Assembly: GCF_036365525.1 (NCBI RefSeq)
Contig: NC_090380.1
Coordinates: 77,749,784-77,813,783, forward strand
Length of the DNA: 64,000 bases
Source of the DNA: Heterodontus francisci
Taxonomy: Eukaryota
Direction: 5' to 3'
In this document: positions 1 through 64,000 of the stretch, in pieces
How the letters are laid out: each line of letters opens with the position of its first letter
How positions within the stretch are numbered: the first letter of the stretch is position 1
The notes under the pieces: generated by a model
Told to the model about the DNA's origin: nothing
Databases searched by the model: none
Seen by the model: only the letters and a program-made list of their open reading frames with translations
Position numbers and translations under genes: made by a program

Positions 1-2680
1 TGCAATAACTTGAAGAGAAAGTCACCAGCATGCCAGTCCTTGGGTATTATAATCTCGAGGAAGAAGTCACTCAGCAATGTGATGCATCTCAAATCAGGAC
101 TTGGAGCAGCATTGCTGCAGAATAGATAATTAGCCACGGATGAACAGCAGCAGAGATGGGATATGCAGTGATTAAGAAAGAACTCCTAGCGATTGTGTTC
201 ACCTCTGACAAATTTGAAGCTTACATCTATGGCTGAAATGTGGTGAATATTGAAATAGATCACCATCCACTAGAATCAATCGTTCTCAAGCCACTAAACA
301 GTGCATCTAAGAGCCTTCAAAGAATGTGAAGTCTCTAAAAATTTTGTCTGAAAGTATCTAATAAGGGGAGAAGATCTTCCTAGCAGAAACACTGAGCAGA
401 GCGTCACTGCCAGATGTTAACCCCTGTGATTCTGTACATGAGCTGAAAGAAATTGATTATTGCAGATCACTTCCAGTTGGAGGTTCACACTGGCAACAAC
501 TTAATCATGCTGCAGCGGATGACCCAGTTCAGAAGCGACTGCATGTTATTATTCTGAAAGACTGGCCTGGAATCAAGTCAGTAGTACTTGAACGCCTCCA
601 TCCTTACTTTGACTTCTGAGATGGACTAACTGTCCAAGGGGATTTGACATTCGGAGGACATCAACTTGCAGCATTGCATAAGGAATTAATGTCAGTCGCT
701 CATTCGACACACATTGGTATAGAAGGTTGTATCCAGAGAGTTTGGGACATCCTTCATTTGCCCAGGATATTAACAGAGCTTAAACAATACATTGCAAACT
801 GTGATATCTATTTGGTTCATTGGAGCTTTCCAAGTAAGAAACGATTAATACATCACAAGATTGTGGCTAGGCCTTGGTCAAAAGTTGAGGCTGATTTTCA
901 TAAGGTACATGGCCGTATCCTACTCATTTTGTTGACTATTACAGTAACTTTATCTCAGTAGCCAGCCTCACTTCTGTCCCTACAAAGAGTTCTGAGGGAA
1001 CTCCAAGAGATGGTTACAAGACTTGAGATACCAGACATCCTAGGAATGAATAACGCTCCATTATTTGCGTCAGCAGAATTTGGTGTTTGCCAAGACGTGG
1101 GGATTTAAATATGTGACACCATCACTTCACTACCTGCAGTCTAATAGCAAAGCCAAGCTAAGAATGCTGGCAAGCCTATCAAATGACTCCTCGTGAAATG
1201 TAAAAGTTCAATCAGAGTTTCTAGCTCTATTAGATTGTCACAATACAATGAAGGTGTAGGTACAAGTCCAGCACAGAGACTTATGGGTCAGAGGTGTAAG
1301 ACATTACTTCCTATATCGGAAACACTCTTACAGCCAAGATATTCAATGGAGGAAGACACTTGTGTGCTTGTCAGCATAAAGCAACATCAGCAGTATTACT
1401 ATGATAGGAGTGCTAAACCACTTCAAGAAATACACGCTGGTGATACAGTGCTGATGAAACTCCATGGTAGGACTGGCTTTACAGGTGAGTGACTGCCCAG
1501 TGCCCATGGTCAATTGACTTTGACAATAATGGCATTGGCCTGAGAAGAACTGGCCTGTCACCAAAGTCTGCTTCCAACAGACTGTCGTGCTCCTGAAGAC
1601 GAGAAAACTTCAAGCTTCAAAAGCAAGTACCCAAACCCATGGATAACACTGAGGATCTTGTGAACCATGTCCTTATCAGTGACGAGCAGTGAATGGAGCT
1701 TCTTGGAAGTTGAAGCTCATGAAAACATGTTTACAATCAACCATCAGAGATAGCAGGCTATCTGCACTGGCCATCTGTCTATCAAGAATGATGTGCTTCA
1801 ACATATCTTGATGAACAAAGCTTTTTTTATATATATAGGTTATTGTTATTTATTAGCTTAGTGTTTAATGTTTAGTTTGTCATTTAACTATATTTTTTGA
1901 TATAATTTATTGCTTAATTTATAAACTTTTGAGATTACAGCTTTATTTCTGCAATTTTCACTAATACTACTACATAATTAAAGAAAGGGCACCAATATAC
2001 ACATTTACCAATGGTGCCATTTTCCATAAAGCCAGTCCTGCTTCCTGGCCACAGTACTTGGACCGCTGGAATTGTACATGTGTGGTGGGTCCTAGAAATA
2101 ACTCTGCAAGTCAGAGACTCTTCACACCGCAGGAATCGCCATTGGTTGGTTGAGGCCGATGAGTCACCTTTAAACAAAATTCCCAACATTGAGGACTTTT
2201 CTGAAACACAGGTCTCCAGTGATCCCCTGAACTATCCACAGTTTCCAAAGAAAGAAACAGCAACACTTGAAACACCTGGTAGTCAGACATCAAAGACTGC
2301 AGATTGGGAAGACATCAGCCTCCATCTCGACTGAAGGACTATTTGTTTTTTTTTTTACAGTGTAGCTTGTGTTTGTGTGCTTTGTTTCAGTTAAATTTCA
2401 GAGTTACTCTGTTTTTTGAAAAAACTCAAATAAGTAGATTGTACATCTTTTTCTTTTAAGATGAAAGATGTGATGCAGGGCCTACTTTTGCTACAGCTGT
2501 GTCCACTCTGAAGCAACATTATGGGATTAATCATGTGACATATCAGGTGATTCCTTTGTTTTCTCTTTCCCCTATGCAGTTCAGTAAGCAGCAAACACTT
2601 GCAGCTCCTAAAACTACATAACTCAACTTGTTATTTTTGTATACATAAATTAAACATGGATATTCTAACAACTTAATGGC
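1..2680 (+). mobile_element. Degenerate Gypsy LTR retrotransposon, 3' part (RNase H/integrase remnants, PPT, probable 3' LTR remnant)
   Basis: Interrupted frames give typical Gypsy pol pieces: CDASQ, YAVIKKELLAIVF, AHSTHIGIEGC...C..C (integrase zinc finger), RPWSKVEADF, SPAQRLMG, RRNRH. A purine tract at about 2458-2468 is followed by TG. Many stops and frameshifts; the 3' end is approximate. Confidence 0.8.
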
Positions 2681-2789
2681 TACACCTACTATTTAAGAGG
2701 AGGTATGGACAGAAAGTACAGTTTGGGATCAAACAGGATGCCAAGCTTCCACCACAATCAGCTGAAAGAATAAATTTATTCTTTTATCA

Positions 2790-3170
2790 AAACCAGAAAA
2801 TGCTGGAAATACTCAGGAGGTCAGGCAGCATCTGTGGAGAGAAAAACAGAGTTAGTGTTTCAGGTCTGTGACCTTTAGTCTGTTTAGTGGCAATAACCTG
2901 GAACTCGCTGCCCATGAGGATGGTGGAAGCGGAGACAATCAATTACTTCAAAAGGAAATTAGATGGCCACTTGGAGGAAATAGACTTGCAGGGCTAGGGA
3001 TCGAGCAAGGTAATGAGACTGACTGGCTAGCTCGTTGGAGAGCTGGCATGGACTCGATGGGAGAATGGCCTCCTTCTGTGCTGTAAATGACTCTCTGACC
3101 TGCTGAGTATTTCCAGCATTTTGTTTTTGTTTCAGATTTCCAGCATCAGCAGTATTTTGCTTTTGTATTA
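2790..3170. repeat. Inverted (head-to-head) Penelope-like terminal fragments with a CR1 3' fragment in the centre
   Basis: The arm CAGAAAATGCTGGAAATACTCAG...GGTCAG at about 2795 is mirrored by CTGACCTGCTGAGTATTTCCAGCATTTT at about 3095. The middle resembles a CR1/HER1 3' end. Confidence 0.7.
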
Positions 3171-3404
3171 CTCCTTTATTTATTTGATCCAACTTGTCAT
3201 CATACCCAAGTGTTCTATACTCTTGGTCCAATCATTATCAAAGCATTAATCACAATTTTATTTAGACCACCCACCAATTTAAATACTTCATAATGTTTCT
3301 CGCTTGATCATCTTTGTTTTAATAATTCGGCTTATTCTACCTAATTTCTTACAAACGATCGAGTCCAAAATTATGTAGCAGTGCCTGTCTATAGCAAAGC
3401 TTAC

Positions 3405-3516
3405 CTCAGCGCGGGTTCCATCAGCGTGATTTTCCTTGTCATCTGAATCTCGCATGTGAACTCGCTGCTGTAAGCGGCCTGAGCGGCGAAGGACTAGGGA
3501 ATGTGAATCAACGGTG
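3405..3516 (-). CDS. Coding exon 3 of the unidentified KEN-box gene (C|TVDSHSLVLRRSGRLQQRVHMRDSDDKENHADGTRAE)
   Basis: Polypyrimidine acceptor ending aaatccag and donor GAG|gtaagc. 112 nt, CpG-retaining, phase-compatible (2 to 0) with the upstream exon. Confidence 0.65.
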
Positions 3517-4117
3517 CTGGATTTATAGAAACAAAACAAAAAATAGCACAAAAGTCCATATTAGCTCTTGCACTAGTCACTTTAATGTAACACGGACTCA
3601 AGAACAATGTATCCATGTACCACCAGGGCAAAGCAGAGAATTCCAATGTACATCACCGTTCGCTCATCCATTCAGAAATACGTGAGTAGAATATTTCCTT
3701 CCATTCAGGAATGCCATCAAGAATTGTAGCAAGATCTGACAGTAGAGAACTACTAATTACAACATTACAAGTGGACTAGTAATAATCCCTATATGAGTGA
3801 TGCAACATCTGACTTGACAGGTTCACAGCCTTGTTGGAACCTACTTTGGCTTCCCGAGACTAGGATCTCCTGGTTCCCTACTTTCAAAAAACAGATACAT
3901 GTTTTGTTATTGTTTTCATGACTAACTGCAAGCATCATTAAGTTTCAATCTCCTATACTTTAGCTGTGGTGTGGTATCCGTAAACATTTTCTGTTTGGTG
4001 TGTTTTTTTAAAGTATGAATATGAAAGAGCAACAGAATAAGATTTCAGTACATCTTCAGACATTCTACAACATTATATTTTGAGCTGAAAATGTTAGTCT
4101 TTTGTGATTTAAAAAAA

Positions 4118-4625
4118 AATGAGGTATGCTACTGGGCTAGTAATCCAGAGGCCTGGACTAATTATCCAGAGAACGCAAGTTAAAAAAAAAACAGAAAATG
4201 CTGGAAATACTCAGCAGGTTTGGCAGCATCTGTGGAGAGAAACAGACTGTAGAGAGAAAGGTCATAGACCTGAAACGTTAACTCTGCTTCTCTCTCCACA
4301 GATGCTGCTAGACCTGCTGAGTATTCCCAGCACTTTCTGCTTCTATTTCAGGTTTCCAACATCCGCAGTATTTTGCTTTTGTAACATATGTTCAAATGCC
4401 ACCATGAATTCAGTTTAAAATATCTGGAAATAAGCTGTCATGAAGCAGTCAGATCGTCCTCTTAGAAAAACATATTGGTTCACTAACATCCTTTTGAAAA
4501 AGGAACCTCTATGCAGTATAGACTATGTGACTGCAGTCCCACACCAACGTAGTTAGCTAAGTGTCCTCTGAAATTGTCTAGCAGTCACGCTGTCAGGATT
4601 GCCAACAAATGCCAGCCTCTTGCAA
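4118..4625 (+). mobile_element. Degenerate SacSINE1/DeuSINE-type SINE interrupted by a short inverted Penelope-end hairpin (about 4190-4382)
   Basis: Head CTAGTAATCCAGAGGCCTGGACTAA resumes after the insert (GTTCAAATGCCACCATG...TGGTTCACTAA...GTCCCACACCAACGT). The insert is self-complementary. Confidence 0.65.
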
Positions 4626-4670
4626 GCATTCCGCCATGTCGAAAACAATAAAAACAACAGGGATTCTTAC

Positions 4671-4768
4671 CATTGCTTTCTAATAGAGATCCGATGTTGT
4701 CCCAAAAATCTTTGCTGGCACTTGATGGCTGGAATGGTTTCTTTGTTGGTCAATTTTGCAGATTGGAT
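4671..4768 (-). CDS. Coding exon 2 of the unidentified gene (IQSAKLTNKETIPAIKCQQRFLGQHRISIRKQ)
   Basis: tatag acceptor (weak pyrimidine tract) and strong donor TG|gtaaga. 98 nt open frame, phases 0 to 2 consistent with both neighbours. Confidence 0.55.
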
Positions 4769-4879
4769 CTATAACCTCACAGCTTTCACAACACCGTGTT
4801 TTTGATGTCAAGTCTCCTTTCGATTTTAACCTCGAGCTCCAAGATGACTACATTCCGTACAAAATATATACATTTTTAC

Positions 4880-5041
4880 CTCTCTTTCCATTTGTATCAA
4901 TTCATATATATTACATCGGTACACATGGATCACATTTAATTTGCTGCTCAAAGCATTCGAACAATAAAGATAATTAAAAGTCAAATTCACGTTCCGCCCA
5001 CCCACGGGACAATTTCCTTTGTAAAGCTTCTTTAGTTCCAT
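4880..5041 (-). CDS. Coding exon 1 of the unidentified gene (MELKKLYKG...ELIQMERE); exon acceptor at about 5071
   Basis: ATG at 5041, 54 open codons, donor GAG|gtaaaa. The true start could be the later Met (MERE). Confidence 0.5.
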
Positions 5042-5243
5042 GAAATCGCCCTTTCGGTGTTTTATCTATTCCTAGATATTTAAAATAATATTTTATTATT
5101 TGGATAAAGAGGTAACTGAACACAGCCTCCGACAACATTCATTCAGTTTCACAGGCATTGCCGCTGATATGTCAGGACATTAACCAGACAAATTTCAGCA
5201 GAATGATGAAATGGAGAGACCCGGGGCTGCTTTCTAACGTTAC

Positions 5244-5560
5244 CCGAGTGAGCAGCAGCACAGCCGGGAGTTATAGGGAACGCCGAGACCTCAGCACCCG
5301 CATTTCGTCAATTTCAAACAGACCGCCACCAGAAGCGGAACCAGAACCAGTTCCACCACCGATACCATTCCTCGCGGCAGCTTCTCCCGGTCCGCCTTAT
5401 TACTTTTCCCCACTGATGCTCTTCCGGTTATTACCGTGGAAACGGTTCCCCCGCCTAGTTTCAACTTGCAGACTTTCCCCGCTCGGCAAAGCTTTCAGAG
5501 GCTGAAGTCTGGGGCGAGGTGCCGCTAAATTGGCAGCGTGTTCAGAACCTGCTTTGAACG
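5244..5560 (-). promoter_or_regulatory. CpG-island promoter and probable non-coding first exon, with a CDE/CHR element (TGGCGG-tctg-TTTGAA, 5328-5313) and an ETS-like CCGGAAG motif
   Basis: CpG-rich island in CpG-depleted surroundings. Donor CTCGG|gtaacg at 5243. The CDE and CHR are separated by the canonical 4 nt. Confidence 0.7.
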
Positions 5561-8500
5561 GTCACACATTGTTCATTGTATTTTTGTGAGACAAATGAAC
5601 ATCGGGAAGCTTAGTTATGAGGCTTTATATTTAAAATGAGGCTGGCTGTTCAGAGAGGGGGCCAATTGGAAGGCCTGACTTTTACTGTCTCCACGAATAT
5701 CGCCGTCCTGAGAAAGCTTCTCCAAGAGAACTACTAATACCTTTAGGAAATTCAACTCTCACTTTGTCGCCTGCAAGGAAAATCCTCCTGCAATCTTGCA
5801 ACCATTGCCAGAACATCTCTAGTGCTTACTGTCGGCAGCTTTATAACACAGCTGTCAGGTTCAGAGAACTGTCGGAAGTGATAATTTCACAAAGTGAAAC
5901 TCATGGCAAACTCATTTAAACATATAAGTCTTTGTTTATTCTATTAAGATTGAACCATATCAAATTGGGCCACATTGTCAGCTTGAAATCAATGACTCGC
6001 ATTTGGGGAGATCTGCTGTAAGTACTTCCATATTGAAGTTATTCTAGATTCAACTCCCGTACTGTCTCCCATCTCCAAGTTTCTTTGAAATTACTTCAAA
6101 TGATTTACTGTTCCTAAGTACATTACCGTATTTCCTGCTTTATTAAATATTTCCAACTCTTCCGGTCCAACTCTGTTTCTGTTGGCAGATTGGTCATTCA
6201 GTAAAAGTTTATATATTCAGGAGAAGGTAAAAAAAAATCGAGAAAAATTTGGCTTTTAAAAATAGCTTGATTGATAATGTTTCTTCACGTGGAATAGTTA
6301 TCCGTGTTAATTAGTCTGTCAGACACTAATAAGAAATTAAAATAATTTCATGAAGATGGCATGAATCTGCATAAAGAGCTGTATTTCCTTCCCCTTTCTG
6401 ACATACTGAAAATTGTTACATTGTGATGGACTTTTCCCATATCTTGGGTCACGACTTGTATTTCAGAATGGGGCAATAGAAACGCAAATGGGACAAGACA
6501 TGCTGCCAAGGATATGACTGTATAATTAATTAGCAAATTAGAAGCGATTCAATGTAGTAATAACTGTAATAAGGAAGTAAAATCAAAGCATTATATTGTA
6601 GATTGTATGTGAGAATAATGAACAAAAGTTGCATGTTGCAAACTGTGTGTGTACTAAACTAAGTAAAAATCAACAAAAACAGTGAGGTGAAACATGAGCA
6701 TTATTCAACTTACTTGTAAAATGCCTCGAATTCAGTCTAAAATGTTCAACACAGTATTGCCTATTAGAACATCTTCATTAAGATAAAGTTTAATAAAATT
6801 CATATACTATAATGAAGTGTCTGCTTTATATTTTATTTAATTAAAATTTTGCTACAGAGTTTAAAACTTTGGAAAGCTTTGCATGAAGTCTAAAGAGTTT
6901 GGATACCAACACTAGTGGAGAGCCACAGGCCAAATCTCCCAGCTTGCAGGTTGAAACTATGCCAACCAATCAGTCACTCTGATGTGTAGAGACTTACATT
7001 CCCTTCTTATCTTTCAATTACTTAAATGGAATAAGTTCCCCCAAGTTTCAGTAATGCTGGAAGAGACTAGACTGAACTTGAACTCATTTAATCACATTGC
7101 AAATAGCTACAACTCCACATAGCCACTTAAGTCTTCATTAGAGGTAGTAGTTGTTGCATATAGTCAGGAGAAACATGATTGCTTTTTGACAGTTGCAATA
7201 CAAAGGCCTAGCTAAATCTGCTCGTAGTTAATAATTTAGTTATGTATTATCTACAGATCTATCTCCTGGAGCCAAGCACAACTTTTTTTTTTGTTGGTAG
7301 GTAGTTAGTACTTAAATCATTTTGGTGATCATTATGTTGTTTGGTGGAATTTGCATAATTTCCTGACAGGGAAGACTCAGTCTCACATATGTTCAATTCA
7401 ATTCCAGCAGTTCAGTTTAATAGCATTTGAGATTCATGAAACATGCATCACTTTAAGTGATACTTCAGCATTCCAATAAGCACAGTCTGAAGTGAAATGA
7501 AAGGTCACATATTCTAGAAACTGTGACTGCAATCTTAGAATATAAACTCTTTTTTGTTAGAGAATAAAGACAATTGACAGTACAATTGAAGGTTATAAAA
7601 TAACTATGCTTGCTATATCTTTTGGCATATGATTTTACAAACAATAGCACAATTCTCACATTAAAACACTTTAGTAAAGTTTTCATGAACATAATTGTTA
7701 TTACACACACTAGGTGTGGTCACATCTATTTCCTTTCTGCCTTTCCAACATGTGAAGTTTTCTTCATTATATAATGTGTACTGACAAGTAAACTTTGAAA
7801 CCTCAGAAGTACATTTGTTACTTTGTTTTATTTTTCACTACCCTGTTCAATGAATATTTCATAACAGCATATTCTCAGAATGATCAGTTCACACCCATCC
7901 AGGAATTATGCATTCTGGATGCTCGCTTATAATAGACCTTCATATAGAAGCACAGAGGTTTGAAGTTTACAGCACTGAATGGGACTATTTGACTCATTGG
8001 GGGTAATTTTATCCTCCAGAAATGTGTGGGAAGTTCAAATATAGAAAATCAGAACCCAAGCCACCTCAAACCCGCCTACTTCCAGTTTTAACAGAGGTGG
8101 GAAAAGGGGCAGGTGACCAAATGCTCTCAGAAAGCAAGTTGGTCATTAAAACATTTTCAGGAGGCAACATAACTCCATTTTAAAAGGTTTCTATTTTTAC
8201 TTCATGTTGGTTGGATTTCCCAGACCTCAGGAAACCAGCAGGTAAAAGGAGGCAACAAGGGCTGTATCTGTGAGATGTGCCTTTATAGCACTGCTTGTGG
8301 GCCTGGAGGAGCAGGAGTGTTTCCTCTAGGCCCAACAAGCTAACCCTGTAAATTTCCACCACCACCCCCCCCCCCCAATCTCCCCCATTCACCCACATGA
8401 TTACCAGGCCCCACATCACTGACCCCCTAAATAGCTGCATCCCCTGCTCCCAATCTCCAGGATACCTCTGCTCTCCCAACATCTCTCCCCACCCCCATCA

Positions 8501-9919
8501 TTGTTAAACCTACTTCCAGTCTTTCCAGACAGACAGGCAGACAGCTAGCCTGATTGGCAAAAAAAATCAAACACACCCTGCAATTTAAACTCCAGGATAT
8601 TCAGAAAAATTCACTCTGGATTTTCCACCATAACTCCTTCCCATTTCATCCCCACTCCCTACCCCAGCTCTGAGTGTGCACTTCAGTAAATATTAGGGCC
8701 ATTGAGCAGAATTTTCGCCCAGCGAGCTGCAATGTAGCGCAGTGAAGACTTCACCTTTAAGAAACTGTACCTTTACAAGATCAGGCCACTGATGCAACTG
8801 TAGACATCATCAGGCATTTGTAAGGAGGCAACACCATTTTGACAGACTCACTCAATTCGAGGCTTTACAGAGGGCAGACACACACCAGCAAAGATAAGAC
8901 CGGCACCTGAAATCATGCAATCCTGATGAGTAAGACAATAAATAGTGTTTGCATTGAATTCTAATATAAAGCCTGTGGTTGTCATTTACAGAAAACTTAA
9001 GAACACAGCACAACATTACAATTTCTGGTGACAAGGATGGAATCTGATCCTTTTACTCTTTTCTCTCCTTAAATCCCTGTATCATGCTTTGCTTCAAATG
9101 TTTATCCACTTTTCCTTCAACAGATGCAATGGTCTTAGCCTCAACTACTGGAACATACAACACTATGAATTGAATGCTCAGCTCACCACTAGAGCACAAA
9201 TGCTATGGCAAGTGTTGCAAGCATCACTGATAGCAATCATATGTTTTTAATAATACTTTAATTTATAGTGCCTTAACATATTGGAACATCTCAAATAATT
9301 ATTTTTGAAGTGCAGGAACGATTGTTCTGTAGGCAAAATGCACCATAGTCCCACAAACAGCTGGGGTGTTTGGCCTGCTTTTTGCAGGTGCTGCTGAAGG
9401 GGGGAATGTTGTCTAGGACAGCAGGAAAACTCCCTATCTTTCTTTGAATATTGCTATCTTTAACTTTCACCTGAACCACTGTAACCGAGAGGTATGATTT
9501 CAGTTCATCATATCTTCGGAAGGATAACAGCTTCTTGGTACCCTCAAGACTGCATTAGAGAATCAGCCTAGTGACCTAACACCAAGGTAGGAAGTTCCAA
9601 ACCATGAGATTCTGACTCACAAAGGTCCCAGCTAAGTATCGATTGAACCAAAGTGACCTTCTCTGAAATAGTAACACCAAGAAGCTAATAGCTGTGCATC
9701 AAAGATTGACCTTCATGACACTGTACTCTGATTTCTAAACCCCACCCTGAAGAAAAATAGTAGAAATGGCCTGCCCCAGATAACCAGCCGAGTGTTAATT
9801 TTACAGCAAAACAACAGTTGAAGAAAACAAAAATAAATTAGATTAATTTGCCACATAAAAGGACTTTTATCCTTCAACTAATTCATAGTACCTGACCTGA
9901 AAGTTTCAAAGGAAAAAAG

Positions 9920-11088
9920 AAAGACTTGCAGTAACATAGCACCTTTCATGACCACCAGACATCTCAAAGTGCTTTACAGCCACTGAAGTACTTTTGAAGA
10001 GTAGTCACTGTTGTAATGTAGGAAATACAGCAGCTAATGTGTGCACAGCAAGATCCCACAAACAGCAATGTGATAATGATCAGGTAATCTGTTTTTGGGA
10101 TGTTGATTGGGAGATAAATATTGGCTAGGATACTGGGGATAACTTCCCCTCCACTTCTTTGTAATAGTCTCATGGGATCTTTTACACTCACCTGAGAGGG
10201 TACACCAGGGCCAGAATTTTACGGCCACCCCAACGAGCGGGCTAGTGGTGAGGGGGTCATAAAATTGAGTGGGAGCGGGGACGGGGGGGTGGGGGGGGTC
10301 CGTTCCCGATGCCTTCCCACCTCCGCTGCAATTTTACGCCAGGCGGCAAGAAACGGCCTGCCCGCCCCAGGCCAATCAAGGCCCTGAAGTGGCCAATTAA
10401 TTGCTACTTAAGGGCCTCCTCCCGCCGTTACGGGTATTTTATCTGCGGGGGCTAGACGGCAAAGGCCCCAAGAACCCTGTCTGGTAAAACCAGGTGACCT
10501 TCTTGCGGGCTGGAGAGGGCCCTCCTGATTAGGCACCCTGTGCCCCACAGAGGACCGCCCCCGAAGCCCCAACCAGCCCCAAAGCACAACACTTCCTCCC
10601 ACCCCTAAATGACCCCCCTTGCCTCACCAGGGCCCAACCAATTGTCCCCAGTGAGGCCCCAAAAACTTATCATCCTGTGGAAGCCGCCCTTCCTTATCCT
10701 GCTGAAGCTGGGTGTAGTCCCAGTACTGGCCACCGCTCCCGGTGGCGCTGCTGGGACTAAGAGCTGCCAGCCCACTGATCGGCCGGCAGTTCCATTAAGC
10801 AGGACTTCCTGCCTCAAGGAGGTGAAAGTCCCACCTAGGACCAATTAAGGGCCTGGGGAGCGAAAAATCCCGGTGTGGCTCCCCAGGCCCGGCAGAGGCA
10901 GGCTTGCCACTGACTTTTCAGCCGTTGGGCAGGCCTTCTGTCCAACGTAAAATTCTGGCCCAGGTCTCAGTTTAACATTCCATCCAAAAGACAGCATCTC
11001 CAACAGTACAGCACTGAAATACTGAACTCCTAGAACCTTCTGATTCAGAGAGACAAGTGTGCTACCAACTTAGCCACAGCTGACATAT
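9920..11088 (-). mobile_element. SacSINE1/DeuSINE-type SINE split by a MITE
   Basis: Contains CTCAAAGTGCTTTACAGCC...AAGATCCCACAAACAGCAATG...CATGGGATCTTTTAC and resumes at 10961 (GTCTCAGTTTAACATTCCATCCAAAAGACAGC). A more degraded copy lies at about 9230-9640. Confidence 0.75.
10209..10960. mobile_element. PIF/Harbinger-type non-autonomous DNA transposon (MITE)
   Basis: Perfect 15-bp TIRs GGCCAGAATTTTACG / CGTAAAATTCTGGCC, 3-bp CAG target-site duplication, GC-rich non-coding interior. Confidence 0.8.
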
Positions 11089-12330
11089 GCAAATAGTTCT
11101 GAAGTTCTCAAATAACTAGCATTGTGCAGAACATTCCAGTCTTAGTTCTGTCCCACGTAACTAGCAGCACAAATCTCAATTTTAAATCATATTTGCTTGT
11201 TGTGTAAATTTGTCATTAGTGTGTAAAAGCACGGTGGGTAGCCCACAAGGTCTCCAGTGTGATATACCATTGTTAAGGGATATAAAAGCACAGCTTCTGC
11301 ACTGCCATATCATTTTCATTTAAAATAAAATATTTTTAACATTCCTGAGAGATATCTGTTCTGTGAATAGAAGTTCTTTTTCCAGTGTCAACAAGGACTC
11401 CCAGGTTAAGTGCAGAATGAATTTAAGGCAAGGAAAGATTCCTTTTGGAACCTTAACCCTGCCTCCCCTGCCACCACGCCCCCACTTCCCCCCAACACCC
11501 CCAACCCCAAGTCTTAGAAGGGCATCTCATAATATCTCAGTAGAGTTATGATAAATAGATTTTTCTTAAAGAGCACAACTGCTTTATTTTCATGTTAATA
11601 TCGCAGAAACTTTTATTAAAAAGAGTTTTTCCCTTCCTAATGTTACCACCTCACAATTTTTCAGCTGAGTACACAGGCAATTAGGAGGAAAGCAACCTGC
11701 TGCCAGACTTCTGTCCATATTCTGTAGCAATCACTAGACGATACATGAGAGCAAACCTGATTGAGTTACCTCCCCTCCCCTATCCAAAGTGTCCAGTCTA
11801 AACTCTGAGTTTTCCTAAGACAACATCATCAAAAATGCATACCAGTGAGAACTGCAGGAATAACATTCACCTACTACACAGGGGTGAAACCTGTTGACAG
11901 ATACATGTAATATGCTACAACAATATATCCTTTAAATTTCTGACATGAGATTACCCGATCATAATCAGATTCTGACCTTAAAAACAAATTCCTGATCTAA
12001 GTAGATTATGACCATGCTCCTATTTATTCCTACAGTCACATGACATACCTCTCATCTACAAGTCTGGTTTTCAACTTTCTTTTATCCGTCCTGCCTTATT
12101 ACACAAGTGTAAAGCTGTAGTCTTGATCAAATATATATCATGCTACAACATTATAATTCCTGTCTAGTTTATGTGATAAATAAAATACAACTTTCAAGTA
12201 GCTTAGGGTTTGTAGTAATATATTTTAAAAAGTCTTAGCTGGCCTAAATGTAATCTATATGCTATGTATTTACTTAAGAGTATTGGATTGAATACAACAA
12301 TAATAAAACTGGGATCAAAACACTAAAACT

Positions 12331-12564
12331 TCATACAATCAGACGAGAAAATCTATTTGCTGCTTTTTTCCTACTAAACATATTAACAAGGCTCTTTTTC
12401 TCTTGTTTTGGCTCTGGAGACTTGCACATATTGATGAGAGGGACAGGCTTTGACCTATGCTCTGTCACATTGTATGAACAGGTTTTCAGATGTTCTGCCA
12501 TGCTGGGGATGTCACTAAACCTCCAGTTGTCAATGGTAGAGAAGACAGAGCTGAACTGCCACTT
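12331..12564 (-). CDS. fbxo40: F-box only protein 40-like, last coding exon (KWQFSSVFSTIDNWRFSDIPSMAEHLKTCSYN...RLIV*)
   Basis: Acceptor ttttattacag, phase 0, 78 codons including the TGA. Matches the FBXO40/FBXO30 C-terminal pattern W.FS..FS....W.F....SM.EHLK.C. Confidence 0.92.
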   Translation of the reverse strand, partial: KWQFSSVFSTIDNWRFSDIPSMAEHLKTCSYNVTEHRSKPVPLINMCKSPEPKQEKKSLVNMFSRKKAANRFSRLIV

Positions 12565-14309
12565 CTGTAATAAAAAGAAAGGAGGTCACAGTTTTATTAA
12601 TTCAGATTGATCAGTACTATTGGGTTCAGACACAAGGTGCAGCTTGCAAAAACATATTGTACAAGTCAAAGGTATCCTGTTCTATACACAGGTGGTTGGT
12701 GTGATCTTTGAGCAACATGAATAGCAGTTTTAGGGGATGAAGTCAGTACAAAGCCAAATGGGATTCCCGAGAGGAGGTAGTCTCATTCCATTTAACATGG
12801 AACATTGACACCAAATTTACACCCCAATGGGTTGAGTTTCTACTTGTTTCCGTTTGTTATATCAGTGCAATCCAGGAAGAATTGGCCAAAACAGCTCAAA
12901 AGATCAAGGAATTTTAAATGTGAGTTACACCCAAGACCATTCACACTCATAGTTCCCATGATCTTTTATACTGGTTCAAGATTAATTTCACCCAGATCAG
13001 ACCCCAACAACAAAAGTAGTCATGCCACCAGGGTAATATTGTGAGGTTCCACTGATTGTGCGGGAAGACTCTTCAAATGGTGTTCATTTCCTTAGGTGCA
13101 CTGGCATATTTTTAAAATATTTTCATATTATAAATGGATCAGTATAGTTTTCTTTTAAGTAATTTTCAGTGTTTTTAAATCACGTTACTCATAGGTGGAG
13201 GACTGGACACCCTTAGTAGAAATGCTTATTTTTGGTGATAAAACCCATTTTCCGCTGTATTAATAAAACAGCACCAGGTTAATGCTCTTAAATACATTAA
13301 GGAATACCTTTTAATGGAAAGAACAAAAAGAAACAATTACATTCTATTATGCTGCCAAATTTGGCAAGATTGATACTTCCCATTTGTCACACAGCTGTGA
13401 TTGCTTTACAAAAACACTGCTTCGTGGAAAATTTTACATTTGTGATAATGCAAATGGTTTTAGCAGAAACAAAAAGTGTGACATAACTAGTGCTATTTCA
13501 AGTGCATTTTGGCTGCAATTATTCTATTGTGGCCAAAGCAGACACTTCACCTTCACAAATTTAAGTTGACACAAAGGCAAAACCAGTTCGCACTGATGCG
13601 AACTACTACAATGTGAATGCACTACTAACTTTCAGCATACCACTCTCTCCACTAACATGGAAATCATGTTGCAGTAAGTGGTCTTCTAAAAGAAAAACTG
13701 GAGTTTTTTGTGCAGTTAATTTCAAACAGTAACATTTATGAAATTAATTTGATGCTATAACTCATATTTAATCCTTTCCCACCTCATAAGTCTTTAAGTG
13801 CCATGCACTTTTGGCAGCTGAGAAGACAAGCTAGGGACCCACTCACAAACATCCACTAATGCTGTTTTACAGCCAGCTGCAAGCAGGAGTGTGATAACAA
13901 GAGCTAACAGACTGATTTCTCTCTTTGGTAAAATTAGTGCCTCCCCATTATATCACAGCTGTAACTACATGAGGAAAATCAAAACCATGAATCCCTGAAA
14001 TGTCTTGAGTGCTGTTTGTGCTTTAACACAAAATACTGACAGAATCCTGAAGGAACACTGGTGAGAATGAATCAAGATTGTTTCACATGTTCAAGTAAGA
14101 CCCCCCACTAGCAGTGGTGCTGCCAGCAATGCACTAGTAGTTTTGTCATGTCTTCCAAATGCAAGGAAACTCTCTACCCAAAGGGTAGCCATAATTGCAC
14201 TGGTTGAGGTCTTGGAGATGACAGCAACTTCAAGAGATGGTCAATCAAGAGCTCCAAATTTCAACAGGTCATATAACCCAATCTGACTGATTCACCATAT
14301 TGAAGGTAT

Positions 14310-14660
14310 AATGATTATCTTACTGAAATAGTAATCCAGAGGCTTGGACTGATAATCTAAATGTCAGATCAAATCCCACCATGGCAATTTTTGAATTTGA
14401 ATTCAGTTTTTACAAACTTGGCAATAAAAAGCTGGTATCAATAAAAGTAACCATGAAGCTGTTGGAATGTTGTAAAAACCCAACTGGTTCATCAAGGTCC
14501 TTTCAGGAAGGATATCTCTTATTCCTACCCTGTCTGTCCTATATGTGACTCCAGTCCCGTACCAAACTTCCTTCTGAATTGGCCTAGCAAACCATTCAGT
14601 TGTTCAGGCCGAGCAATAAATGCTGGTCTTGTCAGCGGCATCCACATCCTGAAAAAGAAC
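14310..14660 (+). mobile_element. SacSINE1/DeuSINE-type SINE
   Basis: TAGTAATCCAGAGG head, AAAACCCAACTGGTTCA core, and tail GCAATAAATGCTGGTCTTGTCAGCGGCATCCACATCC shared with CR1-like LINE 3' ends elsewhere in the window. Confidence 0.75.
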
Positions 14661-14666
14661 AATAAT

Positions 14667-15330
14667 GGCTCGGATTTTGCAGACAGCAGAAAACGAGCAG
14701 CTGCCCACAGACTTTTCGTGAGATTCCGAGTGACCACGTATGGTCACTGGTTTACCGGGAATCTGGGACCTGTGTGAACAGGGCAAACAGCAGCATGTCT
14801 CTTCAGCCAATGAGATTGAAGAATCCTTACTGAGGTATGCAGAGTCTAAACCAGGAAGTGTGTTAGAATATTTAATTCAATGTAAAACGGTGTACAGAAA
14901 CCAAAATAGAGTGATAGAAAGATGGGATTAAGAGAGACAGAGAGAAAAAAATTCAAATTTTTGGAAATTCTCCAACAATAGTTAAAATCTGAAAGAATGA
15001 GACCCCATCCTTGTAATTTTCAATGCCAGAGAGTTTTCTTGGCAGTAATTAAGACTTACCACGCGATTAAAAATTCACTTACACTTGAATGGACAAAAAC
15101 TAACATTTTCTGGAGTGTTTTATGGGTATCTTGTGAATAAGTACTGCAACTTCACGCTCTTACATGTATTTCAATGCCGAGTCTATCAGTGAGGTACCGG
15201 TGTTGCACAGGTTGTGGGGAGCAGGGAAAATCAGACAGCAATTGGATTTTCACATTTTACTGTGCATGTCCGATTAACTCCATAATAATGCTGATGGCCT
15301 CACTGATATTCTTACCTCAAAATCTGGGCC
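14667..15330. mobile_element. Degenerate MITE-like element; related interior sequence at about 31300-31780 and 47145-47700
   Basis: Imperfect TIRs GGCTCGGATTTTG / CAAAATCTGGGCC. The interior motif AAATCTCCAACAA.AGTTAAA...CTGAA.GAATGAGAC recurs at about 47500. Confidence 0.5.
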
Positions 15331-15489
15331 CCTAATAAAATCCTATTCATTGTTCTTTCTGGCCAGCATCTTTATTATAGATTTTCCCTCAACAGTCTAA
15401 TATGCCTGAACCAATGATAGAACAAATTGTTCATAGCTCCTTCAAATGACATGAGCCCATTCTTTTTTTTCTTTCTTTTTCTTTTGGGC

Positions 15490-15917
15490 CTCCTTATCTC
15501 GAGAGACAATGGATACGCGCCTGGAGGTGGTCAGTGGTTTGTGAAGCAGCGCCTGGAGTGGCTATAAAGGCCAATTCTGGAGTGACAGGCTCTTCCACAG
15601 GTGCTGCAGAGAAATTTGTTTGTTGGGGCTGTTGCACAGTTGGCTCTCCCCTTGCGCCTCTGTCTTTTTTCCTGCCAACTACTAAGTCTCTTCGACTCGC
15701 CACAATTTAGCCCTGTCTTTATGGCTGCCCGCCAGCTCTGGCGAATGCTGGCAACTGACTCCCACGACTTGTGATCAATGTCACACGATTTCATGTCGCG
15801 TTTGCAGACGTCTTTATAACGGAGACATGGACGGCCGGTGGGTCTGATACCAGTGGCGAGCTTGCTGTACAATGTGTCTTTGGGGATCCTGCCATCTTCC
15901 ATGCGGCTCACATGGCC
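15490..15917 (-). mobile_element. RTE-clade LINE 3' fragment
   Basis: GHVSRMEDGRIPKDTLY...GRPCLRYKDVCKRDMK...CSTCGRACHSRIGLYSHSRRC, followed by a short UTR and an A-rich tail. Confidence 0.9.
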
Positions 15918-15974
15918 AATACAAAGCAAATTATCTATTATTGGAATGGTCCAAATGTATTATCAGCAATAATA

Positions 15975-16594
15975 TAAAAGCAAAATACTGCGGATGCTGG
16001 AAATCTGAAACAAAAATAAGAAATGCTGGATTCACTCAGCAGGTCTGGCAGCATCTGTGGAAAGAGAAGCAGAGTTAACGTTTCGGGTCAGTGACCCTTC
16101 TTCGGAACTGACAAATATTAGAAAAGTCACAGATTATAAACAAGTGAGGTGGGGGTTGGGCAAGAGATAACAAAGGAGAAGGTGCAGATTGGACCAGGCC
16201 ACATAGCTGACCAAAAGGTCACAGAGCAAAGGCAAACAATATGTTAATGGTGTTTTGAAAGACAAAGCATTAGTACAGATTAGGTGTGAATATACTGAAT
16301 ATAGAACATCAGCAAGTGCAAACCTGAAGAAAAACAACCTGAAAAAAACAGTGGGTAAGCAAACTGAACAAACTAAGATGAAATGAAATAAATGCAAAAA
16401 ATGTAGAAAGGAATGCAAAAAAAAGGAAGAAAAAATAACTAAAAATGACTAAAAATGAAAGTAAAGTGGGGGGTTGTCATGCTCTGAAATTATTGAACTC
16501 AATGTTCAGTCCGGCAGGCTGTAGTGTGCCTAATCGGTAGATGAGATGCTGTTCCTCGAGCTTGCGTTGATGTTCACTGGAACACTGCAGCAAT
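15975..16594 (-). mobile_element. Penelope-like element 3' terminal fragment
   Basis: Near-identical to 58162-58790. Encodes the C-terminus ...EHQRKLEEQHLIYRLGTLQPAGLNIEFNNFRA*. Confidence 0.85.
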
Positions 16595-17049
16595 GTTGTT
16601 TTTGCTTTGTTATCACTTGGTATGAATTAAACAAGCTGAGGGAATGCATGTGATCAACAGACGGAACTATCTGAATTCCATGAGTTGCTATTCCCAGATT
16701 TAGTAACAGTGCAATCAGGGATAGTTATTTATAAACTGGCAGTGGTAAAGATAAAAGAGGACTAAATGAAGGTCAACACACTGTCAATGTTTGCTTTGCT
16801 AATGAACAATTAACAAAGTGGGATCCTCAACTTTTCAGATGTTAATTGTTTGTTCATTGAATACTATTTTACTCTCTGGATAATTGTAATATTTATTTTC
16901 ATAGTATTTTGGTTTATGAGCATTACTTGCAGTTTCATTAATGCTGTGAGGTGATAAGATCAGCATCCTCTAGGCCTGAATTTGAGACTCCGCAGGGACA
17001 CTGAGGGAAACACAAGAGGAATAAACCTCTCAATAATATCAGCATTACA

Positions 17050-17765
17050 AGACTGAATTTGTGGAGCCAGCGGGGGTCCCGACCACGGGCCAGGAAGGCC
17101 AGCACCCCCCCCCCCCCCGGTGCAATTCAATGGCGCTCAGGCAATTTACTGCCTGGTGCCATGGTCCCCATCCCTTTAAGGATGTGGATCACACCTCCCA
17201 GAGCTGCCGACCAATCAGAGGGGCCCGCAGCTCAATAGTATCAGCAGTGCCACCAGGAGTGGTGGCCACTGAAGGTACTACACCAGGCTTGGGACCAGGC
17301 CCGGGACCCCAAGTAAATGAGGCAGGATCGCCTGAGCCAGTCCAGCAGGCCCCGGCAAGGGGGTGGGGGAGGGTGGTCTTTGAGGTCAGGAGGGGTATAG
17401 CAGAGGAGTGGCCTTTGTCATCGAGGGCCCCCCGTGGGCCACAGATTGACCATGCTGGAGGCCCCCTCACAACCCACAGGGAGGCTGCCTTGTTTTACTG
17501 GGCAACCTCCCCGCGTGGCAGAGGACCCCCGCCACTAGTGTAATTCCAGCGGTGATGGGAAGAGCCCCTTAAGTGGCTATTAATTGGCCACGTATGTGCC
17601 TCAATTGGCCTATGGGCGGGAAGGCCGTCTTCGGCCTTTACTGCCCCTGACTTACTTGCAGTGCGACGGGAAGGCGATGAGCCCTCCGCCCCCTGCCTTC
17701 CATTGCTATTCTATGATCCCCCCACCTCGCAGCCCGTCTCCCGGGGGCCCATTAAATTCCACCCA
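17050..17765. mobile_element. GC-rich MITE related to 10209-10960, opposite orientation; another relative at about 23700-24260
   Basis: Shares CCCTTAAGTGGC.ATTAATTG and CAGCAG.GCCACC.GGAG.GGTGGCCA motifs with the 10.2-kb element. TIRs are degenerate. Confidence 0.6.
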
Positions 17766-18469
17766 TCGTCTTTGAATAAATGACTTGCCATGACATATAG
17801 GGTTATGATATTGCAGTACATGCTAGGTTTGAGGTTGAGAAAGTACCTGAGTGTGTGAAAGATTAGGAAGAAGTACCAAAGGCTGCAATGATGGGAGCTG
17901 GGAGATTGCGACACCATCTTGCACATACATGCCAACCTGGTAAAGTGGCAAATGATGATATTTACAAATTTCTTTTCTGCTCAAAGATACACTCAGGTTC
18001 AGCACTATTGGTATTCTTGCAAATGACTCCACTTTCACTTCTCCAATCATCAGAAACACTTACATGAGAAACTACCGGATAGCAATCGTCCATTTTACAT
18101 TCAGTAAGTGAACATACAAAATAATAGTTATTGTAAAAATCACTTTTCTTCAATTGAATTCAGTCTCCCATGCTATAGTGAAAAAAAGCAAAGCATATCA
18201 CACTTTGTTAGTTACATACACAGAAAGAGGGCATCATAAACCCATATGCCCTCCTTGTTCCCATTTCCCTTTATTCCCCCTTTCCTAGCTAATCTGTTAT
18301 TAAATGTTGACATGCCTATTGAATTTACATGGGGGAGTGGTGATTGTCCACCATAATGCCAGCAGAAGATCCACGAAAACCTTGGAGAAATTACGTAAAT
18401 GACATTCCTTCCACTGAAGTTATGGCAGATGGAGAGAACATCCACAGAAATTCAACCCCGTGGTCTCTG

Positions 18470-18749
18470 CTTCAATCATTAACTGAAGAAGTGAATTCCA
18501 CAGCTGCAAAAATGTCTGTGTAAAAATATTTCTGCTGCTCCCTGTCATAAATCTCTTGCTTGCATTTAATCTTATATCTGTGTCCCCTTATTCTAAGCTC
18601 CACAATCACTAGAAATAGTCTGTTTCTATCTACTGCTTCACATCCCTTCATAATCTTAAACACCTCTGTTAAATTATCACATTGCCTCCTGTATTCTAAC
18701 AAAAGCAGTCTCAAATTTCACGTCTTTCTTCTTATTTGCATTTCCTTAT
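18470..18749 (-). mobile_element. CR1-like LINE 3' fragment, the target of the LTR element; continues at 22049-22090
   Basis: LEYRRQCDNLTEVFKIMKG...RIRGHRYKI. The sequence resumes after the LTR element (ACCAGGCAACGTTCTTGTGAGTCTG). Confidence 0.75.
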
Positions 18750-19010
18750 TGTTGTGTGATTGCCTTTAAGAGTAATGTACCTTTAAGATCTTAGTATGCT
18801 AATGAGCTAAATACCAGGACGTAGTCATGTGACTACATGCCAGTGCCACTCTAACTGTAAAACTAAGAGGCAAGACTTGCAAACAGATAGCATCTGTACT
18901 GTATATATTAGTTTGCTGTTTAATAAACCCTTCTGAGATCTTCAACCATCTGAACTCCAAGCATCTCATTTATGTTGCATCAGACAACATAAAAGAAGCT
19001 TTTCATTGCA
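18750..19010 (+). repeat. 5' LTR (261 bp)
   Basis: TGTTGTGTGATTGCC...CATTGCA. Direct repeat of 21782-22043; contains TATATA and AATAAA motifs. Confidence 0.93.
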
Positions 19011-19025
19011 TGGTGGCAGCTGTGG
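19011..19025 (+). other. Primer-binding site, tRNA-Leu(AAG/TAG)-like
   Basis: TGGTGGCAGCTGTGG matches the complement of the tRNA-Leu 3' end (TGGTGGCAGCGGTGG, recalled sequence) at 14/15 positions, immediately after the LTR CA. Confidence 0.75.
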
Positions 19026-19750
19026 TGAGAAAAAAAAATCCAAGTTTGAAGACCACAGGGAAACAGCTTTTAAAAATGACTTTCCTACAGCCACTGGAGA
19101 GAGAGAGTTCAAAACATACTGACTCAAACAAGAAAAACAGAAGAACTTACCTCAAGCTGGAGAAGACAGAGCGCTGACTGACAGGCTGCGAATCAATCAC
19201 TGTGATCCAGTGACTCAGTGTGCTGTCGGTAGAGAATTACCAGTTGAAAAAAAGAGAAGCCTTGAAGTCCTTAAAAGATTGATTTCTTTTTCTCTCAAAG
19301 GCTCCCTGAGAGAGTTAAAAATATGGGGAAGACCCAATTCTTTTCTTAGGCTGATTAAGTCCGCACCATTACAGGAGGCACCCAACAGCAAAAAAGCACA
19401 GGAATCCTCCATTCATGCAGCTCGCAGCTGGAGCTATAAATAGAAACAATTGAATCATTCCAATTCACTCAACTTGAGCTTTTAAAAAACTCATAAAACC
19501 ACGCAACCAGGAAGAATTGCCTGTTGAATGGCTATATAAATAAACTGCAAAAACGGCACTTGAAATACCTATTGCTTAGCTGTGTAAACAGAACAGGCTT
19601 TGTGCTGAAAGCTAGACAAACAGACAAGCTGCTGCTGTCAATCAAATCAGCCAAAAGAGTTTCTTAAAAGGGAAACCAGTACAGAGTCACAGAACCAGGT
19701 CTTAAAGCAAGTTCTTAAAGCAAGCTTTAAAGCACAAAAACAGCAGGAAC

Positions 19751-21180
19751 ATGGATACCAATTTTCCTAGTATGAACTGGAAAACCTTGGATATCCTATC
19801 CAACCAAGTAATCACAGAACAAGAAAAACAAGCTCTAAAAATATTAATAGCAATTAGAAATGAAGGATTGCACAGTATCAATATCTGGAATATCTGAACA
19901 GGACCAGAAAGATCTCTCAAAGATATGGAAAGTGCAGAAAAATCAGCTCCAATTCAGAGTGAATTTTCAAATGCATCACCTGGAATTGATGTCCTACAGG
20001 CAACAGCCATGGGAATCAATAGACTAGTTCATCAGCAGATGCTGAAGTAAGGGCAACTAATGCGATTTATCAGAAGCTGAGCTGTAAGACCGAATAATGG
20101 ATCGTGATCGTATCAACACCCATTGAAGCATTCCTGAAAGACCTCTTAGGGAAAAAGAAAGGTCACAGCATCAACCTACTGCTGGAAGATGGCAGGAAAT
20201 ATGAAGACATTGTAGCCAGACAACAGCACCTGCAAGCACCAGGTACAGCCAACAGTTTCGTCACTTTAACAAAGTCGAAAAGAGCAAGCAAGATGTGTGG
20301 TAAATGTGGTTGGTCCCATTCACAGCGAAGTTGCCCTGCATTTCGAGACCTGTGCAAGGCGTGCGATGTAAAAGAACACCGGGCCCGCCTATGCAGGAAT
20401 TCTGGCTCCAAAAACAAAGCCAGAAGTCATGGTTGGACGCAAACAAACAGAGAACACAGCAACAGCAGCAAGGAAAGCGCCAGAGACCAGCATAAACGCA
20501 AACCGATACACAAAGTCCACAGCAAAACAGTCCTCAGACAAGACTCAGGTAGGAGAAAGTCTCAGACGAGCAAGCATTCCACATTGTGAAGCTGACACAC
20601 CATATCGATGAAGTCCAACAAATGAAAGTTTTCACCACCATCAATATCACATGCCCAAAGAAAGCTGGCAAACAGACACTGAAGGTCAAGATGTACCAGA
20701 GTCATTGGAAGTCTATGATACAATCGACAACATAACAAAATTTGAGGAAAACTTTTTTCACCCAGAGGGTGGTTGGAATCTGGAACACACTACCTGAAGG
20801 GATGGTAGAGACAGAAACTCTCACAACATTTAAGAAGTATTAAGATGAGCACTTGAAACACCATAGCATACAAGGTTACAGTCCGAGTGCTGGAAAATGG
20901 GATTAGAATAGATAGGTGCCTGATGGCCAGCATGGACACGATGGGCCAAAGGGCCTGGTTCTGTGCTGTATAACTCTATGACTCTAACTGCCAGGTTATC
21001 TGCTTACAACGGGTCACCCATCCCTTTCAGTGGCACACTAACAATGCAATGCAGATATGGCAAGTCTGCATTTAAACCACAATTGTTCTACCTAGTAGAC
21101 GTGAGCAGACCAGCAGTGGCAGGACTACCAGCGTGTAAGGACCTCAACATCATCACCAACCACGAGAGCATTGCCAAGAG
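19751..21180 (+). pseudogene. Degenerate gag and aspartic-protease region of the LTR element
   Basis: Start MDTNFPSMNWK; double zinc knuckle CGKCGWSH...CPAFRDLCKACDVKEHRARLC; protease C-terminal half RLSAYNGSPIPFSGTLTMQC...FYLVDVSRPAVAGLPACKDLNII. The catalytic DTG segment after LKVK appears deleted. Confidence 0.85.
20732..20985 (+). mobile_element. CR1/HER1-type LINE 3' fragment inserted into the protease region
   Basis: TTTTTCACCCAGAGGGTGGTTGGAATCTGGAAC...CTGTGCTGTATAACTCTATGACTCT. Removing it restores QSTTARLSAYNG. Confidence 0.85.
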
Positions 21181-21184
21181 GAAA

Positions 21185-21681
21185 TCTCCAAGGACCGGAA
21201 CCCACTCGCTGACTCTGATGGAAACCCAGCAACAACACAACTATGCCGTGTCTTCACCTCAGTTCTCTAGAGAACCACCAGCACCACAATGAGCCAGAAT
21301 GGACAGGTACCTCCATGAGACCAAGTACTCTTTCCCCAACAAGTCCTCAACCATGAGCCCCAAGCCTTCAGACGCGGAGGATGAGGAGAGGCTAAAAACA
21401 CGCAATGCCCTGAAAGGCAGAGGAGGAATGAGTTGAAGCATTGTCAGTTGGCTCTTCGAGATGAGGTGCTGGAATTTTCCAAGAATGTCAAGGCCTCAAA
21501 GGTGGTCATCTTGAGAAAATCAACAGAGTATGTTAGCAGGCTGAAGGCAGAGCAAAGGAACCTGAGTGCAGAGAGGGAGAAACGTCAGAGAGAACAGCAA
21601 CAGATGAGACACAAAGTCCCTGAGCAAGAGTTATCAAACCACCAAGACCACCTTTGGACTTTTGAGCCTCTATTCTTGTAA
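21185..21681 (+). pseudogene. Myc-family C-terminal region (Myc box IV, NLS-like stretch, bHLH-leucine zipper) with one stop and one frameshift
   Basis: QQQHNYAVSSP...PPAPQ*ARMD...SPKPSDAEDEERLKTRNAL[1-nt deletion]ERQRRNELKHCQLALRDEVLEFSKNVKASKVVILRKSTEYVSRLKAEQRNLSAEREKRQREQQQMRHK. Collinear with the c-/N-Myc exon 3 product (HNYAAP, SDxED, LERQRRNxL, KAxKVVILKKATxY). Confidence 0.93.
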
Positions 21682-21781
21682 ATTTCATAATCTCTAGCCA
21701 TGTGTAAATAATTTTGATGTTATCTAATGTTATGTATTTTTACAGTTAACATACAAGTCTTACCTTTGGAAAGAAGGGGGA

Positions 21782-22043
21782 TGTTGTGTGATTGCCTTTA
21801 AGAGTAATGTACCTTTTAAGATCTTAGTATGCTAATGAGCTAAGTACCAGGACATAGTCATGTGACTACATGCCAGTCCCACTCTGTAACTGTAAAACCA
21901 AGAAGCAAGAACTGCAAATAGATAGCTCTGTACTGTATATATTAGTTAGCTGTTTAATAAACCTGTTTGAGATCTTCAACTATCTGTATTCCATGAATCT
22001 CATTTAGGTTGCATTAGACAACATAAAGAAGCTTCTCATTTCA
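21782..22043 (+). repeat. 3' LTR (262 bp), preceded by PPT 21768-21781
   Basis: Direct repeat of 18750-19010. Confidence 0.93.
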
Positions 22044-23154
22044 TTTATACCAGGCAACGTTCTTGTGAGTCTGTGCTGTACCCTTCCTCTGAGCTTAAGA
22101 TAGGAGAGATTTTTCCATGGGGTAGATTTTCTGTGGGGGTTCCTCGATCTCTTGCCATAACTTCGGTGGAGGATTGTTGGGAATCTGGGAAAATAGCGTA
22201 GATGGCCATTTATGCCATTTTCCTGGGATTTCTGCCAATCTTACAGCGGGAGATTGGGACAACCCCTACAAAAATTCCTGGCACAAGTTTAACTTCCCTT
22301 TTCTTCCCCAGTTGGATATTTGGCACTTTGACCTCTGTCCTGTCCATGGGCTGGTCAATAAGGCGACCAATTAAGCTGGCTACTAACCCTCCACCCTCAC
22401 TCACAGAGGCAAAGATTTGCTGGCAACTAACCACTGCTGGGCCCAAATGCAGTCTGTCTTCCCAATCTGATTCTAACATAGCTGCACAGAGTATAAAACT
22501 CTTGAAAGAGGCATTTGTTTCTCTCAAATTGTATAATGGATCTATTTTATGAGTATGAGGAGAATAAAAAATTAAGAGAGAAATACATTTCTGCAAGTTT
22601 AAATAAAAAGAAGTCAGGCTGTGCTGTATTAGCTTTAAGTTGGTTGTCACATTTGCTTTGGACATGGAAAAATTGACCATAGAGAAAGTTGAAACCAGTA
22701 AGTGGTAATACTTTTGTGGAAAGAAATAACATCCTATTAAAAATCCAATTACAAAGATTAGATCCAAAATGTTGCTTAGTGCATAGATGACTTTTTTGGT
22801 TTTATTTATACGTTAGATTTTGAATAGTGGCTTATGGCAAAAATAAAATGTGGAAAATGTAGTATGTGGATCTAATGGGTCAAAGGGAATACTGAAATAC
22901 TATTCAGCATGGGCTATCGGTATTTATGGAGGCCTTGCTTAGACTGTCTTAAGCACACTGATGCTCTGTAGATGATAATAGATTAAGAAAGAAGGATGGG
23001 TTCCATAGATGGGATAATCAGGAATATGGCATTAATGTGAAAAAATCACAGATCAAACCACCATAATGTAATAGACCTGTTGTGAAATCACCATTCTGTG
23101 TTTAGTTTCTGAGAATTCCAACTGTGGTAATAACATTTTAGAAACAAATTTTTT

Positions 23155-23640
23155 TTGGATGCCTGGATGGGTGCAGCTCCAACAACACTCAAGAAGCTTG
23201 ACACCATCCAAGACAAAGCAGCCCGCTTGATTGGCACCCCATCTGCAAACATTCCCTCCCTCCACCCCCGACGAACAGTGGCAGCAGTGTGTACCATCTA
23301 CAAGCAGCCACGCACCAAGGGTCCTTAGACAGCACCTTCCAAACCCGCGACCTCTACCACCTAGAAGGACAAGGGCAGCAAATGCATGGGAATACCACCA
23401 CCTGCAGGTTCACCTCCAAGTCACACACCATCCTGACTTGGAATTATATCGCCGTTCCTTCATCGTCACTGAGACAAAATCCTGGAACTCGCTTCCTAAC
23501 AGCATTGTGGGTGTACCTACCTCACATGGACTGCAGTGGTTCACAAAGGCAGTTCACCACCACCTTCTCAAGGGCAATTAGGGATGGGCAATAAATGCTG
23601 GCCTAGCCAGCGATGCCCACATCCCACGAATGAATAAAAA
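23155..23640 (+). mobile_element. CR1-like LINE 3' fragment
   Basis: AAPTTLKKLDTIQDKAARLI...WNSLPNSIVG, with tail GCAATAAATGCTGGCCTAGCCAGCGATGCCCACATCCC and an A-rich end. Confidence 0.85.
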
Positions 23641-24438
23641 AAGTTAGTTTAGGTGAAAGGAATGAGCAGCAACCAGTTGATAGCACCCAGTTGATGAGCT
23701 TAAAGGGTGATTGTACCAGCCCCTGGACATTGGGGGTTGTGGCAGGGGGGCCCTGAAAATGCCTCCGTTGGAGACCCGCCATGGGCCTCGACGCTGGGAA
23801 GACCCTGTCCCATATTAACGGTGGTGGCGAGGCCTCGTGGTGGCCCACCCACCACTCAGCAATGGGACCATCACTTCAATATGATAGTTAATTAAAATTA
23901 GGAATAATTACTTACCTTGCCGCGCCGGCCGTCCCGCTCCCATATTACGGTCAGTGGCTGGCACTCCCACGCCGTCCGATCCCCGACCACTGAAGAATTT
24001 TGGAACACTGGTGGGGAGGGGGGAGCAGGTATGTTTTCAGGGCAGGGGGGAGCAGCATTAAATGATTCTGATTGCTCGAGGGGGTGATAGGAAGGGGTAA
24101 AGGTAAAAGTTTCTGAACTTTGGGGCAGGGGAAGGTCAGGTACTGAAGGTAACTATTTTGGGGGGGGAAGAGGGCAGGAATGACATGTAAGGCTATTGGG
24201 GGAGTGGAGAGGGAGTGGAAAGTTTTTTTTAATTAGTTTTAATAATTTTAGATTAACTGTTTCTTTAAAGATTTAACTTGTCATCTTCGTTTCTATAAAC
24301 TCTTTTACATTGAATTACATTTAATTAGGCCAAATATGGCTACACTGGCATAGTCTCAATTATAGATGCAAGCAGGCAGCTTTTCAGGACTTTTCTTTAA
24401 AAATTTAAACTCTGATCAAGATAAAGAAATGTACTTAC

Positions 24439-26346
24439 CCGTTTTCGAGCTCTCCAAGAAAAGCTTCCATGTGAGTAACGTTTCCTTTCCCAGACAAGAA
24501 GGACCATGCCACGCTCTTGCAGTAAAGTGGAAGAGACCTCATTCATCAACACAGACACTTGGGACAACTGAGCTAGGCTATAGCTGTCCAAGAAGCTTGC
24601 AATGTGCCTGAGTATCTCAGATGGAAGACTGCTCAAACTAAGCATATTTTTCCCATTTTCCCATATATTTCGATCCTTGTGACTGTTCTGACACAGAACT
24701 TCAGGAACATCTGGTTTGACTGCAAACGTATTTTGGTGCTGGTTATAGATCACCTTAGCCTTCTGCATGGAGGGGCAGAATCTCCGTTGTGAGTAGGAAC
24801 AGCCAAGATAAGCCAGAGGACATCTCTCTACCATCCATCCATTCAGGCATGACTGAATGTCAGCATGCACATTCTTGAAGTGTGATGAAAACTCATCTCG
24901 CCTGAAGAAATGGTGACACATAAATGTAAAGGCAGAATTCAATTTGTTGTGTCTTTTAGTGATACACTCTGTCTGTAGTTGCAGATATAGACAAGAGGCT
25001 TTCTCTGCTGCTACATCGGCCAAAGATACATCACGGCCAAAAGGAGCAGAGGGGAAAGAATATGTCTGAGTGGCAAAATCAATGGTCTGTCCATCAGTGG
25101 CTTTTGTTTCTGATATAACATGGCCTTTTAGCACTTTTTCCAAATAACATAGTAATGAAGTAGTAACTTCATCATTTTGATGACTCTCTGTGTCCAGGTC
25201 AGAAGTGTCCACAGCTTTGTTCTCCTTTTTGACCTTACTTGACAATGAATCTCCAATAAGTCTACGTTTGGCACGGTAGCTGGTAGGAACTTTAAATGTA
25301 TTGACAGTTCTAACATCCTGGGCCTCCAGTTTCCCATAAACAAAGTCTTTTTCTTTGGGTGTGCATGCTTTCATCTGGCCAAATCGAATAAGCATACTGC
25401 CATGATGCACCAAATACATATTGAAGTGTTTTGTATCCATCTGAGCTTCTAGCCTTTCCAAAACACCTTCCTGCCAAGGAGCTTCACCTGTCTTTTCTAC
25501 TGATGCTGACAATGCTGGGGCTGACATAATGGTTTTATTTTCAGATAAATTGTTCTTTTTTTCAGTGCTGGCTGATGAAGTCTCACTCTTCTGCTTCGTT
25601 TTAACTTTTGTAGTTTTCTCTTCAATGGCACAGCTACCTTTATCCTTACTGAAAATGTGCTCCCAATTTGAATACATAGCTAAACATCCTACCTCATTGG
25701 ATTCTGCAAGAGCTTTTTGTTCTTCCAGGGTGAGTTCAACCATCTCTTCCAAATCTGCGTTGACTTCATCATTTCCATCTTGATGTATTTTTGTTCCTGT
25801 TTCAAGAAAAGTCCTATCCAAAGATACAGAAGCAACCAGCTGTCCTCCCACTGCCTCCTCTTCATTCAAATCCAAATCAGTTTCATCAACTGTCTCGGCC
25901 ATCTCTGGGAAAAGTTCAGCCATCTTCACTGAATTGAAAAAAATCCCCTGATCCCTAATTGCAGTTCCTAAGTCCAGATCCTCTGGATTCAAGGATTCTT
26001 TGATGGCACTATTTTTTAATGTTATGTCATCTTCATTAGCTGGCCAGCGGTTCCATTGCATTGAACAGCACACAATGCTGGCAGGACAGACACGAAGGTG
26101 CTTGGAGAGTTTGTGGCGTGCCATGAAGAAGGGGCAGCCAAAGGCTGCATTTAGGCAAGGGACATGTTCCAGTGGACATAGTAGTGTATGTTCATTCTCC
26201 TTACACTGGTGAAAAACAGCACCACACTTGGAAGGGCAACTGATCACCAAACAGGAAACAGAAGGTTCAAAAGACTTTTTGCAGTGCTGACTATAACACT
26301 TTTCACAGTGCATGTGCAGTCGAGGAGTCAGATTTCTATTTCTAAT
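24439..26346 (-). CDS. fbxo40: F-box only protein 40-like, large exon (TRAF-type zinc finger, central domain, F-box)
   Basis: 636-codon open frame: HCEKCYSQHC...CGAVFHQCKENEHTLLCPLEHVPCLNAAFGCP...HLRVCPASIVCCSMQWNRWP; FRRDEFSSHFKNVHADIQSCLNGWMVERCPLAYLGC; F-box LSSLPSEILRHIASFLDSYSLAQLSQVS. Acceptor ttctatag, donor CGG|gtaagt, both phase 0. Confidence 0.95.
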
Positions 26347-28897
26347 CTATAGAAGCAAAAAGATGTTGCTTTAGTTTTATTTTTGTACACGTACAATGTC
26401 AGACTCGGCTTATGAATATGTGCATATACAATATGTACATGCTCTAAAATATAAATCAGAATGTATGTATACAATTGTTCTTACTATAAATTGTCTAATC
26501 AATGATACTATCAAGCCTATCTAGGCCATAACACCCAGTGTGATTCAGGCGAGTGAGGCAAATGCAAACTGCAATCACAGATCTAAGTTTGAGGCCTAGG
26601 GTATTTTAACTCTCTGGCCCCACCTGTATGTCACTAGTCAGCTGCCCGTCCAAAATAGGTGGAAAATGGCACCCGACCAATGGGCAGAAGAACAAGTTTG
26701 GGTGGCCAAAGGACACCAATCAGCATCAAAGGAAAGCAGGTAAATTGTGGGAAAGGAGTTTTAGGGAGGGTCAAAACAAATCTCATAATATTTAGAGATC
26801 TCCCTGAAAAGCTGTAATAATATTTACAGTATTTACTCTACTGCTCTCCACACACAATTTTTGTCTCATTACCATTCATTTTAGACTTAAATACATTGGT
26901 AGCATAACAAAAATTGCCCCCTATATATTCCTGATTGCATAATTTTTTAAAAGATATTTCAACACATTAAAACATAAATAAGAGTTGTTAAAATATGCAA
27001 CTTTAATTGACATTCATACTATGTTATTCTCAGTAGACAATTTTGTTGGCCTCAACCAAGTTGCCAGTTAGGGAACTTTATGCTTTTGAGAGACATGTTA
27101 CTAGTATTACATCGTGATTCTTCCAACCTGCTGAAGGTCTAGGTTCTGTTTTACAGCTGCCTACCTTCTAATTTTTGGGAATCCTTGGTTTCTGCACCCT
27201 TGGGACTCCCTGGTTACTCTTTGCATCATATCATGTGGATCTCATTGCACAGAAGATATCTGCATCTCATCCAGCAATAGTAGCCACCAGAGTGTGCACA
27301 CGCTGCTAATTTTACTTGCGCCTCACACAGAAGCAGTACACAAGGAGGCTGCACTTTCCCAAGGAGGCCATCCAGGATTTGTACAACAGTTTGAAAAAAT
27401 GATCTCTACACCACCTCCACCACTCCCACTGCACTTCCAGTAACTGGAGTCTAGTTTAAATCTTCTAGATTCTTTCATGTTGTTAAGGAGATATACCCAA
27501 TATTTTTCAGTTCACCAGCAAACCTTATTGGTTCTACAAGGCCATGGATCTGCAAAAATACTGAAACCCTGCCTAATGGATGTCTCCAACCAGTTCACAA
27601 TTGGCTGCGTTTGCTGACATGCGCAAATGCAGCCTGTTCCACTGAAAAGTCACTGTCTGCGACAATCAGGCAGCTGCCAGGATTAAAGATGGCACTGTTG
27701 AATTTATCACAGCAAAACAACTTCAACCCATGACAGCACGCAATGGACATGTTTGATACTCAGAAAACATTGCGCTGTTTAAAGTCTCATCAGAAGGACA
27801 GCACCTCTGGCAGTGCTGCACACTCTCCGTAATTTTGTGAGGTTTCAGTACCATCCCACTCTCCGGCTGCTCACTCTCTCCCACCCCCCACTCTCCAGCT
27901 GCTCCCCCACCCCTCCTGATGCTAGCTCTACGCCATGAGCCGCTTCCCTCCTCTCAGCGACTCACTCCTACATCACCCAGTCACTCCTCGTGGCCCGCTT
28001 TGCTTCTTGGAGCAGAGTAAGTGGCTGAGAGAAGGGAAGTGGCCTGCGGCTTAGAGCTAGTGTCTGGAGGGATTGTGGGGGGGAGCAGGGAGTGAGCGGT
28101 CGGAGAGCGGGGCTGGGGGGGGGGGAGAAGCGGGAAGCGAGCAGCCTGGAGTGAGTGTCCGATGGGTTTTCCTGCATCTGCACCAGTTAGTCCTGGCAAG
28201 GCAAGGCGTAGGCTGCACATGCGCAGCATCTCAGCGCGCAGGAGACCGTTTGCGCATGTGCGCAGCTTGGAGTGCTCTGATGACATCAGCGGACCGCTGC
28301 GTTGTCAGGAGTCACTTTGTTCACAATTTTGCTTAAACCAGAAAACACAACCCTCTCAAACCAGTCACCCATGGTAGCAACATGAGTTACCAGAAAAGAA
28401 ACTTAACTTGCTCCAATGCCCTACTCTATGACTCTATGTGTTGTGTGTATACACTGTAGGTGTGTTATGGCACTGCCACATGCTCCAGAGTGGCTTGCAG
28501 TGCTGTGGTGCATTCCTATTGCTAGCACACATGCTATCCCAAGAAGGCAAAGATTCATAAAAAGATGAAGAACTGAGCTCAGTATTCCACCTAAGTGAGA
28601 AACTCTGGGCTGACAGTAAAGAATGAGGATTTTAAAGGAGAGGCGCGAAGGGTGAAAGAAGGTGAGGTGCTCAAAAGAGGAGAAGATGGGAGAAGACTAG
28701 AGGGAGAGATCAAGTGAAGTTCAATGATAAAGGCTGCACTGCCACCTCAGCAGTTTGGGCCGGGCAGACAGTGGAAAATTCAAATATTAATTTCTATGGG
28801 GAGTCAAACTTCCATTAACAGTGAAGTAAGAGCCACAATAGTTTGAATAATATATTTTGCTGCTTGTGACAGTCAAGTTCACATTCAAATTTCTTAC

Positions 28898-28925
28898 CAT
28901 TTTGACGAATCCTCTTTCTTCTCAA
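28898..28925 (-). CDS. fbxo40: 28-nt micro-exon supplying only the fbxo40 start ATG (28900-28898)
   Basis: tctttattctttcag|TTGAGAAGAAAGAGGATTCGTCAAAATG|gtaaga. Phase 0 joins the open frame IRNRNLTPRLHMHCEKC. Confidence 0.8.
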
Positions 28926-29149
28926 CTGAAAGAATAAAGAAAATTGCTTTAGATATTATTCAACAAATTTAAAGTACAATAAGTTTCCAAAAAATAAGTC
29001 AATCACAACAATTTTAAGACAACCCAGCTTATCGAGTGTCATTTGAATGGAGCATGGTTTATGATGTGGGTGGAGCAGAATGTAGTGATCTAAATAAGTG
29101 GAATTAGGTGCACTGTGGGTGAATAGACACAACTTGTAATTGATGTGCG

Positions 29150-29500
29150 GGATAGGAACACAGGAAATAGGAGCAGGAGTAGGCCATTCAGCCCCTCGAG
29201 ACTGCTCTGCCAGTCAAGTAGATCATGGCTGATCTTTTACCTCAATGCCATTTTCTCAGTCCTAAATGGCCAACCCCTTATTCTGAGACTGTGACTCTGT
29301 TCTAGATTCCACAGCCAGGAGAAACATTTTCACAGCATCTAACCTGTCAAGCCCCTTAGGAATTTTATATGTTTCAATTAGATCACCTCCCATTCTTCTA
29401 AACTCCAGGGAATATAGGCCTAGTCTACTCAATCTCTCCTCATAGGACAATCCCCTCATCCCTGGCACCAGTCTAGTAAATCGTCATTGCACTCCCTCCT
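29150..29500 (-). mobile_element. CR1-like LINE 3' fragment
   Basis: PGMRGLSYEERLSRLGLYSLEFRRMGGDLIETYKI. Confidence 0.85.
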
Positions 29501-29509
29501 TAAACAAAA

Positions 29510-30740
29510 AAAAAAGGAAAATCAGACTGCTCCAACTACTGTGGGATGACCCTCCTTTCTATTGCTGGGAAGATCCTGGCTAGAATATTTCTGAACAGGT
29601 TTATGTCTCACATTGCAGAAGAAAACCTCCCAGAGAGCCAGTGTGGTTTCAGAGCAAACAGAGGCACCACAGACATGGTATTTGTACTCAGACAATTACA
29701 AGAAAAGTGTTGTGAGCAAAACAAAGGCCTGTACGTCACTTTCATAGACCTCACAAAGGCATTCGACACTGTGAGCAGGGATGGACTTTGGAAAATCCTT
29801 GAAAAACTTGGATGTCCACCCAGGATCCCGGCCATGGTGAAGCAGTTTAATGAAAATTAGTACAGAAAAATCAAGCAAAACAACAACCTCTCAAGTTCCT
29901 TCCGAATCTCCAATGGCGTGAAGCAGGGATGTGTGCTGGCTCCGACCCTATTCACCATCTTTCTCAGCATGATACTGCAGCAGGCAACAGAAGACCTTAA
30001 GAAGGGAGTTTACGTACCCTTCCAGACTGATGAAGGCCTTTCAACCTCAGGCATCTTCAGGCTCACACAAAGACACAAGAAAAACTCATCTGTGAACTTC
30101 TTTTCACCGATGACCTCCTGGCCTCCTGAATGCCATCAAGCAATTTACTTATTTCGAGAGTGTCATCTCGTTTGATGCTACTATGGTCAAGGAAGAGGAT
30201 AATAGCAAAAGCTATCAAAAGCAAACAGTACATTTGGCAGACTCTACAAATGAGTGTGGAGCAACCACAGCCTCTGAGCACAAACCAAACTCAAAGTATA
30301 CAAAGCTGTAGTCCTAACCACCCTTCTGTATGGTGCTGAGTCATGGGTCCTATACAGCCGTCATGTATGCTTTCTAGAGCGCTTCGTCAGTGCTGCTTCC
30401 GCAGCATCCTCAAGATCTGCTGGCAGGACCACATTACAAACATTGAAGTCCTGGAAACAGCAACATCACCAGCATCAAGGCCATCCTCCTGCAAAGCCGT
30501 TGGGCGGGTCACATTGCCCAGATGGATGACAGTCGTCTGCCCAAGATCGTGTTGTATGGAGAGCTGACCACAGGTAAAAGGAACAGAGGGGCCCCATGCA
30601 AACGTTTCAAGGACTCCCTGAAGAAGTCCCTCTCTGTGTGCCACATCGACCATCGCCAGTGGGAAGCGCAGGCCATAGATCGTGATGCCTGGAGATGCTA
30701 CATCAGGAGGGTTACAGACACCTTTGAGACTGAGTGAAGC
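29510..30740 (+). mobile_element. RTE-clade LINE RT fragment
   Basis: TLLSIAGKILARI...LPESQCGFRANRGTTDMVF...FIDLTKAFDTVSR; GVKQGCVLAPTLF; RLPKIVLYGEL. Confidence 0.9.
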
Positions 30741-30904
30741 AGGCAACTCTCGCCTTCCTTTCAGTGCCAGATTTCCCAATGCCTAAGAAACCTGCAGAGC
30801 AGCAGTGAATTTTAAATATGGCTCCCAATTGCACTGTCTTCCCAAGCCATCTTTCCAACCCTCCCACTGCCTGCCCATCCCCAAAGGACTGGTAAAATCC
30901 AGCC

Positions 30905-32060
30905 CCAAGAGAATGAGAGAGAATGGAAGTGGGAAAGAAAGAATGAGAGAATATGGGCATAAGAAAGAATATGAATGGCAATGAGAAAAACAGGTGAAGA
31001 AAACAAGACAAAGAAAGAATAAATAAGGAGAGAAAAAGAATAAGAAAGCTAGAGAATGAGGAAGCCAGCGAATGAGAAAGCAAGAGAAAATGTGTGTGAG
31101 TACAAATGAGTGATGAGAGGAAGAAATTAGTAAGATTGGGGAAATGAGAAAGAATGAGAGTAAGAGAGAGAATGATAATTAGTAAGAAAAAATTAATGAT
31201 AATGACAAAGCAAATGCAAGCGAAAGAGAAAAGCAAGCAAGTGAAAGAATGGAATGGTGGAGGAGGCTCGAGGGCCGAATGGCCTACTTCTGCTCCTAAT
31301 TCGTATGTTCGTATGTAAGACAAGTAGTGATAATGAACCAGTTTTGCTGGAGCAGGACATCTCGCAGCATGCCCTGTTAGTTAGACTTGTTCCTGCATGT
31401 TCAGGGTTTAACATTTTTTTGTCCATTAACAGGACAGCCAGGGCAACAAGGCATCTGAGGCTTTAGTGAACAATGGAACAAACAGTGTATCTCCTTACCC
31501 AATGAGATTTAAGGATTGAGAAATAAACAGAGGAAGGCTGAAATGGGGTGAATTTGAGTGGTTGAATTCAATGCCAGATCAGGGACAGAAAGAGAAATAA
31601 AGAGAGGAAAAGAAAATTGGATTGAGAGAAAGAAATGAAGTGGCACAAATCGGCCAGTAACTTGTGGCAACTTGCAATTCACAGGGTTTATCATCCTCGC
31701 TGCAAGTTGCTGAACAGTTTGTGTATTACCAACAGTGTTCGTTGTTTCAAAGCCATTTTATCAGCAAAATCTAGCCCAATGTGAGTGTAAAAGAGAAAAG
31801 GAGAGAAAATAAAAGATAGGGAAAGGAAAGAGAATGAGAAAGAGAAGGCATGAATGAGGAAGTCATGGAATGAAGGTAAGAAGAGAAGGATGAAATCAGT
31901 GGAAGTCATAAGAAGGATGAGAGTGAGAAAGAAAACGAGGCAATGAGAAAGGGGAATAAATGAAGATAATAAAAGATAAAGTGAGTTAGAGAAAGAATCA
32001 ATGAGAAAAAGAGAAAATAATTAGATAGGAGGGAATGAGTGAGAATGAGCATGAGGTAGA
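30905..32060. repeat. Two purine-rich (GA/GAAT) low-complexity tracts (about 30905-31255 and 31790-32060) flanking a MITE-like segment
   Basis: Strong A/G strand bias with degenerate GAATGAGAAA units. Confidence 0.7.
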
Positions 32061-33147
32061 AATGAGTACTACACAGTATATAATCCAGATTTTAAGCACA
32101 AAATTGGAAGCTAAGGAGCTTGGATTTTTCTCCTTGCTGCCTGATTCTTGGGTAGCATTTCAATGGTTGGGGATCCTTTGCATCAGATCCTTTTCCATTT
32201 TGCCCCATCCAATTTGTCATTACCATTTGTAGCTTACAGCAGAAGCCCCTTGCCTAAAATGAGACTGTAATGATAGGATAATATCATATGTCCATTTTCC
32301 ACCATTACTACCTGATCTATGCTGACCATCAAGCACACCTAGACGAAACAGGCTTCCAGTACTAGTTGGTGCAAAGGAAACAGCAGTAGTTGATTTAAAT
32401 AGCCCAGCAGCTACTTTAAATAGATTCACAGAAAGTTTATGTCTCAGCCAATTTAGATCATTGTTTTTCACCTCTGACAACTGATTCACCATCTATCTTC
32501 AACTTTCTCACAGCCTGCTCCTCAATTCTAATGACAGTCCAAAAGACCTCCCATTTTGAATACAGCAATTTTTTAAATCCCTCCTTATCTTCCTCTAAAA
32601 ACGAGGGAGGGCAGGCTAGTCAGAGAGCACAGAACGCACATAGCACCCACCTGCCAATACACCACACCAGAAAAGATAGGCTGAGACAGTGCTACTTTCA
32701 CTTACACAAAAGCAATGCTTGCAGCTGTATGGTCGCTGATCTGTGCGAAAGTAGATTTAACAGTCCCAATGAGATCAGTGAAACCCTGAGGTATATTTGT
32801 CTGAATCCCAGCCTCATTGCTTGAAGGCTGGAAGAGTCAACTCACTCCAATTTGGCACCCTCACCCTTAATGCCTGACCCTTTAAGCCGCTATGGGAATT
32901 TAAATCCTGCAGCAAGAAGCAATTTCCCACCCCCAAATTAACAAGCCTCCAATGAAAGGCATGGAAAACACTTAGAGTTTGCCAATAATATTCAAAGTTA
33001 AAACTTTAGCACGGTTTGTGCTAATATAGGTGGGCATAGTGACGTTTCCCCCTTTTACCACAGTTCTGGCATTGTGCTACTGAGGAAAACCTGGGCTGGC
33101 ATGCCAGATCACATTAATAATGAAAACCTGGTCTTGCATGCAATGCT

Positions 33148-33344
33148 AGAACAAAATACTGAAGATGCTGGAAATCTGAAATAAAAGCAGAAAATGCTGG
33201 AAATACTCGGCATCTGTGGAAAGAGAAACAGAGTCAACGTTTCAGGTTCATGACCTTTCATCAGACGAAAGGTCATCAACCTGAAATGTTAACTCTGTTT
33301 CTCACTCCATAGATGCTGAGTATTTCCAGCATTTTCTGCTTTTA
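33148..33344. mobile_element. Short inverted-dimer (hairpin) Penelope-derived insertion
   Basis: Self-complementary element of about 197 bp flanked by the 14-bp direct repeat TTGCATGCAATGCT (33134-33147 and 33345-33358). Confidence 0.85.
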
Positions 33345-34103
33345 TTGCATGCAATGCTTATGGTTAGTGAGAACATCTATTAGTGATAATATTTTTTAGT
33401 ATACTAGATTTAAAATTTGTTCTGTCAGTACAGAATTTCTTTCTTCTGCTCTTCAGCTTTGAAAGCAAGGCCACTCTGGATTTAATCAAAGTCCTAGTAA
33501 ACAAGAGCACTTCTCCTTATTTGTCACATGCAACATTTTCATCGCCCAATGTTGATTTTTCTAGCTATATTTTAGGAGCTATTGCAGGTTGTTAAAGATT
33601 TATTTCCATTACACAGGACACTGCAATGGAAAGTTTTAAACTATGAGACACCATCTGACCCATAAGGCTTCAAGGATTAATGAATCTTAAAATGAAATTT
33701 TTGTAAGTGTCATTCAAGAAAAGGAGCAAAACATTCATTTTGCAGTATTGCATCTTGAACTCTTGCTGAATTTATACTCACAAATGCATATTATGTATGC
33801 TCCTTTGAACAGGGACATTTCAAAAAAGGAGATATAACATTAAAAATCTTTATATTTTTCAAATATGGTTTCACCAACTTGGGGACTTTCTTTGATAAGG
33901 ACTTCATACACCATTATGTATCGAGTTGTGCTTTGTTATTGAGGTTTTTCAGGATCACAAGATCCATTTGCTCTAACTGTATTCACAGACCACTCAACGC
34001 TTTTGCTGAATGATCAACTTAATATTCAGCACACATCTTTAAGTCTAACCTTCACAAAAACAAAACAAGAGTTAAAGCAATGTGGAAACAAATCCAAACT
34101 TAC

Positions 34104-34207
34104 TTTTAATGATGCCAAGAACAATGTTGTTGTTGAGTTCAGTCCTCCCTGCTCAGATCTGAATACTGCATATGCCCAGCTCATGAAGAGGTCACATTTA
34201 TATTTAG
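34104..34207 (-). promoter_or_regulatory. Candidate fbxo40 promoter (overlapping MEF2 CTAAATATAA and TATAAA, 34207-34197) and non-coding exon 1 ending at 34104
   Basis: Minus-strand CTAAATATAAA lies about 95 nt upstream of a strong donor AAA|gtaagt in non-repetitive sequence. FBXO40 is known to be muscle-specific. Confidence 0.5.
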
Positions 34208-34939
34208 ATAAATGTGTTTGGTTTTAAAAATAAACTGAATTAGAGCTTCTGGAATGAGGTAAGTGATATTTGGGATCCTACTAGAGCAACAAACCATTAA
34301 TGTCCAAAACATTGCTATTTCTTCTCTTGTTAAATTACAAAGTCTTCTCAGTCATTACCCAACATATTGAATAAGAAATGTCTCCCACGTTAAGTTAAAG
34401 GTCAGTACACATTCAGAGTGATTTTTGCATTTCAAATAACAATACCAGAGGCATTAGGCAATGAAATGTCAAACTTGCAACGACCACTAATTTCTTTATG
34501 AAAGCATTTTGCAGTACAAGGAAGAATTGGTTATGGAAAAGTATTTTCATTTTGTTTGTTTAGCTATGAGGGCACAGCCATCACTCTCTATCTACTGTGT
34601 TATAGATCTGATCCCTGGCTTCTGCCAATGCTTTGAGCTGGTTACAGGAGTAAGTAACAGGATTACAGTTAGTGAAAGCACTGCATAGTGGCTCAAATCA
34701 ATTCAGTATTGTGTAGGACTGAACTTACATTCCTAACTGCTGGCTGGCGGGGTAGGTAGATGCTCCAACACGTACAACCCATCATGAAAGACTTTGAATG
34801 TGGAAGGACCAAAGCAATTATTTTCATCCATGACACAAACTCCGCTCCTTCATCGTTAAATCCAACCCCATCCCTGGGCACACACAGATTAAATCAGACT
34901 GTTCACAACCAGGGAACTTTGTTTGGCCTTGACCTATGT

Positions 34940-35540
34940 TTGCTAACCTACATTATCTCCATCAAGGACAGCCTACTTCCACCTCCTTAATAACAGCTGC
35001 CTCCATCCTTATGTTAGTCTATCACTTGTCCATCTCCATCCAGACTTGATTACTCCAATTTTCTCTTTGCCAGCCTCCTATTTCCACCTCTATAAACTCC
35101 AACTCTTCCAAAACCTGGATGCTGGTATCTTACCCTACAATCATCAAACCCTTCCTTGCCGACTTACATTTGCTCTTGGTTCCTCCACATCTTAATTTTT
35201 GTTCTTTTCTTGTAATCCTAGCTATAATGTCTTCCAGCTCTATAATCACCCCTTGACAAATTTCTGTTTCTCCAGACTCTAACCTTGAGTAGCCGCCCTT
35301 GCCCTTCACCCCACTGTTGAGTGTGCCTTCAGCTGCCTAGATTCTACTCTCTGGGATTCCCTCTGCCTCTCTATCTCCCTCACCTCCTTTAAGAAGATCC
35401 TTAAAACCTACCTTTTGACTGAGCTTTGTTTTACGTCTCTTAATCTCTCCTTCTTTGGCTTGGCGTCCATTTTTCTCATACCTCTGTGAAATGCATTGGG
35501 AGATTTCATTTGAAAAGGTACTATATAAATACGTTGTTGT
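34940..35540 (+). mobile_element. Old L2-like LINE 3' fragment
   Basis: CCAGACTTGATTACTCCAAT...GCCTTCAGCTGCCTAG...CTCTGGGATTCCCTC...CCTTAAAACCTACC...TGTGAAATGCATTGGGA...CTATATAAAT, a typical L2 3' end. Confidence 0.65.
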
Positions 35541-35774
35541 GAACACAAGCTGAAGCCACAGGTTAATTACCTTTTAATAGGGAATTTGCACAATGGAAAA
35601 TACTTGTTTATTTCAAGCTTCACATTTTGCTTTACATCTGTAATAAAGCATAGCACTTTGAAATATGACTGAAATGACATACAAAGACGGATCTTTTATC
35701 TGTGCCCTGACAGAGTGGCAGCTCGTCAGATAGGATTTGCTACTGAAGTGAGGAGCCCGGAACTAGCTGAGTCA

Positions 35775-36740
35775 AAAAAGAATATCTTGTATTTATATAG
35801 TTCCTTTCACAACCTCAGGACATCTCAAAGGATTTTACAGCCAATGAAGTACTTTTGAAATGTAATCACTTTTGTAATGTAGAAAATGCAGCAACCTCTG
35901 GTGAGGCCGCACCTGGAGTATTGCGTGCAGTTCTGGTCACCGCATTATAGGAAGGATGTCGAAGCTTTGGAAAGGGTGCAGAGGAGATTTACTAGGATGT
36001 TGCCTGGTATGGAAGGAAGGTCTTACGAGGAAAGGCTGAGGGACTTGGGGTTGTTTTCGTTAGAGAGAAGGAGGAGGAGAGGTGACTTAATAGAGACATA
36101 CAAGATAATCAGAGGGTTAGATAGGGTGGATAGTGAGAGTCTTTTTCCTCGGATGAGGATGGCAAACACGAGGGGACATAGCTTTAAGTTGAGGGGTGAA
36201 AGATATAGGACAGATGTCAGAGGTAGTTTCTTTACGCAGAGAGTAGTAGGGGCGTGGAACGACCTGCCTGCAACAGTAGTAGACTCGCCAACTTTAAGGG
36301 CATTTAAGTGGTCATTGGATAGACATATGGATGTAAATGGAATAGTGTAGGTCAGATGATCGGCGCAACATCGAGGGCCGAAGGGCCTGTACTGCGCTGT
36401 AATATTCTAATTCTAATTCTAATTCTAACCTTTTTGCACACAGCAAGATCCCACAAACAGCAATGTTACAATCACCAGATATATTGTTTTGCTGGTGTTG
36501 ACTAAATATTCACCATGACACCTGTGAGAACTCCCCTGCTCTTTTTCAAAATAGTACCATGGGATCTTTTACGTCTACCTAACAGGGCAGACAGGCCCTC
36601 GGTTTAACGTCTCATCTGGAAGAGAGCAGTTGCAAGAATGCAGCACTTCCTCAGTACTGCAGTGGCGTGTCAGCCTAGATTTTGTACTCAAATCTCTGTA
36701 ATGGGGCTTGAACCCTAACCTCCTGACTCACAGACGATTA
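35775..36740 (-). mobile_element. SacSINE1/DeuSINE-type SINE split by a CR1 insertion
   Basis: Same motifs as 9920-11088. Resumes at about 36430 (TTGCACACAGCAAGATCCCACAAACAGCAATG). Confidence 0.8.
35897..36427 (+). mobile_element. Young CR1/HER1-type LINE 3' fragment with (ATTCTA)n tail
   Basis: Intact frame LVRPHLEYCVQFWSPHYRKDVEALERVQRRFTRMLPG...WNDLP, CpGs retained, short AACCT direct repeat at the flanks. Confidence 0.92.
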
Positions 36741-37134
36741 TTATTATGATAAGACATAGCAAAGGAACGAGTGGTTTGACAAAAATTAGTTAAGGAGTAA
36801 AGTATTGTTTGAACCAGAAAGAGGGAAAACATCCAGCTACCTGAGGATGACACAATCGGTTACTGTATTGCTACTTCTTTCGCTAGGACAAAGGACGCCC
36901 ATGCTTTCTTACATTCAAACACCCAATCTTGGTAGTTCTGTTGGGAAGAAGGCATTCCCCATCGGAAGTGAAGGGAAACTATTGGGAGAATTGGGAACAA
37001 TCAATCAGTGAACATTTCTCATGCCACAACAAAAATTTATATGACTAAGTCTGCCTTTTTGATGCCAGCACTATTTGCCAATTTTGTCCTCTCCTTTCCC
37101 CCCATCCATACCCAGCAAGTTGTGCGTTAATCTG

Positions 37135-37460
37135 GAGCCTCACAGCTCCAGCGACCCGGGTTCTGTTCTGGGTACTGCCTGTGCGAAGTTTGCAAGTTCT
37201 CCCTGTGACCGCATGGGTTTCTGCCGGATGCTCTGGTTTCCTCCCACAGACAAAGACTTGCAGGTTGATAGGTAAATTGGCCATTGTAAATTGCCCCTAG
37301 TGTAGGTAGGTGGCAGGAGAATTGAGGGAAGGTGGGGATGTGGTAGGGAATATGGGATTAATGTAGGATTAGTGTAAATGGGTGGTTGATGGTCGGCACA
37401 GACTCGGTGGGCCGAAGGCCCTGCTTCAGTGCTGTATGACTCTGTGACTCGATGACTCTG
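37135..37460 (+). mobile_element. HE1-type V-SINE (5' truncated)
   Basis: GCCTCACAGCTCCAGCGACCCGGGTTC...CTCTGGTTTCCTCCCACA (V-domain)...GGGCCGAAGGCCCTG tail. Confidence 0.88.
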
Positions 37461-37653
37461 GAGCAAGTTTTAGTTGGTCTTCATTCAAGTAGATTATAAA
37501 ACAGGTAAATAAAGAAATAAATAAATTGTTGAAGATTGCCAAAAGAATTGGTCACTGTTAAGCCTTGGATACCTTCTTTTACTATCATTCACTCCCACAA
37601 ATGGGAGTTGGCTCATGTAGTATTTGTGTAATATGCTAATGATGTGATGATGT

Positions 37654-38571
37654 TGTCATGCAGACCCCCATCAGCCAAGAATGAGGCCTATTAATTTTGT
37701 CACATGAACATTGATTTTAAACTTGCTAGGAAGAAGAGAAGGCCTGTTACAAGGGCTACCAGACACGTAGCTGAAAAACATTTGCATACTAACAGACAGT
37801 GCTTGTGGAGACAAAGGATCATTCCCAGACACATTCAACCCACAATCGATTTTGATTACCAGACATTGAAGGTGTTAGGAAGGGCATTCCAGAGACTGCT
37901 AAGGTGATACAATCCACAAAAGCCAGGACTGGTTAAACCAGCTGGTCACATGACTATCTGGCTGGTCCAGAGTTTTTGAACTAGCCACAGAGTTTTTGAA
38001 GGCAGAAAGACTGTTTACTCTTGTAATGAGAACATAAGACCATAAGAACAACTCTCTTGTCTACTCCCATCTCTTTCTCACAACCCTCTGACCCACTGAG
38101 GACACATGAACTTCAAGAGAGAAAAGTCTCCTACATCGAACAAGGTTTAAGAAGAATATTGGGCCCCAATGAAAAGCAAGACCTACCTACAATCAAGGAC
38201 TCTACAGCAAGCTTGAAAAACAGTAGCCAAAATTATCTTCAGATATTGCCTCAAACTTTTCCACTTTATTTCTTCTGCTCTTTTCTGTCTCTATTTGCAT
38301 GTGTGTATCGCGTATGCATGCTAGCTGTAGCATGTCACATGTCCGTAGGTGTTAACTGAATTAGAGTTTAAGTTTAATTAAGTTCAACCTTTTTTCTTTA
38401 AAACTGAGAAAACCGGTTTCTGGTTTCTTTGCCTTATAATTGGAAGTTAGTGAACAAGGATTCACTAAGGGGGAGTTAATAAAAGTTGTGTTTAAAATTA
38501 AACCCTGTTACGGTAAGACCAGGTGAAGGCTGTGAGGGAACCCTAGACCCCTTTCTCACCTGGTCGTAACA
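37654..38571 (+). mobile_element. Solo LTR (918 bp) inserted in the 5' LTR of the Gypsy element
   Basis: TGTCATG...GGTCGTAACA termini with a 4-bp ATGT TSD. Orientation is inferred. Confidence 0.85.
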
Positions 38572-39243
38572 ATGTAATGACATGATGATATCATGATGTA
38601 AATAAAGAGTTCCTTGAACTGGCCATGCTTGGTGTCCATCTTATGCTAGTGTCACCCAAATACATCACAGAAAATTGTAATGAGGATGAGATAAAAGGTT
38701 GTCAATATAGGCAGCAAACAGCAGCAATGATTGCAGTGAACAAGATTAGCCAGCTTCTGATACCTACATGCTCAGACGGCAGAGATTTTGTCTGGTTTGT
38801 GTGAAGCCTGAGCCTCAAGCTGTTTCCTCAGTGGACTGGGATGACACAGGGTTCTAGTGTGCATCATATTCAAACTGCTCATTTGGAGAAATGAATATTT
38901 TCAACCACCGACTAGATTGATTTTAGGTGTCACTGCTACAGAGAGCCACTGTCAAGGGTTTTCTGACTTACTGTGAATTTGCAAACAGGACAATATGGCT
39001 GTGCCCAAGGGATACATCGGAAGGCTAGAGACATATGAAAGAGCTCAAGAACCATTCAGTTCGTATATTGAAAGAATGGACATGTTTTCCGGAGCTAATA
39101 TTTTTAAACTCAAAAGTGATAGTGAAGAAGTCAAGACTCAGAATAAGGCAACTCTTGAGCACAAGAAAGCAATTTTGCTAACAGAAATTGGCCTGGATGT
39201 GTATGGCACACTAACAAACCTATTGCTCCCAACAAGGCAAGAG

Positions 39244-39776
39244 ATCACAGAATCAGAATTGTTACAGCGCAGAAGGAGGCCATTCATCCCATCATGTCTG
39301 CACAGGCTCTCAGAACAAGCAATTCACTTAGTGCCATTCCCCTGCCTTCTCCCTGTAACCCTGCACATTCTTCCTTTTCATATAACAGTTTAATTCCCTT
39401 TTGAATGCTTCAATTGAACCTGCCTCCACCGCACTCTCAGGCAACGCATTCAAGATCTTAACCACTCACTGTGTGAAAAATGTTTTCCTCATGTCACTTT
39501 TGCTTCTCTTACCCATTACTTTAAATCTGTGTCCTCTCATTCTCGATCCTTTCACAAGTGGGAACAGTGTCTCTCTATCTACTCTGTCCAGACCCTTCAT
39601 GATTTTGAATACCTCTATCAAGTCACCTCTCAGCCTTCTCTTCTCTAGGGAAAAGAGTCCCAACTTCTCCAATCTATCTTCATAACTGAAGTTCTTCATC
39701 CCTGGAACCATTCTCATGAATCTTTTCTGCATTCTCTCCAATGCCCTCACACCTTTCCTAAAGTGCGACACCCAGA
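39244..39776 (-). mobile_element. CR1-like LINE 3' fragment within gag
   Basis: ALERMQKRFMRMVPGMKNFSYEDRLEKLGLFSLEKRRLRGDLIEVFKIMKG. Confidence 0.9.
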
Positions 39777-41074
39777 TGTGCCATTCAAAACAATCATCAC
39801 CAAGTTGGAGGAACATTTCAACCCTAAGCCACTTGAGATAGCTGAAAGCTACAAATTTGGAACCAGAAATCAGTAAAGTAGTGAAACAGTTGGTGAGTAT
39901 ATTGTGGCACTGAAGAATATATCATTATATTGCAACTTTGGCACATTGTTAGACACGAGACAGATTTGTGTGTGGAATGGTGGATGAAAGAATCCAACTG
40001 AAGTTTGTAAACACACAAAATTTTACCTCTGAGCTAGATTGTAAGATTTCTTTTTCCAAAGAGATGGCATCAAGGAATGCTCAAGAATTTTGTCCTATGC
40101 CACTGACTAGTGCAGCTTCCGTCCACTGTCAGAAGGCTTCTGCCAAGGCTGAAGTGGAGAGATCTAGTCAGAAGAGTGCTGGTGATAGTGGTTTATTGTC
40201 TTGTTATTGCTGTAAGGGCAACCACATGGCACAAGCATGTCAATACAGTAATACCAAATGCTTTAATTGCCAAATAAAATATTGGAACTTCTTGCTGAGC
40301 AAAGACAAAAGCAGGAAAGGGAACTTATCCAGTGGTAATAGAAAACAGTGACATCACAAGGGTGGAGTTCACAATCTTGAAGTGAATCCAGAGTGCCTAA
40401 GTGAAGAGGAACTAGGACTGTACAGCAGTTATGCCACTAGCAATCACTCAAATGACAGAGACTTATACAAAGGTGTTGGTAAATCGACAATATATCAACA
40501 CATGCATTGACACAGCTGCAGATTGCACAATTATGAGTAGAGACACATAGGAGTGCAAATTCAGTGACATACATTCTAACTGAGAGCACAGTTCCATTAA
40601 AAACCTACTCTGATGAGGTGTTAGGAATGTGCGGACAAATGGAATGCATTGTCCAATAAGAGGGCAAGTCCCTTAAGTTACCCATTGTAGTGAGGTAAAT
40701 CAACAAACCAAAGTTAATGGGCAAAGAATGGCCTGGTAAGCTGAAGTTAGACTGGAAGCATGTTTTCCAGGTTGAGATGACCAAGAAACTTGATCAGCTA
40801 TTGAATAATTACAGGAACATTTTCAAGGATAGTTATGAAGGTGTAATCAGTGTGAAAGCGCACATCTGAATTAGGCTTGATGCAAAACCAGTATATTGCA
40901 AGGCTAGGCCAGTTCCTTATGCTCGGAAAACCCAGGTTGAAGAGGAATTAAAGAAGCTAGAGAGAAATGGTGCGCGAGTGAAAATTAATCACAGTATTGA
41001 ACAACCGCAATTGTAGTAGTGCCCAAGTCAGACAAAACCATAAGACTCTGTGGGGACTACAAAGTCACAAAGTC

Positions 41075-41468
41075 ATTGGGGAGATGGTGGCATAGTGTTA
41101 ATGTCACTGAATTAGTAATCCAGCAGCCCAGGCTAATGTCCTGGAGACACGGGCTCAAATCCCACCATAGCAGTGTTTAAATTTAATATAAATCTGGAAT
41201 TGAAAGCTAGTCTCAGTAATGGTGCTGGGAACCTATCATCGATTGTCGTAAAAACACATCTGGTTCACTAATGTCCCAGAGGGAAGGAAATCTGCTGTCC
41301 TTACCTGGTCTGGCCTACATGTGACTCCAGACCCACAGCAATGTGGTTGACTCTTAATTGCCCTCTGAAATGGTCCAGCAAGCCATTCAATTGTTCAAGG
41401 GAAATTAGAGATGGGCACCAAATGGTGGCCTTGTCAGGAATGCCCTCATCCCATGAAAGAATTTTTTA
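41075..41468 (+). mobile_element. SacSINE1/DeuSINE-type SINE within RT
   Basis: tRNA-like head GGTGGCATAGTGTTAATGTCACTG...CAAATCCCACCA, Deu-like core, LINE-like tail. Confidence 0.8.
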
Positions 41469-42139
41469 AAAATCAACCAGGCAGTGAATGATGAGCAGTA
41501 TCCACTACCAAGCTCTCAAGATTTGTATGAAGAGTCAGTGGGATCTAAGCTAATCACAAAGTTGGACTTGTCCCATGCTTACAGCAGTATTTTACAATAA
41601 ACACACACATGGGGTTATACTCCTGCATGAAGCTGCCCTATGGTGTGAAGTCTTCTCCAAAAATCTTCCAAGCTACAATGGATAAGATTTAGCAACGAGT
41701 GCCACATTGCTTGTGTAATCGGGATGATGTGTTAATTGTGACCACAACAGAGGAAGAGAATTTTCAAGTGTTGGATGAAGTGTTAAAAAGGCTCAATGCT
41801 CACAATGTGAAGTTGAAAAAGAGCAAGTGTGCATTCATGCAATCTGAGGTATTGTACCTTGGCTTGAAAATCAATGAAAAAGGACTATAGGCAGTGAAAG
41901 AGAAGATAGAGGCAATAGGCAATGCCCCAAAGCCAAAAAGATGTGTTTGGGCTTACATCATTTCTAGGCATGGTCCAATACTACTCGCGATTTCTGCCTG
42001 AGCTTGCAGCAGTGTTAGCTCCACTATGTGAGTTGTTGTCTAAAGCCCAACAAGATACTTATGATGCAAGTAAGAGAAGATTGACCAGTGATCCACGACT
42101 CATTAATTATAACACAAATCATGTCCTGAAGCTAGCATG

Positions 42140-45058
42140 TCCCACTGGCAGGACAGACTCACCAGAGGTGGCAGTTGGGAGGGAGTTGCCCTGAGAGTTC
42201 TCAACATTTTCTCCGGACCCCATAAAGTCTCATGGCATCAGGTCAAACATGAGCAAAGAAACCTCCTGCTGATTACCACCTACCACCTCCCCTCGGCTGA
42301 TGCATTAGTGCTTCTCCATGGTGAACACCAATTGGAAGAAGCATTGAGGAATGTACTCTGGGTGGGGACTTCAATGTCCTTCACCAAGAGTGGCTCGGTA
42401 GCACCACTACTGACCAAGCTGGCCGAGTCCTAAAGGACATAACTGCTAGACTTGGTCTGTGGCAGGTGGTGAGGGAACCAACATGAGGGAAAAGCCTACT
42501 TGACTTCATCCTCACCAATCCACCTGTCGCAGATGCATCTGTTCATGACAGTATTGGTAGGAGGGATCACCGCACAGTCCTTGTGGAGACAAAGTCCCAT
42601 CTTTACATTGAGGATACCCACCATCATGTTGTGTGGCACTACCACTGTGCTAAATGGGATAGATTTCGAACAGATATAGCAACTCAAAACTGGGCATCCA
42701 AGATGCGCTGTGGGCCATCAGCTGCAGCAAAATTGTACTCAACCACAATCTGTAACCTCATGGCCTGGCATATTCCCCACTCTACCATTACCATCAAGCT
42801 GGGAGACCAACCCTGGTTCAATGAAAAGTGCAGGAGGGCATGCCAGGAGCTGCACCAAGCATGCCTAAAAATGAGGTGTCAGCCTGCTGAAGCTACAACA
42901 CAGGACTACTTGCATGCCAAACAGCGGAAACAGCATGCAATAGACAGGGCCATGCAATCCCACAACCAACGGATCAGATCTGAGCTCTGCAGTCTTGCCG
43001 CATCCAGTCGTGAATGGTGGTGGACAATTAAACAACTGACAGTAGGAGGAGGCTCCACAAACATCCCCGTCCTCAACGATGGGGGAGCCCAGCACATCAG
43101 TGCAAAAGACAAGGCTGAAACATTTGCATCCATCTTCAGTCAGAAGTGTCGAGTGGATGATCCATCTCAGCCTCCTTCTGCGATCCCCAGCATCACAGAT
43201 GCCAGTCTTCAGCCAACCCGATTCACTCCATGTGATATCAAGAAATGGCAGAAGGCACTGGATACTGCAAAGGCTATGGACCCGGACAACATTCCGGCAA
43301 TAGTACTGAAGACTTGTGCTCCAGAACTAGCCGTGCCCCAGCCAAGCTGTTCCAGTACAGCTACAACACTGGCATCTACCCAGCAATGTGGAAAATTGCC
43401 CTAGTATGTCCTGTACACAAAAAGCAGGACAAATCCAACCCAGCCATTTACTGCCTTATTAGGGGCGACACAGTGGCGCAGTGGTTAGCACCGCAGCCTC
43501 ACAGCTCCAACGACCCAGGTTCGGTTCTGGGTACTGCCTGTGTGGAGTTTGCAAGTTTCCCTGTGACTGCGTGGGTTTCCGCCGGGTGCTCCGGTTTCCT
43601 CCCACAGCCAAAGACTTGCAGGTTGATAGGTAAATTGACCATTGTAAATTGCCCCTAGAAAGAAGAGTATAAATGGGTGGTTGTTGGTCGGCACAGACTC
43701 GGTGGGCCGCAGGGCCTGTTTCAGTGCTGCATGACTCTATGATCGTCTACTCTCGATCATCAGCAAAGTGATGAAAGGGGTCATCGACAGCGCTATCAAG
43801 CGGCACTTACTCAGCAATAACCTGCTCATTGAAGCTCATTTTGGGTTTCGCCAGGGCCGCTCAGCTCCTGACCTCATTACAGCCTTGGACAAATGAGGTG
43901 AAGTGAGAGTGACTGCTCTTGACATCAAGGCAGCATTTGACCGAGTATGGCATCAAGGAGCCTCAGGAAAACTGGAGTCAATGGGAATCAGGGGGAAAAC
44001 TCTCCACTGGTTGGAGTCATACCTAGCACAAAGGAAGATGGTTGTGATTGTTGGAGGTCAATCATCTCAGTCCCAGGACATCACTGCAGGAGTTCATCAG
44101 GGTAGTGTCCTAGGCCCAATCATCAATGACCTTCCCTTCATTATAAGGTCAGAAGTGGGGATGTTCGCTGATGATTGTACAATGTTCAGCACCATTCGTG
44201 ACTCCTCAGATACTGAAGCAGCCCTTGTCCACATACAGCAAGACCTGGACAACATCCAGGCTTAGGCTGATAAGAGGCAAGTAACATTTGCACCACACAA
44301 GTGTCAGGCAATGACCATCTCAAACAAGAGAGAATCTAACCATCTTCCCTTGATGTTCAATGGCATTACCATTGCTGAATCCCCCACTATCAACATCCTA
44401 GGAGTTACCATTGACCAGAAACTGAACTGGACCAGCCATATAAATACTATGGCTACAAGAGTAGGTCAGAGACTGGGCATTCTGCAGCGAGTAACTCACC
44501 TCCTGACTCTCCAATGCCTGTCCACCACCTATAAGGCACAAGTCAGGAGTGTCACGGAATACTTGCTTGGATGGGTGCAGCTCCAATAACACTCAAGAAG
44601 CTCGACACTATCCAAGACAAAGCAGCCCGCTTGATTAGCACCCCATCCATCACCTTAAACATTCACTCCCTTCAACACCAACGCACAGTGGCAGCAATGT
44701 GTACCATCTACTAGATGCACTGCAGCAACTCACCAAGGCTCCTTTGACAGCACCTTCCAAACCTCAAACTGCAACCTTTGCCAGCTAGAATGACAAGGGC
44801 AGTAGATGCATGGAAACACCACCACCTGCAAGTTCACCTCCAAGTCACACACCATCCTGACTTGGAACTATATCGCCGTTTCTTCACTGTCCAAAATCCT
44901 GGAACTCCCTTCCTAACAGCACTGTGGGTGTACCTACACCCCAAGGACTGCAACGATTCAGGAAGGCAGTTCACCACCACCTTCTCAAGGGCAATTAGGG
45001 ATGGGCAATAAATGCTGGCCTAGCCAGAGACGCCTACATCCCATAAACATATTTTTTA
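42140..45058 (+). mobile_element. CR1-like LINE (endonuclease remnant, RT, 3' UTR)
   Basis: PWFNEKCRRA; KAMDPDNIP; ALDIKAAFDRVWHQG; QGSVLGP; FADDC; tail GCAATAAATGCTGGCCTAGCC. Confidence 0.92.
43461..43741 (+). mobile_element. HE1-type V-SINE nested in the LINE
   Basis: GGGGCGACACAGTGGCGCAGTGGTTAGCACCGCAGCCTCACAG (A box) ... GGTTCGGTTC (B-box-like) ... V-domain. Confidence 0.9.
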
Positions 45059-45254
45059 AAATGCTTCAAACTATGGAGTTGGAGCAATGATCAGTCATGT
45101 CATGGATGAAGGTCAAGAGAAGCCCATAGCATTTGTGTCATGTACCCTGACCATGAGTGAACACAACTACCCGCAGATAGAAAAGGAAGCACTTGGAATC
45201 TTCTTTGAAATCAAAACGTTTCATTAATTTTACGCTAGTAAAATGTGGCAGTCC

Positions 45255-45760
45255 TGTCAAAGGCAGAGCTCTCGTGTGTTGGCACTAATCAAACAGAGGC
45301 GGTTTTGGTTTATCGGACACATCTGCAGGACAGAAGACTGTTGCATACCCAAAGACCTTCTGTATGTTGAGGTAGCCGGGGCCAGATGACCAGTGGGGCA
45401 CCCAAAGCTCCGCTTCAAGGATGCTTGCAAGCATGACATGAAGGCCCTAAATGTTGACTATTGCACCTGGGAGTCACAAACTGGCAAAAGAGGAAAATGG
45501 CAACACATCCTGTGGACTGGTTTGCACTACCATGATGACCAGTTGCTACAGCAGCTTGGCAATAGGCGCCAATGTCAAAAAAAACAACCCACATCGTTAC
45601 TTGGCAGATACACATGCGACACTTGTGGTAAAACCTGCCTCTCAAGGATTGGCCTTCAAGGCTGTCAGCAAAGGTGCACCAAAGAAGACACCCCACTTAA
45701 ATCAATTGTTTGCTGCGTGTCCATCATCTTTCGTAGATGGAAGGATGCCAACCAACAGAT
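45255..45760 (+). mobile_element. RTE LINE 3' fragment
   Basis: GHPKLRFKDACKHDMK...CDTCGKTCLSRIGL, ending TCGTAGATGGAAGGATGCC. Confidence 0.85.
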
Positions 45761-45821
45761 TATAAAGCCCCAGTAGCTATTCTGGGACCAAAGACTGCAA
45801 TACTGACAATGACAATGACAA

Positions 45822-46256
45822 TGGTCACCACAATATAGGAAGGATGTGATTGCACTGGAGAGGGTGCAGAGGAGATTCACCAGGATGTTGCCTGGGTTGG
45901 AGCATTTCAGCTATGAAGAGAGACTGGATAGACTAGGGTTGTTTTCCTTAGAGCAGAGAAGGCTGAGGAGGGAACTGATTGAGGTATACAAAATTATGAG
46001 GGGCATTGATAAGATAGATAGGAAGAAACTTTTCCCTTAACGGAGGGGTCAATAATCAGGGGGCATAAATTTAAGGTAAGGGGCTGGAGGTTTAGAGGGG
46101 ATTTAAGAAGTATTTAGATGAAACGCCATAGCATACAAGGCTACAGGCCAAGTGCTGGAAAATGGGATTAGAACAGGTAGGTGCTTGATGGCCGGCACAG
46201 AAACGATGGGCCGAAGGGCTTGTTTCTGTGCTGTATAACTCTTTGACTCTATCACT
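45822..46256 (+). mobile_element. CR1/HER1-type LINE 3' fragment
   Basis: ALERVQRRFTRMLPGLEHFSYEERLDRLGLFSLEQRRLR. Confidence 0.88.
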
Positions 46257-49200
46257 CTATGGCAGCATCAAGGATGCAGCGGTGGGCTGTATTTCTCTCT
46301 CAGTACAATTACAACATTGAATATCGCAGTTTGAAAGAGAATGCTGTAGCTGATGCACTATGGTGTTTGCCACATGAGGACTCAGAAGAAGACTGTGTAG
46401 GTGCAACCTTCACAATTGGAGTGGTAGATGAGGACTTTCCAATCCCTGCAACTGAAATTGCAGCTGAAACTCAGAAAGACTCAATATTGAAAAGAGTCTA
46501 CAGACAGACATTGAATGGATGGACAGAATTTAACAAGTGTACAGATGAGGAAGTGAAACCATTCCACAATTGTTGCAGTGAGTTGTCATGTGAACAGGAC
46601 TGCATTAAGTGGGGTTATAGAGTGGTAATACCTAGTTCTCTGGGAAATAGGATTTTGACAGAACTCCATACTGAACACATAGGAATAGTAGGAAATCCAT
46701 AGCTAGAAGTTTTGTTTATTGGCCTGGTCGAGACAGTGACGTACAATCAGTGGCTAGCAAATGTACTATCTGCCCTAACTGTAGAAATAAGCCGCCAAAT
46801 ACTCGTTTGCAATCGCGGTCATCATTGACCTGACGATTTCAAAATGTCCATGTAGTGTCTGCTAGCGCCACCCAAATAAATCACAGCTCACGATGCCCTA
46901 TATAAACTTGCATAATAGTGCAATCTGGTACGTAATAGTAGTACCCTCTTATGGTCTGAATTGGATGTATATGTCTGAGGCCCAGTACACATTGATTAAC
47001 TGCTTTATTTCACAAAATTGTGAACAATCAGAAGTTCTGATCAGATGCAGTTAATTTGATTAGTATCACATATCTTTGTGTAATAATACAAAATAAAAAC
47101 AGGCCTTGATACTCTACATCAGTGGGTCTTACTTGATTGAAACAAGGGCCCAGAAATTTGCTGTGCCAGGCCAACAAATGGCACCCGCTGTTAGTTAGAC
47201 GTGCACTTGTCCATTTAATGTTGACAATATTTTGCCCTGTGAGTTGCAAGCTGGAAATGGCACAGCCCCCTCCACAGGGATCTGAGTCAACAGAGCAAGC
47301 AATGGTGTATCTGCCTAACCAATCAGATTGAAGTATTCTGAAATTAACAGCACAGAACAAGAGAAGAAAATGCAATTTAGAATGGTGAATTCAATGTCAA
47401 ACTAGGTAAAGAAAGAGAAATAAAGTGAGGGAAAGAAAGACTGAATTCAGAGAGTGAAAAAAAGACAGAAACAAAAAGTTAAAAAAATTAACTTTTAAAA
47501 ATCTCCAACAACAGTTAAAGCCTGAAGGAATGAGACTCCAACTTATAATATTTAATTAACTGTGCCACAGAGTAATTAAACACCTATCACAGTCATTAGA
47601 AGGGTATTTAGACTTGAAACGAGTTGACTTAACTTTCTGTGGAAAATTTAGTTTGTACCATCCATGCCACTCAATGCATTTGAATGGGGCGTAAAAACCT
47701 ATGTCCAACTAACCAGAATTCCCAAAACCACGATATTTTCCCCTTCTTACATGTTGAATAGAAATTTTAGTCATGTATTTTCATTTCGCGATTGCATTCA
47801 AAGACTACAATCTATCAAAAGGGTTCTTGCCTTTTTTTCTTCTTGAGTTGTTTCATCCACTTTTTGGATTTGTTCTTTCAACATTTTCAAAGTATTTGCT
47901 TTGTCAGCTATAATGGACTGAGCCTAGTAGAGAATACTTATCATTAGCTGACAAGTGCTTTTTACTTTATAATTGATGTTTTGCACTTTCACTTATTTTC
48001 CAGCATTAATTACTTCCCTACCTGCTCACAGGCCCCTTTAACACTTTCTTTTTCTTCAGACTAACAATATCTTCATTTGTTTCCCTCAGTCGCGTCATTA
48101 GCTCAAGCTGTGGACAAGAAACTAGATCAAGTACAGGTTATATGAAAACCGGAAAGGGCAGATTACTTGCTTTTACATCACAAATAGATTTTTGTTGGTC
48201 CTAAGCCAACTCCATTTTATAGATTAGTTAGGAAATTATAAAATGCCATTTTGCATTTTAACTACTTAGAAATGGTTTGCCCATCCTTAATTTATAAGAT
48301 TTTCTGTTACTCACCTGCTCAAGGATAGATCAAATTACCTGCTTTAAGACACACACCATCTCACTGGCTTGATCCGACATTGATTTGCATGGTTTTTCTT
48401 TTTCCCAACTGGGAAAACACTTCCCATCTAGCCTATTCCCTTCTCAAAACTTTGCCTGGAATTTGTGGGGTGAAGTGTCTCATCCTATTACTTTATGGTA
48501 AACATCATATATCAATATACTTTTCTACATCCAGAAGTCATTGACAAGCTGCAGCTGAGTATTTCTGGAAATAAATCGAAATCTCCTTTGGATGGAGTGC
48601 CTGTTTAATGCAGAAATGGATACTGGAGCAGCTAGTGAGAGTTCCAAAATGAGAGCAAACTGCAGTGTAATCTAATGTGATAGAAAATGCTGTTGGCATG
48701 GGATTACAGTAGACAGTGCCAGTTGAAAAGTTATCACCAAAACAGACATGTTGGGTCAAAAAGCCTCCTTCAATGCTGTGCTTTCTATGACTCTACAAAA
48801 AAAAACAAAATGTTGGAAAGACACAAACCTGTAGTGCCTAAAAAGAGAAAAGAGAAAAAAAAGTAGCTAATAGCCTGGGTGGAGTTTCCACCTGAACCCT
48901 CAACCTAACTAGTTTTTCCTCCAGCTGCCGACAGACCCTCCTCTGCACATTGTCAAACATTTCCATTTCAAATTTTCAGTAGCCATATTTTCCTTTTCAT
49001 CTCTACTGTCCGACAGCCAATTTTCCAAACAAATTGGGTCTCTCCCAGTGAATCTAAGAAATCCCTGCTTTGCTACTAGATCTCCAAAATACAATGTGGA
49101 AATTATGGACTTTTCCCTCAGAAATTTCAGTGGAGGCACTGCAGTTTTTATTACTGTGTAGTCTTGCCGTATTCATCTACAATGAAACAAAAATTGAACG

Positions 49201-50194
49201 AGAAGCAATTTTTCTGCCAATTGCAGAACATTAGAGCACAGAAGTAGGTCAGCTGGTCTAATAGATTGGTGCTGCTGTTTTTACTTCACAAGACACCTAG
49301 CCTAATACCCCCTCTCTTGCTTATTCCCATACCCTTTAATATTCCTCTTCCAAGCAACCAGTTTCCAATTTAAAGAATTTATATACTCTCCTTCAACTAT
49401 GGTTTGGGCAGAGAATTCCACATCCTAACCACTCTCTGGGCAAAAAAAATTTTCTTACCACCTTGATCTTTAGTTCTTCTTGACTATCTTAAATCTGCTC
49501 CTCGTTACTGTCTTGACAATTAGTACAGGTAATCCATCACTATTTACCTCACCATAATCTTCAAGTACTATTAGGTCTCCCTTTAATATTCTGTGTCACT
49601 GTGACACAACACCTTCTGCTCCAATTTATTCCACATTGTAAAGCTTCAAGGTAACAGAAGAGATTGTGAAAAGCACTACATAAATGCAAGTTTTTGTTTT
49701 TACAAAAGATAGATTTGATACCAGATTACTTCTACCTAGGAGCAACAAAATATGAATTAAGTAATAAAAGGTGTTTGTTTAGCATGGGTTTAAAAGAAAC
49801 TTGAAGCATAAGTAGAACCAGATTTATATTCAAAAGATGAACACAGAGGCACTGACACTTGATAGCAGCTGCCAGCCAGTACCCACAAAGAAAAATTGAC
49901 CACAGCGAATCATTAGTCTCCAAATTAATCATTTTAAATCTGAGATTGCTAGATTTTTGTGAGCCAAAGGCATCAAGGGGCATGGAGCCAAGGCAGAAAG
50001 TGTATTGCTCAGTGACTGCAGGCATAGTCTGAAACTGTTTAACCAGTATTCATTTCCATTGCTTGCTGGCCGGCAATGTCATTCTATAGATGCTTGATTA
50101 GACCACACTTGACACATTTGAACAGTTCTTGTCCCCACATTATAAAAATAATATGGAGGTACTGGAGAAGGAGCAAACAAAATTTTCAAGGAGA

Positions 50195-52062
50195 CCAGAG
50201 ATGCTGGAAATCTGAAATAAAGACAGAAAATGCTGGAAATGCACAATAGGTCTGGCAGCATCTGTGGAGAGAGAAACAGAGTTAATGTTTCCAGTCGATG
50301 TTCCTCAGGCTTACATTGAGCTTCATTGGAACAGTGCAGTAGGCCGAGGACAGAGAGGTCAAGGTGAGAGCAAGGTGGAGAATTAAAATGATAGGTGACC
50401 AGAAGCTCGGGGTCATGCTTGCGAACTGCGTGGAGGTGTTCCACAAAGCGTTTGGTCTCTCCAGTGTAGAGCTGACCGCATTGTGAGCAGCAAATACAGT
50501 ATATTAAATTGAAAGAAGTACAAGTAAATCACTGCTTCACCTGGAAGGAGTGTTTAGGGCCTTGGCTGGAGCAGAAAGAGGAGGTAAAAGAGCAGGTGTT
50601 ACACCTCCTGTGCTTGCATGGAAAGGTGCCATGGAAGGGGACCATATGTTAGGGGTGATTGAGGACTCGACCGGGATGTCACGGAGACAATGGTACCTTC
50701 AGAATGCTGAAAGGGGAAGGGAGCAGAAGATGTGTTTGGTGGTGGCGTCATGCTGGAGGTGGCAGAAATGGCAGAGGATGATCTATTGAATACGGAAGAT
50801 AGTGGGATGGAATATGAGGACAAGGGGAACCCTATCATGGTTCTGGGAGAGGGGAAGAGGTGAGACTAGAAGTGTGGGAAAGGGAATGGGCACAGTCAAA
50901 GACCCATGGTAGGATGAATCCTCGGCTGAGAAAAAATGAAGACATATCAGAAGCACTGGTATGAAAGGTTGCATCATCAGAACAGATGCGACGGAGACAG
51001 AGAAATTGGGAGAATGGAATCAAGTTCTTACAGGAAACAGGGCATGAGGAAGTGTAGTCGAGGTTGCTGCGGGAGCCAGTGGGCTTATAGTGAATATTAG
51101 TTGATAGCCTATCTCCAGAAATGGAGACAGAAAAGTTGGGGAAGGGGAGGCAAGGGAGGAGTCAGAGATAGACCATGTGAAGGTGAGAGAAGGGTGGATA
51201 AAATTTTCCACTTCAGGGCCAGAACAGGAAGTGACGCCTATACAGTCATCAATGTACTGGAAAAAAAGGTGAGGGAGGGGTCTGAGTAGGACTGGAACAA
51301 GAAATGTTTCACATATTCCACAAAAAGGCAGGCATAGCTAGAACCCAGATTGTTTGGGCCTCCATTCACCACCACCCTCCTCCACCTGTTTGAACTTGTT
51401 CTCTCATTGAACAACTTCTCTTTTAACTCAACTCAATTCCTCCAAATAAAAGGTGTGCTATGGGTACCAGAGGCTCTATTTTGCAGAGAACAAACACAGA
51501 TTTGGTGACCACTTTGCGGAACACTTCCGTTCAGTCCGCAAGCGTGACCCCAAGCTATGTGTCGCCTGTCATTTTAATTCTCCACCTCACTCTCACGTTG
51601 ACATCGCTGTCCTCGGCCTACTGCAGTGTTCCAATAAAGCTCAATGTATGCTTGAGGAACAGCACCTCACCTTTGGATTAGGCACTTTACAGCCTTCCAG
51701 ACTCAACATTGAGTTCAACAATTTCAGACAGTAATCTCTGCCCCCATTTTGTTTCCTTTTCTTTGCATGTTTCGGTTTTCATCTTGTTTTTGCTTTCAGA
51801 TGGTAGCACACCTTCTCTCGGTACTTCTTTTGTTTCTTTCTTTTCTTGCCCCTTTACCACTCCCTTTGGCCCTACATGATGAACTCTTCTGTCATTTAAT
51901 CTTTCATGTCTCCCACTCTATCACAGACCTTCCCTTTTGCTCTTTTTCCCACCCTCCCATTGCTCAAAACCCAGGGTCATCAACCTGAAACATTAACTCT
52001 GTTTCTTCCTCCTCAGATGTTGCCAGACCTTCTGGGTATTTCCAGCATTTTCTGTCTTTATT
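50195..52062. mobile_element. Penelope-like element with inverted arrangement (minus-strand RT/GIY-YIG about 50300-51345, plus-strand 3' end about 51350-52062), inserted in a CR1 fragment
   Basis: IPFSQFLCLRRICSDD on the minus strand; RFGDHFAEH...LEEQHLTFGLGTLQPSRLNIEFNNFR on the plus strand. Termini are mirrored. Confidence 0.85.
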
Positions 52063-52211
52063 ACTAGGATACTAGAACTGAGAGCTTATACCTATTTAGA
52101 AAGACTGAACAGGCCAGAGCTGTTTCTGCTAGATAAGAAAAGACTGAAAGGTGACCTGATAGAGGCCTTCAAGATTATGAAAAGGTTAATAGGGTAGACG
52201 TGGAAAAGATG

Positions 52212-52565
52212 AGGCGGCACAGTGGCGCAGTGGTTAGCACTGCAGCCTCACAGCTCCAGGGACCCGGGTTCGATTCTGGGTACTGCCTGTGTGGAGTTTG
52301 CAAGTTCTCCCTGTGTCTGCGTGGGTTTTCTCCGGGTGCTCCGGTTTCCTCCCACAAGCCAAAAGACTTGCAGGTTGGTAGGTAAATTGGCCATTATAAA
52401 TTGCCCCTAGTAGAGGTAGGTGGTAGGGAAATAGAGGGACAGGTGGGGATGTTGAAGGAATATGGGATTAGTGTAGGATTAGTATAAATGGGTGGTTGAT
52501 GGTCGGCACAGACTCGGTGGGCCGAAGGGCCTGTTTCAGTGCTGTATCTCTAAACTAAACTAAAC
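52212..52565 (+). mobile_element. HE1-type V-SINE, full length, (CTAAA)n tail
   Basis: GGCGGCACAGTGGCGCAGTGGTTAGCAC...GGTTCGATTC...V-domain...GGGCCGAAGGGCCTGTTTCAGTGCTGTATCTCTAAACTAAAC. Confidence 0.92.
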
Positions 52566-52689
52566 TTGCGCGCAAGAGCAGAACTGCTGGCTATAAATAT
52601 GATAGTCAACAATAAATTTAATCGGGAATTCAGGATAAACCTCTTTACCAGAGAGTGTAAGAATATAAAACTCGTTGTCACAGAGAGTT

Positions 52690-55330
52690 TTTTTTTATAC
52701 GTTCATGGAATTTGAGCGTCGCTGGTAATGCCAGCAATTGTTGTACATCCCTAATTTCCTTTGAGAAGGTGGTAGTGAGCCACCTTCTTGAAACGCTGTA
52801 GTCCATCTGGTGTAGGTACACCAACAGTCCTGTTAGAAAGGGAGTTCCAGGTTTTTGACCCAGTAACAGTGAAGGAACGATGATATAGTTCCAAGTCAGG
52901 ATAGTGTGTGGCTTGGAGGGGAACTTGCAGGTGGTGGTGTTCCCATGCATCTGCTGCATTTGGTCCTTCTAGGTAAATGAGGTCATGGGTTTGGAAGGTG
53001 CTGTTAAAGGAGCCTTGGTGAGTTGCTGCAGTGCATCTTGTAAATGTTACACACTGCTGCCACTGTGCATCGGTGGTGGAGGAGTGAATATTTAAGGTGG
53101 TAAATGGAGTGCTGATCAAGTGGGCTGCTTTGTCCTGGATGGTGTCGAGCTTCTTGAGTGTTGTTGGAGCTGCACTCATCCTGGTAAGTGGATAGTATTC
53201 CATCACACTCTCTGACTTGTGCCATGTAGATAGTGGACAAATTTTCAGGAGTCAGGAGGTGAGTTGCTCACCACAGATTTTCCAGCCTGTGACCTGCTCT
53301 TGTGGGCACAGTATTTATATGGCTGGTCCAGTTAACTTCCTGGTCAACAGTAACCCCCAGATTGTTGATGGTGGGGAATTCATCGATGGTAATGCCTGTT
53401 GAACATCAAGGGGAGATGGTTAGATTCTGACTTGCTGGAGAAGATCATTGCCTGGCACTTGTATGGCATGAATGTTAGTTGCCACTTATCAGCCCAGGCC
53501 TGGATGTTGCTGCATGCAGGCACAGACTACTTCACTATCTAAGGAATTGCAAATGGTACTGAACACTGCAATCATCAGCGAATATCCCCACTACTGATCA
53601 GATGATGAAGCAGCTGAAGATGGTTGGGCCTAGGACATTACCGTCAAGAACTCCTGCAGTGATGTCCTAGGGCTGAGATGATTGGCCTCCAACAATCACG
53701 ACCATCTTCCTTTGTACTAGGCATCAGTCCAACCAATGGAGAGTTTCCCCTGATTTCCATTGACTCCAATTTTGCTAGGGTTCCTTGATGCCACACTTGG
53801 TAAAATGCAGTCTTGATGTCAGGAGCAGCACTTTTGTTCATGTTTGGATGAGGACTGTAATGAGGTTTGGACCTGAGTGCCCTTGGCAGAACCCAAACTG
53901 AGCATCGGTGAGCAGGTTATTGCTGAGTAAGTGCTGCTTGATAGCACTGTCAACATCACCCTCCATCCCTTTGCTGATGATTGAGAGTAGACTGATGGGG
54001 CAGTAATTGACAAGAATGAATTTGTCCCGTGTTTTGTGACAGGACATACCTGGGCAATTTTCCACATTGTCGGGTAGATGCCAGTGCTGTAGCTGTACTG
54101 GAATAGATTGACTAGCGGCGCGGCTAGTTCTGGAGCATAAGTCTTCAGTACTACAACAGGGATATTGTCAGGGCCCATAGTCTTTGCTGTATCCAGTGCC
54201 ATCAGCGTTTCTTGATATCACATGGAGTGAATCAAATTGGGTGGAGACTGGCGTCTGTAATGCTGGAGACCTCAGGAGGAGGCTGCGATGGATTATCCAC
54301 ATGGCAGTTCTACCTGAAGATGGATGCAAACGTTTCAGCCTTGTCTTTTGCACTCATATTCTCCCCCATCATCGGTGATGGGGATATTTTTGGAGCATCC
54401 TCCTCCAGTTAGTTGTTATTGTCCACCACCATTCTTGACTGGATGTGGCAGCACTGCAGAGCTTTGATCTGATCCGTTGGTTGTTGTGTCGCTTTGCTCT
54501 GCCTATTGCATGCTGCTTCCACTGTTTAGCATATATGTAGTTGTGTATTGTAGCTTCACCAGGTTGGAACCTCTTTCTTAAGTATGCCTGGTGCTGTTTC
54601 TGGCATGCTCTCCAGCACTCCTCATTGAACCAGGGTTGGTGGTAATCGTAGAGTGAGGGATATTCAGAGCCATGAGGTTACAGATTGTGGTTTAATACAA
54701 TTCTGATGCTGCTAGTGGCCCAACAGCACCTCATGGATGCCCAGTTTTGAGTTGCTAGATTTGTTCTGAATCTATCCCATTTAGCAAAGTGGTAGTGCCA
54801 CACAACACACTAGAGGGTATCCGCAGTGTGAAGACAGACTGTGCGGTAGTCACTCCTACCAAGACTGTCATGAACAGATACATTTGCGACAGGTAGATTG
54901 GTGAGGGTGAGGTCAAGTAGATTCTTATTGGTGCTTTCACCACCTGCAGCAGGCCCATTCTGGCAGCTATGTGCTTCAGGACTTGACCAGCTTGGTCAGT
55001 AGTGGTGCAACCGAGCCACTCTTGATGATTGGCATTGAAAACCCCTCCACCCAGAATGCATTCTGTGCCCTTGCTACCCGCCATGCTTCTTCCAAGTGAT
55101 GTTCACTTATTCATCAGCTGGGGAACGGCAGTAGGTGGTAATCAGCAGCAGGTTTCCTTGCCCATGATTGGCGCGATGCTATGAGATTTCATGGGCTCTG
55201 GAGTCAATGTTGAGGACTCCCAGGGCCACTCCCTCCTGACTATATACCACTGTGCCAGTGGGACAGGTCAAACTCAAGGATGGCAATGGAGGCCTCTGAG
55301 ATATTGGCTGTAACATATGATGGGTGAGTT
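52690..55330 (-). mobile_element. CR1-like LINE, same family as 42140-45058
   Basis: ALDTAKTMGPDNIP, QFGFCQGHS, AAPTTLKKLDTIQDKAA, plus the shared 3' tail. Confidence 0.9.
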
Positions 55331-55689
55331 TGACTATGTTAGGCTGCCGTGATGGGATTTGAAATTGTGTCTCTGGAGTGTTAGTCCGGGCCTCTGGATT
55401 ATCAGTAACATTACTAGGATCTACTGTTCCCTAAAGGGAAGGTGAATAGTATAGCTACATTTAATGGAAATGAAAGTAAAGGCATGAGGGTGAAAGGAGT
55501 AGGCCAGGTTGATGGGGTTACATGTGAAGGGGTGGAGGAGGCTCAGGAGCAACATAAACACATATTTTGGGCTGAATGGTCCATTTGTGAGCTGTAAATT
55601 TCATATAATACTATGAGATTATTACCACGGGGAGGCAATTTCTAGGTCCCAGAAAAGACAGCCAGTCTAAAAGAGAAGTTGTCATTAGA

Positions 55690-55886
55690 TATGCAACTAC
55701 ATCACTCAGGCCTTGCTTGGCTAATCTCCTAACACGTGAGATAGTTACGCAACGACAGCACGGTGACGCAATGACGCAGCGGTCTCCTGGGAGATTCTCC
55801 CAACATTCCATCTGTGACTGTTTCCTGAGCGTGCACGCGGGCCAGTGACGTGTTGATCAATGGACCGAGATCCGTCTCCAAAGAAA
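55690..55886 (+). promoter_or_regulatory. taf13 CpG promoter/5' UTR with E-box (55733-55738), clustered CRE/C-EBP-like sites and a YY1-like AAAATGGC over the ATG
   Basis: CpG-rich; contains CACGTG, TTACGCAA, TGACGCAA, TGACGCA, TGACGT and the palindrome GCGTGCACGC. Confidence 0.65.
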
Positions 55887-55913
55887 ATGGCCGATGAGGA
55901 TGATGAGCAGACG
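55887..55913 (+). CDS. taf13: TFIID subunit 13, coding exon 1 (MADEDDEQT)
   Basis: ATG in CpG island, 27 nt, donor ACG|gtgagt. Comparable to human MADEEEDPT. Confidence 0.9.
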
Positions 55914-56279
55914 GTGAGTCCGGTTTATTTGTTCATATTTCAAAGTGCTGGCTGTGATCACTATCTCCTGCCTTCAGCACTGACTACATCGGCAAGAATG
56001 AAGCGCCTTTAAATCGTTGTTAATTTCAACAGTTGCTGTTGTCCCAAGTCCATAAAACAGCCAAAAATCAGGATATACAGTGAGCGCTGCTTTTTGTGGC
56101 CTGTTTTAATGTGGAGTTTTGAATAAGCTGCCTTTAATAGGGGACCCGCTGCGTTGGGAGGCGCCTCCTTTTTTGCTTTGTGAATATACCTAACATGGTG
56201 GATTAGCTCATTGTTGTATGGGAGGTATGAGGTGTGGAGAAGTGAGGGTTATAACAGTGCTGATAATAGGAGTAGAAGA

Positions 56280-56612
56280 GTTTTTAATTCATTCATGGGA
56301 TGTGAGTATCGCTGGCAAGGCCTGCATTTATTGCCCATCCCTAATTGCCCATGAGCAAGTGATGGTGAGCTGCCTTTTTGAACCACTGCAGTCCATCTGG
56401 TGCGGGTACACCCATAGTACTGTTAGGGAGGGAGTTCCAGAATTTTCATCCAGTGACCGTGAAAGAACAGTGATATATTTCCAAGTCAGGACGGTGTGTG
56501 ACTTGGAGGGGAACCTGGTGATGCTCCCATGTGCCTGTTGCCCTTGGTCTTCTAGGTGGTTGAGATTGGGGGTTTGGAAAGTGCTGTTTGAAGGAGCCAT
56601 AGTGAATTGCAC
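56280..56612 (-). mobile_element. CR1-like LINE 3' end
   Basis: Reverse complement of the GCAATAAATGC...CACATCCCATGAATGAAT tail and adjacent coding remnant. Confidence 0.85.
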
Positions 56613-57568
56613 TTAGATTTTACCTGTTTTTAACACTCCTGTTGTCTAATATCTATAATTCTTCTCAAACTCTGCAATCTTCTCCCTTTGTGCATCACAT
56701 ATTAAACTTCTGACTTATAAACTCCCAACACACCATCTTCAAAATAAAATCATTTTTTAATGTACTGCTACATTGTGTTTTTTGGTTCCATTTTTTTCTT
56801 GATTTTTATCATTTTAAACATGAAAATGAAATCTTAACAGCTTTTTAAATTGACATTCAAAATTGCCTTAATTCCTTATATGTTATCAAGCCATTATACA
56901 TAAGTGTACATTTCACACATTTTCAGAAGCCACTGTATATTTGTATATTTACACATTTTTGGAAGCCATTGTACATCCAGTTGCTTGTAGGGAGAATGTA
57001 TTGACACATTTGGGTCACTTGTATCATTGCTTGCATTGGGAGCAGTCAGGCCAGGAAGTTAAAGCAGTTTATTTGGTCTTGGTTTCTGGGAATTCATTAG
57101 ACTTGGATGCAGGGGGGAGCCTCAGTCTGTATTGGTTATGTCAGTTACGCCTGCATTCATGGCCAACAGTTGAGTTGCTGTGTTATGAGGGGGGCAGTGG
57201 GATGGATGTGGGTTGGATTGTGAGGTTTCAAGAATAGGCCACAACTATAGAGTCATAGAGCACCGAAACAGGCCCTTCGGCCCATGTCTTTGCTGGCCAT
57301 CAAGCACCTAACTATTCTAGTCCCATTTTCCAGCACTTGGCCCGTAGCCTTGTATGCGATGGCATTTCAAGTGCTCATCTAAATACTTCTTAAATGTTGT
57401 TAGAGTTCCTGCCTCTACCGCCACTTCAGGCAATGTATTCCAGATTCCAACCACGCTCTGGGTGAATTTTTTTTCCCCCAAATCCCCTCTAAACCTCCTG
57501 CCTCTTACCTTAAATCTATGCCCCCTGGTTATTGACCCCTCCTCTAAGGGAAAAAGTCTCTTCCTCTT

Positions 57569-57904
57569 GGGTGGCGCAGTGGTTAGCACCGCAGCCTCAC
57601 AGCTCCAGCGACCCGGGTTCAATTCTGGGTACTGCCTGTGTGGAGTTTGCAAGTTCTCCCTGTGTCTGCGTGGGTTTCCTCCGGGTGCTCCGGTTTCCTC
57701 CCACAGCCAAAAGACTTGCAGGGTGATAGGTAAATTGGCCATTATAAATTGTCCCTAGTATAGGTAGGTGGTAGGGGAATATAGGGACAGGTGAGGATGT
57801 GGTAGGAATATGGGATTAGTGTAGGATTAGTATAAATGGGTGGTTAATGGTCGGCACAGACTCGGTGGGCCGAAGGGCCTGTTTCAGTGCTGTGTCTCTA
57901 AATC
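57569..57904 (+). mobile_element. HE1-type V-SINE
   Basis: Near-identical to 52212-52565. Confidence 0.9.
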
Positions 57905-58161
57905 TAACCTATCAATGCCCCTCATAATTTTGTATACCTCAATCGTGTCCCCCCTCATCCTTTTCTGTTCTAAGGAAAACAACCCTAGCCTTTTCAGTCT
58001 TTCTTCATAGCTGAAATGCTGCAGCCCAGGCAACATCTGGTGAATCTGCTCTGCATCCTCTCCAGTGCAATCACATCCTTCCTATAGTGTGGTGCCCAGA
58101 ACTGTACAGAGGACTCCAGCTGTGGCCTAACTAGCATTTTATACAGCTCCATCATAACCTC

Positions 58162-60261
58162 AAAAATAAAAGCAAAATACTGCGGATGCTGGAAATCAAA
58201 CAAAAACAAGAAATGCTGGAATCACTCAGCAGGTCTGGCAGCATCTGTGGAAAGAGAAGCAGAGTTAACGTTTCGGGTCAGTGACCCTTCTTCGGAACTG
58301 ACAAATATTAGAAAAGTCACAGATTATAAACAAGTGAGGTGGGGGTGGGGCAAGAGATAACAAAGGAAAAGGTGCAGATTGGACCAGGCCACATAGCTGA
58401 CCAAAAGGTCACGGAGCAAAGGCAAACAATATGTTGATGGTGTGTTGAAAGACAAAGCATTAGTACAGATTAGGTGTGAATACACTGAATATTGAACAGC
58501 AGCAAGTGCAAACCTGAAGAAAAACAACCTGAAAAAAACAGTGGGTAAGCAAACTGAACAAACTAAGGTGAAATGAAATAAATGCAAAAAAAGATTGTAA
58601 AAAATGTAAAAAGGAATGTAAAAAAAAGGAAGAAAAAATAACTAAAAATGAAAGTAAAATGGGGGGCTGTCATGCTCTGAAATTATTGAACTCAATGTTC
58701 AGTCCGGCAGGCTGTAGTGTGCCTAATCGGTAGATGAGATGCTGTTCCTCGAGCTTGCGTTGATGTTCACTGGAACACTGCAGCAATCCCAGGACAGAGA
58801 TGTGAGCATGACACACCAATTTCCACCCTTCTCTCACCTTTACATGGTCCATCTCTGACACTTCCCTTCCCTTCCTCAAATTCTCTGTCTCCATCTCTGG
58901 GGATAGGTTGTCTACTAATATCCATTATAAGCCCACCGACTCTCACAACTACCTCGACTACACTTCTTCACACCCTACCTCCTGTAAGGACTCCATTCCA
59001 TTCTCCCAGTTTCTCCGTCTCCGACGCATCTGCTCTGATGATGCTACCTTCCATGACGGTGCTTCTGATATGACCTTTTTCCTCAACCGAGGATTTCGCC
59101 CCACTGTGGTTGACAGGGCCCTCAACCGTGTCCGGCCCATTCCCCGCACCTCTACCCTCACCCCTTCCCCTCCCTCCCAGAACCGTGACAGGGTTCCCCT
59201 TGTCCTCATTTTCCACCCCATCAGCCTCCATATCCAAAGGATCATCCTCCGCCATTTCCGCCACCTCCAGCGTGATACCACTACCAATCGCATCTTCCCC
59301 TCCCTTCCCCTGTCAGCATTCCGAAGGGATCGTTCCTTCCGCGACACCCTGGTCCACTCCTCCATTACCCCCACCACCTCGTCCCCGTCCCATGGCACCT
59401 TCCCCTGCAATCGCAGGAGGTGCAATACCTGCCCATTTACCTCCTCTCTCCTCACTATCCCAGGCCCCAAACACTCCTTTCAGGTGAAGCAGTGATTTAC
59501 TTGTACTTCTTTCAATGTAGTATACTGTATTCGCTGCTCACAGTGTGGTCTCCTCTACATTGGGGAGACAAAGTGCAGACTGGGTGACCGCTTTGCGGAA
59601 CATCTCCGCTCAGTCCGCAAGCAGGACCCTGAGCTTCTGGTTGCTTGCCATTTCAACACTCCCCCCTGCTCTCATGCTCACATCTCTGTCCTGGGATTGC
59701 TACAGTGTTCCAGTGAACATCAACGCAAGCTCGAGGAACAGCATCTCATCTACCGATTAGGCACACTACAGCCTGTCGGACTGAACATTGAGTTCAATAA
59801 TTTCAGAGCATGACAGCCCCCCATTTTACTTTCATTTTTAGTTATTTTTTCTTTTTTTTCTTTACATTCTTTTTTACATTTTTTACAATCTTTTTTTTGC
59901 ATTTATTTCATTTCATAGTTTGTTTAGTTTGCTTACCCACTTTTTTTTCAGGTTTGCACTTGCTGCTGTTCAATATTCAGTGCATTAACACCTAATCTGT
60001 ACTGATGCTTTGTCTTTCAACATACCATTAACATATTGTTTGCCTTTGCTCCGTGACCTTTTGGTCAGCTATGTGGCCTGGTCCAATCTACACCTCCTTT
60101 GTTATCTCTTGCCCCACCCCCACCTCACTTGCTTATAACCTGTGACTTTTCTAATATCTGTCAGTTCCGAAGAAGGGTCACTGACCCGAAACGTTAACTC
60201 TGCTTCTCTTTTCACAGATGCTGCCAGACCGCTGAGTGGTTCCAGCATTTCTTGTTTTTAT
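58162..60261 (+). mobile_element. Penelope-like element: RT C-terminus, GIY-YIG endonuclease and 3' end (about 58811-60261), preceded by an inverted copy of the 3' end (58162-58810)
   Basis: STNIHYKPTDSHNYLDYTSSHP...IPFSQFLRLRRICS; C...RCNTC; FTCTSFNVVYCIRCSQCGLLYIGETKCRLGDRFAEH. 14-bp TSD TCCATCATAACCTC (58148-58161 and 60262-60275). Confidence 0.93.
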
Positions 60262-61159
60262 TCCATCATAACCTCCCTGCTCTTATATTCTATGCCTCGG
60301 CTAATAAAGGCAAGTATCCCATATACCTTCCTAACCACCTTATCTACCTGTGCTGCTGCCTTCAGTGATCTATGAACAAGTACACCAAGGTCCCTTTGAC
60401 ACTCTGTACTACCTTGGGTCCTACCATCCATTGTATATTCCATTGCCTTGTTAGTCCTCCCAAAATGCAAACGACTGTTTAGTATTTCCACTGTTCCCAG
60501 CAAACAAATATCCCATACTAACTTATTTCCCATATTTGTTTCAACCAGTGATGCACTGTATGCATATAAATATTACTAATCTATCTCTTGTTTTGTTACA
60601 GTTCTGTAATCAAGATCAAGTTAAATTTTTCAAGTCAAGCAGGGTTAGACGTTGGAGGATAATGGAACCAATCTCGGGGAATGGGGAAGAGAAGGCAAGG
60701 AATGCAAGAAAGGAGATGGAGTGGTGGTGGAAGGGAGTGTTCAGGAGGGGATGGGTATCAGCAGGATAGGTAGGAATTGAGGTATGAAACAAACATCAGA
60801 GGAAAAATACAACATGGCGGTTGGCGGGGGGGTGGGTGGTGGAGATGGTGCTGTGGATGGGAAATGAAGATCGGGGAGTTATAAAAGGGAAAATGAGGCT
60901 GAGTACAGGAAGGTTGTGAGGGGCTACTGCAACCAGTGGGAGGGGGAGGAGATTGGCAACCAGTATGTGGGTTGGAATGGCATGTACAGCCAGTGGGAGT
61001 GGTGAAAGGGATTGAAACCTTGCTCATGGTTGGAAGGCTTGGGGCTGAAATCTTGTTCAGAGAGGTTGAGGATCGCTGTCTTGCTTAATGTTAATTTCTG
61101 GTTGATGTGTACGCATGCAGATCTTAGTTATTAATTGTAGCTGGGAGATCTCTTGATAT

Positions 61160-61988
61160 TGTTACGACCGCGGCGGGAGCAATGCAGTGTCAGTTCAGTC
61201 CCGTCAGTCCACAGGTCGCAGCATATTATTAAGCTTTCATACCCAAAAAACAGCCAAATTAAACACTGTAGTAACCCCAGAATGAAACAGACCAAAACAG
61301 GTATCTTTAGACAACAACAAATTAACTATTTATTAAAATACTAAATCTTAAACACTATTAAGATAAACCTACGTCTAAAGACTTTATAACTTATTTTAAT
61401 CTAACTCCCCATTCTCTCTCTCTCATTCAAAAACTAACAGTTAACTGGTTTTAAAAGTGGAGTTTTTAAAAATTAGCTGTCTCTTAAGAATAAATAAGGA
61501 TGTCTTTGGTGGATTATGTTCCTGGTGGATGAGGTCTTCCAATGTGGATTTGATGAAAATAATCCTTCAGAAGATGGGCATTCAGCTCTTCGGCTGCCAC
61601 AAGAATTAAACAGTTCTTTGAGCGATGCGCACAGCAATTCAAACGGTTTCTTGACAAAGAAGGCTTTTCTTCTTTACTCAGAATTAACGGCTTGTAGTTT
61701 CCTGGCAAAATGTTTCTGAGAGAATAAAACAGCTCCTTTTCTTCAGTTCACCTCGCTGGAAAGTCTCTCAGAACTAACTGGTTTCAGCCAGTCCCCCACA
61801 CAAAGTGGAAACATCATACCATGTGACCTCTCCTGCAGTTGCTCAGTGTAACAAAAAATGTAGCTGGTACACTGTGTCTCCAGAACATTCTCCCTTAAAG
61901 GTGCGCATTGTTTTTTTTAACAAAGTCTTAAATGCGCACGCACGCACTTTTTTAATCCAAGGATAAAAATAATTACAGGTCCGTGACA
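61160..61988 (-). mobile_element. Solo LTR (829 bp) in taf13 intron 1
   Basis: TGTTACGACC...CCGTGACA termini with a 4-bp ATAT TSD. Its start is the reverse complement of the end of the 37654-38571 LTR. Confidence 0.85.
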
Positions 61989-62126
61989 ATATGATCACAG
62001 CTTCAGCGCAATATAATATAAGGCAATATAATTCTCAGTGTAAGATGCATGAATAATGTATAATTTATACATTTATTATAACAAATATTAAATGGACTAA
62101 GCTATGTAGCATTTTTCGCCTTGCAG

Positions 62127-62205
62127 TTTGATGAAGATGTGGAGGAGAGTGGAAGCGGTGCAGAGGGTGGACAAGGTAGAAGAAAAAGATTATTTTCTAA
62201 GGAAT
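62127..62205 (+). CDS. taf13: TFIID subunit 13, coding exon 2 (FDEDVEESGSGAEGGQGRRKRLFSKE)
   Basis: Acceptor tttttcgccttgcag, donor T|gtaagt, 79 nt. Comparable to human FEEENEEIGGGAEGGQGKRKRLFSKEL. Confidence 0.95.
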
Positions 62206-62624
62206 GTAAGTCATAACTGCTAAAATATTTAAAATCAACATTGTGTTACTAATCTAGTAATGTGTGTAAAAGTTCATCTTTCAGTATACTACAGTTAAGG
62301 TAACTCCACATTCAGTTTTCACTGGTACGTGATTTGGGAGCTATGTTTTGCACTATGAACAAACAAAATCTGTACTCATGAAATAAATAAAATGTTGCTG
62401 TTGTGACTGCTACACCAATGCTGTTCTTTTCACTTTGATAATGAAATGCAATATGGTGAGATTATGCAAAATCTTGAGATTTTTCTGTAGCTTGAGTTAT
62501 TGGAAACTACCTGTTAAATTTTAACCATGTTTACAGGAAGATTTATTAAAAAATCATGTTTTCTGTTCAGGCTTTATACTTTTATCCATACGGTGCCTCA
62601 AGGTCCTGTTACCCAGCTTAGCTT

Positions 62625-64000
62625 GTAAGTCATAGTCATTTATGGCACACAAGGTGGCCATTCGGCCCCTCAATTCCATGCCAGCTCTCCATGGAGCTAC
62701 AGTCAGTCCCACTACCCCACTCAATCCCTGTAGCCCTGCAAGTTTATTTCCTCCAATTTCCTTTTGAAGTTATTGATTGTTTCCACTTCCTCCACCCTTG
62801 TGGACAGCAGGTTCCAGGTCATTACCACCCGCTGTGTAAAGAAGTGCTTCCTCACGTTTCCCCCTGCATTTCTTCCCCGAAACCTTCAATCTGTGTCCTC
62901 TAGTCCTTGTACCATTAGTTAATGGGAACAATGTTTCCTTGTCTAACTTATCTAAAACTGTCATCATCATGTACACTTCTATTAAATCTCCCCTCAACCT
63001 CCTTTTAAGGAGTACAGCCCCATCTTTTCCAACCTAACCTTGTAACTAAAATCCCCATCACTGGAACCATTCCGGTAAATCACCTCTGCACCCTCTCAAG
63101 AACCTTCATATCCTTCCTAAAGTGTGGTGACCAGAACTGGATGCAGTACTCCAGTTGGGGCCTAACCAGAGCTTTATAAAGGTTCAGCAAAACTTCCCTG
63201 CTTTTGTCTATGCCTCTGTTTATGATGCTCAAGATCCCGCATGCTTTACTAACCACTCTCTCAACATGTCCTACCACCGTCAAAGATCGATGCACGTGCA
63301 CCCTTAAGTCCCTCTGTCCCTGCACGCTCTTTAGAACTGTGCCATTAAGTCTATATTGCCTCTCCCTATTCCTGGTGCCAAAATGCATCACCTGACACTT
63401 GTCAGTATTAAATTCCATCTGCCACCTGTCTGCCCACTCCACTGACCTATCTATATCCTGCTGCATGCAGTTCATATCATCCTCACATTGCCACACCTCC
63501 AAGTTTGGTGTCACTGGCAAATTTTGAGATTCTTCTCTGTATTCCAAGATCTAAGTCATTTATATATAGCAAAAAAAAAAGTGGTCCTAGCACTGACCCT
63601 TGGGGAACACCACTGTCTACCATCCTCCAGTATGAAAGATAACCATATCCTATAACTCGCTGTTTTCTGTCCTTAAACCAATTTTTCATCCAATTGGACG
63701 CTGACCCTCCTATTCCATGAGCTGCAATTTTGGTAACCAGCCTTTTATGTGGTACCTTATGTTTTTTTTTAAATCCATATAAACAACATCCAGTACATTC
63801 CCTTCATCAACCTTCTCTGTTACTTCATCAAAAAATTCAATTAGATTAGTCAAGCATGATCTGCCTTTTACAAATCCATGCTGGCTATCCTTAATTAACT
63901 TGAACCTCTCTAAGTGTCTGTTGATTTTTTTCCCTGATTATTGTTTCTAAAACCTTACCCACCATTGATAAACTATCTGGCCTGTGGTTGCTGGGACTGT
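62625..64000 (-). mobile_element. CR1/HER1-type LINE RT and 3' end, running off the window
   Basis: NWFKDRKQRV...SGVPQGSVLGPLFFLLYINDLD...KFASDTKLGG; LVRPQLEYCIQFWSPHFRKD. Confidence 0.92.

Follow-up and report, generated by a model that had tools for sequence, protein, structure and literature searches.

The window, a 64,000-nucleotide stretch of Heterodontus francisci DNA, contains an LTR retrotransposon at 18750–22043 that carries a piece of a Myc gene where most of pol is expected (Table 1). Its surroundings are the last intron of an F-box/TRAF-zinc-finger gene, to which it is antisense; we take this gene to be FBXO40-like, with exons at 24400–26346 and 12334–12585 on the minus strand. 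All parts of the LTR-PBS-gag-protease-X-PPT-LTR unit given in a preliminary description of this DNA were located, and its target-site duplications (TSDs) match at four of five bases. The TG...CA LTRs, tRNA primer-binding site, polypurine tract and short TSD are features of Ty3/Gypsy elements. The two LTRs are identical at 238 of 259 aligned bases (K2P 0.086), and a tRNA-Leu(TAG) gene from the same genome has a 3' end that matches the PBS at 19011. A tandem array of tRNA-Leu-type genes that fits this PBS was seen at G000:C34:18727276-19004144, with a period of about 3,050 bp and about 85 units among the matches listed. The Pfam search recognised neither the protease nor the gag of this family. 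Other decayed retroelements occupy 42178–45052, 52697–55236 and 58812–59492 of the window; presumably these are LINE-like copies in inverted orientation, together with a frame that resembles the RT/endonuclease end of a Penelope-type element.

Table 1. Parts of the retrotransposon and its target-site duplications (window coordinates).
Feature	Position	Strand	Remarks
Left target-site duplication CTTAT	18745..18749	+	4/5 bases shared with right copy
5' LTR	18750..19010	+	261 nt, TG...CA
Primer-binding site (PBS)	19011..19025	+	complementary to tRNA-Leu(TAG) 3' end
5' leader	19026..19750	+	homologous to leader of full-pol parent, 71–75% identity
gag, with stops and frameshifts	19751..20600	+	two CCHC-like knuckles at about 20296–20394; weak zf-CCHC matches in sister copy
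Protease region	20600..21166	+	catalytic motif deleted at 20692 in window copy; split by insertion
Secondary insertion, window copy only	20732..20986	+	about 255 nt, dispersed repeat, LINE-like 3' end
Captured piece of mych exon 3 (551 nt), from nt 50 to about 521	21166..21615	+	box IV, basic region, HLH, leucine zipper
Integrase C-tail remnant of parent and 3' untranslated part	21616..21767	+	remnant out of frame with Myc
Polypurine tract (PPT)	21768..21781	+	
3' LTR	21782..22043	+	262 nt
Right target-site duplication TTTAT	22044..22048	+	

The Myc part of the window copy was recognised by the Pfam HLH profile (E=9e-09) and matched Myc (E=4.7e-14) and Max (5e-04) in the PDB, which identifies X as a Myc-family C-terminus, as first proposed. 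The end of the protease and the Myc part share one reading frame, also in agreement with the preliminary description. Its view that X lacks RT, RNase H and integrase holds for the RT, the RNase H and most of the integrase, but a remnant of the integrase tail begins at 21626. The Myc part had been placed at QQQHNYA. This is Myc sequence, but the true start at 21166 lies about 60 nt earlier, and the end is at about 21615.

The window copy belongs to a later, shortest deletion subfamily and is dead. In its Myc part, 21 nt are deleted at 21218, a stop codon stands at 21290, and a 1-nt deletion near 21411–21414 shifts the frame. The peptide LERQRRNELK, quoted earlier from the Myc part, is not genuine, because its reading crosses this 1-nt deletion and the family has Lys there. 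In the protease, a deletion of about 51 nt at 20692 takes out the DTG motif, the Asp of which is retained in 33 of 41 other copies. The insertion at 20732–20986 is missing from 20 of 20 sister copies and shows 86% identity to 57247–57466 of the window; we take it to be CR1.

The insert of the window copy is identical at 400 of 472 positions to exon 3 of a host gene on G000:C16. At the DNA level the insert shows 85% identity to this gene, mych, whereas its match to the c-myc-like gene covers 111 nt at 67%. The protein of the host gene is identical, over the stretch compared, to the Heterodontus francisci record 'myelocytomatosis oncogene homolog', and in the tree the gene falls within the cartilaginous-fish (shark and ray) mych clade (support 98/94), apart from c-, N- and L-Myc. 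By DNA identity and tree, the donor is mych, not c-myc; the preliminary description had spoken of a Myc proto-oncogene. L-myc or c-myc was also the first guess in the present analysis and was ruled out by the exon 3 identity, the protein comparison and the tree. The element copies cluster with the host gene in a single clade (88/97, not starred) that leaves the mych genes of other sharks outside, so the capture is probably younger than the split from the other sharks sampled. A Myc_N profile search gave 118 matches (1,625 candidates), namely three intron-containing host genes and more than 100 scattered partial matches, and the box I/II region was matched only at the three intron-containing genes. 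The host mych (L037, L041) has diverged surroundings of boxes I/II and a weaker Myc_N score than the c-myc-like and N-myc-like genes. None of the 118 matches was evidently an L-myc-like host gene.

The junction of the window copy is common to many loci. A 601-nt junction query returned 3,723 candidates, and all 40 that were scored span the query at 82–86% (the self match of 100% excluded). With up to 3 mismatches allowed, as in all pattern counts here, the window-type junction pattern had 236 genome matches (control 0) and the spliced exon 2|exon 3 joint pattern 668 (control 2), so that at least 904 junction-bearing copies were counted directly. The window-type pattern would detect just 4 of 20 sampled copies; as a rough estimate, there may therefore be about 1,200 window-type copies and about 2,000 in total. 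Forty-seven further Myc copies were examined: the 20 best window matches (biased to the window type), 7 matches of the profile search and 20 loci taken from the list of splice-junction matches. Window-type copies have identical Myc ends (21 examined). Among 13 Myc copies with two LTRs, nine have a TSD matching at four or more of five bases, each different, although a local duplicate may be among them. The junctions are thus shared by loci with differing TSDs and flanks, the pattern that the preliminary description had sought in a multi-copy family, and these many independent insertions lack RT and the integrase core, which makes the family non-autonomous. At one locus (L022), both LTRs precede the same flank, which would fit local tandem duplication better than a full insertion. 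Three Myc copies with nearly identical scores (L033-L034 region; G000:C40:1268049, 2476407, 2531782) suggest segmental duplication of one insertion. The median LTR-LTR K2P is 0.127 (14 elements) and the Myc-to-host K2P is 0.115 (28 copies); the similarity of the two values indicates that capture and spread were near each other in time, and old. A stop, frameshift or truncation was found in the Myc segment of 45 of the 47 copies, and two were without. The family is now inactive and decaying.

A full-pol parent was found by pairing protease and integrase-tail matches, which revealed elements with 2–3 kb in between. One of them, L042, has the same LTR, gag and protease as the Myc elements, followed in order by RVT_1, RT_RNaseH and rve, with no Myc and no env, and then by the integrase tail, PPT and LTR. 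Its pol order (protease-RT-RNase H-integrase) is that of Ty3/Gypsy. A full-pol partner with the same LTR, as looked for in the preliminary description, therefore exists, and its RT motif pattern had 1,177 genome matches (control 0). LTR divergence of the parent is 0.134, against the family median of 0.127. The shared LTR and the similar LTR divergence are consistent with mobilisation of the Myc elements in trans by the parent. The best named relatives of L042:2251-3594 are polyproteins of sea urchin, sea star and sea cucumber (49–54% identity over most of the query), and no shark name appears among the 120 listed of 252 protein matches. Judged from these protein matches, horizontal transfer of the parent from marine invertebrates is possible. 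The parent may belong to the Mag clade of Gypsy.

The least-deleted Myc copies preserve the original capture. They follow the parent up to the start of RT and then switch to host exon 2 at a shared stretch of 5–13 nt. The exon 2|exon 3 splice joint is exact and in frame in 7 of 7 such copies. The return to the integrase tail occurs at an imperfect shared stretch of 19–25 nt, upstream of the host stop codon. Both capture points are in frame in these copies; for the original 5' joint, the frame is kept in six of seven copies in one comparison and three of four in another. The ends of the Myc insert show no poly(A), no 3' UTR and no host stop codon. Later deletions shortened the element. A second 5' joint formed, again where a short stretch of sequence is shared, and is in frame in 10 of 11 copies; the window type, which has wholly lost exon 2, keeps the frame at its 5' joint in 20 of 21. 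On the 3' side, the most frequent deletion lies beyond the zipper and breaks the frame (0 of 23 copies with that junction are in frame), and the zipper is retained nearly to its end in all subfamilies. The junction types are nested and have derived substitutions in common. The removed intron, an insert between discontinuous halves of an element, microsimilarity at the switches and no poly(A) together form the signature of LTR-mediated retroposition in animals, as set out in the main text of Tan et al. 2016 (PMC5131818), and we infer template switching. The earlier proposal of a captured myc exon 3 is supported in that capture was at the RNA level and at microhomologies, but the original capture was longer and comprised the spliced end of exon 2 together with exon 3.

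The captured piece is without the parts that make Myc an oncogene, as far as can be read from the copies examined. The capture starts downstream of box II in all class-B copies whose exon 2 could be mapped (26 of 27), and boxes I and II are absent from 6 of 6 annotated copies. The Glu that reads the E-box is Lys in 92 of 100 listed copies (of 713 motif matches) and in all six annotated copies. At the E-box-reading His, a hand count of the same 100 listed copies gave Arg 46 times, Cys 20 times and His 33 times; this mix is as expected for an Arg codon decaying at its CpG. Both His and Glu are kept in 115 of 115 cellular Myc records scored. Of the 7 copies that have the original integrase tail, 4 retain Glu, versus 0 of 30 short-tail copies, a count that leaves out the window copy, whose 'Glu' is an alignment artefact of its 1-nt deletion. 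The swap therefore came later than the capture and belongs to the most widely spread lineage. In human Myc, the H359A/E363A mutant has the same two base-reading positions substituted; according to bioRxiv 10.1101/2020.05.04.076190, it still binds Max and DNA generally, misses the E-box and is dominant-negative when over-expressed. In contrast, the shark element has Arg and Lys at these positions, in a fragment without the transactivation domain.

Selection on the Myc part was assessed at several levels. Private substitutions gave an omega of 1.07. Lineage-level changes numbered 17 nonsynonymous to 11 synonymous (p=0.39 versus background; 47 copies; some of the changes are host-side). Nine of the 17 nonsynonymous changes are at codons invariant in shark and ray mych, and conserved HLH-zipper residues were also changed at the lineage level. 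Stratified omega was 0.73 (0.49–1.03) in 27 copies; L035, with its interrupted 3' end, was omitted from the stratified and lineage-level analyses. Lineage-wide stops in the Myc segment occur only at CpG hot spots. An early omega of 0.4–0.5 in shared substitutions was abandoned, as it reflected mostly recurrent transitions and CpG, was weaker when stratified and was gone at the lineage level (47 copies). The protease control showed the same omega pattern, and with one decayed parent copy as reference it cannot tell selection from artefact. At three of three separate 5' joints, the reading frame of gag-pro continues into Myc (chance 1 in 27). The two apparently earliest amino-acid changes are the two base-reading residues, with a chance of about 0.0003–0.008 that was calculated post hoc for what are possibly single events. 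The in-frame joints, the base-reading changes and the omega of 0.73 suggest that the fragment may have been translated and exposed to selection.

The captured mych fragment is probably cargo, disarmed or hitchhiking, in an element copied by a full-pol parent, and we prefer this reading to one in which it served the element as a tool and to one in which it was an MC29-like driver. A Gypsy-type LTR retrotransposon would have co-packaged spliced mych mRNA, and its reverse transcriptase would have jumped onto this mRNA near the start of the RT gene and returned within the integrase tail, both times at short shared sequences. The product would be gag-pro-(RT start)-mych-(integrase tail) in a single frame. 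It would have retained the LTRs, PBS, PPT, gag and protease, so that the RT and integrase of the abundant full-pol parent could copy and integrate it. Nested deletions would then have produced shorter subfamilies, with the window copy in the shortest. The Myc part would have had no transactivation boxes from the start, and the most-spread lineage would be without E-box reading (Glu to Lys, His to Arg). The swap in the basic region most likely either removed a cost to germ cells or hitchhiked with a fitter, shorter genome. This order of events and the passenger status are what we infer.

A tentative alternative, somewhat doubtful on present evidence, is that the Myc fragment was functional for the element. 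It would be translated in the polyprotein, freed or fused to the integrase tail, and would dimerise with Max; the residues turned basic would make it dominant-negative or a non-specific chromatin or nuclear-import tether that aided spread. The frame preserved at both capture points and through two later 5' deletions (6/7, 10/11 and 20/21 copies), the almost complete zipper in every subfamily, the loss of Glu from 4/7 original-tail to 0/30 short-tail copies against its constancy with His in 115/115 cellular Myc records, and the behaviour of the human double mutant all speak for it. However, no purifying signal was found at the lineage level, and conserved HLH-zipper residues were changed. The Glu swap may be one event and so be explained by hitchhiking, and the commonest subfamilies do not have Myc linked in frame to the integrase tail (0/23). 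On this alternative the retrotransposon would have domesticated the Myc DNA-binding and dimerisation module: selection on a translated fusion would have made the E-box-reading residues basic, and a Max-binding or chromatin-tethering protein would have aided the rise to thousands of copies. We hold such domestication to be possible at best, and if true it would be the mirror image of v-myc capture.

Many independent captures, L1-type retrocopies in elements, or segmental duplication of one locus might account for the several junction types, and L022 does resemble a local tandem duplicate, but this explanation is improbable. The junction types are nested with common derived substitutions, there is no poly(A), 3' UTR or host stop, and TSDs and flanks differ among loci. 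More unlikely still is an equivalent of avian MC29 that spread via Myc-promoted germ-cell proliferation. The layout is the same (gag fusion, pol lost, helper present), and zebrafish Mych has been reported to promote survival and proliferation. However, the gag-myc of MC29 has nearly the whole of c-Myc with boxes I and II, whereas the shark capture starts downstream of box II, boxes I/II are found in 0/6 annotated copies and the E-box Glu is lost in 92/100 listed copies, so the reading is largely refuted. The equivalence with MC29 drawn in the preliminary description therefore stands for structure (in-frame gag fusion, pol replaced, a partner) but not for function (mych, no boxes I/II, base-reading residues replaced in most copies). 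An assembly chimera or one-off event, which the preliminary description had named as the way its reading could fail, is refuted by the 236 + 668 loci and by contigs from other runs (X5 and X7, from a second organism label and two studies, and X10; 80% likeness, among 32 of about 1,800 pieces) that bridge the window-type junction with at least 31 nt on each side.

Several known systems resemble the shark element in part. The retrocopies in the main text of PMC5131818 are likewise spliced partial mRNAs between discontinuous LTR-element halves, with microsimilarity at the switches, no poly(A), sense orientation, in-frame joints and secondary retroposition; those cases are single or few copies, whereas the shark element has at least 904 in nested subfamilies and a proto-oncogene-family cargo. 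The words 'oncogene' and 'shark' are absent from that main text. Maize Bs1, as described there, also has host gene fragments in an LTR element with switch points common to all copies, but it is a plant element of one to five copies with three donor genes, while the shark element draws on a single vertebrate gene and is hundreds of times more numerous. Avian MC29 and related myc-transducing retroviruses share a gag-fused Myc that replaces replication genes, a short defective genome and the need for a helper, as outlined in PMC13431497; MC29 (protein P0122) is an infectious retrovirus with near-complete c-Myc. The host gene of the shark element is likewise in frame with gag in the place of pol, but the element is in the germline, is Gypsy-type without env, as is its parent, has mych as donor and retains neither boxes I/II nor an E-box-reading basic region. 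The Gypsy polyproteins of echinoderms and marine metagenomes (P0127-P0151) are similar over the end of gag, the protease and RT (49–56% identity), with a single gag-pol and the PR-RT-RH-INT order; unlike the shark element, they have no HLH domain in the listed Pfam matches.

Among annotated proteins, no gag-Myc fusion of another species was found in the 120 listed of 492 matches or in 6 longer matches. The literature search, which covered chiefly freely accessible papers, found neither a myc-bearing retrotransposon nor Myc cargo at such copy number, and a TE-annotation preprint naming the horn shark does not contain 'myc'. The capture mechanism itself, LTR-mediated retroposition, is already known. 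In the shark annotation, the family accounts for spurious 'N-myc-like' genes (P0002, P0004, P0006, P0009, P0010, P0012) and chimeric models. Two horn shark gene models, P0123 (TRIM-like) and P0125 (SLC2A10), are fused to gag or Myc pieces of the element; these are probably annotation artefacts, and exonisation is possible.

Oncogene capture is known from laboratory-isolated retroviruses, in which the intermediates are lost. In the shark germline the full series is preserved in fossil form, across hundreds to thousands of copies: the parent, the donor, both crossovers, the nested deletions and, later, the end of E-box reading. This family makes it possible to test what a captured Myc fragment means to a mobile element, whether it is costly, is simply carried along or is put to use.

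Follow-up and report, generated by a model that had tools for sequence, protein, structure and literature searches.

A non-autonomous Ty3/Gypsy element of the shark Heterodontus francisci carrying the 3' half of a spliced mych mRNA

The element in the window and its Myc piece

The window, a stretch of 64,000 nucleotides of the Heterodontus francisci genome, contains at 18750-22043 on the + strand one dead copy, about 3.3 kb long, of a non-autonomous Ty3/Gypsy LTR element. The stretch that an earlier note had singled out as a captured Myc (21185..21681) is part of this copy, the features of which are as follows.

18745..18749: target-site duplication, 5' copy, 5 bp, four of five bases identical to the 3' copy
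18750..19010, + strand: 5' LTR, TG...CA
19011..19024, + strand: primer-binding site immediately 3' of the 5' LTR, which we take to be of the tRNA-Leu type
19751..20590, + strand: gag, disrupted by stops and frameshifts, recognised in translation (72-83% identity to other copies)
20591..20731, + strand: protease, first part, without the segment that bears the catalytic motif in other copies
20732..20985, + strand: 3' fragment presumably of LINE type, a later insertion that splits the protease and is private, being missing from other copies
20986..21166, + strand: protease, last part, in frame with the Myc piece
21166..21615, + strand: captured mych exon 3, nt 50 to about 521, with what we take to be the box IV region and an NLS-like motif, followed by bHLH and leucine zipper
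21620..21681, + strand: last bases of the integrase tail, in another frame after the type B/C deletion, with a stop 16 nt beyond the integrase stop
21768..21781, + strand: polypurine tract
21782..22043, + strand: 3' LTR, TG...CA
22044..22048: target-site duplication, 3' copy

The LTR features of Ty3/Gypsy elements, namely TG...CA LTRs, a primer site, a polypurine tract and a target-site duplication, are all found. Duplications of 5 bp also flank two other copies, L143 (5/5 bases) and L123 (4/5), the other 8 of the 10 loci displayed being unreadable in this respect. The gag part contains two zinc knuckles at 20296-20394, of the forms C-X2-C-X3-H-X4-C and C-X2-C-X4-H-X4-C. A Pfam search gave no match for gag or protease, and the identity of the protease is based on the motif in other copies of the element. 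Sequence of the inserted fragment recurs elsewhere in the 64-kb window. The K2P distance between the two LTRs is 0.082 with CpG sites masked, and at nine other loci LTR-pair distances range from 0.07 to 0.25, some of these pairs perhaps being mispaired. If substitution rates of sharks are near 1e-9 per site and year, the insertions are tens of millions of years old.

That the flagged stretch derives from Myc is confirmed by a Pfam HLH match at 21385-21678 (E 9e-09) and by a nucleotide identity of 84.7% with exon 3 of one of the host's myc paralogues. The N-terminal half is missing, as had been proposed, the piece starting at exon 3 nt 50. Its limits have to be redrawn, Myc sequence running from about 21166 to about 21615 and the bases at 21620-21681 belonging to the integrase tail in another frame. 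The TGA at 21290-21292 and the loss of one nucleotide near 21412 are both present, and the basic-region His position is Arg. The statement that only two point lesions separate the piece from an open frame was too optimistic. The Myc part has also undergone a 21-nt in-frame loss and has lost the Lys of the NLS, and upstream of it lie a broken gag, a protease without its catalytic segment and the insertion at about 20732-20985. The note had further read the DNA-contacting Glu and Arg as kept, which is correct for Arg but not for Glu; before the slip the window reads R-N-A-L-K, with Lys in place of the host Glu, and this Lys is the state of the family, not a peculiarity of the window.

Elsewhere in the window there is an open exon of 649 codons on the - strand (24397-26346) with a TRAF-like zinc finger and an F-box, presumably of the FBXO40/FBXO30 type. 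Some 2.3 kb downstream of this exon, and read from the other strand, comes the Myc element, which is probably situated in the next intron. Long inverted-repeat arms, 95-97% complementary and 0.9-1.7 kb apart, are found at 58232-60230, and a related repeat at about 16000-16600.

Family size, RT-bearing relatives and donor gene

Copies were counted over the whole genome with 21-nt motifs at up to two mismatches, each accompanied by a control. The motif in the Myc piece gave 1,898 matches (control 0), one of them presumably the host gene, which leaves at least 1,897 Myc-bearing copies, and the junction motif of the window's type gave 1,098 (control 0). For the protease motif there were 3,133 matches (control 16) and for that on the RT side of the capture point 1,343 (control 10), so that the RT-bearing relatives, which share the LTRs, number at least 1,343. 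The Myc motif recovers 91 of 113 copies selected by score and 10 of 19 selected by position, and the corrected number of Myc-bearing copies is about 2,400-3,600; candidate numbers near 3,000 from a first look were not taken as copy numbers, and three duplicate loci were left out of the analysis. The first 30 loci on C1 with an exact protease match divide into 19 with Myc and 11 that run on into pol. Three of these 11 (3/30 of the positional sample) have Myc-less pol deletions with breakpoints that are all different, and no amplified Myc-less derivative was found in the 30 loci.

The full RT-bearing relatives, about 5.3 kb long and with the same LTRs, have gag, protease, RT, RNase H and integrase in one frame. 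Pfam identifies RVT_1 and then RT_RNaseH in L136, and Integrase_H2C2 and rve further 3' in L143. The order protease (by motif only), RT, RNase H, integrase is that of Ty3/Gypsy elements. An env gene is absent from the full-length relatives, the integrase tail passing straight into the 3' LTR. A Mag-like affiliation is suggested as a lead by the 5-bp duplication (seen at three loci), the size of 5.3 kb and the single frame. The Mag lineage is described as having a 5-bp target duplication, a length of about 5 kb, often one ORF and a tRNA-Leu or tRNA-Ser primer site (PMC3286476). In seven Myc-bearing loci (L021, L024, L025, L042, L107, L117 and L119) an LTR lies unusually near upstream; these are leader/gag deletions, and their ends differ. 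Among public gene models, six (P0008-P0013) that go by the names 'myc' or 'N-myc proto-oncogene protein-like' are copies of the element, most of them starting in protease or RT sequence.

In the host genome, of 6.0 Gb, 119 of 1,624 candidates were scored, and three of them are myc-type genes. That on C16 is the one to which the window piece has 84.7% identity, and it is 88-91% identical to 11 other copies; those on C5 and C3 match the copies in short patches only. Exon 2 of the C16 gene is identical to a Heterodontus francisci protein named 'myelocytomatosis oncogene homolog'. In a protein tree restricted to mych, c-myc and mycn, with the copies read with X at breaks, all 19 sampled copies cluster with the host mych (support 99/93, and 100/99 for the mych clade), separately from the mych sequences of six further cartilaginous fishes and distant from the host c-myc and mycn. 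The donor is mych. The earlier note had suggested a mycn- or mych-like paralogue and not c-myc; both c-myc and mycn are ruled out as donor by the identity comparison and the protein tree. A decayed genomic myc duplicate or an L1-type processed pseudogene is likewise ruled out, as the piece lies between LTRs, replaces pol and is without host 3' UTR. A mycl-like gene was absent among the 119 candidates scored of 1,624, where it may be masked by element copies.

Because the copies nest with the host mych and apart from that of six other cartilaginous fishes, the capture is placed within the lineage of this shark. A search with one copy gave extra Myc-like models from Heterodontus francisci alone (6 of 73 matches). 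The protease-Myc junction of the window's type is also bridged by contigs of a second organism, in two studies, and the family therefore predates that split or is common to both. Fragments of the element are present in sequencing runs guessed to be RNA, which give no measure of transcription. At several positions of L043 (G000:C16:100.017 Mb) the copies match the mych of other sharks where the present host gene differs, and the copies thus preserve an older state of the host gene.

Reading frame, base-reading residues and decay

In the Myc-bearing copies a part of the mych mRNA sits where RT, RNase H and the integrase core stood. Type A, the longest form, contains the last 191 nt of exon 2 and exon 3 without the 1,707-nt intron, and the exon 2-exon 3 join is seen in 70 of 129 Myc-bearing loci. 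A capture of exon 3 at the DNA level is ruled out by this join. For the longest copies each of the 39 non-self matches scored gives the same start, nt 345 of the 535 in exon 2, and even in these copies the transactivation domain with Myc boxes I and II is absent. The capture junctions between pol and mych have microhomologies of 7 nt (5') and 6 nt (3'), both codon-aligned. The intron is lost, the internal ORF is replaced and microsimilarity is present at both switch points, and these are the marks of an LTR-mediated retrocopy.

Further subfamilies start at exon 2 nt 382 (type B, 9-nt match), at exon 3 nt 50 (type C, that of the window, 1-2 nt match) and at exon 3 nt 58 (type D, 7-nt match). 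The modal spacing from protease to Myc is a multiple of three in each type: 423 in A (10/36 copies), 294 in B (11/30), 45 in C (44/50) and 69 in D (2/3). Type E is a single copy, out of frame overall. Of the copies as they stand today, 18 of 36 in type A and 14 of 30 in type B are in frame. Behind the zipper there are two amplified tail deletions in frame and one, in types B and C, that is out of frame and after which the frame ends, in the window, 16 nt past the integrase stop. Among chance microhomologies the in-frame share is 0.31-0.38 for those of 4-6 nt and 0.51-0.62 for those of at least 7 nt (18/29 and 26/51 cases). With these shares the probability that four of four amplified 5' junctions are in frame is about 0.06, or 0.02 if the 3' junction is included, the single type E copy being left out. 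At the locus L073 (G000:C20:47681017-47684197) a type B Myc element stops in exon 3, and a second protease followed by a full RT adjoins it without a gap; this locus, a Myc-bearing and an RT-bearing form joined in tandem or by recombination, was left out of the frame and selection counts.

The ancestral frame was a single Gag-protease-Myc-integrase-tail. From A-like to C-like, the whole range is also found among RT-bearing copies, in gag-protease as well as in the 3' end, and the Myc element accordingly kept pace with its helper over time or recombined with it. The nucleotide tree of gag-protease is star-like, with only three supported clades.

Only 3 of 109 copies have an exon 3 free of both stop and frameshift. 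In the RT start and exon 2 all 48 indels are singletons; exon 3 has 212 indel events in 128 copies at 174 distinct places, and those seen at least three times are scattered over the types and lie mostly in base runs. Stops concentrate at three CpG-containing codons (53/124, 28/114 and 26/117 copies) in all three main types, and the TGA of the window is at the first of these. No subfamily has an inherited stop or frameshift, the lesions being private or recurrent. The earlier note had allowed that the family consensus might keep the stop and the frameshift; both are absent from it. A subfamily sharing a frameshift, considered for 11 of 43 copies that are one base short, is ruled out, the losses being at different sites. 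Since the lesions were not inherited, the spreading element had an open Gag-protease-Myc frame, and decay came afterwards, copy by copy. The 0-fold/4-fold diversity ratio within types is 1.00 in A, 0.96 in B and 0.77 in C (P 0.02).

The basic region of the host mych equals that of c-Myc, in which His and Glu read the E-box (10.1101/2020.05.04.076190). Exact motifs over the genome, with the host gene included, number 682 with Lys and 44 with Glu at the base-reading Glu. By type, Lys stands there in 20/29 copies of A, 25/28 of B and 46/52 of C, and Glu is retained in 6/29, 0/28 and 0/52 (2/54 of type C under a looser gap rule), with no linked site that would group the Glu-keeping type A copies. 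The basic His is retained in 18/28, 10/27 and 11/55 copies of A, B and C, and the Lys of the NLS in 25/35, 3/30 and 0/54; the basic-region Arg is retained. The His and the NLS Lys were lost later than the Glu. CpG decay as the origin of the Glu-to-Lys change is ruled out, as there is no CG at that codon in any type. In most copies, judged by these residues, the Myc piece should fail to read its DNA target. At the base-reading Glu of E47 the same substitution (p.E555K), and no other, is described as strongly dominant negative (PMC11286708), and Myc without the His and Glu still binds Max, does not read the E-box and is dominant negative when over-expressed (10.1101/2020.05.04.076190).

The evidence on selection on the Myc product is split. 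Of the non-CpG changes in Myc between types A and C, 7 are nonsynonymous and 2 synonymous, in keeping with the neutral share of 0.78 (P 0.63). The dN/dS near 1 that the earlier note associated with a passenger sequence is accordingly found, on the sole branch that could be scored and with low power. The net 0-fold/4-fold ratio for Myc is 0.57 (P 0.24) from A to C and 0.99 from B to C; for the protease region it is 0.22 (P 0.025) from A to C, 0.07 (P 0.003) from B to C and 0.84 from A to B, and gag shows no significant departure. In the bHLH-zipper the ratio from B to C is 3.0, on very few sites. These distances cover types A, B and C, with type D and E copies left out. Five of about nine element-lineage changes fall at columns invariant in 12 mych proteins (P 0.09), and those of type C comprise an invariant Leu of the zipper, in which there are two changes in all, and two invariant residues of the box IV region. 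Six amplified deletions all lie outside the bHLH-zipper (P 0.028, on a simple model of uniform placement), the 42 HLH codons have zero element-lineage changes (P 0.056), and two of three base-reading residues have changed (P 0.009), or three of five with the NLS included (P 0.001), these P values all being post hoc and modest.

Possible roles of the captured piece and its relation to known systems

The structure of the element and the history of its capture can be given with little room for doubt. RT, RNase H and the integrase core gave way, at two in-frame microhomologies, to the 3' half of the spliced mych mRNA; beside its RT-bearing relatives the element multiplied to thousands of copies, the shorter subfamilies arose by further deletions at microhomologies with the frame kept, and the copies then decayed each by itself. 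The capture itself was probably a double template switch by reverse transcriptase on co-packaged mych mRNA, and RT and integrase would have been supplied in trans by the RT-bearing relatives with the same LTRs. We incline, with slightly more confidence than doubt, to the view that the Myc piece in this helper-dependent element was a translated cargo, kept in frame for the element's own sake, and no working transcription factor. An RNA translated to about its natural stop might have been copied better, either through use of its own Gag-protease in cis or through escape from nonsense-mediated decay. The residues for E-box reading and import may have been lost by drift or in order to disarm the Myc piece. 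This view of a translated cargo is favoured by the deletions behind the zipper, which are mostly in frame at a place where Myc cannot benefit. Against it stand the sparing of the bHLH-zipper, the unchanged HLH beside changes in two of three base-reading residues, and the lack of an amplified Myc-less derivative in the positional sample. The purifying selection seen in the protease region may be that of the helper lineage and not a sign of use in cis, since it is absent from A to B and gag is not significant.

The sparing of the dimerisation surface would fit a Myc piece selected as a dominant negative, which we regard as possible but doubtful. An HLH-zipper released by the protease would take Max from Myc or from its repressors, and would alter the state of the germ cell in favour of the element. 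The Glu-to-Lys change, in 682 of 726 genome-wide matches and no CpG artefact, would suit this role, the more so as the same substitution is strongly dominant negative in E47 (PMC11286708) and as Myc without His and Glu still binds Max (10.1101/2020.05.04.076190), the host basic region being that of c-Myc. The HLH is unchanged and the six amplified deletions all miss the bHLH-zipper, and a one-frame Gag fusion would be expected to yield Gag-level amounts. However, the overall N:S is neutral, type C has altered an invariant zipper Leu and two invariant residues near box IV, the bHLH-zipper ratio from B to C is high, if on very few sites, and the P values are modest and post hoc. Any benefit would, moreover, be common to the RT-bearing elements in the same cell. 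The neutral N:S would also be expected if the frame and the Myc protein were irrelevant and a short derivative simply outran its helper, for which intact LTRs, primer site and polypurine tract would suffice, the in-frame junctions arising from codon-aligned microhomologies. We think this unlikely. Microhomologies of at least 7 nt are in frame often enough, the junction of the single-copy type E is out of frame, and only about half of the type A and B copies are in frame now, although the indels responsible are singletons; but the frame is kept at the 3' capture junction, in two amplified tail deletions and at all four of the amplified 5' junctions, and no subfamily has inherited a stop or frameshift.

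The earlier note had also offered a tether that steers particles to E-box chromatin and a module that takes Gag into the nucleus. Early type A copies mostly keep the NLS Lys (25/35) and a minority of them keeps the Glu (6/29), and with Lys and Arg in place of Glu and His the basic region is more positive and might bind nucleic acid unspecifically. Such roles are nevertheless very improbable, because the Glu, and then the His and the NLS Lys, were lost in the bulk of the family. The tether is opposed by the base-reading Glu, which is Lys in 94% of the matches over the genome, and by loss of the His in types B and C, and the import module by the near absence of the NLS Lys outside type A. For types B and C, the most numerous, both are largely refuted, and the protease would in any case be expected to cleave the Myc piece off Gag.

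Textbook accounts of how retroviruses transduce oncogenes centre on the capture of myc. In avian MC29 and related gag-myc viruses a spliced myc lies in frame behind gag, pol is lost and a helper is needed, and v-myc, with its transactivation domain and its binding to the E-box retained, is transforming. The shark element likewise has Myc in frame behind gag in place of pol. Unlike v-myc, its piece is without the transactivation domain and has lost E-box reading, the donor is mych and the spread was in the germ line. Dominant-negative variants of bHLH proteins are known in the Id proteins. Others are E47 p.E555K (PMC11286708) and Myc HEA (10.1101/2020.05.04.076190), in which the base-reading Glu (and His) is lost and the dimerisation surface kept; these were assayed in cells, and a transposon carrier does not figure in the available portions of those accounts.

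As a class, LTR-mediated retrocopies in animals are described as products of a double template switch with a median microsimilarity of 6 bp (Tan et al. 2016, PMC5131818). The shark element resembles them in that part of the internal ORF is replaced by a partial spliced mRNA with microsimilarity at both switches, and in that the product behaves as a non-autonomous LTR element. It differs from the cases treated in the available part of that source, which are young and of few copies, in its thousands of copies and its successive subfamilies with the in-frame fusion kept at each step. Maize Bs1, cited there, is also an LTR retrotransposon that forms a chimera with pieces of host mRNA, but it is from a plant and has three donor genes, whereas the element described here is from a vertebrate and has a single donor, a paralogue of a proto-oncogene. 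Vertebrate germ-line LTR elements with captured host mRNA are also known from crocodilians, in ERVs that hold KIT-ligand or nectin3 in nine and six copies, and their captures were dated by presence common to related species (Chong et al. 2014, PMC4299795). They are reported in that source as retroviruses with near full-length ORFs under purifying selection, in contrast to a Gypsy element without env, with half a gene and no overall purifying selection.

Capture of mRNA by LTR elements, gene capture by ERVs and gag-myc viruses were thus already known. Unusual here are the scale, the repeated in-frame joins and the near-fixed loss of E-box reading. Our literature search found no description of the shark Myc element, and repeat libraries may list the family without comment. 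The copies mislead annotation, as the six gene models show, and will disturb read mapping to mych and copy counts in this shark. It may also be observed that thousands of sense-strand mych fragments in a transposon could feed small-RNA silencing that would match host mych mRNA as well.

LTR-mediated retrocopies in animals have been known as rare events of few copies, and a Gypsy element has here given thousands of germ-line copies, a large dated record in which it can be asked whether a captured cargo was selected, disarmed or merely carried. On any of these readings it is surprising that the E-box-reading Glu has been replaced by Lys almost to fixation. If the dominant-negative reading were true, a captured half-Myc mRNA would have become a Gag-level inhibitor of the Myc/Max network that helped the element to spread, the mirror image of the capture of v-myc.
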